Positions 1 through 64,000 of a DNA stretch of 64,000 bases are shown piece by piece (the stretch's first letter is position 1; each line of letters opens with the position of its first letter). Both the position numbers and the translations under genes were made by a program. The stretch is from Octopus sinensis. Its lineage: Eukaryota. The DNA lies in the NCBI RefSeq assembly GCF_006345805.1, contig NC_042998.1, positions 114,948,001 to 115,012,000 of the forward strand. Reading direction: 5' to 3'. The notes below the pieces were generated by a model. It was not told the origin of the DNA and ran no database searches. It was given only the letters and a program-made list of their open reading frames with translations.

Positions 1-439
1 TCCTTTCTTAGGTGGTAAGACCATAGAGTGTCGACATCTAGCATAATGGATGTCCACTTAGTGTTCATCCTTCTTATACGTATGCATATATATATATACT
101 GTTGTGTCCAGGGAGAGTTATTTTCTTTTTGTGCCTTATAATTTACTTTATTCTTTATTTTACTAGAAGTAATAGCATGTCTTATACTTTTACAAGTGTA
201 ATAACTTGTCCTGTACTCTTTTAGGTTTATAATCTTAAGAATATAATTTTTCATGCTCGCACTTTTCCATGTAATTATAATTTGTTAAACATCTATATTA
301 TATTTTATAGACAGTTACAATTTTGTTTTTTCTATAAACTTAGATATGTTTCGGCCGAAAATTGGACCAGTACGTATCTAACCTGATAACATCACCTAAA
401 AGGATATGTTAAGCCATTTTAATGTCAAATATTGTGATA

Positions 440-2200
440 TCATAGCTCATTTCAGTAGACAGTTATTGTTGATCGAAATCTATCCAGGTATATTTGATCA
501 TCTGGTGTCCCTTCAGGAAATTTGTCCAGATATTGTTCAAAGGCGATGAGATCTTTTTCTCTTTTGATTTGTTTTGGGATAAATATTAAAAAGAGCCGAG
601 TCTGTTGAGGTATTTGTGTTGTGAGCCTGAAGTGTGAAAGGGGATTATCCCACGTGATATCAGTCTTGAATAAATTCTAATGTTGATGTTAATGTCGCTT
701 GGACAATACTAGTGGTATATTCCCTACATAATACAAATGATGTAGCGCTGACTGTGGCACTGGAGAGAATAAAGAATCATTGTTTTAAGGCATTCCCAAT
801 AATCAAGATGAGTTGCGCCTATTAATTTTAATGATTGCTCTCTAGAGTGACTTAATTTTCATAATGTTTTGCTCGGTATGGAGAGAACACATGGTGCAGC
901 ATTATTCTCGGTATGGCCGTACAAAAGAGGAGAAAGATGAAATGATGGGATCTTGCACTCTGGGCTGAAAAAAAGTGATGATCCAAGAGCTCATTCTTGG
1001 AACTTTATCAATTTATTATTGATGTGAGTGCACCAGCTGTAACTGATCTCATTAATTACAAGTCTCTGATATATTGAATGCTTTGAATAGTTCTCCCGAA
1101 GAAAAGGAATATGGCTGTTTGAGTGTATTCTCTTTTCTAATGTGCATGAGTTCAAATTTTCCCTAATTTGGCTGCATATTGTTTCTGTCTGACCACAGAC
1201 CTGTACTTTAAACTGGAATTTTGTTCGGTGTTCTTCACTGATAGGTTTGTTAAGCTTAAAATCGTCTGCGAATATTTTTATTTTGCTATGTTTGCTGATA
1301 TTTAAGTTGTTTATATAGGCTATGAAAAGTGGAGAGGCCAAGGCAGTCCTTCGCGAAAACCCAGTGATGACTTTTGTTCTGTTTGAGACGATTTCATCGA
1401 TTGCATCCTGTTGGGTTCTGTTCACCAGGAAAAATTCTTTCTAGTATAGCATTTTACCACGGAATCCAAGAGAGTATCGCTGTCAAAAGCTTCCCTGAAG
1501 TCAAGATATATAACGTCAGTGTTTGATCCCTCTTCCAAAACTTATTGATATCATCAATGTGATGTTGAAGTGGTGTTATGCAATCAACATTGCAATACAA
1601 GACTTGCTTGTTGTAATTTAGGAGATTGCTACCCTCCAGGTAGCCAATTATCCTTAATCTCACTAACCTTTCAAACACTTTGATGGTTTTGGCGATAGTT
1701 AACTGCAAAAGACGTGTCCCCTTTTTGAAGACTAAGATGAAATTGGGATAAAATGTGGTTCGCTATACAACCAAAGTTTAAGATTTTCTCCAAGCTGGTG
1801 CCTGTATTCCTTCAAGACAATATCAGGTAATGTATCGAGGCTTATTGCAGAATAATGTTTGGGTTCAGTTATTACAATAATAATGTCTAAGGCAATGAAA
1901 TTTAAATCATTGACAATATGTTGGAGGATTGAATTAGTTGAAATATCTTGTCAGTAGCAGTTGGACCCCTAAAAATAGAGCAAAAGTGTTTCCGCTGAAT
2001 CTTTGCCACTTTATCAGCATTATGGTAGCGAATGCTGTTACCATTTATCAGTGAAACCAATGAGTGAGACAGCGATCTTAGATTGTTGGCAAATAAACAG
2101 AACAGTTTTGTGTTGCGTTTGATTTGTTTCTTAATATACCAGTTTTCCCCTGTAGCTCTTTCGTTGTTGGTATACATTTTCATGCTCTCTTACAGATGAC
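440..2200 (-). mobile_element. Old, disrupted CR1/L2-type LINE ORF2 (RT domain to C-terminus)
   Basis: Minus-strand peptides KVFERLVRLRIIGYLEGSNLL (1454-1708) and SPLFIAYINNL...KIKIFADDFKL (991-1425) are RT motifs. Region ~450-620 reads ALFNIYPK...LDKF, matching the C-terminus of the intact copy at 8003-8851. Many stops and frameshifts. Confidence 0.8.
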
Positions 2201-2357
2201 ATTTCTCCAAGTGCTCATATTACTGGGTAGTATTTTAATTGATTGATTTTTAATTATATGTATATACGATAATATAATTGAAAAGAGTATTATTTTTTTA
2301 TAATTGTCAAGTTGGCCGTTGTTTCACAAAAGCATAAACAATATTTTAAGTAGATAA

Positions 2358-2570
2358 GGAGGCGAGCAAGTAGAATCGCTAGCACTCCAAATGCTTAGCG
2401 TTATTTCGTCCGCCTGTACGTTCTGAGTTCAAATTCCGCCAACGTCGACTTTGCCTTTCCTCCTTTCAGGGTCAATAAATAAGTACCAATTAATCGCTGG
2501 GGGCGATGCAATGGATTTATCCTTCCTCCGCGATTGCTGGTCTTGCACCAAAATTTGAAACCAGCATTTT
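2358..2570 (+). mobile_element. tRNA-derived SINE, family A (diverged)
   Basis: Head GGAGGCGAGCAAGTAGAATCG, B-box GAGTTCAAATTCC, body GTCGACTTTGCCTTT..CCTTTC.GGGTC shared with many copies in the window. Confidence 0.85.
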
Positions 2571-3189
2571 AAGTAGGTATCTGTCTTAGTTACTTTTTAT
2601 TACATTCCGAGTTGGAAATCTCAAATTTTCTAACATATTTCTTGGAAAGAAAACGAAAGTATCATTTCTGCGCTGCGGTGTATATAATTAAATTGTCTTG
2701 TCTAAAGGATGTGGCTTTGTAAAATTGAAATGTACGTATTTTGAATGCATAAAGTGTTTGTCTCAGTCACGATATCTCGAATACATGATTTTGTCGATAG
2801 ACTCGGATCGAACCAATGCGTTGGAGAGGAATTGTATAAACAGAAAATGAGCATAGGCATGCCACACTGACTTCGTAAATCCAAATCATCACATGTTGCA
2901 TCATGCCGATTCGGTCCCAGAAATTATGTTAAGGATAAACGTATTGCTGGAATACTAAATCGAATACACATTAAAGTACTTGGTTCATTTGCTGATCGAA
3001 CTTATGGTTACTCACTGTAACACATACATACATATATGGAGTTGGCAGTGAGCTCTTCAAGGAGCACTATAGTATCGATGATCTCCTATACTGTCTCAAA
3101 TCAACTGAGCTCTCTTACCTCAGAAAAGACCGGTATGGAAAGCGCTCAGCATGCACATACACACATACACACATACACACACACAAAGT

Positions 3190-3900
3190 CTATACATGGG
3201 TATGTTGCCGAGAAGCTTGAAAAAGACAGTAGAAATGACGCGAATCGCAGCCTCTCTTGGACACAAGACCACTGTATCACATCACACTTTGAAGGATATG
3301 TGTTTGCAATCCAGGAACAGGAGATTGCCACAAAGTACCTGGTGAGCAAGAGAAACAGTGACACTCTTGTAATCCCAAAGTACAACGGCCTGTACAGGCT
3401 ATGTCATGTTTCTGTAGAAGACATCACCACTCATGTTATTAGCAGCTGTCCTAAAATGCCGTCACGGTAATACCTCCCTATGCGGCACGATATTGTTGCT
3501 AAAATAATTTACAATGCCATCCAGAAAAAGACTGTTTTGAAATAAACTTAGAAAATTCCTCTGTTATGGAATACATTCATATACACCAACTGAAGGAATA
3601 CTTGTGCAATATTCCCATCAAAACGCCAGTCACAAGTAAACATAACCCACCGGATATTGTTGTTTGGGACAAAGGGACAAAGGTATGTACGATCATAGAG
3701 GTCAGTTGCTCTGCAGATATAAACATTTCTTTGAAAATCACAGAAAAAGAGGATATCTATGGACAACTGCTTCGAAACCTACAGCTTCATGAATTCGTAT
3801 TCATACCAATAAGAATTGGAGTAGTAGGATTTGTTAGTAAATGTTTAAAGGAGAATCTGGATAAACTGGGATTTTAAGAAAGAAAAATTAACCGGCTTAT
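3190..3900 (+). mobile_element. Dong/R4-clade LINE 3' fragment (zinc knuckle + restriction-like endonuclease), disrupted
   Basis: FEGYVFAIQEQEIATKY, degenerate CCHC RLCHVSVEDITTHVISSCP, RHDIVAK, then NPPDIVVWDK..CTIIEVSC (PD-(D/E)xK type). Similar to 43460-45240. Confidence 0.85.
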
Positions 3901-5323
3901 TCGTACATTACAAGTACAATCTGTGAATGGAACAGTAAAAATATACAAAACTTTTCTGAAGTTCCTAATGTGAATTTGTTTGTGCTAACTACATCCCAAA
4001 GATGAAGCCGTGTGTCTTTGTTGGAAACTGGGTCCCTCCTCAGTGAAAGAGACATACATAAATACATACATGCAAATACACTCAGACACACACACATATA
4101 CATGAGCCAGTAGTGTGTATGTATATATATATATATATGGCTAATCCTTTGTATTATAGGTAAAATAACTTGAAAATCTTTCTACATGAGGGTGCTTTTG
4201 ATTACATCGACTCTAATGCTCAGGTAGTAATTACATCGACCCCTGAGGATGACAGGCAAAGTGTGCCTCGGTGGGATTTGTTTTCAGGACGTAGAGATAG
4301 ACGAAATGCTTCTAGGCATCTTGACCTATTTACTACCGATTCTGTCAACTCGTTGCCATAGTAATAAGGATTTCCTTTATTTTGTTTTATTTTTATTCTA
4401 TTTTATTTATTTTCCATTTTATATTGTAATTTTTTTTTTAAAGATGAGACTTTAATATCTTGGACTTCAATAGGATCATTTCTGTTTGGCTGCCAGCATC
4501 AATTCTGTTGGAATTGATTTAATATTCAGTGTAATGATACACTTTTATAGGCTAATTAATGAGGTGAAAGTAATTTCGCGATAAATCAATAAATAAACAG
4601 TTATTAGTAATTGGAGAACTTACATCTAATTCTTCCAAATCTTTCTGATAAAAATTTTAATATGTTTATCGCGTGTAACGTGTTGTTTCTCGCATTAGCA
4701 TTAAAGGTATATTGAATGCTTAAATGCTTGTTTCATTTTGTCATTGAGCATTGAGGTGGTTGTGAGGTGAGCAGAAAATAACAGCTAAATAAAATTTATT
4801 TACATGGAAGAAAAATACCGGAGACCTAACACGCGTTGTTTACAAATATTCACAACACGTGCTATTTTCAGGATGTTGACGACAAAATGTGCAGTCACGC
4901 ACAAAATGACAGCATCCAATTCCTGTTTCCTGAATGGGTGAAAATAATAAAAAGTTTAAACCTCTATAACATTTTAAAAACATATTTCTGGAAAAAACGA
5001 AATAACTCCAGCACTTCAATTTGGGCAAGTGTATTATTGAACCAAATTTTAAAATTTTAAGTAAACTTTAATTTTTGAAATGCTGGCAGCCAAACCGAAA
5101 AGATATTTTAATATTCTGTAACAGACTATCCTACATTTTATACTTACGTTATATCAGAGGAACAAATAAATATTTGATCATAGAAGACTTTTGAAGATGG
5201 AATTCTTTGTTTGGTCAAACCTGAACTGCTGAATATTTGCAAAAGAGAGGCGCCTAATTGTAACACGAAAGGCAAAGGTGGTGATATTAATCTAAACAAT
5301 TCTTTAAAGAAATAAAATCATAG

Positions 5324-5705
5324 GGGCAGAAGCGGATGTGTGGTAAGTAGCTTGCTTCCCAACTACATGGTTCCGGGTTCAGTCCCACTGCATGGCACCT
5401 TGGGCAAATGTCTTCTACTATAGGCTCGGGCCGACCGAAGCCTTGTGAGTGGATTTGGTAGACAGAAACTGATAGAAGTCTGGCGTATTATGTATGTGAG
5501 TGTGTGTGCATGTGTGTTTGTCCCCCACCATCGCTTGACAACCGATGCTGGTGTGTTAATGCCGCCGTAACTTAGCGGTTCAGCAAGAATAGGTCGATAG
5601 AATAAGTACTAGGCTTACAAAGAATAAATCCTGAGGTCGATTTGTTCGACTAAATGTGGTGCTCCAGAATGGCTGCAGTTAAATGACTGAAAGATAAAAG
5701 AGTAA
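5324..5705 (+). mobile_element. tRNA-derived SINE, family B, full length; carries an empty copy of the target site used at 10264-14403
   Basis: Head GTGTGGTAAGTAGCTTGCTTCCCAACTACATGGTTCCGGGTTCAGTCCCA, CCTTGGGCAA motif, internal (TG)n, 3' AAATGACTGAAA end. Confidence 0.9.
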
Positions 5706-5711
5706 AGGAAT

Positions 5712-6385
5712 ACTCTTTCTACATTAGGCACAAGGCCTGACATTTTGAGGAAGTGGGGGCTATTCGATTACACCTAACACAGTGCTCAACTGGTACCCAT
5801 TTCATCGACCCCAAAGGGATGAAAGGCAAAGTCGAGCTCGGCGGCATTTGAACTCAGAACGTGAAGGACGAAATGCCCAAAAGCGCTAACGATTGTGTAA
5901 CCTCATCGCCTTTAGAAGAAATACAATAAATAAATATTTTTACTCTGGGCTCAAGGACTTGAAAATTTTTGGTGGGGAAGGAGGATAGTTGATTACATCA
6001 ACCCCAGTGTGTAGCTGGTTCTTATTTCACTGGCCCCGAAATGATGAAACGGTAAGTTGACCTCGGCGCAATTTGAACTCGGAATGTAACGGCAGACGAA
6101 ATACTGCTAAGCATTTCTCCCGGCGGGCTAACGATTCTGCCAGCTCGCCGCCTTTAGAATTATAATTATAATAATCTTTTCTACTCTAGGCACAAGGCCA
6201 GAAATTTTTGGAGAGGGGGGGGCAGTCGATTAGATCGACCCCAGTATACAACTGGTACTTAATTTATCGACCCCGAAAGGATGAAAAGCAAAGTCGACCT
6301 CGGCGGAATTTGAACTCAGAACATAGCGGCGGACGAAATACCGCTAAGCATTTCACCCGGCGTGCTAACGCCGCCTTTAGTTGAA
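5712..6385 (-). mobile_element. Three adjacent family A SINE copies
   Basis: Three recurrences of TACTCT/AGGCACAAGG...ATCGACCCC.AAAGGATGAAA.GCAAAGTCGACCTCGGCGG.ATTTGAACTC...CTCGCCGCCTT starting near 5712, 5938 and 6177. Confidence 0.9.
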
Positions 6386-7299
6386 TTGGCTGTTAACGGT
6401 CATTCATTTGTTATTGATACGCTTATGATCAAATATGTTCCAATCGGGACAACCACCTTTTACTTTCAACAGATGGTATATCTTAGATTATACACTAACC
6501 TCGTTTTCTTTTCATGCTCTTGGAGATTTAGCTGCTATCTCTAGCAGATGGACCAACCATCTGATCGTTTACTGGTTAATGTGTAAACGTGTTAGCAGCA
6601 AAGGTGAGGTTAGTAGTAGTAGTAGTAGTAGTAGCAGCAGCAGTAGAAGTAGTAGTAGTAGTAGTAGGAGGAGGAGGAGGAGGAGGAGCGGAAGTGGTGG
6701 TGGTGATGGCAATCGTGGCTTTGTACATTCTGTTATGTCGAACTGTGACTGCTGTTTCACCGTTACACCTTATCCGTAACGCTATGATTTCATGCACGAT
6801 CGAAGAAATCGTTATTTTCGCAACTGGCGAAGGGAAGTAACTCTACTTGTTATACGCTCACCTGTGGAAAGGATAAATCGAGCTCTAGAGTTAATTTCTC
6901 ATCGTTGAGGAACACAGAAATAGACACACACACACACACACACGCACATTCACATGTAAATATACATATGTGTGTGTAGGTCTGTTTGTGTTTGTGTTTA
7001 TGTGTGTGTGCGTGCGTGTGTGGGTGTGTGTGTATGTGTGTATATACACACAAATACACGCAAAATAAAAAACACACGTATATAAATGCGTGTGGCCTAA
7101 TGGTCAGTCGGTGGCATTCACAATCGCGGGATCATCATGGTTTCGATCCTTGAGTTCTTTGAGTCTCAGCATTGGATGTTCTAGTTGCATTTGGATACCT
7201 TACCGCAATGGATCATCACGTGAATGCGGAATTCTAAATAAATGCAACGCTGACACGTGCGTAGTTTACAATTCGGTTTATCTTAATTCATCTGTTTTT

Positions 7300-7320
7300 A
7301 TATCTATCTATCTATCTACA

Positions 7321-7353
<33 letters not shown>

Positions 7354-7403
7354 TATATATATATATATATGTATATATGTATATATATATATGTATATGT
7401 ATA

Positions 7404-7450
<47 letters not shown>

Positions 7451-7580
7451 ATATGTATATGTATATATATATATGTATATGTATATATATACATGTACAT
7501 ATATATACATATATACATATATACATATATATATATATACATATATGTATATACATATATGTATATACACACATACATAC

Positions 7581-7613
<33 letters not shown>

Positions 7614-7916
7614 TATATATATACACATATATATATATACACACATACATACATACATATATATATATACACATACATACATACATATGTATACACATAC
7701 ATACATATGTATACACATACATACATATGTATACACATACATACATACATATGTATACACATACATACATACATATGTATACACATACATACATATGTAT
7801 ACACATACATACATACATATGTATACACATACATACATACATATGTATACACATACATACATACATATGTATACACATACATACATACATATGTATGTAT
7901 GTATATATATATATAT
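7300..7916. repeat. Compound (TA)n / (TACA)n / 18-22-bp TA-CA minisatellite
   Basis: Directly visible. Source of the YI/IY-rich ORFs 7312-7928. Confidence 0.98.
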
Positions 7917-8880
7917 AACTTAGAATAACTTAGAAAGGTTTTGGCCAGTATTGGCCCAGGCCATGTCTAACTTAATAGCACCACCTGGCGAAGTCTTTCA
8001 GTTCAGGATTTGGGCACCAAGGCCCATTCGAGCAGAGAGTTATTGTTTGCGGAGACATATCCGGGTGTGGGTGGTTTGTCCGGTACTGTTTGAAGGAATT
8101 TGTCCAAAGACTTCTTGAATTTTGTGTGGTCAGTTTCTTTTTTGACGTGTCCTGGTGTAATGTTGAAGAGAGCGGGTCCAATTGAGGTGAAATAGTTGTG
8201 CCGTATTGTTGATATGTGATGCAATTTAGATTTTTGTTGTGGACGGATGGCACGTGGTCCAAGCCTTGGATGTATTTTGAAGGTGATGCCAACATCATTC
8301 GGACAGTGCTGATGGAATATTTTCCACATCATACAGATAATGCAGCGTTCACGGCGTCGTTGGAGTGAATACAATTTCAGCTTCTCTAGTCTACCCCAGT
8401 AGTCAAGGTCTGACATGCCATCTATCTTTTTTGTGATTGACCTTTGGGGAGCTTCAATTCTCATAATATTTTGTTTTGTGTAGGGAGACCACAGTGGACA
8501 GCAGTATTCAAGGTGGGGTCGTGCAAAAGTGGAGAAGAGAAGGATAATAGCGTGGGAATCTCTCGACTGGAAGGTTCTGAGAATCCAGGAACACATTCTG
8601 CGGGCCATGTCAACTTTGCTGCTTATATGTGTAGCCCAGCTTATGTTGTTGTCCACTGTTACTCCCAAGTCTCTGATGTTGTTGGATGCCATGAGAATTT
8701 CTCCAGAAGGAAGAGAGTATGGGAGTTTCAGAGCGTCCTCCCTTCCAAAGTGGATCAGTTCGAATTTGTCTTCATTTAGCAACATGTTATTCTTTTCCGC
8801 CCATTGGACAACAGCCAGTAGGTCTGACTGAAGGTTTATTCGGTCATCCACGCCATTGATGACCTTCTGGAGCTTGGAAG
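7917..8880 (-). mobile_element. 5'-truncated, young CR1-type LINE with an open 282-aa ORF2 C-terminal segment (8003-8851)
   Basis: DLLAVVQWAEKNNMLLNEDKFELIHFG, IRDLGVTVDNNISWATHI, LFSTFARPHLEYCCPLWSPY, LEKLKLYSLQRRRER are typical post-RT CR1 motifs. The 5' end starts just after the FADD motif, the 3' tail is (TTCTAAG)x2, and TA-rich microsatellite lies on both sides. Confidence 0.92.
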
Positions 8881-8938
8881 TATATATATATGTATATATA
8901 TATATATATATATATACATATATATATGTATATATATA

Positions 8939-8997
<59 letters not shown>

Positions 8998-9019
8998 TAT
9001 ATATATCATGTAGATAGAC

Positions 9020-9052
<33 letters not shown>

Positions 9053-9060
9053 CCTACAGT
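8881..9060. repeat. (TA)n and (GATA)n microsatellites
   Basis: Directly visible. Confidence 0.97.
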
Positions 9061-9899
9061 CTATCTACCGATATATACATATATAAATATATATCGGTAG
9101 ATAGACTGTAGTTATGTATGTCTGTATATATATGTGTTTGTGTGCGTGCGTGTGTGTTTGTGTGTTTGAAACATGCATTGACAAGAGAGTCACTTTAAAA
9201 GTACGTGTGTGGTGGTGGTGTTGATAAGAATAACCTGTTAGTGGCTTCAGTTAAAAATTTGCTAACATATTTTCTATAGCGAGGAAAGAAAATAAAACAA
9301 ATTATCATATTACTAACAAACATTAGCTTATGGGTTAATTTTGAACAAGAAAGCAAGGGAAATCCGAAATTTATAAAAATTTCAATTATTAAAAGAAATA
9401 TATATGTATAAAAACTGTATGTGTCTATGTCTTGGAGATTTGAATTGATTTGTCGTTGAAGCACGATAACAACATCATCTTTATTGTGTCGAATAGTAAA
9501 GAAACAAGTGCTGACCTAACCACTTCCCATTTTGGTTAGCCCGGGGTTACAGTGGAAGAAACATGTGCAACATGCTGCAATGTGGGATTGAACCCTAAAC
9601 AACGTAGTTACGAAGTGAACTCCTTAACTACAAAGCGATTCGAATTCAAATTTATTCATCGTACATGCTTTATCTCTAAAAGTGCATATAGAAATTACAA
9701 GATTATTTCATATATGCTTTGTACTTTTAGAAAGCAGTAGTACACAACGTAAAGGAGTTGTAGTTGTTATTTCTAAATATGGCAAATGACTAATTATACA
9801 ATCTGTAGTTGTATTTGCTTTAGGAGATAATTAATCCCAGGATTTTTCTGTTTGAGCTGATCTATGATAAAACGTATTCCAACCAAAACTCAATCAGTA

Positions 9900-10278
9900 T
9901 CTTTTATTCTTTTACTTGTTTTAGTCATTTGACTGCGACCATGTTGGGCCATCGCCTTAAAGGTTTTTTTTTCTTTTGGTCGAAAAATTCGACCCAATGA
10001 CATTCTTTGTAAGCCTCGTACTTATTCTATCGGTCTCTTTCGCCAAACGGCTAATTTACGGAGATGTAAACACACCAACATCGGTTGGCAAGTGACGGTG
10101 AAACACACACACACATATATATATATATATTGATATATGACAGGTTATTTTCAGTTTCCGTCTACCAAATCTACTCACTAGGCTTTGGTTGGCACGAGGC
10201 TGAAGTAAAAGACACTTGCCCAAGATGCGACGCTGTGGGACTGAACGTGGAACCATGTGGTTAGGAAGCAAGCTTCTT
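9900..10278 (-). mobile_element. Family B SINE, 3' portion (host of the ORF1-only insertions); its 5' head remnant lies at 14404-14425
   Basis: Reverse complement of the family B body, ending ...GGAACCATGTGGTTAGGAAGCAAGCTTCTT at 10278. The missing continuation ACCACACAGCTGCGCCTGCGCC appears at 14404. Confidence 0.9.
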
Positions 10279-10819
10279 TATTTCATTACATTTGCCATAA
10301 AGGCAGTACATAGAGTAAAGTAGCTTTGCGGGCTGGACGAGGACATTAATGAAATGAATGATAATGAAAGAAAGATGATAAGGATGGGAGAAGACAAAAA
10401 GCGCCCGCCGACTCCTGCTTCTCTAAAACATTGTTCTTTAAAACCAAACACAAAACGAGGTATTAAACCTCTTACAACTTTTACAACTTTTCAATTTTTG
10501 GACTTAACAGTCTATTACAGACAACAACATAGTTCAATAATTACATATAATATAAATACAATACACAAAGCCCCTCCTCTCAGACCTGGCTTACACTTCC
10601 CTTATGAATGCGCCAGCACTAGGTCGGGGCCCCTCAAGTCGTATCTAAACATGTCCTATCAAACATAAAAAATACATTATCACTTCTCTCTTCCTCCTCT
10701 TTCCGGGCCTCCAGTCAAATATCTAGCCGCCTGCAGAGCAGGTCACGTTGACAGCCGGGGAGTTCAGAAAGAAAGCGAAGTGCCTATTATCAAATGTTTG
10801 TGTCTCACAGTGCCACAAT

Positions 10820-12285
10820 TTATGACTCATCATCAAAATAACTTGTGCCCGCATCCTCTGCCATCCTCCACGCTTCTTCCAAAACCGAATCGAGGTCCGT
10901 GTTAGCGTTGCCCGGGTACAAGCGATATTCCTCATTTAAAAGGCGGCGAGCTGGCAGAAACGTTAGCACGCCGGGTGAAATGCTTAACAGTATTTCGTCT
11001 GCCGTTACGTTCTGAGTTCAAATGCCGCCGAGGTCGACTTTGCCTTTCATCCTTTCGGGGTCAATAAATTAAGTACCAGTTACGCACTGGGGTCGATGTG
11101 ATCGACTTAATCCCTTTGTCTGTCCTTGTTTGTCCCCTCTATGTTTAGCCCCTTGTGGGTAGTAAAGAAATAGATATTCCTCATTGAGCTCCTCCAGCTG
11201 TGGAGGCCATTCGGGGTCCTGTGTGAAGGCTGAAGGTGCTCCCTTATGGTGCTTTTCCATCACATTTTCAATCTCTCCGCCTCTATGGAAGAAGATCAAT
11301 ATATCGTCTTTTCCCGGGGGCGGGATATTCAATTCTTTCATTGGCGGCACAGTTCCCGCCAACGGTGTTTCTTCTCCTGTCGGTGGCACAACCCCAACCG
11401 ACGTAGTTCCGGGACATTCCGGTACTATGTCACCGACTGCCGGCAATGTCCCGTTTCTCTTCCGCTTCCTCTTTTTTTTCAACTGAGGGAGGGTGCGTCT
11501 CCTCCGTGGCCGGAAGATTCGCCTTTCCCTCATCCCTAGGAAATTTTGGTGATTACCCATTGTTGCTCACCTTCCTCTTTCGGCCCCTGTTTGAGGAGTC
11601 CTCCGTTTCCTCGGCCGTCTTCATTCCCTCTTCTACAGGGGTCTCACTTAACTGCTCCGGGATCTTATTTTGTTCCCGGGGACAGTTTTTCTCTATATGG
11701 CCGGACTCGAGGCACCGATGACACCTGGGGGGGGCGACCCTCAAGTATCACCGGGTACCTGCACCCGGCCATTTAAAAAAAATCTGGAAAAACCAGATTG
11801 GCTGGTTGGGTCCAAAGGGTCAAAATTGCTTTTGACCCAACCCAAACAGCCACAGGAAGAACTTTCACATTAAGGAGCTTGGTCCCGCTGCCACCCAGAC
11901 CCCGGCGGATAATCTCCTCTATCCACTCGGGTTTTTTCCCGGGTGGCAGCCCGCAGATCCAAGCTTTCGTCAACCTCTTCCCATGATACGTGGGAAGAAA
12001 TAAAATTTCCTTACCCTCCAGGGGTTGACTAGCAAATTTGAGAGCCTCTTCAGGGTTGTCAAATAACAACCACACCGTTGCATATCTGACACCCCTGGAA
12101 ATGAATTTAATTGTTGGCAAATACTCTGCCAACTCCTTTTCAATTGCCGTCTTTTCGAATAGGGCGATGGTGTCGAGAGCCTTGGTGTAGGTTCTCTACA
12201 CCACCGTCCTATCTTCACGGTCTTTTAACAACTTTTTAGGCGGTATAATCTCCCATTCCAAAATTTTGTCATTTTTCATTGCCAT
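10820..12285 (-). pseudogene. Disrupted ORF1 of element 1 (RRM-like region + CX2CX4HX4C zinc knuckle + low-complexity tail)
   Basis: ATG at 12285 gives MAMKNDKILEWEIIPPKKLLKDREDRTVV*RTYTK...AEYLPTIKFISRGVRYATVWLLFDNPEEALKFA...LPTYHGKRLTKAWICGLPP, then RCHRCLESGHIEKNCP (11553-11744). It resumes past the SINE as ...EEAWRMAEDAGTSYFDDES* (stop 10820-10822). Confidence 0.8.
10937..11172 (+). mobile_element. Family A SINE inserted into ORF1 of element 1
   Basis: Complete head to ...GTAGTAAAGAAATA tail, flanked by 13-bp TSD GATATTCCTCATT at 10924-10936 and 11173-11185. Confidence 0.95.
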
Positions 12286-12931
12286 GTTGCATTTTTTTTT
12301 TGAAATATATTCAAAATAAAACTTAAAAGCGAGAAGAAGAAAGAAATCAAAAGAAAGTCACAATAAACAAAAAGGAGAAAGTCAAATAAAGTTTAGAAGA
12401 AAGTCAATAGTTCAGGAACACAGCAAAAAGCTCTTCCGGCCATTCGGTACTCCCGGCCTAGGTTCAACCTGGAACGCCACAACTGAAACACAACTTCCAC
12501 AAAAATTGATATACAAATTGTTCAATCTTCGGAGGCAAAACACTCCCCCATACAGCAGTTCTCACAATTATTAAAGTTCTTCAAAAGGCACAATACAAGC
12601 AATAATTCTCATAAATAAGTGAGAAAATTATTCACTCAACGTAAACCGAAGACGAGGATACGCCCCACCAAAAATGAATCCAATAAATTCTGAATACACA
12701 AAAACAGCAGCCGCCGAGAGCAGACGAAATTGTCCCAGAGCTGGGCACAATTTACTGAAAAAATAATTCGCACGCAATAAATTATGCCCAGTTCACAACA
12801 AACAAAATCACCTACCTCGACAACCTTCTCTGTTTTTGTTCTTTTTTCTTTTTAGGACGGAGCTCAAAGCTCACGTCCTCACCGTTCAGTGTCAAGAAGT
12901 CAACTCCACGACCGGAACCGGAAGCAAGCTT

Positions 12932-14388
12932 TTTTATTTTATTAAATTTGCCATAAAGGCAATACACAGAGGGGACACTACAACACATGTGGGGACATAT
13001 AGCAATTAAAAATAAAATATGATATAATGAATGAACATGCAAGTGCACATGAAGAACAAATTAAAATCTGATAATATGAATGATATCTGAAAATGATATT
13101 ATGAAGAGTGTGCTACTCACCCCACACTGAGTAACACGACTCACTGTCTCTGGGTACTGAGTCCTTTTTCTCTTTTCGTCCAATCCTTTTTCCCTTTTGA
13201 CTGTCACTTAATGATAACATTCTCTCCGTCATGCATTCATAACCTTTTTCAACGGGAGGGGGTCTTCTAAATTTTGTGGTGTCTGTTCTTTCTTTTTCTT
13301 TTTTTCTTGAGGGGAAACGGGGTGGGTGGGTTTGGTGTCTGTATGGGGAGGGTGCGTCTGAGTGGTCTTGTGCGGGATGGGGTTGGACTGGGGTGCCACA
13401 TCACACTCAGTGTCTTTTCTTTTTTCCTCTTTCTCCTATTGCGCTCTGCAATTTTCCATTCTTCCTCTTTTTTATTGTTTCCTTCGTCTATTTTGTCTTC
13501 CTCTCTTTTCTCTTCTGTCTGCGCAACTATATCCTCAGCCGTAGTCCTTCGTAGAGGGCAGTAAGCTCTAATGTGGCCCTTTTGCCCACATTTAAAAGAA
13601 CGTGGTACTCTGCCCTCTACCCACACCCTCAGCACGATTTCCCCCAGCGTCACAGTCTCTGCCAAGTTCTCAAGTTGTTCCTCTTCCGTCTGAATAATTA
13701 ACTCGAGCGTTCTTCCTTTCTACCCTCCTTCTTCTGTTTCTGTGGCTTGGAGGACAGCCACCTTCTCCTCGCTTCCAGTAGGGACAGCTGCCGCTACCCA
13801 AGCCACATTTATATCAGGCGGAATTCCTTCTACCCTTATCTTGGAGGTCCTTCCAAGATACGTAGGTAGAAGGACCATTTCCTTCGTCTTTACCGTTTTG
13901 TTCGCCAGCCTCCTTGCCTCCTCCTCTGTTCTAAACTGGACTACCATTGTCCCATATTGGCATCCTCTTGTCATGTATATTACTCCGTTGGATTCCTCCT
14001 ATACTACCTTTTGTATGTTCTCTATTTCTATTTGGTCGACCTTCTTACTCTTTATCGAGTAAACTTTGTATATGACCGTTCTTCTTTTTATGCCATCCAT
14101 TATTCTTTGTGGGGGTGACAACGTCACGTTGCCTCCCATTTTCTGCGCCATTTTTCCATGCTCCTTCATTCTTGATAAATCCACCTCTTTTCTCTCCACC
14201 TCCACAGCCTCTGCGAAACTCTTCGTTTTCCTCAAATATTCATCCATGCCTTCTACTGCTCTCAGCAGCTCCTCCTATGAAGAAGACAGCTCAGACCCGC
14301 TAAGGTCTGAGTACATTGTCTTACCGTAGCAACAAAACCAACGTCCGACTCGCACACAAACGACAAACCGAATGCACTATGGGTAACC
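12932..14388 (-). mobile_element. ORF1-only L1/Tx1-like retroelement, element 2 (~1.46 kb)
   Basis: Bounded by target duplications at 12920-12931 and 14389-14403. 3' end ...CTTTATGGCAAATTTAATAAAATAAAAA. One gag-like ORF and a ~300-nt 3' UTR; too short to hold an ORF2. Confidence 0.82.
13230..14316 (-). pseudogene. Disrupted ORF1 of element 2, homologous to element 1 ORF1
   Basis: ATG 14316. Reads ...SPPQRIMDGIKRRTVIYKVY...MTRGCQYGTMVVQFRTEEEARRLANKTVKTKEMVLLPTYLG..SKIRVEGIPP...EGRVPRSFKCGQKGHIRAYCP (first knuckle Cys replaced by Ser). In-frame stops present. Confidence 0.8.
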
Positions 14389-14439
14389 GGAAGCAAGCTT
14401 CTTACCACACAGCTGCGCCTGCGCCTATATCTTATATCT

Positions 14440-14790
14440 TTTACACATTTCAGTCATTGGTCTGCGTCCTTGATAGAGCACCGTGGAAGGGTTCGGTCGA
14501 AGAAATTGACTCAGTACTTATTTTTATGTCTGATAATTTTTCTATCACCTCTTTTGCCGAAACGCTAAGTTATGGGGACATACAGAAACCAACACCAGTT
14601 GTCAACTGGTGGTAGAGGAAGCAAACAAAAAAAAAATTGGCATGCACATATGCAAATACATAAGCATTCTTCCACATGGTTTCTATCTAATAAGTATAGC
14701 TCGAAGCCATAGCAGAAGACACTTGCCCAAGGTGCTGCACATTGGGAATGAACCAAAAACCACGCGGTTGCAAAATGATCTTCTTAACCA
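14440..14790 (-). mobile_element. Family B SINE (diverged)
   Basis: TTTCAGTCATT 3' end and AGAAGACACTTGCCCAAGGTG...GGGAATGAACC head in reverse orientation. Confidence 0.8.
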
Positions 14791-15147
14791 GAGCTCAATT
14801 CTAATTTAATTTCATTCTTCATGTATACATTTAAAATTCTTACTCCGGTAGTTGAAAAAATTAGTAACGTGTATCATACAAAATGCATGAACGCCAGGGA
14901 AATATGTCTTGTGAATTTCAAACCAGCCGGTCTTGGTTTGTGTTTGTCCCTCACCTTTTATATCACGCGTCGGGCAAAGGGTTCGAGAATATAATCTCTA
15001 TGTTATCAGTAGTATCACTAATCATCATCATGCGTTAAGAATAGTTCTGCAACAAATAGTTCATAACCTTTAACAAAACTTATCACTCTTCAGTGCCCAG
15101 TTAAATGTGGCGTATACTTTACTGGTATGTTCATAAACTACATCTAA

Positions 15148-15550
15148 ATACTTTTCTACTCTAGGTACAATGCCCGAAATGTTTGGGAAGGGGAACAGTC
15201 GACTAGATCGACTCCAATGCGTTACTGGTACGTGTATTTAATCGACCCCGAAAGGATGAAAGGCAAAATGGACTTCGAGGAATTTGAACTCAGAACTTAA
15301 GACAGACGAGATACCTATTTCTTTACTACCCACAAGGGGCTAAACACAGAGGGGACAAACAAGGACAGACAAACGGATTAAGTCGATTACATCGCCCCCA
15401 GCGCATAACTGGTACTTAATTTATCGACCCCGAAAGGATGAAAGGCAAAGTCGACCACGACGGAATTTGAACTCAGAACGTAACGGCAGACAAAATACGG
15501 CTACGCATTTCGCCCGGCGTACTAAAGTTTCTGAGTGTTCGCCGCCTTAA
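15148..15550 (-). mobile_element. Family A SINE dimer
   Basis: Two body units joined at CGAGATACC|TATTTCTTTAC (~15315), with a single head at the right end. Confidence 0.88.
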
Positions 15551-17694
15551 ACTACTTTTAAATGCTATCAGAGAAGTAAGATTCTACTAGATAGTATGAA
15601 AATACGAACAAATCTCTTTCAAATCACAACCATAAAAGAAAGTAAAACAGAGTAGAACACATTGCAGAATATAACAGTAATCCCGAATATATCAATCAAA
15701 CGGAAGACCTCTCTTCTGAAGGTATGAAAGATGACATAAAATACGTAGATGCTACAACTCTGTCGGCGGTGCTTCAAACCTAGCTTACAAATGCAAGTAC
15801 ATTTGTAGAAAATTTACACACATACTTATAGTATGTATATGTGTATCTGTGCATATGTAAGTACTTTAATTTAACAACATATTAAAATATACCTGTTTAA
15901 TGGTATACCCTGAAGATTTGAGATCCATATATGCCTTGCTGTATAATACTTCATCCCAATCTCTTAAAGATACACTTGTTGGCATATTAAATTCATTCGT
16001 CATTTTTATTATTGTTCAATAAGTAGATAGTGCACTATCAAACAACTGACATATTATTATAAGAAAAAGTACAAGAAAGCCAAGTGGGTATTCATTATTT
16101 TCACACTGGTGGGGTTAGATTTTCCATTGTAATTCTTGTTTATTTAAAACAGTAGTGTCTGATTTATGAGATATTTGGTTGCTGTTTCTAGTAGGTCGCT
16201 GACCTACTAGAACGAACACGTAGAAACTTCTTAGAAGATTTATTGATAGCAAAGGTGTGGGGGTGGGGCAATTGGCTTGAGACGTGGTTGGAGGAAGGGC
16301 TATGGGTAGAGGTAATAGTGTAGTATGTGATAACCAGTGACCAGCACGTAGACATACAACCACAAAGAAACAAGGCGGAACAAGCGCGTGAAATAATGGG
16401 AGGGGTGTATATTTGATAACGGATCTTCTATATGTGTGTGTGTGTGTGGTCGTGTATATGTATGTATCTATTTACGTATGTGTGTATGTATATGTATGTG
16501 TGTACATGTTGTGTATTAATGTTTTCGTGTCGTTAGTTGAACCAATTGACGTGTAAATTGTGTTATGGCTCTGTTTAGTCGTTTATTTACTTAGAATTGT
16601 ATGTTTAGTATAAATTCACTGAGGTGTTAAAAGTGATGACAATGATTTACGTCTTTTGTCTGTTATGATATGTTGGTGTTAGAGTGTGATGTGAAACACG
16701 AAGTAGGGACAAATTCTTCTCTCTCCCCACCTCTCTCTCTCTCTCTCTCTTTCTCCCCTTTCACTCTCTTTCTGGTGTTGTAATATACGATACTCTTTCG
16801 TGTTACAAGATATTACAATGAAGATCGATTTGTTTTCTTGCTTTTCATCTTTTGCTTGTCACTTGTATAATTCCTTGATGTCTTTTAATAGGTCCCCTTG
16901 TTAATGACATTGCTGTAGTTACTGTTTACCCCGTCTAGGGGTCTTATGAGTAAGGACAGTCTTTTCTTGACCAGCTTGTATTTCCTTCGATCGATTAGCG
17001 CATAAGTTAATCCGTCATTCACTTTAAAAAATAGAGAATGGTTTATAGATATATGACTACTATTTCTAGTTGGGCGAGCAAGCCTTCAGTAACTTACGTA
17101 TGAAGCATACATCTTCAGATGGTTTATCTTCATGTTATTATTGACCAGTGCCAGTCTTCCTACAACTTACTATTGTGGTTGTTTCTGTTATTCTCATCAT
17201 TGATGCAGTTACTTCAACTACTGCGATTGCACTTACTGTTGCTGCTGCGGTTGCAATTACTGTTACTGCTGCAGCAGCTGCATTTGTCGTTTAGAATTGT
17301 TGCTACATTAGCTACAAACAAAGGCTATTTAAACTGATAAAACTGGAAGGTGTTAATTCTTAACCACAATATTATTAGTTCCTGTTCAGTCACCTGCTTC
17401 TTCCTATATTTTCCAGCACCAATACAACCAAGCACTCCTTGGTTTCAACAACAGCTTAAATGGGAAAGTATGACACCCTTGCGAATAATTAGTAATAATT
17501 TATTACATAGGCAGAAGGTCGAAATCCTTTGTGTGCGTCTGTGTAGAATGGTGTTGTCAACTGACATCAAAACTTCTGTGGGAAATTATTTCATCGATTC
17601 CAGAATAACAAGCGACAAAGTTGACATCGATGTGATTTGAACTGAGAATGCTGTGACGATATTCCCAATCCAAAGTTCTAATGATAATGGTCAT

Positions 17695-18200
17695 TTTTAC
17701 ACCAGGCACAAGACCTGAAATTTGGTGAGTGGGATTAAGTCGAGTACATTGACCCTGGTACTTATTTTATCGACCCCTAAACAATTAAAGGTAAAGTCGG
17801 CCACGGCAGCATTTGAACTCAGAACATAAGCATTTTGCCCGGTGCAGTAACGATTCTACCAGCAGCTTGCTGCCTTAGTTCTAATGATAACAATGGTTTC
17901 TGATGTAGACACAACTTTAGCAGGTTTGAGGAGATTAAATCGATTCTAGTACTTAACTGATACATGATTTTATGTATTTCAGCAGATGAAAAAGAAAGTT
18001 GGTCTCACTCGGATTTGAACACAGACGGCAATATCTCAAAAGAAATACTGCATGATATTTTTTCCATCAGGGAATGGATATAATAAACGAAATCAGTTAG
18101 AGTACATGACTGGTACTTTATTTATTCGACCTCAGAAAAACGAAACTCATAGATGACCTCTGCTGGATTTGAACATAGAATGTAAAGAGCGGTATCTAAA
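17695..18200 (-). mobile_element. Cluster of degenerate family A-like SINE pieces
   Basis: GGCACAAGACCTGAAATTT, ACTTATTTTATCGACCCC and ATTTGAAC motifs repeated three times. Confidence 0.65.
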
Positions 18201-19059
18201 TCCGTTTCTATAGTAATTGAGTCACTAATTTTAATGATAAGGATTTCTAAATTTGATAACGACTGATTACAGTATTTTCGGCAAGAGGCAAATTACCAAT
18301 GAGTATTCATAGACATAAAATGTTTGTTTGGCACCTGCTTTATCGAATCTGATTAAAAATAACAGTAAGATCAGGGGTGGAATGCCTTTGGTCATAAGTC
18401 ATTACAAAGAGCTTAGTCTTGGATCTAGGCGACAATTACAGCCTTCGATCATAGGCGAGATGTTTCATAGTAAATTTGGTGTTAAACGACTAACTCTTAT
18501 GACACATACACTACTACCACCATGTTACATGCCTATATTCAAACAACACCTTCGCTCTATATAGCCAACAGAGGAAAGCCTATGCCATCGAGTACTTTGC
18601 AAAAAATAGCGGCTAATTTTCACTTCAACTAAATCCGCCTGTATTAAAATTTCTAATGGGGAAGACAAAGATGAAGACGATTGCGATAATGGTGATGATC
18701 CTGGTGGTGTTAGTGAGGAGTTCTCTGAAAAAGGGGATGGGTCCTACTTTTCCTTCTGATGTATTCACACACATGCACACATAGATACGCGCACTCACAT
18801 AGACATACTTACATACATTCATGCATAAACACACGCACGCACACATACACACGCACACACATATATATAGCTTCGAGAAGAATAGAATGCGTTCCAATTC
18901 CTCTCTTTCTGTAGCATTTAGTCGATCAAATATAGTACCGATTATATATACATTTTAGCTATACCATTCCATTTGAAACGCTTGTACCTGATTTATTCGT
19001 TGGTTGACTATCATTTTTTGTGTTTATATATATATATATATATATTTGTTTATAATAAA

Positions 19060-19612
19060 CTCTTAAATATGCAAATAAATCTCCTATTTCATTATGCCGG
19101 CAACAGTCTAATGATGCTGTTTGATGAACCCGTCTTTGGAGTAGCATCGAGCTGTACCGATATAATGTAGGATAAATACAAGAATGATAGCAGTAATTCT
19201 TGGATGGAATTTATAAACACTTTATGCATCGCTAAGCGCGTTTCCACAACATACATGTCTCTTAATATCATAGTCCGTATTCCTGGGATGATTAGTGTAG
19301 ACAGACTTAAGTAGCTTAATCTGGTGTTGAATACACTCTTGCCAAGAAGGCTTTTTGTCGGAATGTTGTCGTTTTCTAATCTTTTCACCACATAGTATCG
19401 TTGAGATTTTCGCGGATGCATAAACAGGTGGTTGAGATCTGTAATATCAACATCATTTGCTGAAATTATATCCTTAAGTGCAAGGCGGATTTCACCAATT
19501 ATTTTCAGGTTTTGGTTAGAATTGCGAATTTTTGTGAGAGTATCGCATCCATTCATGCTGGTTTCTTTAATTTTCAGCCATTCAATCATGATTTGACTTC
19601 TTAGATCATGTA
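19060..19612 (-). mobile_element. Dong/R4-type LINE, pre-RT N-terminal ORF fragment (inverted relative to the adjacent piece)
   Basis: DITDLNHLF followed, after a frameshift, by KKPSWQECIQHQIKLLKSV resembles the conserved ITETNxLIYAAA...PPWKRRLExQI region of R4-clade ORFs. Confidence 0.6.
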
Positions 19613-20125
19613 GTAAGAAAACGAGAAAGCAACCATACTCTGGGATATGCCGATACACACAGATAGAGACATTAAGGCCAACAGACCAGATATAGTTGTC
19701 AGAGATCATGAAGAAAAAAATGCCTTCTAATTGATGTATCAATACCGGCAGATGACAACGTGCCTCTAAAAGAAATGGAGAAACTTTCAAAATACATAGA
19801 CCTGGAAATAGAGGTAACCAGAATGTGGAATCTAAAACCAGAGACAATTCCTATCATAGTAGGTGCATTAGGCATGATAAAAAAATATTCAGACAAATAC
19901 ATAACAAAAACACCAGGACTTACAAACACATATAACATACAGAAAATTGCACTACTAGGTACTGCACACATCCTACGCAGAACACTTTCCATACAATAAC
20001 CATCAGAGCATCACAACAAATCACAGCACATACCTAAGGCACGCAGAGCTGCGCTCGGTAGTGAAGTGAAAGCACGCTATAAAAATAAAACTACTGAATG
20101 ATAATAATAATAATAATAATAAAAT
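19613..20125 (+). mobile_element. Dong/R4 LINE 3' fragment (restriction-like endonuclease, 3' UTR, (TAA)n tail)
   Basis: KATILWDMPIHTDRDIKANRPDIVVRDHEEKKCLLIDVSIPADDNV...KLSKYIDLEIEVTRMW...IVGALGMIKK...ALLGTAHILRRTLSIQ*. Nearly identical to 28700-29175. Confidence 0.93.
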
Positions 20126-20129
20126 CGAA

Positions 20130-20290
20130 AAATACCTTAGGAATGAGAACCCAGGTTCGAAATTTCTCCAAGACACCTGATGAAGGCTGGCGGGAATATC
20201 AGCTGAAACGTTGTATGAGCAACAAACAAGTTGAGGACAAATATCCGTCAAGTGTAAATAATGTACATAATTCATCATTTCTTAAATATA
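20130..20290 (+). repeat. Penelope-terminus-like repeat containing a minimal hammerhead-like motif (20172-20217)
   Basis: ACAC-CTGATGA-A-GGCTG..CAGCT-GAAAC-GTT-GTAT. Confidence 0.55.
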
Positions 20291-20352
20291 GAACTGAAAA
20301 TATATTCATATATACTTGTGCGCGTGTGTATGTATATATATACAGAGAAAGT

Positions 20353-20393
<41 letters not shown>

Positions 20394-20634
20394 GGGAGAG
20401 AGAAAAAGAGGGACCGCCGAAGTTTTAGACACTACTCTCAAGCTGTATGGCCTGCAAGATTGTACCATACTTTTGTAAATTCTTTTCGGTGCCTATGTTT
20501 TTGCAAGCCGACATAGACAATTTCTCACCCTTCGCCCTGTGATTTTCTTGAATATAACAGTTGAAGGAAGTAAGAGAAGCATGAGTAACCGAAACATAGT
20601 GACACTTGTGTATGTTGAGGAAATGTGAAAGACG

Positions 20635-20806
20635 TCGCCAGGAGTGACTGTGTGGTAAGTAGCTTGCTTACCAACCATATGGTTCCGGGTTCAGTCCCAC
20701 TGCGTGGCATCTTGCGCAAGTGTCTTCTACTATAACCTCGGGCTAACCAAAGCCTTGTGAGTGGATTTGGTAGACGGAAACTCAATGAAGGCCGTCAATA
20801 TATATG

Positions 20807-20846
<40 letters not shown>

Positions 20847-21100
20847 TATGTGTGTGCGTGTGCGTGCGCGCGCGTTTGTGTGTATGTTTGTGTGTCTGTG
20901 TTTGTCCCCCTAGCATTGCTTGACAACCGATGCTGGTATGTTTACGTCCCCGTCACTTAGCGGTTCGACAAAAGAGACCGATAGAATAAGTACCTGGCTT
21001 ACAAAGAATAAGTCACTGGGTCGATTTGCTCGAATAAAGGCGGTGCTCCAGCATGGCCGCAGTGAAATGACTGAAAAAAGTAAAAGATTAAAAGAGTAAA
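20635..21100 (+). mobile_element. Family B SINE with expanded internal (TA)/(TG) tract
   Basis: GGAGTGACTGTGTGGTAAGTAGCTTGCTTACCAACC head through AAATGACTGAAA end. Confidence 0.92.
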
Positions 21101-21479
21101 GAGTCTTCACAGAGTGGGCAATACGTGGCCCAGTCTGGAATATAAAGTACCTAACGACCGTGTGCTTATCACTCTAACCACTTGCCCAAGCACTTTCATT
21201 GGATATGTGTGTGGTGTGTGTATGTGTTTGTGTGTGTGTGTGTATGTGAGTGCGTGCGTATAAATGTATGATCCTATGATCGAAGTGTAGGAAGAAAGTT
21301 AGCTTCAAGCAAATTGTAGAAAATATTTTTAAAAATCAACTTTCAGAAACAGTAGCGGTTTATTGAAGCTGAAGGTTGTGGATTTTGCTGTTTCTACGGA
21401 TGGTAAGCCGAAACAAAATGTTTTATATTTCAGGGTAGGCAGCCAGGTTTTCCAGGTATGCGAATAATATACAAGAGTT

Positions 21480-21600
21480 AAGAAATGGAGCAGATAATAC
21501 CTGGGCTACGTATGTTTCATAGTTAACGGAACCTCGGAGATAGAAGATACGCAAGCGAGTTGTATACCGTAGGCTATCCTTCAGGCCAAGTATATCTTCA
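21480..21600 (-). repeat. Dispersed repeat with hammerhead-like motif (family shared with 47360-47460)
   Basis: Minus strand CTTGGC-CTGAAGG-ATAG...CTAT-GAAAC-ATAC-GTA-GCCCAG. Confidence 0.5.
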
Positions 21601-21796
21601 TTAAATGTAGTCTGATATTATCTACTCCATTCCTTAACACTTGTATACATATATATGTGTCTGTATGCATGTGTGTGTGTGTATAACTCTTGTATATATA
21701 TGTGTGTATGTACGTGTGTGTGAGTGCGCGCGTACGCAAGCGCTTGCATGTATGTATGAGTATACGCACATGAATAAGTGAACACGAAGGAAAATA

Positions 21797-22046
21797 TTGG
21801 GTTGGTGCATAATTATTGCGGCTTTTTTTCAACAAATGTTATTCAACAAAAACTATAACAACACGTAACAAAAACATTTGTAAATGATTATTCCGGAGAA
21901 TATTCACCATCTACTTCAATTACTGCTTCCCATTTGCTTGGCAGATGGTCAGACCGTCACTTAAAGATGTTTTTGTTAAATATTGTTATTGTTTTTGTTG
22001 AATAAAATTTGTTGAAAAACTCTATAATAACTATGCACCAACCCAA
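21797..22046 (-). mobile_element. Mariner deletion derivative (MITE-like, 250 bp)
   Basis: TIRs TTGGGTTGGTGCATAATTATT / ATAACTATGCACCAACCCAA resemble the Hsmar1/MADE1-type TIR. TA on the left, CA on the right. Internal minus-strand DHLPSKWEAVIEVDGEY is a mariner transposase C-terminus. Confidence 0.85.
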
Positions 22047-22329
22047 CAGCCTTCAACATATTTGGTAGGAGTTACATATACTTTTCACAACAATGTGACT
22101 CAGCTCCACACTTTAAACCATGTAGGATTGAGTAAACGTGTTTTACATATACATATATTTGTATGTGTGTGTGTGCTGCCTGTGTGTGCATCTCTGTGTG
22201 TGTGTGTCCCTTGTGTATCTGTGTGTGTGCCTCGGTGTGTGTGTGCCTCGGTGTGTGTGTGTATGTGCGTGTGTACCTCTGTGTGACAGTGTGTGCGTGT
22301 GTGTGTGTGTGGGGGGGGTCTTTGTGCAT

Positions 22330-22500
22330 GCATTTGTGCCCTATCACCGCTTGACAACCGGTGTTGGTATAGTTATGTCCCCTACCCTAGTTGTTCGGCA
22401 AAAGAGGCCAAAAGAATAATTGCCATGCTTAAAACAAAAGCTCTGAGCTTGATTCATTCTTCAAGGCGGTGCTCCAGCATGGGCCAAGAAAAGACAAAAG
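22330..22500 (+). mobile_element. Family B SINE 3' half
   Basis: CGCTTGACAACCGGTGTTGGT...GGCGGTGCTCCAGCATGG. Confidence 0.75.
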
Positions 22501-22533
22501 ATAAAATATAAATACATATGTATGTGCGCACAT

Positions 22534-22599
<66 letters not shown>

Positions 22600-23379
22600 T
22601 CTATGTATATACATATGTATACACACAAACACACACACACACACATAAGAACGCGTAGATCAATGCGCAGAAACCATTTCCAGGACTTCACTTCTTCATA
22701 GTTTTCCCACTTATCATCATCAGTCCTCACCACTATCACGACACCTCCTACAAACACCATAAGCGCCGCCAAGCAGTGAGTAGCAGTAGTTGTAGTAGTG
22801 GTAGGAGGAGGAGAAGGAGAAGGAGGAGGAGGAGGAGGAGAGTCCAACATCTCATCTCGCTGCAGCTGACGGCAAAAGCAAGCAAGCAAGCAAGCAAAGT
22901 AAGGAAGCAAGCAAAAGAAACATAAGCGGCAACTCATTATTCAGCGTCATAGGAGAAAGAATAAGGCCGACACACTGTCCCCTTTGAAAGGTGGCCCTAA
23001 TCAAATTCCTTAGTTTCGCTAATCAGATTACCGTGTTACAGATATTAGGCTTTCACACATTGTTTCACCTCCTTAATTAACGTTTGTCTGCCCGAAAATC
23101 CCAAAAGCATGCAGGGAGCCATCTCATAGCGGATTTATAAACAGTTTAGTAACCTTTAAAGTAACATTTTCCAAGATTGGCTTGGCTTTCTGCCCAGAAT
23201 GGTATTTTCCCCAGGGGACGTGAAAAGCTGCCCTTACAAGAAGAATTAGGTGAACAGCTAATATATTTACTTGTGTATACTCATCTTCTATTATCGCTTT
23301 CTGCTTGCTCACTTTTATTTATTTTCGTTTTCTGTTTGTTTGCCTATTATTTGCTTTCTGTATGCATGCGTAGCTGCGT

Positions 23380-23474
23380 GAATATATATATGGCTATGTG
23401 TATATATATACGTATGTATGTGTATATGAGAATGTACGTGTATATTGATATTCATATCGGTGTGTGAATATATA

Positions 23475-23524
<50 letters not shown>

Positions 23525-23535
23525 GTATGTGTGTG

Positions 23536-23627
<92 letters not shown>

Positions 23628-23807
23628 CTATACATACATATATATATATATACATATATATAATGTGTGTGTGAATAAACATAAGTGCATATACTTAGGC
23701 TATCCGAAGGGAATCTTTAAAGTAATCATCAGACAAGAACGCAGAGTAAATATATATACATATACTTATATATTTATGCATACATACATACACATATACA
23801 TATATGA

Positions 23808-23867
<60 letters not shown>

Positions 23868-23888
23868 TCATATAGATATATACGTATG

Positions 23889-23933
<45 letters not shown>

Positions 23934-24041
23934 ATATATATATATATATATTTAAACATAGGTATGCCTGTATAGATATTTATATATACATATATAGTTA
24001 TACGTATGTAATATATATATATATATGTATATATATATGTA

Positions 24042-24115
<74 letters not shown>

Positions 24116-24407
24116 ATATCATATATACATACATAGGTATACATGCATACATATAGAAATACACATACGCACATATGTGTATGTGTGTATCCGTGTGTGC
24201 GCATGTGTTTTTGTACGTGTGTGCGAATATTTTTCTCTTTTCATCTAGCTGTTTACACGTTTGCTTTCTTATTTTTTAGAATAGCTTTTGACGCCTTTCC
24301 CGCGACCTCTCTCCTTTTGTTTCCCCCTCATACTTTCACTCTCCTTGCTTTCTCTCTCTCTCTCTCTCTCACTCATACACACACATTAATACCCATGTAT
24401 ATGTATG

Positions 24408-24465
<58 letters not shown>

Positions 24466-24480
24466 AACACAGACACATAC
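23380..24480. repeat. Blocks of (TA)n, (TG)n and (TC)n microsatellite
   Basis: Directly visible. Confidence 0.95.
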
Positions 24481-24749
24481 ATATATATATTTACCTGTAC
24501 ACCCTGAGTAAAGCTGTACTATCAACATGTGTTGCTAAGGCAATGACAACAAACAGTCAAAATACATTTATTTGTCAGTACCTTAGAACAAATTATGATA
24601 TTTCTTGCAAGTAAATATTTCCTCCTTTAGTCCTTCTACTGTTACTGCTCCTCTTTGCCCTATTTCTTCTACCTTCTCCTCTCGCTTTTCTTTCCTGTCA
24701 CTATATCACCTCACACTGTTCATCTCTTCCCGCTTTACCCGCCATTACA

Positions 24750-25510
24750 CTTTTCTACTCTAGGCACAAGGCCCGAAATTTTGGGGGAGGGGGACAGTCG
24801 ATTAGATCGAGACCAGTATGCAACTTAATTTATCGACCTCGAAAGGATGAAAAGCAAATTCGACCTCGGCAGTATTTGCACTTCAGAACATAAAGACAGA
24901 CGAAATACCTATTTCTTCACTACCTACAAGGGGCTAAACACAGAGAGGACAAACAAGGACAGACAAACGGATTAAGTCGATTATATCGACCCCAGAGCGT
25001 AACTGGTAATTATTTAATCGATCCCTAAAGGATGAAATGCAAACTCGACCTCGGCGGAATTAGAACTTAGAACGTAGTGGCAAACGAAATACCTATTTCT
25101 TTACTACCCACAAGAGGCTAAATAGAGAGAGGACAAACAAGAACAGACAAACGGATTAAGTCGATTATATCGACCCCAGAGCCTAACTGGTACTTATTTA
25201 ATCGACCCCGAAAGGATGAAATGCAAAGTCGACCTCGGAGGAATTAGAACTTAGAACGTAGTGGCGGACGAAATACCTATTTCTTTACTACCCACAAGAG
25301 GCTAAATAGAGAGAGGACAAACAAGGACAGACAAACGGATTAAGCCGGTTATATCGACCCCAGAGCGTAACTGGTACTTATTTAATCGATCCCGAAAGGA
25401 TGAAATGCAAAGTCGACCTCGGCGGAATTTGAACTTAGAACGTAGTGGCGGACGAAATACCACAAAACATTTCGCCCCGCCTGCTAACGTTTCTGCCAGC
25501 TCGCCGCCTT
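24750..25510 (-). mobile_element. Family A SINE concatemer: one head, four body units (184-bp period)
   Basis: Junction CGAAATACC|TATTTCTT at ~24909, ~25093 and ~25277. Single head (...CTCGCCGCCTT) at ~25510. Confidence 0.9.
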
Positions 25511-26238
25511 ATAATAGAAATATTAATAATAAAAATAAGCATATTTTGAGGGAGATCAATACAAATCAAAAGTACAACAGTAATGATAACAACAACAGTG
25601 GCAATAGCATCATCACCAACATCAACAACAAATGCAACAATAACTATTTAAAATACATATACAACAAATCGGAAGAACGAGTAAGCCAGAAGATTATATT
25701 TATATAAACACACGTAGCAAGCAAACACAAGATTAAATACAGCACACACAGTGAATACAAGAGCAAATAATCAGAGAAATATAATACCCAAAAACCAAGA
25801 ATACTATTGATAATAAAGTAAACTGGAGAGAAGAAAGCCACGTTGAAACACATAGAGAAACAACATGATAAAAAACGATGTATTAATAAAGTAAATGATA
25901 TTAAATTGAGGTTTATCACTTCACACCATCTCGTCAGACGGTATTAACTCACTTGAATTCGCCTTTTCGACCTAACTTGCAACCCGATTTGTTTCATTTT
26001 TACCTGATGTGTATGTAACTCTATGTTCGTGTGTATATACACCTGTGTGTATATGCATGCCTGTTTTTGTGTGAATGTATGACAGCGTAAATGTATGATG
26101 GTGTATGTGTGTGTTTAGATGTAGAAACGTTTGAATGTTTGCTACCATTATCTAACACGTTGTCTACTTTTTAAACCAGCTCGCTCTTTCAATCTTGATG
26201 TGTGCGTGCATTATATATTATATATTATACATACATAC

Positions 26239-26279
<41 letters not shown>

Positions 26280-26396
26280 AGGTTCCATGTTCAGTCCCAC
26301 TGCGTGGCACCATAGGCAAGTGTCTTCTACTATAGCCACGGGCCGACCAAGGCCTTGTGAGCGGATTTGGTAGACGGAAACTGAAAGAAGACCGTC

Positions 26397-26400
<4 letters not shown>
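26280..26400 (+). mobile_element. Family B SINE internal fragment embedded in (TA)n
   Basis: GGTTCCATGTTCAGTCCCACTGCGTGGCACC...GGATTTGGTAGACGGAAACTGAAAGAAG. Confidence 0.85.
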
Positions 26401-26438
<38 letters not shown>

Positions 26439-26859
26439 GCGTACAAACAAACATATACCTATTATACATAGTTAAATATATAGTATATACATATATATAG
26501 AGAACAAAGTGTACGTACGCCGCTATATATATATATGTGTATGTGTATGCATACACACGGACACGACACATACACACACATATATATACACGTATGTGTG
26601 TGTATGTATGTGCATAAGCTTCACGAAATATACATATATAAGCGAGTAGAAATATATACAAACATGTCTGAGTATGTGCACCCGCATGCACGTGGGTGTA
26701 TGTATTTATGTGTGTATATATACACATTGTACACAAATATACAAGCTACCAAAACTATATACAATACTGTATTCAAATCACAATCTTTAAGAGCGGTTAA
26801 GCGGATGATTTATGAATGGCCAATATTTCACAAACACTAATGCACTTCTCGTATCCCAC

Positions 26860-26879
26860 CTCGTCTCTTCCTCCTCCTT

Positions 26880-26911
<32 letters not shown>

Positions 26912-27021
26912 CATCATCATCAGCTTCCTCCATGCTAATGATCATGATGAATATCTCATTACCATCCCTAAAGCAATACTACTTCTCCTCATCCTCTACC
27001 TCATCATCGTCATTATCATCG

Positions 27022-27090
<69 letters not shown>

Positions 27091-27248
27091 CCATCATTAT
27101 CATCATCGTCGTCGTCGTCGTCGTCATCCTTATTACCATCAACGTCGTCACCATCATCGGTGCTCTCTCCAATTTTACGATCATTAATACTGTCCTCATA
27201 ATTCTCTTGATCACAACCACCACCACCACCACCACCACCACCACCACC

Positions 27249-27311
<63 letters not shown>

Positions 27312-27717
27312 AGCAGCATTATCATTAAGTACGATAGCAATAACGACAGTAGCACCGAGCCGCCACAAGCTAACAGCAACAGCAGTATAAATGCAGAAAA
27401 AGGGCAACAGTAACGGTAATGATTTTTTCAAACTGGTGGGTTGCCAAGTTTTTCTTCTGCAGGGGAACATCCGATGAAACTGACCCTCGGGGGATGAAAT
27501 GCATAAAAACACAAACTCCGGCAGCATATGTGCTCAGAGTGCAAAGGAATATAACTTCCACACGATACGACTACTATTACTACTACTACAAATACTGCTA
27601 CTGCTGCTGCTACTACTACAACTGCTACTAAAACTGCTACTACTTCTACTACTATTAATATTACTACTACTACTACAACAACAACTACTAAAACTGCTAC
27701 TATTGCTGCAACTATTA

Positions 27718-27765
<48 letters not shown>

Positions 27766-27844
27766 ATAATAATAATAATAATAAAATAATAATACAGTTA
27801 CTACTACAAATACTACTACTAGTAGCAGTTGTAGCGGTAGCAGT

Positions 27845-27910
<66 letters not shown>
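26860..27910. repeat. Compound trinucleotide microsatellite (CAT, CAC, CAG, CTA, TAA, TAG) around a ~240-bp unique island
   Basis: Directly visible. Island at ~27330-27570. Confidence 0.95.
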
Positions 27911-27911
<1 letters not shown>

Positions 27912-28247
27912 TAAATGGTTTCAAATTTTGGTACAAGGCCAGTGGGTTAAGTTGATTACATCGACCCAAATGCTCAGCTGGTACTTGTTTTGTCGACCCC
28001 AAAAGGATGAAAGGCCAAGTCGATAATAATAATGACACTCCTTTCTACTAAAGGCACGCTGCCTGAAATTTTCGGGGACGAGGACAAGTCCATTACATCG
28101 ACCCCAGTGTTTCACTGCTGTTTAATTTAGCGACCCTGAAAGGATGAGAGGCAAAGTCAACCTCGGCGTAATTTCAACATGAAGACGGACGAAATGCCGC
28201 TAAGTATTTTGGTCGGCGTGTTAACGATTCTACCAGGTCGCTGCCTT
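27912..28247 (-). mobile_element. Family A SINE pieces (two bodies, one head)
   Basis: GGTACAAGGCC, TCGACCCC.AAAGGATGAAAGGC and GGTCGCTGCCTT motifs. Confidence 0.8.
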
Positions 28248-28271
28248 AATAATAATAATAATAATAATAAT

Positions 28272-28311
<40 letters not shown>

Positions 28312-28313
28312 TA

Positions 28314-28345
<32 letters not shown>

Positions 28346-28392
28346 TTAATAATAATAATGATAATAATAAAAAATAAATAATAATAATAATA

Positions 28393-28436
<44 letters not shown>

Positions 28437-28444
28437 TAACAATA
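28248..28444. repeat. (AAT)n microsatellite
   Basis: Directly visible. Confidence 0.98.
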
Positions 28445-29172
28445 TGCAGAATATGTGGAGATGGAAGTAACTGCAGAATATGTGGAGATGGAAAAGAAAT
28501 ATTACAAGTAACTGCAGAATATGTGGAGATGGACAAGAAACAATAAATCATATTATCTCTAGCTGCCCAGTCCTGGTTAAGAAGGAATATATTCACAGAC
28601 ATGACAGAGTCATACATTGGAAGCTATGCCAACATTATGGAATAACAACAGAAAAAAGATGGTATAGGCACACACCAGAAAAGGTCACAGAAAACGAGAA
28701 AGCAACCATACTCTGGGATATGCCGATACACACAGATAGAGAAATTAAGGCCAACAGACCAGATATAGTTGTCAGAGACCATGAAGAAAAAAAATGCTTT
28801 CTAATTGATGTATCAGTACCGGCAGATGACAACGTGTCTCTAAAAGAAATGGAGAAACTCTCAAAATACAAAGACCTGGAAATAGAGGTAACTAGAATGT
28901 GGAATCTGAAAACAGAAACAATTCCTATCATAGTAGGTGCATTAGGCATGATAAAAAAATATTCAGACAATACATAACAAAAACACCAGGACTTACAAAC
29001 ACATATTACATACAGAAAATTGCACTACTAGGCACTGCACACATCCTACGCAGAACACTTTCCATACAATAACCATCAGAGCATCACAACAAATCACAGC
29101 ACATACCCAAGGCACACAGAGCTGCGCTCGGTAGTGAAGTGAAAGCACGCTATAAAAATAAAAATAAAACTA

Positions 29173-29247
<75 letters not shown>
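28445..29247 (+). mobile_element. 5'-truncated Dong/R4 LINE inserted in (AAT)n
   Basis: CRICGDGQETINHIISSCP (CCHC), RHD, RPDIVVRD..CFLIDVSVP. 3' UTR followed by (AAT)n, with (AAT)n also on the 5' side. Confidence 0.95.
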
Positions 29248-29759
29248 CAGACAGTGGCTCTCATGGTTTCTGATCTAAATTGATTGAAGTGTTATCATGT
29301 ACATTGTTTTGTCTTGGTACAAAAAGATAGGCTACAGCAAATATTCTGCTCAATACCACAGATTTGCTTGCCGGTTGTTTGACCTTAACCAGTTGAGCAT
29401 GTTCCTTGGTGGCTGACGATATGTGCATCTCTGATCACGAGCAGAAGTAGTGGGGGAGCATCATAGCCGTGTGTTGAAAGGAATTCTTGGAGGCTTGGAT
29501 AATTCACCATTCTTAAACAAAACTTAATCAGGGACCTTTTGAGCAGGATGAGCTACTTGATCTGAAGACCTGCGAGGTCATGCGCTTTTTATCTTGATAT
29601 GAGATCACCATGTCGCGCATATATGTTTGAGATGCGTGTGCCTGGTGTACACTTATCAAACGGGTAGTCATGATGGGTATATTAGGCTTCGCATATTTTA
29701 CCCCAGAGTCACTTTCATGGCAAACACTGCTCTCTCACTCAATAATAATAATGATGATG

Positions 29760-29844
<85 letters not shown>

Positions 29845-29845
29845 G
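29248..29845 (+). mobile_element. ~490-bp non-coding element ending in (AAT)n, flanked by (AAT)n on both sides; family unassigned
   Basis: Unique-looking block CCAGACAGTGG...CACTGCTCTCTCACTC directly between two (AAT)n runs. No ORF or tRNA head recognised. Confidence 0.55.
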
Positions 29846-31544
29846 TAGAAGAAGATGAAGAAGAATAAGAGGAAGAATAAGGATAAGAAGTAATAACAAC
29901 AACAACAAAAGAAGATAAAATACAATCAATTGATGAAATCGATTTTCAATACTTGAGTGGCACTTTGTTTTATCGAGCTCGAAGCATAAAAACGCATATC
30001 TCTACATTGACTGGGGGATCCAGCAATTCAGAAACGAGGCACGATTATGCATAATAATAATGGAAGAAAACTGCAGGAAAACAACCTACTGCTCAAAAAT
30101 ATAAATACAAATATATAGATAATGTGTCCTCACTCATAGATACCAAAAAAGTGGAAGGCAACACATGAGGAATGACTATATTCGGAAATACTACAAAATC
30201 CGCCAAACAATATATAAATTGTGCAACCTTGGCTGCCTCTGCGCAATTATTTGTGTCGTTGTTTATTTTGTTAAAGGAGTAAAGAGAGAAGGTTGCTATC
30301 ATATCACCCTCTACCCACATTTTCCCCATCCACATCTTTACCATGTGGTGCCCAAACAAAATCCGATATTAGGTACAGATGCAAATCTATCTAATTATTT
30401 GTCTCCTTCTAAAATCAGGCATAACTTGGCGAACGTTCGACTTACGACACCAGTCCAGGTGAGCTCTGATTGGCTGTATGCAAATGAGTTCATTTCTGGG
30501 GTCCCGAGCTCTCGTGGGAAAAAAACCCTTCGTGTTTCGCACAATAATTAAAATGAATAAATAAATAAATATGCACATATTACAACAAATCAAATATTGT
30601 GGAAAACAACATAGAAGACACTTTAAATAATATATCTGATCCCTCCATACAAACAACACTTCGTCAAGTACAATCATTTCAATTTCTACCGACCACGTGA
30701 AACTCTCGGAAAAAATCCCACATAATTCTAGCCGAGTATTACAGATGTCAATACGAGCGGATTTATTCCGAACCAATTGAAGTGGTTGCCGGGAGATTGG
30801 AGTGCTCTGACTTGTCTTGTAATCATTGTGGTAGCAAAGACGTCAGAGAAATGTACGTTCCATCAATGAAACTGCAGAGAAACTTTGCTGGTGGTTTTCA
30901 ATAAAAAAGGCAGTGTTGTTGCTCGGATGCGAGACGGAACTTGATCCAGCTCCGTTTCGTTCAATTGGATGTGGTAAGTTGATATTGAATGACTCGAAAA
31001 CCCTTCTGTCCAACAAACAAGAGTGATGACATTCCTGTTATGGGAAGGACATCAGAAATCCACTTACTGGGCATTCGGAAGTTGTAATTTGAAACTCAAC
31101 ACCGGAATCAGAAAAGATAAAATAAAAATTAAACATGAATTAGCGAAAAACATTGCATAAGCTGCACCCCATGTGAATTATTCTTTGGTTTAAAAAGTCT
31201 TTATTTCGATATCATTGCATAACATTGTGATGGTGTGCATTCTATATTACCTTTGGTTACCATCCGTGCAACATCCATATTCGTCCATGTCCCTGCCGTA
31301 AGGCTTTACTTCCACACACGCCAGCTTAATTCAATTCGTCCTTAGTCGAAAGACACCCGTTTTTAATGTCCTGCTATTTGTATTTGTGTAACATTTCTCC
31401 GTTTCATTCCGTTCTTGTTTTCGTATACATTCACTGCTTTCTTCTAAGGAATCTAGTGCTCTTAGATTAGTTTTTCCTTGGGGCTGGCCAGATTAGAGCA
31501 ATCTCGAGTATAACCAGCCGAAATATCAAGAAAATAGACGAAGA

Positions 31545-31880
31545 CAGGTGTAAGAACATTAAGCACGTGTGTGTATGTGGGAATGGTGTGTGTGAGTATG
31601 TGTGAACGGTGGCATGTGTGTGAGTACGTATGTGTCGGTAAGTGTGTATGTGTGCATGCGTATGGACGTGTGCATATGTGTGAAGCTAGTGTGTGGGTGT
31701 GTAGATAGTTGTGTGGATGTGTGGATAATGGTGTGTGGTGTGTGTACTGAGAAGTGTTTGGTGCTTGTGTTTGTGGAGTGGGAAGGTGTTTATGGTTGCG
31801 TATGTAATGGTGTGTGAAGTGAGTAATGAGTTGGACCGTGTGCATGGGTGTTTGTATAGTGGTGTCTGTGTTCTGAATGT
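31545..31880. repeat. Degenerate (TG)-rich simple repeat
   Basis: Directly visible. Confidence 0.9.
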
Positions 31881-31929
31881 ACTGAGGAAGGCGTTATGCT
31901 GGTTTATAAGTGGGGGCAGTTGAATGAGG

Positions 31930-32510
31930 GAGGTGTGTGGTAATCCGTGGGTTTGCTGTCAGATGAAGAGAGATAGTGAGCTGAGCCCATATGGCGCAAA
32001 GGAACGAAGAGAAATTAATTCTGTACATGGCAAGAGCAGAAGTCCGGGTAGCCCTAGAGACAGTTCGAACACAGACAGATATTCTAGAGGTGCTCTGCAA
32101 ACCGGTCGGCTAAGTGGCGTCCCATTTGACCAATGTGCAGGGAAGGCCAAAAAGAGCAGGAAATGCAGTACATAACATTACTGGAGGTGCTGGTAAAGAG
32201 GTCGGTTAGGGGATTGGGACGGTGATGGGTGCTAGTGAGGAGGGTGATGTTGGATAGGTAAGGGCAGATGCGAAAGCGTGGGCGAGAGCAGGGGAAGGAG
32301 CCAGGCTGGAAGGCAGGGTAGGGAAGAAATTGTGAACTAGGATGTCACGCAGGTTATGGGCTCGTTTGAAGGAGGGAAGAGGTAGGTTAGGGAAGATGTA
32401 TGGTGTGGAGGGATCGGACTGGAGCCGTCGGATGGCTCGGAGGATGGTGCAGGAAAAATCAAGAGCAGGATAGAAAAATGTTCGCAGGAGAGTGCGGTCA
32501 CGCCGATACA
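31930..32510 (-). mobile_element. Penelope-like element fragment (linker + GIY-YIG endonuclease)
   Basis: IFPNLPLPSFKRAHNLRDILVH linker. After a frameshift, TCTSSNVMYCISCSFWPSLHIGQMGRHLADRFAEHL matches the GIY-YIG YIG-x-T-x-R-x-L-x-x-R-F-x-EH motif. Confidence 0.85.
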
Positions 32511-32513
32511 TTC

Positions 32514-32548
<35 letters not shown>

Positions 32549-33049
32549 TGTATGTATGTATGTATGTATGTATGTATGTATGTATGCATGTATGTATGGA
32601 TGGATGGATGTATATATGCTTAATAGAATTACATATAGAAAGTCCTTGGTATAGCATTATATTTGCAAAAATGAATAGAAATAGCTTCTCTCATAATTTT
32701 TATACTTTAATACTTAGATGTTTATAAATTAATTTATAAGCTTCTAATTATGAAAGTAGATAACTATCAAAAGAGGTATTTCTCTTATTTTTTCATATAT
32801 ATATATATACATATTATGAATGTATACATGTATTAATGCAGACATATATGTGTGTATATGCATACACATATTCAGGCACACAAACAAACACACATACATA
32901 TATATTTTGAATACTTTTGCTTGTGCGTGTATATACATATATGCATGCACGTGTGTATTTATGGGTGTTTTAAAATTATTTACAAAAAAGAATGCAATAT
33001 CAGTTGAAGAATGTAGTAAAAACCGCAGATGAATTCAATCCGCATATCC

Positions 33050-33960
33050 AGAAGAGTTGTTTGTTAGACATACACCAAACTATTCTTAGAAAGGAATTCA
33101 TTAACACTGGGACTATTAAATCATATTTAGACACTGACAACAGAAGAAAAGTATCCTTGGAAGTACTTAAGAGTAGATGAAACCGATAAGATACTTTGCA
33201 TAGATATGAGTAAGAAAATTAGAAAACAAAGATGCCGGAAAGTCAAACTAACATTGAAAACTAAAATTAATGCTATACATTAGAGAATAGTTATGAATAC
33301 ACTAGCATGCCAGTTATAAACTTCATCTCAATGTAATAAATTGAAGAAATTCTCAGCAACGCCTCCGGCATGGAGATATTATGGGTAATTGAAGGAGTGA
33401 GGTTAAAATAATTTTTAATCAATTGAAATCACTTCAGTAAGGAAAAGAAACATTTTCGGTAAGTGAATTAAAGAGCTTAGTTATGAAAACAGCATTCTCT
33501 CGATCCCACACCACCACTCCAACTTTGTAACGACGATGTAGATCGGATATACTTACTCCACGCAGAAGTAATAAAGGGTTTGATACAAATAGAAAACCCA
33601 TTACAAAGTGATGACAGTGAGCCTAACAAAATATTTAGAAGCAAAGAAAATCTGATTAGCTTCGTAACGAAATATAAGGAAAAAGATATTTCTAGAAAGA
33701 AACGTAAACTGTAAATTACAAAAGAGAAGCCAACTGTATTTAGAAAGAAATAGAATTAGACAAGAAGAAAACAATAGAAAAGGTAACGGAAACTAAAGAC
33801 ATACTGAAAATGGAAATGGAAGCTGCATAAACTCATAAAAGGAGAAAAAAATAGCTCCATAGCCCAAAATGGTAAATCACGCAAATGCCAACAATAGCAT
33901 AAAAGCTCTGAACTAAAGACACAAACGGAATATTTGAATACTGCTACATAATTTCAATTA
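33050..33960 (+). mobile_element. Highly degraded Dong/R4 post-RT fragment
   Basis: KVKLTLKTKINA...MNTLA and DVDRIYLLHAEVIKGLIQIE resemble the R4-clade LNxxNKIxAINT and VERLYLPRxxGGRGL motifs. Confidence 0.5.
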
Positions 33961-34970
33961 CTGGTTACATAAACCACAAGTATGTGATCTATAAGATCAA
34001 TTTAAGTATGATAAGGGGTTGGTGAATGGGAGTTTTACGCTCTGCCGCTGAAATGAGGGATCCTGCGTTAGCGAGTTAGTTAAGTGCAAATTGGGTGGGT
34101 AAATCATAAACAATATCTGATGTGTTTAATGTAATTCAGATTTGGTTAGATTTGACAGAGGGAAGAAATAGGTACACTTGAGGTGACTATTAATTAAGGC
34201 ATCCCATCCAGATTGCTATTAACAAAAAATAGCGTTTCCCCATTTATTTCGCTCGGCACAGGAAAGGTAAAAACTGTGTGCTCTAAAACATGATGAGCTT
34301 GGTTTACAGAACGCAACATGCAACAAAACCGCAATTCGGCTTTGACCCATAAAATAGGAGCAGGCTTAATAAGTAAATAAGTTCAATTCTGGAGCAGTAT
34401 TTTTCTTGAGTGTCGCCTTTATCACCTGCTATGATTCTTAGGGCAAGAGGTGTATCTTCACGGAAAGCTAATAAAGGTATCTGAGAAACGGGAAGTAGTG
34501 TGTACTTGAATAAATGGGAAATCATCAAGTTTAGATAATTTGCTACATGAGTTTTATATTTATTCCCGTTTTTACAGATTTATATCACACCTGATGATAG
34601 AGTGATGAAGTTATGAAGGATGGGAGCATCAATGATTAATTCTTTCGAATTCAGCGTTGATATTTCCGATGAAAATGCTCAGTAAGACACTGGTGATTGT
34701 CGTAGGCTATGACGTTAAAATAACCATAGTTGCTTATCGACCAGTAGAATTGTAGCTTTTTTCACCCCCTTTACAGGGGCTGAGTCTATTAGAGGAAAAT
34801 GTGCTCTTTGGATGATCATACTGTTAACGATATTTTGAATTATACATTTCATAGGTACATATATATATATATGTGTGTGTGTGCGCGCGCGCGTATTGTG
34901 TCTGTGTGTGTATGTGTGCGTCTATGTGTATATGTGTGCGTATGTGTATATGCGCGCGTGTGTGTATATA

Positions 34971-35013
<43 letters not shown>

Positions 35014-35015
<2 letters not shown>

Positions 35016-35353
35016 CGCATGGCTCAGTGGTTAGAGCGTCGAGCTTACGATCGTGAGGTTGTGAGTTCGAATCCCAGACCGGGCTGCGTGTTGTGTTCTT
35101 GAGCAAGGCACTTTATTTCACGTTGCTCCAGTTCACTCAGCTGTAGAAATGAGTTGCGACGTCACTGGTGCCAAGCTGTATCGACCTTTGTCTTTCCATG
35201 GATAACACTGGTGGCGTGGAGAGGGGAGGCCGATATGCATGGGCGACTGCTGGTCTTCCATAAAAACAACCTTGCCCAGACTTGTGCCTCAGAGGGTAAC
35301 TCTCTAGGTGCAAACCCATGGTCACACATGACCGAAGGGGGTCTTTACCCCTT
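35014..35353 (+). mobile_element. tRNA-derived SINE, family C, with CORE-like central motif
   Basis: GGCGCATGGCTCAGTGGTTAGAGC A-box, GAGTTCGAATCCC B-box, then TTGAGCAAGGCACTTTAT...CAGCTGTAGAAATGAGT. Flanked by (TA)n. Confidence 0.85.
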
Positions 35354-35354
35354 T

Positions 35355-35409
<55 letters not shown>

Positions 35410-35412
35410 ATA

Positions 35413-35488
<76 letters not shown>

Positions 35489-35917
35489 TACACACACATA
35501 TCTATATAAATTTAATCAAGGCCAACTAAATTGTGCGCTGATATATTTAGCCCATAGCATAGGTTAAGGCTCCTAATTCTGTATTTAATTAGTATTAACA
35601 AAATTCAAATTTGTTTTCGATACTATCATATTTTTGTCAGAGCTACAACTTTTCGTCAGTCACATATTCCTCAAACCTTTTACGGAGGGAAATAATGTAT
35701 AGATTAAATGCAACAATCACTTGTATTACCTTAAAATTTCCAAGGCATTTACTGAATCTAGTTGAGCATTACCGTGTTAAATATGTTGAATTTAATTAAA
35801 TTGTTCTTACAGACAAAACAATTTATGTCATTAATATCTAGAAGCTGTTGGCAAAGTATTGATAAAAATCATAAAAACAAGCATTTATGTGCGTGTATGT
35901 GTGTATGTATAAATGTT

Positions 35918-35949
<32 letters not shown>

Positions 35950-36096
35950 CATGCATGTTTATATGTGTATGTGTATATATATATATATTCTTTTATTTTA
36001 CTTGTTTCATTCATTTGATTTCGCCTGTCCTGAGACATGCATGCATACATACATACATACATACATACATACATACACACAGACACACACACACAC

Positions 36097-36161
<65 letters not shown>

Positions 36162-36755
36162 GGTGTGCGTGTGTATGTGTGTACATATATATGTAGACAT
36201 ATATATATGCATACATAAACACATACATATATGTAAAATGTATGTATATAAAATTCTCCCAAATATATAACAAACAAAGACTTCATAAGAAAAAGTCATC
36301 AGTAAATTAATTTTCTTTCTGTTTTTTTTTCTATCTTTGATTATTTATTTTCTTCCGTTTTCTGCAATTTATTTTCACCTTTAGGGAAAATTTACAATTA
36401 TTGAAACCGGAACTAACCAACAAATATCCAGTTTGTGCCGATTTGTTAAAAGCAAGAAAAAACTTGTTTGAAATCCATGTGTAAATAAATTTCAATAGCC
36501 CTGGAGATATAGAAATCAAGTAATTAGACAAGAATAATGTTAGTCTTCGTTATGCCAAGTTGTGCAGACCAAATAATATATTTCAATTGTACAAGTAAAT
36601 TATTTAAGAACATCCCAATGGTGAGATTAAGTAGATAATATTGTAGTTTCTCGCCTCATAGCTGGCAATATCTGCCCCAGATAAATATTTAAACTATTCT
36701 TGTTTCAATGTATTTACGTGTATTGTCGATTTCTTATCATAAGAACTGTGGATAA

Positions 36756-37250
36756 GGCGGCGAGCTGGCAGAATCGTTAGCACGCCGGGCAAAATGCTTA
36801 GCGGTATTTCGTCTGCAGCTCGTTCTGAGTTCAAATTCCGCCGAGGTCGACTTTGCCATTCATCCTTTCGGGGTCGATAAATTAAGTACTAGTTACGCAT
36901 TGGGGTGGATGTAATCGACTTAATCCCTTTGTCTGTTCTTGTTTGTCCCTTCTATGTTTAGCCCCTTTTGGCAATAAAGAAATAAGAAACGTTTGCACGG
37001 CGGGCGAAATGCTTTACGTTCTGAGTTCAAATTCAGCCGAGGTCGTCTTTGCCTTTCATCCTTCCGAGATCGCTAGATTCAATACCAGTTGCGTACTGGG
37101 ATCGGTCTATTCGACTGTCCCCTCCCCCAAAATTTCGGGCCTTGTTCCTAGATTAGAAAAGATTATAAGAACTGTAGATTGGCAGAATCGGTCGATTGCA
37201 TCAAGGTCTGAGTTCGAAATCCGCCGAGATCAACATTTTCGGTAAAATAA
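36756..37250 (+). mobile_element. Family A SINE cluster (full copy, second body, partial head)
   Basis: AAGGCGGCGAGCTGGCAGAATCGTTAGCACGCCGGGC head; two alternative 3' tails in succession. Confidence 0.9.
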
Positions 37251-37587
37251 AAAGTCAGCACAGATTTCCATATAAACTGATATTGATTAATTCACTGAAA
37301 ATTCATAACGAGAGCCCAGTTGGATTTCTGTTTCCTTTATTGCTCCCTAATTCCCTCCACCTCTCTCTCTCTCTCTCTTTCTTTCTCTGGCATTAGTTAT
37401 AAGCCTATGTAATACGCTCTTAACTTAAACAAGGACGTTTAAAATATATGGGTACACACGCACGCACACACACACACACACGCATATATACTTTATGAAA
37501 ATATATATGTATACATACGTATCTGTATATGTATATGTGTGTGCGTGTTTGTGTTTATATATATATATATTTATATATATATATATA

Positions 37588-37965
37588 GCCGTGCTTGTGT
37601 GGTAAGACGCTTGCTTTCCAGCCACATGGTTCCGGGTTCAGTCCCACTGCGTGGCACTTTGGGCTAGTGTTTTCTTTTATAACCTCGGGCCGGCCAAAGC
37701 CTTGTAAGTGGATTTGATTGACGGAAACTGAGAGAAGTTCGTTCTATATATATATATACGTGTTTGTGTGTCTGTGTTTGTCCTCCCACCATCGCTTGAC
37801 AACTGATGCTGGTGTGTTTACGTCACTGTAACTTAGCGTTTCTGCAAAAAAAGACAGAATAAGTACTAGGCTTACAATGAATAAGCTCTGGGAACGATTT
37901 CTTCAACTAAAACCTTTTAAGTGCTCTAGCATGGCTGCAGTCAAATGACTGAAACAAGTAAAAGA
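37588..37965 (+). mobile_element. Family B SINE
   Basis: GTGTGGTAAGACGCTTGCTTTCC head to CAAATGACTGAAACAAG end. Confidence 0.9.
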
Positions 37966-40432
37966 AAAGGAAAGAATATACAAACGTATGTACACAAATG
38001 AACTGTAACATAACAAACAATCTACACCTCAGAACATTTCATGGCAAGTTAAAAAAAACAGACTCTACTATAAATAGCAAATAGTTTCACTATATATTCA
38101 CAAACAATAGACGTATTCGGTAGATTTCACTCTTTGCTGATACTAGAATTACCATATATCGAAAGCACTAAGAAAACGACGACTATAGAAAAATACAAGT
38201 GCAGAAGAGGAATACAATTGAATAAATACAATAGAATAAACTTGGTGGATCATTGTATCTTTTTACCAAGTAATCTATACATACCATCTTTCAGGAATGT
38301 ATTTGATATTCAAAATTGATATATCCAATACAGCTATATATTAGTGGGTATTTAAGCAATGAGTTTGTGGATGCTTGATGGGTTGGATGTGTTGCTACAT
38401 AAGATACAAGAACTCCTGAAATATACATCTAAACCCATTGCCTATTTTTGCCATCTTCGATTGCATTGTTTACATTAGACGTATTCGAATATAAAAGATC
38501 GTAATAAATCACTGCTAGCTATAGTTTCTGCATAAAATATGTAGAGATATCCTTAAAAAAGTGATTTTATAACACTGCTAACACAGTAGGACACAGCATT
38601 GACTTTATAAACCTTTAATATGCTTGGTTGTATATTATGGGTGCATAACGAAATACGGTGACCCTACAACTGGTGGGTGTATACACACACACACACACAC
38701 ACATACACGCATACACATTCTAACCATTACGTAAAGCTTAATCTTAGTTTCTGCAATAATGACCAAAACAATCGCCAGTTCTTTTTATGCTCGTGCCTTG
38801 TGGATGTTCACAGCGATGTATCAAATATCCACATCATATATATATATTTACACTGAAATATTATTAGTTCTCTGTAGTTCAGCAGGCACTTTGCGCTTGC
38901 GGTTATATGAAATTTAAATGATATCTCAACGATATTGCGAATTTCAATATTTCAGTGCTGTAAAATCTTATGTAGAGTTGAAAACATAAAACCTTTTTTA
39001 TTGAGATGGTTTATAAAAGTGTTATATCATATTTCCCTCGATACACAGATGCAAAATATCAGTGACCAAATAGTAAACGTTGAACAAAAAAAACGTTGAT
39101 ATTTAATAGTTATAATATGATTATGAAAATAGAAACTAAAAATATAAAAATTAGGACTGAATATAACAGTGTAGGTCTCGCTTTAACACGAAACCATTAT
39201 TTTAGTTTCACTTCATGAACTAGAATCTAATTAGTGATTAAACTTGTTCAATAAAACAAACTCTATATATTGTCATCAAATTTATTACCGACAGAAATAA
39301 AAGTAAAAACATTTTTATGTTTGTATGAGTGTATTTGAAAATATGCGCTAGCAATATCTGTTATTGCTTAAGTCAGCAAATTTTGAACAAATATGTCTTG
39401 TTACGTAATTGAAATATGCACGTTGTTTTCAAATACATTATGACTATCTTATGATCGATGGCGACCTAAGTTTGTTTAGGCACAGTTGTCAAACGACTTA
39501 CTCATCCTTTCAAACTAGCAACGATCTTGAAACATTGCGAAAACAATGTTGGTAGATATTATCTATGCGGACTTTCCAAGCCAGGAAAATGACTCCCATA
39601 AGATTTGGCGAGCAATTTCACACCTTTGTGTGAAGTGCAAAAGTAGAAAGGAGAAGCAATGCCAGCGGCTGCTTGTTCATTGACTGTTATGAAGGGCTAA
39701 TGTATCTCCCTGCAGCACTGTACTTCATCAATCATCTGCACAAAATAAAAGTCTGCCTGAAGTATGGTGTGCGCATGTGGTTTGTTAATGAAACTTGTTT
39801 TCAGATGATGCATTGAGTTGGAAGAAAGTAGTGAAAAATAAAACGAAAGAGGGGAAAAGTATTATAGATACAGAGAGTGTAGGAGATGAGATAGAAACAT
39901 AAAACAGAAAAATAATATAAAGCTTCGTAAGTAATCTTAAGATTAAGTGATTATTGAGTGGATGGTTGCTACTTGGACAGTTATCTGCTTAATTGCATAG
40001 AATCATGAAGCAAGGGCTTATTTTCTAAAACACGAGATGAAGGTTGTGTGAAACATTAAAGTATAAATGGAATACAAAGAAAAAACGTTTCGCCACAACA
40101 CATTGTGAGTATTTAGTAAAAGATTCAATCGATAAAAACACAATATTTTCACACTTCAATTAATAAAATTCTTAGAAAGCGTTTCTTAGACGTCATAAAT
40201 TTTATATAAGATAACAATAATATATTAAAACTGGCTAATCTCTTGAGAGTGTCTGCCACTTCTGTATGTATAAAACATCTGAAGAAATATTATATTGTAA
40301 ATATACACATTACACATACAAAAGGAAATAAAAAAGGAAACTAAAGCACGTACACCATATATCCAAAATATACCTTCAAGCACTGCTTATACATATATAT
40401 GAATACAGACGCATATATATATATGCACACAC

Positions 40433-40469
<37 letters not shown>

Positions 40470-41040
40470 GATATATATATATATATATATATATAGGTGT
40501 GTGTGTGTGTGTGCTTGTGTGTATTATACTATAGGTATTATGTTATGTACTGATGGTGAGTCACGGTTTATGATTTTTATATATTTATTTACTTGTAAAT
40601 AACGTTGAATAATCCAATATTTCTTTTCAATAATGTTAAAATGGATACAAACCTGACTATTCTTTGTATCATACAATGCAACTTACTAGCAGATGGTTCC
40701 TGCATATAATTTGTAGCATTCAAACAATGGTGGTGCTCAGTCGATCGATGTGTAGGCATTAGTTTTTCCGTCAAGTGAATTACCTACTATTGACTTAATG
40801 CATAATTGGCTGAGTATTCCGAAGATGCACGTACCTTTGACGGAATTCTCAAGTACGGTAACTGAGAAACAGTGTGCGGTAAAGCTGTATAGTTTGAGTT
40901 TCAGCTACGATCCATCTGTCAGACTTCTATATTGTTGCTGTCCATTCAAATTCACTCCAAAGGTATAGATTGATCGAAGTAAAGAAATTCACAATTGCCC
41001 AAGATACCACATTGTGGCATCGAACTTAGGGCAACTTCCT

Positions 41041-41080
<40 letters not shown>

Positions 41081-42201
41081 TACACATACACACTAACACA
41101 CATGCACATGCACACGTTTGTGCGTATGTGCATGCGTGTAAGTGTGCATGTATGTATACGCATGAATGTATTTATGTATATATATACATACAGCATATGT
41201 AAGTCAAACAAATATCTTGCAATTGAAAACAAGCCATCCGTCTCATTGGAATGAAGTCATATGCAATACAGTAAAACCTTCGGTGCACAAATGTGCTGTT
41301 TCTCTGTTCTACTGCTATTGCATTTACTTCGCTTTCATGCCTTCTCCCCACAGGTACTCGCAACTCAGACGTCTCATGTCCTATATTTACTCATATAGTG
41401 TCCTGCTCCTCTCGTCATACAACTAACTGTGTAAGAGATTCCTTAAAAATTGCCAGCTGACCGCTCCCGGAAATAGGATGGCAGCTTATAAGTACAGACG
41501 CTTACTTGAAATCTATCCAATAATATAAAATTCAAGTTCAATGAAATGTTTAATAATAAAACTCTAGATAAACACTACAAAAAATATATTATGAGGGAAG
41601 GCGGTTATAAGTTCTATTGATTGCTTTCTTATATATTGTTGCATAGAATATTTGCACAAAAAAATACGCATCTATTACTCTATTTTAACCTTGATCTTTC
41701 AACCAAACCTTCAGTTTATTCACTGAAAGGCATAAAAGCATAACATAAAGATGAGATAAACGAAAGAATTAACCTACGCCTTAGAAACATTCAATATGAA
41801 AAAGACGGTAATATATTTTCTGCAGCCAAGTGAATATTGTACACCAATAAATAAAAATCAAACTCAATAGCGTATATTTTAAATGTATGTTACAGGGGTC
41901 AACTCATTCAGTAAATATAAAAGTAATTAATTACAAGTAATTAATTTCGAAGTAAATCAAAATTCCTAATGAGATAATTTACTATACATTCACGATAACA
42001 TTAAACATACGTATTCATCATATTTCAGACAAAGCACAAACTTTCAGTTATAATTAGAGTAAAAATCCAATTTAATTAGTAATTTAGATGTTTTCTACAA
42101 GAAGTCTTTAATGATAATTTTTCTTTTATAAATAAATAGGTGTTAATAGATTTGTAATGAGCTGTTCTGTTCAGTCCATTGGTAAGACATGTACACACTC
42201 A

Positions 42202-42255
<54 letters not shown>

Positions 42256-43459
42256 GAAATATTAACACGGAGAAATATTAACATAGAGAAAATAGGTATG
42301 GTATTCATTGCTTTATAGAACATACACGAGTTTTAAGTTGCCGTCATTATTATATACCAATAGTTGAAACATTATATAATCCTGCGTTCATGTCATCAGT
42401 GTTCTGCAGTAACTATATGGTGGTATGTATGGTGGTCATCCGTCATTTGACGTATAGTTTATCAACTGAATTACCTGCTTTTGAAGTATCTTGTAAGTGG
42501 AAGAGCATCCTATAGATACGCGTACCCATGATTTAATTCTCATACAGAATATGTATGGTAGAGTGTGTGACAAGACGTACATTTTCAATTACAATTATAA
42601 TCCATCGATGGACAGGTATTCCTGTCAATATTTACTGAAAATCATTCATAAGTTTAGTGGGTGCTCTGTACCTATAGAAAATATTGATCCCAAATTACCT
42701 GCAATAGAATTGAACCCAGGACCTCGTGGTTACGAAGCAAACTTCTTTACTATTTGTCCATTTTCTGCGTACATACAGAAATTCATTCTGACTCGCACGC
42801 ACAGACGCATACACGCACACTTTTATTTGTATGTATCTATGTAAGTCTGTATATGTGTTTGTGTGTATGTGTGTGTATTTGTGTGTGTGTGTGTGTGTGT
42901 TTGTGCGTGTATGCATGAGTGTGTTTTTGTGTGCGTACGGGGGTGTTTGTATCATTATATACAAATTTGTATTTCATTTGAGAACATTAACGTAATTGTT
43001 TTCAGTTTTCATGTCGGTCACTCACTAGTCCAATACATTTCTCATTACAAAGTGTTACTAGGAATTAACATTGCAAAATGGAAATGATCTAAAATTTGAA
43101 ACCATTCAAAATGTCCCTATGTTAACATTTAGGCTTCATAAAACTCAAATATTATGTGAAGTAATTATGTATGTCATTATTCAGCTTAATTCAAGATTTC
43201 TTTCCAATAGAGAAAAAAACAGTTTCTAACGTAGACCCAAATCTCCTTCATTGGAATTTCAATATCAACAACAGGGTATTTTTGTTTGCATATATATATA
43301 TCTAAGTATGTATGTTTGTATGTATGTATGTATGTATGTATGTATGTCTGGATGGATGGATGGATGGATGGATGGATGGATGTATGTATGTGCAGGTTTG
43401 TATGTTTTATGTATGTATTTCCATGCATATAGTTGCATATCCAGAATGCTCATATATAT

Positions 43460-45240
43460 TTAAATGATAAACTTCTGGAAAATTTTACAGATGTTTACAG
43501 TTCTATTCGAATTAGGTTTTTCCTTCCTGGTTTTGAGAAGCCTAATTTCTCTAGACTAGTATTTAGGCAGGGCCCCAATAATTACAGGTATAAACCTGGA
43601 CTTGTAATCTGGATATAGTAGCTGCAGATTTCTCAATAGTTCAGCATAGGTGTTTTCTTTTTCACTAATCTTCAGCTTTATGTTAACATCCGCTGGGCAG
43701 CTAATTTCCCCAACTGTACACAGTTTCTCTTCTCTATCTCAATCATTATATCAGGTCTGTTGTGCTTACATTTTATTCAGGTCTTCACTGGGACATTCCA
43801 CCAGTATTCCTTTTTATTATGAGTGGCTATGGCTTCTACCATATTGTGGGTTCTTATTTCTTTGTCCTCGAGATTATCGTTCCGACGGATTTCATTATAG
43901 AGTGTCCTAGCTACAACATCATATCTCAGCAGTAGATAATACCGTGATGATATTTTCGGACAAATGCTTATGAGGTGGGTAATATCATCAGTGTGAACTC
44001 CAGAAAGTCTGCATCGGTTGTCCCATTTTACTGCATTTCCTGCATCCCTGTACCTTTTGTGCATCAGGTAATTGGTTGATATTTCCTGTTCCTGGATTGG
44101 AAACGCATTCCCTTCAAAGTGGGAGGTAGTAATCCTGATATTCGTCTGTGATAAACTGCTTTGATGGTCGATGTAACTATTATCACGGAGCTTTCCACTA
44201 ACATATCCATGCATAGTCTTCTGCTCATATAGGCTCAGCCTTTCATCTGACGATACGTTGCGGTAGAGTCGTGCAACCTCTTTGGGCCTGTATTCTAGGT
44301 TATCAGGCAAACATTTTGCTCAAGGATCTGCCTTCCAAGTTATCAGCCTCATGAATGCAAACTTAGTCAAGGGATGCATTTCGACACTTGGTGGTTAAAG
44401 ATGTTGCCGAAGAGATATGATGTGGCATTCAAAGGCATTTTGGATCGATCTTAAGCCTCTGCCGCTGCCTTGTTTTCGTTTTAGGTAGGAGCGGTCTACG
44501 TCACTGTTTATGTGGAAATTATGTGTGCTTGTTAGTATTTTTTGCGTTTTCACCTCAATGGCTCGGATATCATTAAACGTCCAAGGGAGCAGCCCAAATA
44601 TTGCTATGAGTACTGGCACTACAAACACATTATGGGCTACTGTTTTATTGAATGCAGAGAATTCTGAGGTCCAAATTTTCTTTATTCGGTTGTAATATTC
44701 TTTAGTGACACTTGTTTTGTTACAGGTGCCATTGTAAGATATATTTTCATCCACCCTTAGACACCTGTAATATTCCTCGTCAGATACAGGGGAAACAGTC
44801 AAATCATTGATGGAGAAGTTACTAGTCTGGTTCAAAGTTTTCCCCCTTTTCACAACGATATAACATAATTTATCCTGACCAAACTCCAACCCTACATCCT
44901 TTGAGAATGTTGTAACTAGGTCAAGGCTCTTTTTCATCTCATGCATATTATTTGCATAAAGTTTTAAGTCATTCACAAAGAATCAGTATGTAATTTTGGT
45001 ATTCCTTGCGAACCTGTGAGACATCCTTCAGACTTCCTTAGCATGAATGATAAGGAGTTTACAGAAAGTATAAACAGAGAGGCTGTCACATTGGAATATG
45101 CCTTAGCGATTCTGTATTCTGTCAGTGGTAATACAGTCACACTTTTTGTTTAATTTCAAGATGATGTCCTACGATGAAGTCAGGTCAGCTATGGCTTTCA
45201 CTATGCTCATTGGAACTTTAGCAAATTAAAGAGCTTCTAG
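43460..45240 (-). mobile_element. Dong/R4 LINE fragment (RT C-half to endonuclease), disrupted, interrupted by a (TATG)n/SINE-like region at its 5' side
   Basis: MNDLKLYANN (YMDD motif), KDVGLEFGQDK, VDRSYLKRKQGSGRGL, FEGNAFPIQEQEISTNYL, CRLSG...HLISICP, IPVIIGAL. Confidence 0.88.
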
Positions 45241-45337
45241 CATTCATGAATGGAGAACAGAGTCAAAGGCTTTCTTGTAGACTAGCCACATTGAAACTAG
45301 GTTCCTCTCATGATCTCGCACCTCTGACACACATATG

Positions 45338-45371
<34 letters not shown>

Positions 45372-45617
45372 TGTATGTATGTATGTATGTATGTATGTAT
45401 GTATGTATATCATTTTCTCTTGCCAATAAAGAACCGTTTTCTTACCTAGATCCAAATCTCTTTGACTGAAATTTCAACATCAACAACAGGGTATTTTTGT
45501 ATGTATGTATACGTGTAGATTTGTATGGTTTGTTTTATGCATTTCTTCTCATGCATATACTTGCATATCTATATCTATCCACCTATCTATCTAAATATAT
45601 ATATATATATATATATA

Positions 45618-45633
<16 letters not shown>

Positions 45634-45658
<25 letters not shown>

Positions 45659-45902
45659 TACACATACATAGATACACACTTTTCTACTCTAGGCACAAGA
45701 CCCCAAAATTTGGGGGAGGTGGGCAGTCGATTAGATCGAGCCCAGTACGCAACTGATACTTAATTTATCGACCCCGGAAGGATGAAAGGCAAAGTCGACC
45801 TCGGCAGTATTTGAACTCAGAACGTAAATACAGACGAAATACCGCTAATCATTTCGCCCGGCATGCTAGCGTTTCTGTATATATACATATATATATATAT
45901 AT

Positions 45903-45943
<41 letters not shown>

Positions 45944-46159
45944 ACACATACATAGATACAGACTTTTCTACTCTAGGCACAAGACCCCAAAATTTGGGGG
46001 AGGTGGGCAGTCGATTAGATCGAGCCCAGTACGCAACTGATACTTAATTTATCGACCCCGGAAGGATGAAAGGCAAAGTCGACCTCGGCAGTATTTGAAC
46101 TCAGAACGTAAATACAGACGAAATACCGCTAATCATTTCGCCCGGCATGCTAGCGTTTC

Positions 46160-46170
<11 letters not shown>
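45634..46170 (-). repeat. Tandem duplication (284-bp period) of a family A SINE plus flanking (GA)n/(TA)n
   Basis: TTTCTACTCTAGGCACAAGACCCC at 45681 and 45965. The copies share the same private variants. Confidence 0.92.
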
Positions 46171-46195
<25 letters not shown>

Positions 46196-47359
46196 TTACA
46201 GCAATATCGGCAACAAGCAGTGTTTAGGCATAAGCGAACTTTAAGATAGTTAAAATATATTTGTGACATATTTCAATTTCTAAGGGCACATTCTCTGCGG
46301 TCAGCGTGGAGAAACAATTGTCTGTTATGTTAAAAAGGTGTACAAACACTATATCTGACTAGTGCTATTCCTACTCACAGATTCCCAGAAGCTACGTTTC
46401 TAGCTCTTTAGCCGTTATCATAAAAGTTTTTAGTGTAAATCCAGTGAAACAGCAAATTCAACAGAAATTATTTCAAAACTATTCCGTGTTATCGTTTGCC
46501 TATGTGTTTCGTAAAGTTTAAAATGCTAATGGTAATGAGCAAATGTTACTGACGCGCTTGCGGTCATCTTTTCCTTTCTTTTATGCATAGCATGGTCTCT
46601 ACTGAATATAGTTATGTACCGAAAACTACGGGCAATCATATTTTCCGAACGAGGAAATTTAGCGTCACAAAAAGAGAAGTGTGACTCAAAAAATAGCTAC
46701 ATAAAATATCATTCCTCATATTTCATAATCTAAATATTACGTGTACCGCCAAAATCATTTATCTCTTAAAAGTCGATAAAGTTTTGAAAGCTAAGACTTA
46801 CATTCGCAAGAGTGAGTTGTTTCCTAAGGGGAAAACACGATATCACGAGATAAAATCTGAGAATTAAAATTCAATTTTTCCATTTATTATTTGGCGGTTG
46901 GTCGGAAATGTAAGTTATAATATATGAAGAAATATCTATACACGCATATATACATATGGTGTATGTACATATATATATATGTGAGTGTGTGTGTGTATGT
47001 GTAATGTATTTGCGTATGTTTGTGTATGCATGTTGTGTGTGTGTGTGCGTGTGTGTGCGTGCGTGGGCACGTGTATACATCAGAAAATGCTTTGCAACAT
47101 TTCTTCCGATTTTCAATGTTCTAAGTTGAAATGACAACGCGGATAACTTTGTGCGTCATCTTTTCCGGGCCAATGACATACAATGCCCGTCAAATAATAC
47201 TGTGGATAGTATCAAGTAACCTGTACCTTCGAAATAGTTGGTCCTAGGCTTATAAATCAGAAGTAATCACACACAGACACTCATACACACATATATGTAT
47301 GCACTCACACACACACATGCACGCATACACACACACATACACACACACTCATATATACA

Positions 47360-47460
47360 AGAGCTAAGGAACAGAGTAGATAAAACTCTGGCTACATATG
47401 TTTCATAGTGGGTAGAACGAACCTCGGAAGTCTACTCGTCAGTCCAAGGGTATCTTGATA
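47360..47460 (-). repeat. Dispersed repeat carrying a complete-core hammerhead-like motif (47388-47448)
   Basis: CTTGGA-CTGACGA-GTAG...CTAT-GAAAC-ATAT-GTA-GCCAG on the minus strand. Confidence 0.55.
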
Positions 47461-47496
47461 GAATGAACGCTTTATACACACACACACACACACACA

Positions 47497-47569
<73 letters not shown>

Positions 47570-47951
47570 CTCTATGTTCATCAGCTCGTTCGACCCAACT
47601 TTATACGCTGCTGCCACTGGCTCACCAACCGCGATATTTATGTTACCAAGCAAAATCATTTGCAGTTTCTGAATGCTTCGGAATTAAAGCTAGATTCTCA
47701 TCCAGGATCAAAGAAGTGGAGCTTTCGAAAAAGACCTAGGCATTATAAAGAAGCTGGTATTCCTCTAAGGGTAAGTTTATTTCAGTTTTACATAAGCATA
47801 AAAATCTAGATATGTATCGTTTTCTCTTTGAGGAAAAGACGGAAAATTTGTATACGATACAAAATGACTAGTAATGAATTGAAGGAATTCAATTCGTTCC
47901 GATTATTTAGATCTACAGGACGATTTTCCCTACAATAGAATTAACCATGAG

Positions 47952-48181
47952 ACGGCGAGCTAGCAGAAATGTTAGCACGCCGGGCGAAATGTTTACCGGT
48001 ATTTCGTCTGCTTTTACGTTCTGAGTTCAAATTCCGCCGAGGTCTACTTTACCTTTCATCCTTTCGGGGTCGATATATTAAGTACCAGTCATGCACTGGT
48101 GTCGATATAATCGACTTAATCCGTTTGTCTGTCCTTGTTTATCCCCTCCGTGTTTAGCCCCTTGTGGGCAATAAAGAAATA
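47952..48181 (+). mobile_element. Family A SINE, full length
   Basis: Head to GGGCAATAAAGAAATA tail. ACAATAGAATTAACCATGAGAC / ACAATTAACCATGAGAC flank it (AATTAACCATGAGAC repeated, TSD-like). Confidence 0.92.
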
Positions 48182-48649
48182 ACAATTAACCATGAGACAG
48201 AATAGACGTCAAATACCACCACTAACACAAAATGTCGGTTGACAAATCCTAATATATATCGCGGTACTGTGGAAGCATCAGCTCAGAGAAACGACAATGC
48301 TATAAAGAAAACCTTCGCCTCTCCTTGTCGCGCAACACTAATGAGGATATCTCATATTTTAACGGCAATCATGACAGGAGAAGCGTAGAATATCAAGCAA
48401 TTTAATATTACCGATTTTATTTATCTTTATCGAGGCTAAAAGACCGAGAAACGCAGCGTCTGGAAATGCAACAGAGTGCATCAGCGGACAGATATGGTGT
48501 TTTTATCTTAGACAATTTGTTCTCCACGGTAACTGCAGTGAATTTGCCTTTAGAGGAAGTTGAAATATGTCACAAACATATCTTAACTATCCTAAAGTTC
48601 GCTTATATGTTATATGAGATATTAAACTTTGCTAAAATCTAAACTGACA

Positions 48650-48920
48650 TTAGAGATAAGGATATATTCATAATGATGCATGCCAAGGAAACCCTGTTGC
48701 TCAAAGAGGGCCTGTGTAAGAATAGACCTAGTTGGCTCTCTATCCACGGTAAACCCTTTCAGAACCAATTTGTACAAGAGACCTTTTAAGATCGAAAGAA
48801 GATGTAGCATCACAGAGTTAGCTAGGCATATATGGTTGTAAAAGGAGAAATCTGTACCATATAAGATCAATTGAAGATTATTGGAACGTGCAAAGAGTAT
48901 TTGGGTCTTTTCTGTTGCTG
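48650..48920 (+). mobile_element. Degraded Penelope-like GIY-YIG C-terminal fragment
   Basis: SITELARHIWL*KEKSVPYKIN*RLLERAKS resembles the TELSKYIWxLK...YxIxWxI motif. Confidence 0.5.
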
Positions 48921-49359
48921 TCACAGTTTTTGAAAATTTGAAATTAACTGAAAATTTTTGAATTTGCTATATTTTTGTAATTTTTCACGCGAAATCTCAT
49001 TTTGTCATTCGCTTATTTGAGAAAAATTATATAAACATAATATCTATTGGGGAACATCTTTTTCGAGATCGCTCACTGTATCGATGTGCTTTGTGAGTCT
49101 GGAGTATAGCACTCTGAAAATTATATAATCCGGATCGTCAAAGAGAGGAGTCTGCCCTGAAAGCAAAAATCTCACCCGGTTTTGACTTTGCCGAAATTAG
49201 ATAAAACTGATAATCTGGCTATCTTCAGAGACATGCAGGTTGAAATTAATAATACACTAATGTATGTGTGTGTGAGTGCATTTTTTCTGTATGTATGTAT
49301 ACGCATGTATACACGCATGTAAGCATATACGTGCGTGTACATTTGTATATGTGTATGCA

Positions 49360-49789
49360 TTTTTATCCATATAATATCTTAATTCCTGACTATAATTATT
49401 ATTGGTATTATATTTTCCTAATCCCTCTGTAGAAATATTTATACTATAATATTATGTCTTTCTGCATAGATCTGGTGCCTGTATAATGCAATAACTGTTG
49501 TCAGGTAGATGCAGTGATTCTGAAAATACATATCACCACAACAACAATGATGATCAACAACATCAAGAGAAAACATCTGTGTCGTGTAGAAGGAATCAAT
49601 TCCCTTAATAGTAACGAGAACAGTAAGAGCTACAGATTTAATATAATTTATCTTAGCAGTGTAATCACAAGTAAGAACAGTACCGAAACAACAGTAGGAA
49701 ATATCTAGCGGTAATAAATCAAAGAATATGGATGAGTGGGAATATAATCGTTCGGCTTGTTAGAAAGAGTAGCTAAATCCAAAATTTTA
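49360..49789 (+). repeat. Arm A of a diverged inverted duplication (partner 51948-52400)
   Basis: Shared blocks ATAGATCTGGTGCCTGT, ATAACTGTTGTCAGGTAGATG, AATTCCCTTAATAGTAACG, AAGAACAGTACCGAAACAACAGTAGG, CTTGTTAGAAAGAGTAGCTAAATCCAAAATTTTA. Confidence 0.9.
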
Positions 49790-51599
49790 CCTGGTACGTA
49801 AGCTTCTTGTCAGAGTTGAGCGCGGTCGGAGTAGACCATTGATTTTAATTTTTTTCTGGCCAAATGAGGATGTCCTAACTGGTTCGACTACATTTCAATA
49901 TAATTTTCCCGAAATAAAAATACTTATTATCAAAATGATAGTCAATATCATGTTTCAATGAAAAATCAGACGGGGGTTGCCTATCACTTTTTTATTATTA
50001 TTATTCAATAAAGTATATATCGATATTAGTCCAGATACACACTTCGGTTGGAAAAAAAGATGAGTTGATTGGCATTTTGAAAGACCTACACCTGATGAAT
50101 AAATAATTAGAAAAGTGCAAATTGTTATGGAACACTGAAACACTCACTGCATTATTGTTAACTGCTCAAGAAACCCTTCGGTCCAAATTTCACCTAACAT
50201 ATTCAACTATTACATATGTTGTATTTCACGGCATTTTGTATTACTAACTGTTATGTGTATATGTATGGTCAATATTTGACTGTATTTTGCATCACTATGT
50301 ATCATGTTTATAGTCATGATAATGTTTGAATTTTGTTTTATACTATATGCTATTATATCGAGGTCTATTCATCAAACGACCAGTTCTAAGTTTGGTCTTA
50401 AGGGACATACCTCAATACTTAAATAACGCGTTTTATTTTTATTCCCGTTTAATGTTTTATACCGATACTTACTGACGTACAAGCACACGTACAAATAATG
50501 TATGCAAATATATATGTATAGATGTATACATAATATTTAGAAACAGAAGCTGCACGTAACTCAAATTACACCCTAATGTCATAAATATGGGTTTTGTATG
50601 CATGCATATAACTTTGCCGGAAACAAAACAAAGTTAAATGCCTTTAAGAGATCTCTCCCATCAGGCTTGACCTGAGACGAAGCTACAACACAGAATTAAA
50701 ACTTTGGATAAAGTAATCACATTTATCTTTAAAACAATGGATGGTCTAGGATAGCATATCTTTTATCCTAAGCCTACTTTACCTTTCAACGAAATTAAAC
50801 AATTACATATATTCTGAGTGTGCAAGATCAGTACTTCATATCGATCTAACATGATTAATTCCTTAATAATTCTTTCCTTGTAGTATCATGAACTAATCTG
50901 GCGATACTCCTCTTAGGAAATCTAATGAGACATTCAGAAACGAACATCCAAGCATCATAAAATTATGTGCGGTGATGAATAGATATTTGCAGAGCAAAAC
51001 AAATTTCAAACACTACTACGTATGTAAATATCATATCTAGAAGTACAAAATACTTTCAAATATTGACCACACATATGTATATAACAATTAGTAATACAAA
51101 TTGCCGTGAAATATAACATGTAAAATGTATAGCAGTTGAAAGTTTGACTCCAGGATTTCTTTTGGGTATGTAACATAATGATACATTGAGTGTACCAGTG
51201 TTCCATAACAAAGTTAATCCTGCAAGTTTCTGATACCTTTTTCATTAGGTGCGGATATTTTAAGACCCCAATCAGCTCATCTTTATCCATCCGAAGTATG
51301 TACCCGGATTATGATATTCAATATATCCTCTACAAAGAAACGTTCTAGCCGAATCCATCTGATTTTCATTGAAACATGTCATCTCGCACTACTCGATCTG
51401 ATATTTAATATTCTTTTGATAACATGTATTTTGATTTCGAGAAAGTTTGCTGATATGGACTGCAATCACTTTGAACCCTTATTTGGCCAGAACAATATTA
51501 AAACACAAGATCTGCTCTGATAAGCGCTGAACTGAGATAAAAAATTTCTTACCAGGAACTTTCTACATATAGATAAATATGGTGTACCATACTGGACTA

Positions 51600-51898
51600 T
51601 ATTATCTAATGTCACGTGATCACGTGACCGACCAGACTATCAGATGTTGCTACACATTGCTGGTCACAATGCACTTCGCATTGTTTTAGCCTTCATACGA
51701 CGCCACTCCGCTAACAGAAGAATGAGAGAAAGTTGCGGCGAAAGAGTACAGCAGGGATCGCCACTACCTCCCGCCGGAGCCTCGTGGAGCTTTAGGTGTT
51801 TTCGCTCAATAAACACTCACAACGCCCGCTCTGGGAATCGAAACTGTGATCCTACGACCGCAAGTCCGCTGCCCTAGCCACTGGGCCATTGCGCCTCC
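51600..51898 (-). mobile_element. tRNA-derived SINE, family D
   Basis: Minus strand GGAGGCGCAATGGCCCAGTGGCTAGGGCAGCGGACTTGCGGTCGTAGG..GTTTCGATTCCC head followed by a non-tRNA body. Confidence 0.8.
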
Positions 51899-51947
51899 AA
51901 TGTATCATACTTTTAATTTTTTTTTAATAGAGTAAGATGTGACGAGA

Positions 51948-52400
51948 TAAAATTTTGGATTTAGCTACTCTTTCTAACAAGTTGAACGATCATACTCCAA
52001 CTCCATTATATTCTTTGGCTTATTGCTGTTAGATGTCGCCTACTGTTGTTTCGGTACTGTTCTTGCTTGTTGATTACACTGCTCAGATAACTGATATTAA
52101 GTCTGTGCTATGGCAGTTCCCGTTACTATTAAGGGAATTGGTTCCACCAACACGACACAAATGTTTGCTGTTGATGTTGATCATCATTGTTGTTGTAACC
52201 GATGATGTTGCTGAAATTATTGTTGGTTTACATTTTCGGAGCGACACCATCTACCTGACAACAGTTATTACATTACACAGGCACCAGATCTATTGCAGAG
52301 ACACATAATATTGTTGTATGATTATTCCTTCAGTAGAGTGACGAAAATATAATGCCAATAATGATTACAGTTAGGAATTGACATATTATATAAATGAAAA
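51948..52400 (-). repeat. Arm B of the inverted duplication
   Basis: Reverse complement of 49360-49789 with scattered substitutions and one ~24-nt insertion. Confidence 0.9.
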
Positions 52401-53189
52401 TATACAATATACACAAACAAAAGCACATACATGCACATATATATATATATACTCTTGTATATTCAGATTTGTAGATTTAGCAAGATAGTACATTGAACTA
52501 CCATACACTGCAGAATTATATACATTCCTTGAAGTTTGTTGATAAATTCACTTACCTCAGCCGCATACTCCAAAGATCCGTGGTATACTCCAAAGATAGT
52601 TTGGTATAAATTCTTGCAGAAGAGTAGACTCCGCTGAGGCTACGTTTGTGATTAGAAATAAATGTGCAAAGCACAAATACGTAAACTCTTTCGGTGATAT
52701 GACACGCTTAATCCAACTGAACCGTTTATCCTTTCAGAGTCCGTAAAATTTATTCGTCAAGTACTGAATCGATCTAAGCAATTAAACGCTCGATACATGT
52801 ATAAGGCTTAATCACTATGATGTAAATCCTTGTTACATGGCATTCAGAAGGTGGGCTCTCACTCTTTTGGGCTTCGGGAGTAATGTCCTGTGGAAGTTCT
52901 TCTGATATTTTACGTTCCGAGTCCAAATGATGCCGCGACCAATTTTAGCTTGATCAATCTAGGTTCGATAAAATAACGAACTAGTCAATTACATGGGCCT
53001 AGTGGTTAGTCCCCAAACATCTCAGAATGCTAAGGCCCTGTGCCTAAATTAAATGCAGTTATTGCAAAATATTTAGCTGAATTAAGTGAGAGACAAAGAG
53101 AGGTATGGCATATCGATAGGCATTATAAACTTTCTCTCTTCTATACACACACACACACACACACACACACATACGTGCATGCGCGCACA

Positions 53190-53325
<136 letters not shown>

Positions 53326-53589
53326 TGCATGTATAACATGTATGCCTGTATTTCAGGACATAACTTTTTGCTACAGGCTGAGAATAACGATTTAGAAATA
53401 TATCGAATTTTAAAAGTTGCTACATCTTTCGTCTACAAAGTTTCTAAGGAGCGAGAGACTGAAGATGGAAACCTATCACCAGTATCAAAGCATAAAAAAG
53501 CATTCTAAACGCTCTGAAATCATCAGAACACCTTAATTTATCCAGCAAGTTCAACAACTCTTTTATTACCTTTTTAATTATCTTTTATT

Positions 53590-54050
53590 ACAATCCCAGA
53601 AAATCCATGAGGTCAATTGCAAAAATATCTCCGTGTGTCAAAAGGAACAGTCAGAAATGTTGTCCACGAAGACATCAGATATAAGTGTTATATGATGAGG
53701 AACAGTCAATTTGTCCGAAAAAACAAAAGAAAAAGATTTGATTTGGTTTTTCTCAAACGAGAAAACTTCGGCCAAGATCAAAAATTTAACAGAAGAAATG
53801 ACAGATGGTTATGTGCAGACCCTTCTGAAGTTCCAAATGTTATGCATACAAACTTTCCAAATGTTATGCATACAACTGTCGTGGTTTATGGGGTTGTCAG
53901 CAATGAAGGACATTTGATGCATCCTTCTTTCCACAAGGCTTTAGAGTTAACTCTACCGCCTACACTGAGGTCCTGGAAATAATTGTTAAACCCTGGATAG
54001 ACAGTGTTTGCAATGGAAGACTCTGCACTATTTCAAATGACTCTAGTAAC
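53590..54050 (+). mobile_element. Tc1/mariner transposase relic, maT/Bmmar1 (DD37D)-like
   Basis: LRVSKGTVRNVVHEDIRYKCY, WFFSNEKNFGQDQKFNRRNDRWL (across a frameshift), TVVVYGVVSNEGHLM, KPWIDSVCNGR. Confidence 0.75.
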
Positions 54051-54059
54051 ATAGGAATG

Positions 54060-54118
<59 letters not shown>

Positions 54119-54120
54119 AT

Positions 54121-54168
<48 letters not shown>

Positions 54169-54302
54169 GTATATATATATATGTATATATATATAATATA
54201 CTATATACATGTATATATATATATGTGTGAATATATGTGTTATCTGTGTGTGTGTGCGTGTGTATCTGTGTGTGTGTGCATGTGTGTCTGTGCGTGTGCA
54301 TA

Positions 54303-54701
54303 TGTGTGTGTGCTTGTAAAACTATTAGCACAGGGTGCCCAAATGTCATTATACACTTTTTTCCTATTTCGTTTCAGGTATCATCCGGAGAGACGTGAGG
54401 CTATCAGCTTTTGACACCTTAGGCTTTGTAGTATTTGTAAGTGTATCATTCCCTTACCCGTGGCACACCATTCCACCAGCTTTGGAGAGCTTAAAACCAG
54501 TACAAATTCTCGAAAATAAGCGCTCAAAAGCTGGTGGAATGGTGTGCCACGGGTAAGGAAATGATACACTTACAAATACTACAAAGCCTAAGGTGTCAAA
54601 AGCTGATAGCCTCACGTCTCTCCGGATGATACCTGAAACGAAATAGGAATAAAGAAGTGTATAGTGACATTTGGGCACCCTGTTTTACAAGCACACACAC
54701 A
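54303..54701. repeat. Near-perfect fold-back palindrome (~190-bp arms, ~23-nt loop) comprising a transposon end and its flank
   Basis: 54331-54493 is the reverse complement of 54517-54682. Flank GTGTGTGCTTGTAAAA is mirrored as TTTTACAAGCACACAC. Confidence 0.95.
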
Positions 54702-54726
54702 CAAACACACACACTGTACTGGTTTT

Positions 54727-55294
54727 GATTTTCGACAATTGTGTCAGTTTAACCGACCAGAAAGATGAAATATAGACTCATCACTGAGCCATAAGCTTCC
54801 CAAGAACTGAGAGTAGTTTTGGTGGTGTTGGAGAAGTGATTCACACATTTCCCCACCAGCATCATAATCTTCCGCTCGAAGCCTTTGAACAACTTGAAGT
54901 CGGTACGGGAAGAGCTTTATCACTCTCCGAAGCATCCACTGAATCGAACTTTTGTTGAAGTTCCAGTGCAGTCCTCCGCATGGACTTCCTCTGGCTTTTC
55001 GCGAACGCCTGCTTCAGGAGCTCGGTGTTTCATCTGTGATGGTAGTAGCAGGCCTTCCGCTCCGTGGTTTGTCAAGAACAGATCCTCTTTCGAGAAACCT
55101 TCTATGGATCGCATAAATAATGCTACATGTTGGAGCAGTGTGATGTCCATAAACATTCTCAAACTTGCAATGAAATGCAATAGGGGGCTGAAAAACCTCT
55201 TGCCAGACGGCAGTTTTCCGACGCTGCTCTAACGTCTAATGATACCTGAAACGAAATAGAAAAAAAAGTGTATGGTGACTTTTGGGACACTCTG
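54727..55294 (-). mobile_element. Tc1/mariner 5' half, rosa/DD41D-like, with terminal repeat followed by TA
   Basis: LFPYRLQVVQRL...LWLSDESIFHLSGRLN*HNCR. The end 55238-55294 matches the ~55-bp terminus of the fold-back arms. Confidence 0.75.
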
Positions 55295-55686
55295 TATATG
55301 GTAACAGCAGTCATCCTATTATAAATGGTAAGACATAAATGAAAGGGGTATTGAAAGTAAAATAGAGATAAACTTATGTAATGTGAGCATTAGAACTGAA
55401 ATAAGGAAAGAGTGTACCGTGTTAGCTACGCTGAAGTATGAGGATTCACACACACGCACACACAAACATCTATGTATTATGTATGGATGTATGTATGTAT
55501 GTATGTATGTATGTATGTATGTATGTATGTATGTATGTATGTTATATATACATATATATATATATAAGTACTTGGTATACATTATGTACCTTATTCACGC
55601 ACATATATATAATAGTATTTATATATATGTACATATATAATACATATACATATATATATACATACAATACAATAACATATATATAG

Positions 55687-55737
<51 letters not shown>

Positions 55738-55794
55738 TACATATACACATACATACTCATGTACAAATATACATATAACTGCAGTTTTGGGTAT

Positions 55795-55846
<52 letters not shown>

Positions 55847-55874
55847 TATATATATATATATAATATATATATAT

Positions 55875-55911
<37 letters not shown>

Positions 55912-55915
<4 letters not shown>

Positions 55916-56119
55916 ATCCAAACAGAAAGCACAAAAAAAACACAACAACGCGAGGACGTGGAACAAATATAGTATTATTAGATGCTCAGGAAAGAAGGAA
56001 AGAAGGAGGGTTTGCCATTTCGAGCGGAGCTCTTCGTCGGAAACATAGGAGAAGGAAAGATCCAGAGAAGGGAAGACAGAGGGAAAAAAATCACCAACGG
56101 TACACACGAGGTCACATTT

Positions 56120-56120
<1 letters not shown>
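55912..56120 (-). repeat. Penelope-terminus-like repeat (inverted partner at 61608-61810) with a degenerate hammerhead-like motif
   Basis: GTTAATCCAAAC...CACGAGGTCACATTTTGA matches 61608-61810 in reverse. GAGCTCCGCTCGAAA stem. Confidence 0.75.
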
Positions 56121-56163
<43 letters not shown>

Positions 56164-56164
56164 T

Positions 56165-56385
56165 ATGGCTGCCCCCTCGTTATCGAGTATGGCCATTGCA
56201 TGAAGCTTAACTGTTACTGCTGCTGTGATCGAATGTGACTTTTTAGCCCAGCTAAAGATCTACAATGTCTTGTACAAAATTGGCAACTAAAACCTTTACT
56301 GGAAATAGCCGGCTGTAGTTGTAACTGGTCTTCAAGTACCTTTGCATGTCGTTTAAGTGATGCCGAATTACAATCTCTTCCACAT
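56165..56385 (-). mobile_element. RTE-type LINE 3' end (terminal C2H2 finger)
   Basis: FSCQFCTRHCRSLAGLKSHIRS followed by a short 3' UTR and (TA)n. Confidence 0.7.
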
Positions 56386-56835
56386 ATATACCTACAAACA
56401 TACAAACACACCTTCTACTTCACCTTCTCTAAGTGATTCACACTACACTCTGTCTCGCATACATGTACTCATGTAACTGATTTCATTTATTCCTTGACTG
56501 TAATGCCATCATATGCAAGTGATTAAATTCCTTTTTATCCTTTAAATATATGTATCTATATAGGTATGTGTATGGGGAGATTAAAGCAGGACTGTTTTTA
56601 GGTGTTCTCTATTTGTAATATGCTTCTAATTGATTTCTCCAATAATTCTTTATTTTCATTATATAAACTATTTTCTATTAAAAATTCATACATGCTGTTT
56701 GTTATTTTTTTAAAGACATTTCTGTTTGTATTTCAATCATCATCGTCATTTCCTCATCATTTGTCATCCCCTTTTTCCTTCTCTCTCTTTTACTTCATTC
56801 CTTCTCCTTTTTCATATTGTTAGTAAATCTGTTGC

Positions 56836-56925
56836 CTTCTTCTTCTTCTTCTTCTTCTTCTTCTTCTTCTTCTTCTTCTTCTTCTTCTTCTTCTTCTTCT
56901 TCTTCTTCTTCTTCTTCTTCTTCTT

Positions 56926-56956
<31 letters not shown>

Positions 56957-57004
56957 TTTCTTCTTCTTCTTCTTCTTCTATTATTATTATTGTTATTGTT
57001 GTTG

Positions 57005-57049
<45 letters not shown>

Positions 57050-57235
57050 TATTATTATTATTATTGATATCATCATCATCACCATCTTCTTCTCATTATT
57101 ATTATGATTAGTATTATTGGTATCATCATCATCATCATCATCATCTTCTTCTTCTTCTTCGTCTTCTTCTTCTTCTTTTTCTTCGTCTTCTTCTTCTTCT
57201 TCTTCTTCTTCTTCTTCTTCTTCTTCTTCTTCTTC
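56836..57235. repeat. (TTC)n, (TTA)n and (CAT)n microsatellites
   Basis: Directly visible. Confidence 0.98.
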
Positions 57236-57658
57236 AGTGTTAGTGCTAATGTTTGCCTAATTTGTAGCACATATTTACATGAACCGCTGGAAAACTATTT
57301 CCCTACCATTGGCCAGCCATCGACACCATTCCTTAATGAAGTGAGTTTATTTGGAAAACAGTTTGTACGGAGGTGGCGTCGCAGCTGATTGGTCTATTCT
57401 GGCACCACAGTCTTAGACAAAGAAAGGCAAAGGAGCTAAGCCGACACAAAGACGCCCAGCTTTTGTAAACTCTAAACCATCAGGTTGATTTTTCTCTAGT
57501 TATCGTTTCCATGTTTGATCAAGAGATAAAACGTCAACATGAAAACAAAGCTTACAAAATATAAAAAAATAGAAACGATGCTTTTCTACAAATAAACAAG
57601 CATTAGAGGATGAATGCACAAATCGCAACCCTACACACAGACACACACACCACACACA

Positions 57659-57689
<31 letters not shown>

Positions 57690-58479
57690 TCTAACACATA
57701 CAAACACAGTAAAAAGCGTAAATGCATGCACTGACGAACATGCGTAAATTTCGAGCATGCAAATGTATATATGCAAACATGTCTGTACGTATGTATAAGT
57801 GTACGTGTACACGTACATACATATACTTTTATATTACATATACGCATACACATAAACATATAAACATGTATGATAGGGAATAAAAATAGTTTTGCTCACG
57901 TATATACATATATAATTGTATACACACACTCGCACAAAGGTACACACTCATACACACACACATATCAATATATATAAGTATGTATGTGTTTATATATATG
58001 TGTATGTATGTACGTGTGTGTGGTGTATGTAATATATACATATATATATAAGTATATATACGCACAGGGATAAGGAGGTGTGCAAACACATTAGATGAAT
58101 CACAGATAATGTTTTAGGTCCATAAGTGCAGAGTAATATCGAAGAATTTATCAGAAATCTGACAACTTAGAAAGTTCATGGTTTTGGCAAAACACGATTA
58201 AATGTTGCATCTTATTCTCCATACACGAACAAACATTTCCAACATTTACACAGCACATATACTATCACTGTCGCCAACGTTATCACCATCATACCTGGTA
58301 TTTTACCTTGTGGTATCTCCTCATTTCTGTGGCCTTATGCTATCTCTCCTCCCAGAATGCAAACAATAGAAATTAAAATATATCAATTATATAACATACA
58401 GAAATATATCGGGTAATCCTGCATATAATGACCTAATTTGGGGTAAAGAAAAACTATGTTCTATTCCTTGTAATACTTT

Positions 58480-58745
58480 CAGAATTTGGCTTTACGATGA
58501 ACACCACTAAAACCAACCCTATGGCTGCGATATCTTGATGACACTCTGGCCCCACAAGAAGATGTCCAAGTGCTGTTAGATTATGTGAACTCAATAAAGC
58601 CATCCATTCAGTTACAATGGAAAAGGGAAAAAGACAATCAGCTAACATTCCTGGACTCTTAATAACACTGACACGTATGGATTCAGGACATCCGTATACC
58701 GCAACCCGACCTTCACTGGACGATATCTGACCTATTAGGGCCATT
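58480..58745 (+). mobile_element. Penelope-like reverse transcriptase fragment
   Basis: PTLWLRYLDDT, VLLDYVNSIKPSIQ, KDNQLTFLD, FRTSVYRNPTFTGRYL across frameshifts. Confidence 0.85.
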
Positions 58746-58765
58746 CCTTATATTGTTGTTGTTAT

Positions 58766-58826
<61 letters not shown>

Positions 58827-59129
58827 AAATTATAAGGGCACACAAGGTGCCTACTTGCTAGAAATAGGAACTAATGCCCTCAATTAAACCACCAATAACA
58901 CTGAAAAACTCAACAGAAGAACAACCGTAAGAGGGCGAACGGGTCAAATAACTTTAACATACCAAATACATGTCAATGCTAAATATCTTGGCATTTGGAT
59001 ACACTTGCACTAAACTTTCTAGTTCTGGCGAAAAGCCTTAACTTTCATCAACAAGTTTTGTCAATTGAAACATTTTTTCAAACTTGCCCCGTTGAAGTCT
59101 GTCGGCATGCTGAATATATATATATTTAA

Positions 59130-60255
59130 AGGGTGTTTTTGCACCTATGGCTCAACTCCCAAGGGTAATCTTGTGACAGATGAAAAAGAGATCACGAAGC
59201 GTTGGGTAGAGCATTTTTCAAATGTCCTAAATATGTACTCAATTGTTGATGAAGAACATATCAACGACCTACCACAGAGACCTGTCCTTGAAGGACTGTC
59301 AGTTATTTTATCAAGTGTTAGCTGAGATTAAAAAAAAAAGCCATAAAACAGCTCACGAATGGAAAGTCGTCTGGGCAAGTTGGCATATATAAATGTGGTA
59401 GCAAATCTCTTGCTGCACAAATTTTGTCAGCACTTCTTAATCTTAAACGCTTCTATTGCCCATCTTTATAAGGACCTAGGCAACATATGTGATTGTGACA
59501 ACCATAGAAGCATCTCCCCTTTGTTTGGCGCCGGAAGATCCTTGGAATGGCTACCTTAAACATACTAAATGCTGCCTTTGTCAGCTTAGTGTTCCTGAAT
59601 CTCAGCGTAGCTTTCGGGCTGGTAGGGACACGAGGGATATGATGTTTAGCCTAATGCAGCTGCAGGAAAATGTTCTTAAGTATAACGGAGATCTTTTTGT
59701 ATCTATAGTAGATCTAACTAAAGCTTCCGACACTGTATCTTGAGATGCTTTTGGGGTTGTCCATAGGAAGCTAGGCGTTCCCGGAAAGTTGCTCAATCTC
59801 AATTTCCTTCAGTTAGGGGATGGTGACTTCTGTTAGTGGGTAAGTCTCCGGTTCATATCACAGTCTCAAATGGGACAAAGCAAGGCTGTAATTTGCACCG
59901 CTCTAATTTGCTCTGGAAACAGCATTCGAGGATGTTAGAGAAGAAATCAAGTTTTGAGAACAGGACCGGTGGTGGCTTGTTCAACAAACAACGCTTCAAA
60001 GCAAAAACTAAGAATTTCGTGCGACCTCTTCGAGATTTGCCCCTCGCAGACGATTTGGCACTGGTAGTACACACTCTTGAGGACAGACAATAGATTCTAA
60101 ACAACTTCTCGTGTGTATCAAAGGCTTTTGGTTGGACCATCAGCATCAAGAAGACTGACCTTGTACATCAGCCCATTAGTGAACATCCTCCCGCTGTTGT
60201 CCCTAATGTGTATGTTGATGGGAAAGCACTAAACACTGTTTCCTCCTTCACTCTC
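59130..60255 (+). mobile_element. RTE/BovB-like LINE RT fragment, disrupted
   Basis: EITKRWVEHFSNVLN, CDNHRSISPL, VPESQRSFRAGRDTRDMMFSLMQLQE, VDLTKASDTVS, NGTKQGC, LADDLALV. Confidence 0.88.
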
Positions 60256-60272
60256 TATCTATCTATCTACCA

Positions 60273-60381
<109 letters not shown>

Positions 60382-60859
60382 AAAGAAGTGTAGTGACGTG
60401 GAATTTCGTTATGCATCCATAATATACTATAAAGTATGTTAAATACTCTTATCAGTCAACAACACGCCCTACTGCACAACGTATTTCCACGTGCCTACAA
60501 GTTTTTAATATTTACACACATCGCCAGGAATGCGTTTAATATGTAAATTGGTATATCCAATAATTTCACACCATTTCATGCGGTGGCTATATAAGTAATC
60601 TGTTCGGCGGCAAGAGTAGGTTAGATGAGTACTGATAAAGGGGCAAAATCCCTCGCGAAACGTCTCAATACAAAATATTGTAGCAAAAATCGGTGCTAGT
60701 TATAATTCCTGTAGAAATAACCGTAACAAAATAATATGTTTGTGTGTGTATATGTATATATATAAAATATATTAAACATAGACCAATTAATATAGATATC
60801 TATATACTTATACTTAAAAATTCATCGTCTGAATGTCCCCACCTTCTGTTTTCTGTCAT

Positions 60860-61560
60860 TTTGTATGTATAGATATATTCATACTTTGCATTTCATACAC
60901 GCACACACACATATACACACGTACATACACACATATACATATACATACACACAATATATGCCTACACGCGCACACACACATACACATACGTATACACATA
61001 TAGACACAGACACACACACACGCGCATACAAAAATATGCGCACACATATGCACGCACACACGCACATGAATGCACACATCTAACACTCACAACCCCACGG
61101 ATACACGTATATACACCCACATACGCTTACACACACACATACACGCATACAATTATATATACACGCATACAATTATACATACATATGTACACACATACGC
61201 ACGTACAAGCACACACGCACACATATACAAAGTAAAGCACGATTATTCCCCACACACACAATCTCTACGCATACACACATGAACACACACATACATACAC
61301 ACACACACATACTTCAAACTAGCAGTACCTTTCACTGACCATTCTTGTACATGGGTAGACACAAGAGCCACACCTAATTCCTTCTTCCTTGACCTTAAAC
61401 AATACTAAGCCCTACCGCACACGTAGCTTAACAGCCACAACCACACACACACACACACGCACACACACACCGTGTTATCATTGCACACATACTCACATAC
61501 GCACACGCAGACCTGCGCGCACGCACATATCCATACTTACACACATACCTCCTCTTGCAC
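60860..61560. repeat. Degenerate (CA)/(TACA)-rich simple repeat
   Basis: Directly visible. Confidence 0.9.
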
Positions 61561-61607
61561 TCTCCTGTCTTTGAAAGAACTTTCTTCACCCATTCCCTTC
61601 TGGTCAA

Positions 61608-61810
61608 TCAAAATGTGACCTCGTGTGTACTGTTGGCGATTTTTTTTTCCTCCGTCTTCCCTTCTCTGGATCTTTCCTTTTCCTATGTTTCTGACAAAGA
61701 GCTCCGCTCGAAACGTTAAAACCTCCTTCTTCCCTTCCTTCCTGAGCGTCCAATAATACTATATTTGTTCCAAGTCCTCGCGTTGTTGTGTTTTCATGTT
61801 TGGATTAACT
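61608..61810 (+). repeat. Penelope-terminus-like repeat with hammerhead-like motif at 61687-61722
   Basis: GTTT-CTGACAA-A-GAGC-TCC-GCTC-GAAAC-GTT-AAAAC. Confidence 0.75.
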
Positions 61811-61838
61811 ATATATATATATATATGTGTGTGTGTGT

Positions 61839-61884
<46 letters not shown>

Positions 61885-64000
61885 TGTGTGAGTGTGTATG
61901 ATGGAGAAAGAAATTGACCTCAGACTCTGGAAGGTTAGCTCCACTTCCGGTAAGCCTTATCACAGGATTTTGAACAACCGCGACGTATCTTATATATGTC
62001 ATAAGATGAAAAGACGACGTTAGAAAGACAACAAAAGAACACACGAAAAAAAGACGTGGACATGCTCTTCCCTCATTAGTTATCATCTAAAGTTCATAAC
62101 AAGTTCGCTCTTTTTACGCTATATATATATAATAACTTCGCCCCCATGCTTGTTTTCTACGAAAAATTTCGTTTGGCAATTCCGTATTTTTCCTTTGCAT
62201 AGACGTAATCAACAATGAATTCTTTAAATTCCCTTTAAATATTTTCTACGGTGAATAAAGGTGTGCTCCGTGCAGGCACGTATCTTGTATTACATTTTCA
62301 TATACATACATATATATATATATGTGTGTGTATACATATATGTGTGTGTATACATATATGTGTGTGTGTGTGTAAGAATGATATAAGACGAGTATGAAGG
62401 ATATCGCTCGTTAATAGAAGATCAAAACATTAGGTTTTTGGAAAGAAAAGTAGGTTTAAGTCACTAAGTTTATATACATATACCGTTATACAAGATTATT
62501 CTGTATAATTACTATATAGTTGAATATTCTGCAGCAACAGCCGTGTGTGGACTCTTCAACGAGTGGATGTTTCTGAAATGTCTAAGTATACGGTTTACGT
62601 TAGGTGTTTGTGTGTGCGCGTGTGTGTGTGTGTGTGTATGTGTGCATGTGTGTATGTGTGTGTGTGTGTGTGTGTATGTGTGTGTCTGTGTGTGTGTGTG
62701 TGTGTGTGTAAGTGTGTATTTACACACGACACACACCCATAGATGTCTTTGTAAGACGAATTAATTACTATTTAACATTTCATCCAGCACAGTAGCGGTT
62801 CTATCAATCGTGAATAGAGCTATTTTGATCATCTGAAATCGTATTTCTCAGAATGTTAAACAAAATAGAGAAACAGATAAAACTAATTCCACTTATCTAT
62901 CTTTTGATGGTGGAATGAATTTTTGAAATTTGTTTTCTTTCAAATGGCAAGAGAACAAGAATCAAATTATTTTTATTTATTGCTCAAAAATGTTCCCTAG
63001 ATTTTGTGGAGAGATTCGTGTTTTTCGTGTTAAGAAAGAATTAAATCTATGAAGTAAAAAAAAGTGGTAGGAAAGAAAACAAGAATGTAAACATTTTAAA
63101 GCAAGCTTATGAACCATTAACGTAATGTTCTTAGAACAGAGGATTGGCAAAAACGGCAAAGCATTGAATTCAGTTAATTGCGTTTTTCTGTCAAACCCAG
63201 TGTATGTTAATTAGTTTTGTTATTATCTTGGAAGTGATAACATAAACACCAGTAATTCAAAGTTGTTGGTCGTTTTGTTTCTACCATTTGTCTGATATAC
63301 TTTGGTTTTCTACTAAATTTTAAAATATAACTGTTAGATAAATAAATACAGATTCATTGAGTATGATTTGTGAACAAATTTGGAGGCAAGGAGCTATATA
63401 ACTTCATTAAATTTAGAACCTATGCGTCGTTATTACGTAGATGCATTATTATGTCTAAAAAAAAAAGGATGGGAACAGGCAGAATCGTAAGCGCATCGGA
63501 AGAAAAGATTAGTGGCATTTTCTGCGGCTTTTTACATTCTGAGCTCAAATACCACCGAGCTCAACTTTGCCTTTTATTCTTTCGGTGACGATAAAATAAG
63601 TACAAGTTAAGCATTGGGGTTCGACATAATAAACCGTCCCTTTCAACCTAACTATAACAGCTGGCTTTTTGCCACAAGTTGAAATCATTATATCTCTAAG
63701 ACTAATCTTTGCTGAGTGAGGGAAGTGATTCAGAAAACCTTTCTCAGGAAGAATAATCATAAACTTAGTGTCATCTTACTCATTGTCGTAAGGAAGCAAA
63801 TGTAATTAATTCATAATACTTAAAGGTTGATGAGAAGAGAAGTTTTTTCAATCACTAATGCTTCAATCTCTTCTTGGTAGGTACGATTGACGACTCCAGA
63901 CATGTTCGATCCTATTACATTTATCTAAGCAAATTAAAGCTTTCTCTTTACTAGTGATAAGAAAACGACTGTATGGAAATAAAATATGTACAAGAGTGGG

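What the first reader, a model, noticed from the sequence alone, without database searches (positions are those of the whole stretch)
10264..14403. Two different retroelements stacked at one exact site in a SINE head: candidate SINE-targeting retrotransposon system
Seen: a family B SINE is split just after its A-box. The sequence GGAAGCAAGCTT(CTT) occurs at 10264-10278, 12920-12931 and 14389-14403, giving SINE 5' - TSD - element 2 - TSD - element 1 - TSD - SINE 3'. Removing both inserts restores the SINE head, and empty sites are visible at ~5345, ~20655 and ~37600. Both inserts share the SINE's orientation and begin GGTT after the TSD. Established: Tx1-clade non-LTR elements are often sequence-specific for multicopy RNA genes or repeats (e.g. 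Keno/U2, Mutsu/5S, Dewa/tRNA arrays) and form tandem arrays by re-inserting at the duplicated target. Inference: an endonuclease in this genome recognises the tRNA-like D-arm of an abundant SINE, using another mobile element as a safe harbour and destroying its Pol III promoter. I do not know of such a family being described from cephalopods, but could not search.
Basis: partly seen in the sequence, partly recalled or inferred. Interest (0 to 1): 0.9.

Follow-up and report, generated by a model that had tools for sequence, protein, structure and literature searches.

The report
SINE-head-targeting octopus retroelements, stacked
Two decayed, non-autonomous relatives of an octopus L1/Tx1-type LINE sit one behind the other at exactly the same nucleotide in the head of an abundant SINE, and related elements hit that same site in other octopus genomes, so this is a new example of a known habit of such LINEs: inserting at a fixed sequence inside another mobile element.

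Summary
GGAAGCAAGCTT occurs exactly three times (10264, 12920, 14389). Removing the two inserts restores a minus-strand SINE ('SINE-B') that aligns through the junction with intact copies in the window.

Both inserts lie on the minus strand, in the SINE's orientation. e1 (12935-14388) and e2 (10279-12919) each encode only a decayed ORF1 (two RRM-like domains plus one CCHC knuckle). Neither has an endonuclease or reverse transcriptase. They share only a ~40-nt 3' tail.

Related ORF1 elements in Octopus sinensis (L001) and in a sequencing-run assembly of unidentified species (L070) have their 5' junction at the same nucleotide (…GCTTGCTTCC|). That makes four elements at three loci.

Another relative (L003) sits in the head of a second SINE family with a 19-bp duplication, so the flanking repeats are target duplications, not element termini.

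Full-length relatives carry an ORF2 with an APE endonuclease, a reverse transcriptase and a zinc finger, closest to human L1 ORF2p. They occur in tandem arrays, stacked at a shared 19-mer, or inside (ATT)n.

This is the known behaviour of target-specific Tx1-type LINEs, which already includes insertion into other transposons and 'tandem insertions sandwiching a TSD'. The autonomous partner and the clade assignment remain inferred. Verdict: new member of a known kind, moderate interest.

The parts
14404..14425 (-). SINE-B head, 5' part (GGCGCAGGCGCAGCTGTGTGGT), containing the box-A-like motif
   Evidence: contiguous with TSD copy 1 and matches the heads of intact copies at 5338, 20650 and 37597.
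14389..14403 (-). Target-site duplication, copy 1 (minus strand AAGAAGCTTGCTTCC), still joined to the SINE head
12935..14388 (-). Element e1, about 1.45 kb, ORF1-only non-autonomous LINE derivative. It begins GGTTACCC and ends ...TGCCTTTATGGCAAATTTAATAAAATAA.
   Evidence: single ORF1 with 2 in-frame stops; no ORF2 remnant; homologues P0001 and P0002 at 54-67% identity.
13447..14247 (-). e1 ORF1 remnant (two RRM-like domains plus a CCHC knuckle, ...FKCGQKGHIRAYCP...)
   Evidence: (zf-CCHC, sub-threshold).
12920..12934 (-). Target-site duplication, copy 2 (AAAAAGCTTGCTTCC, 14/15; exact over 12 nt), sandwiched between e1 and e2
10279..12919 (-). Element e2, 2.64 kb (about 2.39 kb without the nested SINE), ORF1-only non-autonomous LINE derivative of a different lineage. 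It begins GGTTCCGG and ends ...TGCCTTTATGGCAAATGTAATGAAATAA.
   Evidence: ORF1 with frameshifts and stops, about 29% aa identity to e1; 66% identity to O. sinensis LOC115225585; no ORF2 remnant.
11556..12285 (-). e2 ORF1 remnant
10937..11173 (+). Second SINE family (SINE-A) nested inside e2, flanked by the 12-bp duplication ATATTCCTCATT (10925-10936 and 11174-11185)
   Evidence: sequence; many copies in other loci.
10264..10278 (-). Target-site duplication, copy 3 (AAGAAGCTTGCTTCC), joined to the rest of the SINE
10101..10263 (-). Rest of SINE-B (TAACCACATGGTTCCACGTTCAGTCC..., with the box-B-like GGTTCAGTCC) and its microsatellite tail
10279..10320 (-). Shared 3' tail of e2: small hairpin UGCC-UUUAU-GGCA followed by an A-rich end. 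The same tail in e1 is at 12935-12975.
   Evidence: the only DNA-level similarity between e1 and e2; hairpin kept by compensatory changes across relatives.
5338..5359 (+). Empty target site in an intact SINE-B copy. Others are at 20650-20671 and 37597-37618.

Best explanation
A SINE-B copy on the minus strand was hit twice, in separate events, by target-primed reverse transcription at one sequence-specific site just 3' of its box A.

Each event duplicated about 15 bp (AAGAAGCTTGCTTCC). The second event used one of the two copies of the target left by the first. This gives head-TSD-e1-TSD-e2-TSD-rest.

The inserts are two distantly related ORF1-only (HAL1-like) derivatives of an octopus L1/Tx1-type LINE group. 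Each encodes only a nucleic-acid-binding ORF1 protein, with two RRM-like domains and a CCHC knuckle, and both copies are now decayed.

They must have been mobilised in trans by an autonomous LINE. That LINE's reverse transcriptase would recognise their shared 3' hairpin tail (UGCC-UUUAU-GGCA plus an A-rich end), and its APE-type endonuclease would cut the SINE head at fixed positions: bottom strand GGT/AAGAAG, top strand about 15 nt downstream at CTTCC/TAACC.

The abundant SINE serves as a harmless, very numerous landing site. Each insertion separates box A from box B and so inactivates that SINE copy.

Shown: the anatomy, the duplications, recurrence of the site at other loci, absence of ORF2, homology to ORF1 and tails of full LINEs, and target-specific behaviour of relatives.

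Inferred: trans-mobilisation, tail recognition, endonuclease specificity, the order of the two insertions, and the Tx1 clade assignment.
For: Anatomy and empty sites.

Same junction nucleotide at other loci: L001 in O. sinensis reads ...GGTAAGTAGCTTGCTTCC|TGTGCATGCG upstream of an e2-like intact ORF1. L070-72 read ...TGGTAAAAAAAACTTGCTTCC|GGTATAGCG upstream of an e1-like ORF1.

In 237 kb of octopus DNA, 17 SINE-B copies span the site intact. Only the window and L001 end at it in that scan.

The flanking repeats change with the target in relatives: L003 has the 19-bp CAGAAA(C/T)GTTAGCACGCCG in a SINE-A head and L007 has the 15-bp TGCTGGGTTCG(T/G)CTA.

ORF1-only architecture recurs in e1, e2, L003 (intact 384-aa ORF1), L006 and L007, with no ORF2 remnant.

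Homologous ORF1s lie upstream of an APE + RVT_1 + zf-RVT ORF2 in L002, L005 and L008. The best solved relative is human L1 ORF2p, E 2e-71.

Relatives behave as target-specific LINEs: tandem arrays, two different LINEs each preceded by TTTTTCAAACAGCTGGTCG, and a LINE flanked on both sides by (ATT)n.

Tails are homologous, with a hairpin kept by compensatory changes. e1 and e2 share an identical hairpin tail despite about 29% ORF1 identity.

The ORF1 model shows tandem RRM folds.

Literature: Tx1-type LINEs and their non-autonomous passengers target specific sites in other transposons, with 'tandem insertions sandwiching a TSD' (PMC4494074). Tx1 is among the LINE clades listed for bivalves in the mollusc survey; no L1 clade appears in that list (PMC10294476). 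L1-Tx1 is active in O. vulgaris (PMC13282606).
Against: No autonomous element with the TGCCTTTATGGCAAAT tail, or sitting in a SINE-B head, was found in the DNA available. The endonuclease that would confer specificity is therefore hypothetical.

Only three loci carry the junction. For L001 and L070 only the 5' junction is visible: L001 is rearranged downstream and the L070 contig ends.

Two of the three loci were reached through ORF1 homology, so they are not an unbiased census.

Relatives with similar tails use other targets, so tail and target are not shown to be strictly linked.

The SINE head is not recognised as a tRNA by ARAGORN or Rfam. 'tRNA-like' rests on box A and box B motifs read by eye.
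Confidence: 0.72

Rival explanations
1. Targeting is directed by the Pol III machinery or by local structure rather than by DNA sequence. Integration would be attracted to SINE heads occupied by TFIIIC/TFIIIB, as with Dictyostelium TRE elements or yeast Ty3.
For: Two different SINE families are hit, both immediately 3' of their box-A-like motif. All insertions are in the SINE's orientation.
Against: The junction is at the identical nucleotide in four elements at three loci, inside the transcribed unit rather than at a distance from it. Relatives of the same group target sequences with no Pol III promoter: (ATT)n, a 19-mer in another repeat and a 15-mer.
Confidence: 0.08
2. Homing is guided by RNA rather than by endonuclease specificity. 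Read-through transcripts that carry target sequence at their ends would anneal to SINE heads, as proposed for R2 and R1-type elements, so once one copy sat in a SINE its descendants kept returning there.
For: Every copy in a SINE head is flanked by SINE sequence that a read-through transcript would carry. e2's first 8 nt (GGTTCCGG) equal the SINE-B consensus just upstream of box B. Co-transcription with the target is discussed for Tx1-associated elements in PMC4494074.
Against: Three divergent ORF1 lineages share the site (crude tree). This is easier to explain by a common protein acting in trans. Specificity of Tx1L and R1 is attributed to the endonuclease in the literature cited. There is no direct evidence here either way.
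Confidence: 0.12
3. The 12-15-mers are part of the elements themselves, or e1-TSD-e2 moved as one composite unit, or the stack arose by recombination. On this reading there is no site specificity.
For: Only one locus in the window. The middle copy differs by one base.
Against: The 15-mer occurs once in intact SINEs, and head plus one copy plus rest restores a normal SINE. Relatives with the same tail family carry different flanking repeats. Independent loci have single elements at the same nucleotide. e2 is preceded by only 15 nt of SINE, not by a head.
Confidence: 0.03
4. e1 and e2 were full-length autonomous LINEs when they inserted and lost ORF2 later by deletion at this locus.
For: Both copies are decayed. 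e2 has a long region after ORF1.
Against: At least five independent elements have the same ORF1-only layout with complete tails and duplications: e1, e2, L003 with an intact ORF1, L006 and L007. No ORF2 fragments are detectable.
Confidence: 0.05

Closest known systems
Tx1-clade target-specific non-LTR retrotransposons that insert into other transposons (Tx1L in the piggyBac element Tx1D; Tx1-Mar and its passenger SINEU-3 in Mariner-N4_AMi; Tx1-9_AMi in Harbinger; others in LTR elements) - PMC4494074
   Same: The target is a fixed site inside an abundant mobile element, with a duplication of about 15-16 bp and fixed orientation. 'Tandem insertions sandwiching a TSD' arise by sequential insertion. 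Non-autonomous passengers share the target of the autonomous LINE. ORF2 of the relatives has APE + RT + a C-terminal zinc finger. Sister lineages target microsatellites.
   Different: The target here is the Pol III promoter region of a SINE, which I did not find described. The passengers are ORF1-encoding elements of 1.5-2.6 kb, not short SINE-like RNAs. The autonomous partner is not identified. Clade membership is not tested by phylogeny.
Keno (U2 snRNA), Mutsu (5S rRNA), Dewa (tRNA-Leu spacer), Kibi and Koshi (microsatellites) - target-specific Tx1-group LINEs of fishes (PMC3706591, PMC4494074)
   Same: Sequence-specific use of multicopy small-RNA-related sequences or simple repeats as safe landing sites. 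The (ATT)n-flanked LINE in L008 parallels Kibi and Koshi.
   Different: Those elements target host genes, their spacers or microsatellites. Here the multicopy target is itself a retroposon. Dewa sits in a spacer, not inside the tRNA-like body.
HAL1 ('half-L1') and other internally deleted non-autonomous LINEs (Bao and Jurka 2010, cited in PMC4494074)
   Same: ORF1 is retained and ORF2 is absent. The 3' end is of LINE type, and the elements presumably depend on a full-length LINE in trans.
   Different: HAL1 is a mammalian L1 derivative without target specificity. Here the ORF1 is of the RRM + CCHC type, and several divergent ORF1-only lineages coexist.
Dictyostelium TRE/DRE and yeast Ty3 (elements targeted to Pol III genes; from my own knowledge)
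   Same: Association with Pol III promoter-bearing sequences.
   Different: Those elements integrate at a distance outside the tRNA gene through contacts with transcription factors. Here integration is at an exact nucleotide inside the unit.

Membership tests
Tx1 clade of non-LTR retrotransposons | Reverse-transcriptase domain groups with Tx1L, Keno and others in a phylogeny | not testable with these tools
   e1 and e2 have no RT. No reference Tx1 or L1 RT sequences were available for the relatives' RT. Indirect only: the best solved relative is human L1 ORF2p, and Tx1, not L1, is in the LINE clade list of the mollusc survey (PMC10294476).
Tx1 clade of non-LTR retrotransposons | ORF2 with an N-terminal APE-type endonuclease, an RT and a C-terminal zinc finger, preceded by an ORF1 | tested here: met
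   Met for the full-length relatives, not for e1 and e2 themselves. L002 ORF2 has Exo_endo_phos + RVT_1 + zf-RVT, and a homologous ORF1 lies upstream in L002, L005 and L008.
Target-specific LINEs (behavioural class) | Independent copies inserted at the same nucleotide of the same target sequence, in one orientation, with a duplication | tested here: met
   Four elements at three loci share ...GCTTGCTTCC|. There are three copies of the 15-mer in the window. The sample is small and partly chosen through ORF1 homology.
Target-specific LINEs (behavioural class) | Most genomic copies of the family lie in the target (census) | not testable with these tools
   No octopus genome could be searched by DNA. 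Metagenome scans found no octopus DNA.
HAL1-like ORF1-only non-autonomous LINE | ORF1 present and ORF2 absent between complete 5' and 3' ends | tested here: met
   The layout recurs in L003 (intact ORF1), L006 and L007.
HAL1-like ORF1-only non-autonomous LINE | Termini shared with an identified autonomous parent | tested here: inconclusive
   The 3' tail belongs to the same family as full LINE tails. However, no LINE with the identical TGCCTTTATGGCAAAT tail was found, and the 5' UTRs show no similarity.
SINE | Internal Pol III promoter head; short; no coding capacity | tested here: not met
   e1 and e2 are 1.45 and 2.64 kb, encode ORF1, and have no box A/B head of their own.
R2/NeSL/Utopia-type site-specific LINEs | Single ORF with a restriction-like endonuclease C-terminal to the RT | tested here: not met
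   The relatives have two ORFs and an N-terminal APE endonuclease. R2 proteins match only the RT core, E about 1e-24.
tRNA-derived SINE (the target, SINE-B) | Head recognisable as a tRNA | tested here: not met
   ARAGORN finds no tRNA in the window. Rfam gives no tRNA match on an intact copy or on the whole window. Only the box A (TGGCTGTGTGG) and box B (GGTTCAGTCC) motifs are visible by eye.

The most novel reading that the evidence does not exclude
Octopus genomes hold a radiation of L1/Tx1-type LINEs in which different lineages have each evolved a different exact target: two SINE heads, (ATT)n, and sites in other repeats.

A set of ORF1-encoding non-autonomous elements would use a short 3' hairpin 'address' to borrow a given partner's endonuclease and so inherit its target.

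One branch would insert into the promoter of SINE-A, the very SINE that carries this LINE group's own 3' tail. That would be a LINE lineage landing in, and silencing, its own parasite.

Occupancy of SINE heads might then be frequent enough to shape SINE activity in a genome where SINEs make up about 12% of the DNA.
Probability: 0.25. Interest if true: 0.7.

Novelty: new member of a known kind. Interest (0 to 1): 0.45.

Why it matters
Target-specific LINEs are natural examples of programmable 'safe-harbour' insertion, and each new target adds an endonuclease specificity that could be studied.

A SINE head as target is a neat case of one retroelement living inside another's promoter, in a genome where SINEs are about 12% of the DNA (PMC13282606).

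The ORF1-only passengers suggest a modular system: the tail chooses the partner, and the partner chooses the site.

For genome annotation, these stacked elements explain split SINEs. They also explain spurious gene models, for example ORF1 fused to zinc-finger genes in O. bimaculoides.

It does not change the current understanding of LINE biology.

Tried and rejected
- **Word-indexed protein searches** with e1 ORF1, e2 ORF1 and their alignment gave only three hits. P0001 and P0002 have no genomic record in the collection.
- **Metagenome DNA scans.** The tail pattern gave 0 hits. The 3' junction pattern gave 60 hits; none had SINE-B sequence downstream or the e1/e2 tail upstream, so they are taken as chance matches. 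The collections therefore hold no usable octopus DNA for a census.
- **Pfam** recognises only a sub-threshold CCHC knuckle in the ORF1s. Long ORF1-containing proteins from the exhaustive search are annotation chimeras with Helitron or LDL-receptor parts, not ORF1-ORF2 fusions.
- **The match of e2 to L001 18946-19062** is only the nested SINE-A, not a second element.
- **The SINE-A dimer at 36754-37170** looked like a SINE inserted in a SINE head, but the whole dimer is flanked by one duplication, so it moved as a unit.
- **The SINE-B-like fragment at 42711-42747** starts exactly at the duplication's first base, but nothing recognisable lies upstream.
- **tRNA identity of the SINE head** was not confirmed.
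- **The order of the two insertions** could not be determined. e2 looks more decayed, but there is no consensus to date either copy.
- **The ORF1 tree** is a crude neighbour-joining tree without usable support values. It is used only to say that the SINE-B-site elements are not each other's closest relatives.


Full report
**1. The observation**

The 12-mer GGAAGCAAGCTT occurs exactly three times on the + strand, at 10264, 12920 and 14389. With one mismatch allowed there is a fourth match at 5348-5359 on the other strand. The chance expectation is 0.18, and no shuffle out of 100 reached four matches.

The outer two copies are identical over 15 nt. The middle copy differs at one position.

The interrupted element is a SINE on the minus strand, called SINE-B here. 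Its first 22 nt are at 14425..14404 and the remainder runs from 10263 down to about 10101.

Joining the two flanks with a single copy of the 15-mer gives a sequence that aligns without a break across the junction to three other copies in the window: 5307-5576, 20648-20829 and 37596-37837. In those copies the site reads GTGTGGTAAGTAGCTTGCTTCC|CAAC.ACATGGTTCC.

The duplicated segment starts one or two bases after the box-A-like motif (TGGCTGTGTGG in consensus copies) and ends about 15 nt before the box-B-like GGTTCAGTCC. The 4.1 kb of insert therefore separates the two halves of the presumed Pol III promoter.

ARAGORN and Rfam do not recognise the head as a tRNA. 'tRNA-like' rests only on those motifs.

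**2. The two inserts**

Both inserts lie on the minus strand, in the SINE's orientation.

- e1 (12935-14388) begins GGTTACCC and ends ...TGCCTTTATGGCAAATTTAATAAAATAA.
- e2 (10279-12919) begins GGTTCCGG and ends ...TGCCTTTATGGCAAATGTAATGAAATAA.
- e2 carries a nested copy of a second SINE family (SINE-A, 10937-11173, + strand) with its own 12-bp duplication.

At the DNA level the two elements share only the last ~40 nt. That tail occurs nowhere else in the window.

Each encodes one reading frame. In e1 it is interrupted by two stops, and in e2 by several frameshifts and stops. The two proteins are about 29% identical and each ends in a CCHC zinc knuckle.

An AlphaFold model of the intact O. sinensis homologue (mean pLDDT 77.7) shows two beta-alpha-beta-beta-alpha-beta domains. 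Its best structural matches are tandem-RRM proteins: NONO/SFPQ and hnRNP A1 UP1. This is a LINE ORF1 protein of the RRM + CCHC type.

Neither element contains any trace of an endonuclease or reverse transcriptase.

**3. Relatives elsewhere**

An exhaustive profile search found 932 ORF1 homologues. Those that could be traced to a named source are cephalopod. Twelve look-ups gave about 170 kb of genomic context from O. sinensis, O. vulgaris, O. bimaculoides and a sequencing-run assembly of unidentified species.

(a) *L001, O. sinensis.* An intact e2-like ORF1 (66% aa identity) is preceded by a ~510-nt leader whose 5' junction is ...GGCTGTGTGGTAAGTAGCTTGCTTCC|TGTGCATGCG. This is the same nucleotide of a SINE-B head. 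The copy is rearranged downstream, so its 3' junction is lost.

(b) *L070-72, one locus seen in three sequencing runs.* An e1-like ORF1 is preceded by ...GCGTGGCTGCATGGTAAAAAAAACTTGCTTCC|GGTATAGCG. This is again the same position in a SINE-B-like head, and the element again starts GGT.

(c) *L003, O. sinensis.* A 1.6-kb ORF1-only element has an intact 384-aa ORF1 (45-54% identity to e1) and the tail ...CCTTTATGGATAAATAAAGAAAT. It sits in the head of SINE-A, flanked by a 19-bp duplication, CAGAAA(C/T)GTTAGCACGCCG. Removing it restores the SINE-A head.

(d) *L007, O. vulgaris.* An ORF1-only element has a 15-bp duplication, TGCTGGGTTCG(T/G)CTA. L069 (O. bimaculoides) has a non-SINE flank.

So the flanking repeats change with the target while the tail family stays the same. 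The repeats are therefore target duplications, not element termini.

In the scan of the 237 kb then held, 17 SINE-B copies spanned the site intact and two loci ended at it. L070, fetched later, is a third such locus.

**4. The autonomous relatives**

In L002, L005 and L008 a homologous ORF1 lies upstream of an ORF2 of about 1130 aa. That ORF2 has Exo_endo_phos (APE), RVT_1 and zf-RVT domains. Its best solved relative is human L1 ORF2p, aligned over residues 3-868 at E 2e-71. R2 proteins match only the RT core.

These LINEs behave like target-specific elements:

- L002 (O. vulgaris) and L004 (O. sinensis) are head-to-tail arrays of three or four full-length copies. Copies in L002 are 99-100% identical.
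- In L005 two different LINEs are stacked, each preceded by the same 19-mer, TTTTTCAAACAGCTGGTCG. This is the architecture seen in the window.
- In L008 a full-length LINE is flanked on both sides by (ATT)n.

Their 3' tails are homologous to the e1/e2 tail and to the tail of SINE-A. All have a small terminal hairpin kept by compensatory changes (GCC/GGC, CCC/GGG, GAUU/AAUC) followed by AAUAAAGAAAU. This is the kind of tail that 'stringent' LINE reverse transcriptases recognise, and it marks SINE-A as a passenger of this LINE group.

**5. Mechanism**

The best-supported reading is two sequential target-primed reverse-transcription events at one sequence-specific site. The second event used one of the two target copies created by the first.

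Because e1 and e2 encode no enzyme, cutting and copying must have been done in trans by a full-length LINE.

e1 and e2 have nearly identical hairpin tails despite very divergent ORF1s. In a crude ORF1 tree, the SINE-B-site elements fall in three separate lineages interleaved with elements that use other targets. This fits a model in which the tail selects the partner and the partner's endonuclease selects the site.

These last steps are inference. No LINE with this tail, and no LINE in a SINE-B head, is present in the DNA I could reach.

Alternatives considered:

- Attraction by Pol III factors. This is made unlikely by the single-nucleotide precision and by relatives that target non-Pol III sequences.
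- RNA-guided homing by read-through transcripts. This is not excluded.
- The repeats being element termini, or a composite unit. Rejected.
- Post-insertion loss of ORF2. This is unlikely given five independent ORF1-only elements.

**6. Comparison with what is known**

Kojima (PMC4494074) describes the following:

- Tx1-clade LINEs with target preference for other transposons: Tx1L in the piggyBac element Tx1D, Tx1-Mar in Mariner-N4_AMi, Tx1-9_AMi in Harbinger, and others in LTR elements.
- Sister lineages in microsatellites.
- A non-autonomous passenger (SINEU-3) that shares the 16-bp target.
- 'Tandem SINEU-3 insertions ... sandwiching a TSD', explained by sequential insertion.

The window shows the same phenomenon.

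Fish Tx1-group LINEs target U2, 5S and a tRNA-Leu spacer (PMC3706591).

Tx1 is among the LINE clades the mollusc survey lists for bivalve genomes, and no L1 clade appears in that list (PMC10294476). L1-Tx1 has 13 recently active families in O. vulgaris, where SINEs are 11.6% of the genome (PMC13282606). None of these papers, nor my other searches, mention a SINE head as target or ORF1-only passengers in cephalopods. The search is limited to open-access text.

Membership in the Tx1 clade proper needs an RT tree with reference sequences, which I could not build.

**7. Verdict**

- The two elements are non-autonomous ORF1-only derivatives, not complete retrotransposons.
- The endonuclease that would recognise the SINE head is still hypothetical.
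- Using another mobile element as a landing site is already a known Tx1 habit.

It is a new member of a known kind, and a useful lead for a genome-wide census, rather than a new mechanism.

Noticed in passing
L003:9439-11075 (O. sinensis CM016880.1): An ORF1-only element with an intact 384-aa ORF1 is inserted in the head of the second SINE family (SINE-A), with a 19-bp duplication CAGAAA(C/T)GTTAGCACGCCG. SINE-A carries the same 3' tail family as this LINE group, so a relative of its own mobiliser is sitting in its promoter.
   Followed up: partly
L002:4440-19300 (O. vulgaris OX597840.1); L004:4186-19895 (O. sinensis CM016867.1): Head-to-tail arrays of three or four full-length LINEs with a period of about 5.28 kb. 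Copies in L002 are 99-100% identical. Short recurring junction motifs are seen: ACAC..GATAGGACG in L002 and ACTGAATACTCGTCAT in L004. The targets of these arrays were not identified.
   Followed up: partly
L005:9768-9786 and 15395-15413 (O. bimaculoides CM046605.1): Two different full-length LINEs are stacked head to tail, each preceded by the same 19-mer TTTTTCAAACAGCTGGTCG. L005, L006 and L007 elements all lie about 90-100 nt downstream of a shared motif (TTTCTATTTTTGAAA.CAGT) of an unidentified host repeat.
   Followed up: partly
L008:9722-15375 (O. sinensis CM016872.1): A full-length LINE of the same group is flanked on both sides by (ATT)n. This looks like a microsatellite-specific lineage, comparable to Kibi and Koshi.
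   Followed up: partly
window 36754-37170; 45725-45877; 46009-46161: A SINE-A dimer has a second unit that starts at SINE-A position ~16, and the whole dimer is flanked by ATAAGAACTGTRGAT. Two further SINE-A copies start at position 15 right after (TA)n. Position 15 is where the L003 duplication begins, so it may be a preferred nick site.
   Followed up: partly
window 42711-42747 (-): A SINE-B-like fragment begins exactly at AAGAAGTTTGCTTCG, the first base of the duplication. Only low-complexity sequence lies upstream. It could be the downstream half of another hit SINE, or a 5'-truncated copy.
   Followed up: partly
window 12912-12919 (-): The first 8 nt of e2 (GGTTCCGG) are identical to the SINE-B consensus just upstream of box B. 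e1 starts GGTTACCC and the L070 element starts GGTATAGC. This may be chance, or a trace of how the 5' junction is made.
   Followed up: no
L002:16342-16698: A small conserved ORF (118 aa) lies between ORF1 and ORF2 of the full-length LINE and has no Pfam match. e2 and the L001 element also have a conserved coding-looking stretch after ORF1 (…DDILIFFHRGG… and …DDLVIFFHKGG…).
   Followed up: no
P0002 (O. bimaculoides A0A0L8GU38); P0070: Public gene models fuse an e1-like ORF1 to C2H2 zinc fingers, or an ORF1 piece to a Helitron helicase. These are probably annotation chimeras caused by the elements.
   Followed up: no
window 8003-8851 (-), 28480-28977 (+), 43777-44976 (-): Fragments of other LINE-type reading frames, unrelated to the ORF2 of the group studied here at the thresholds used.
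   Followed up: no
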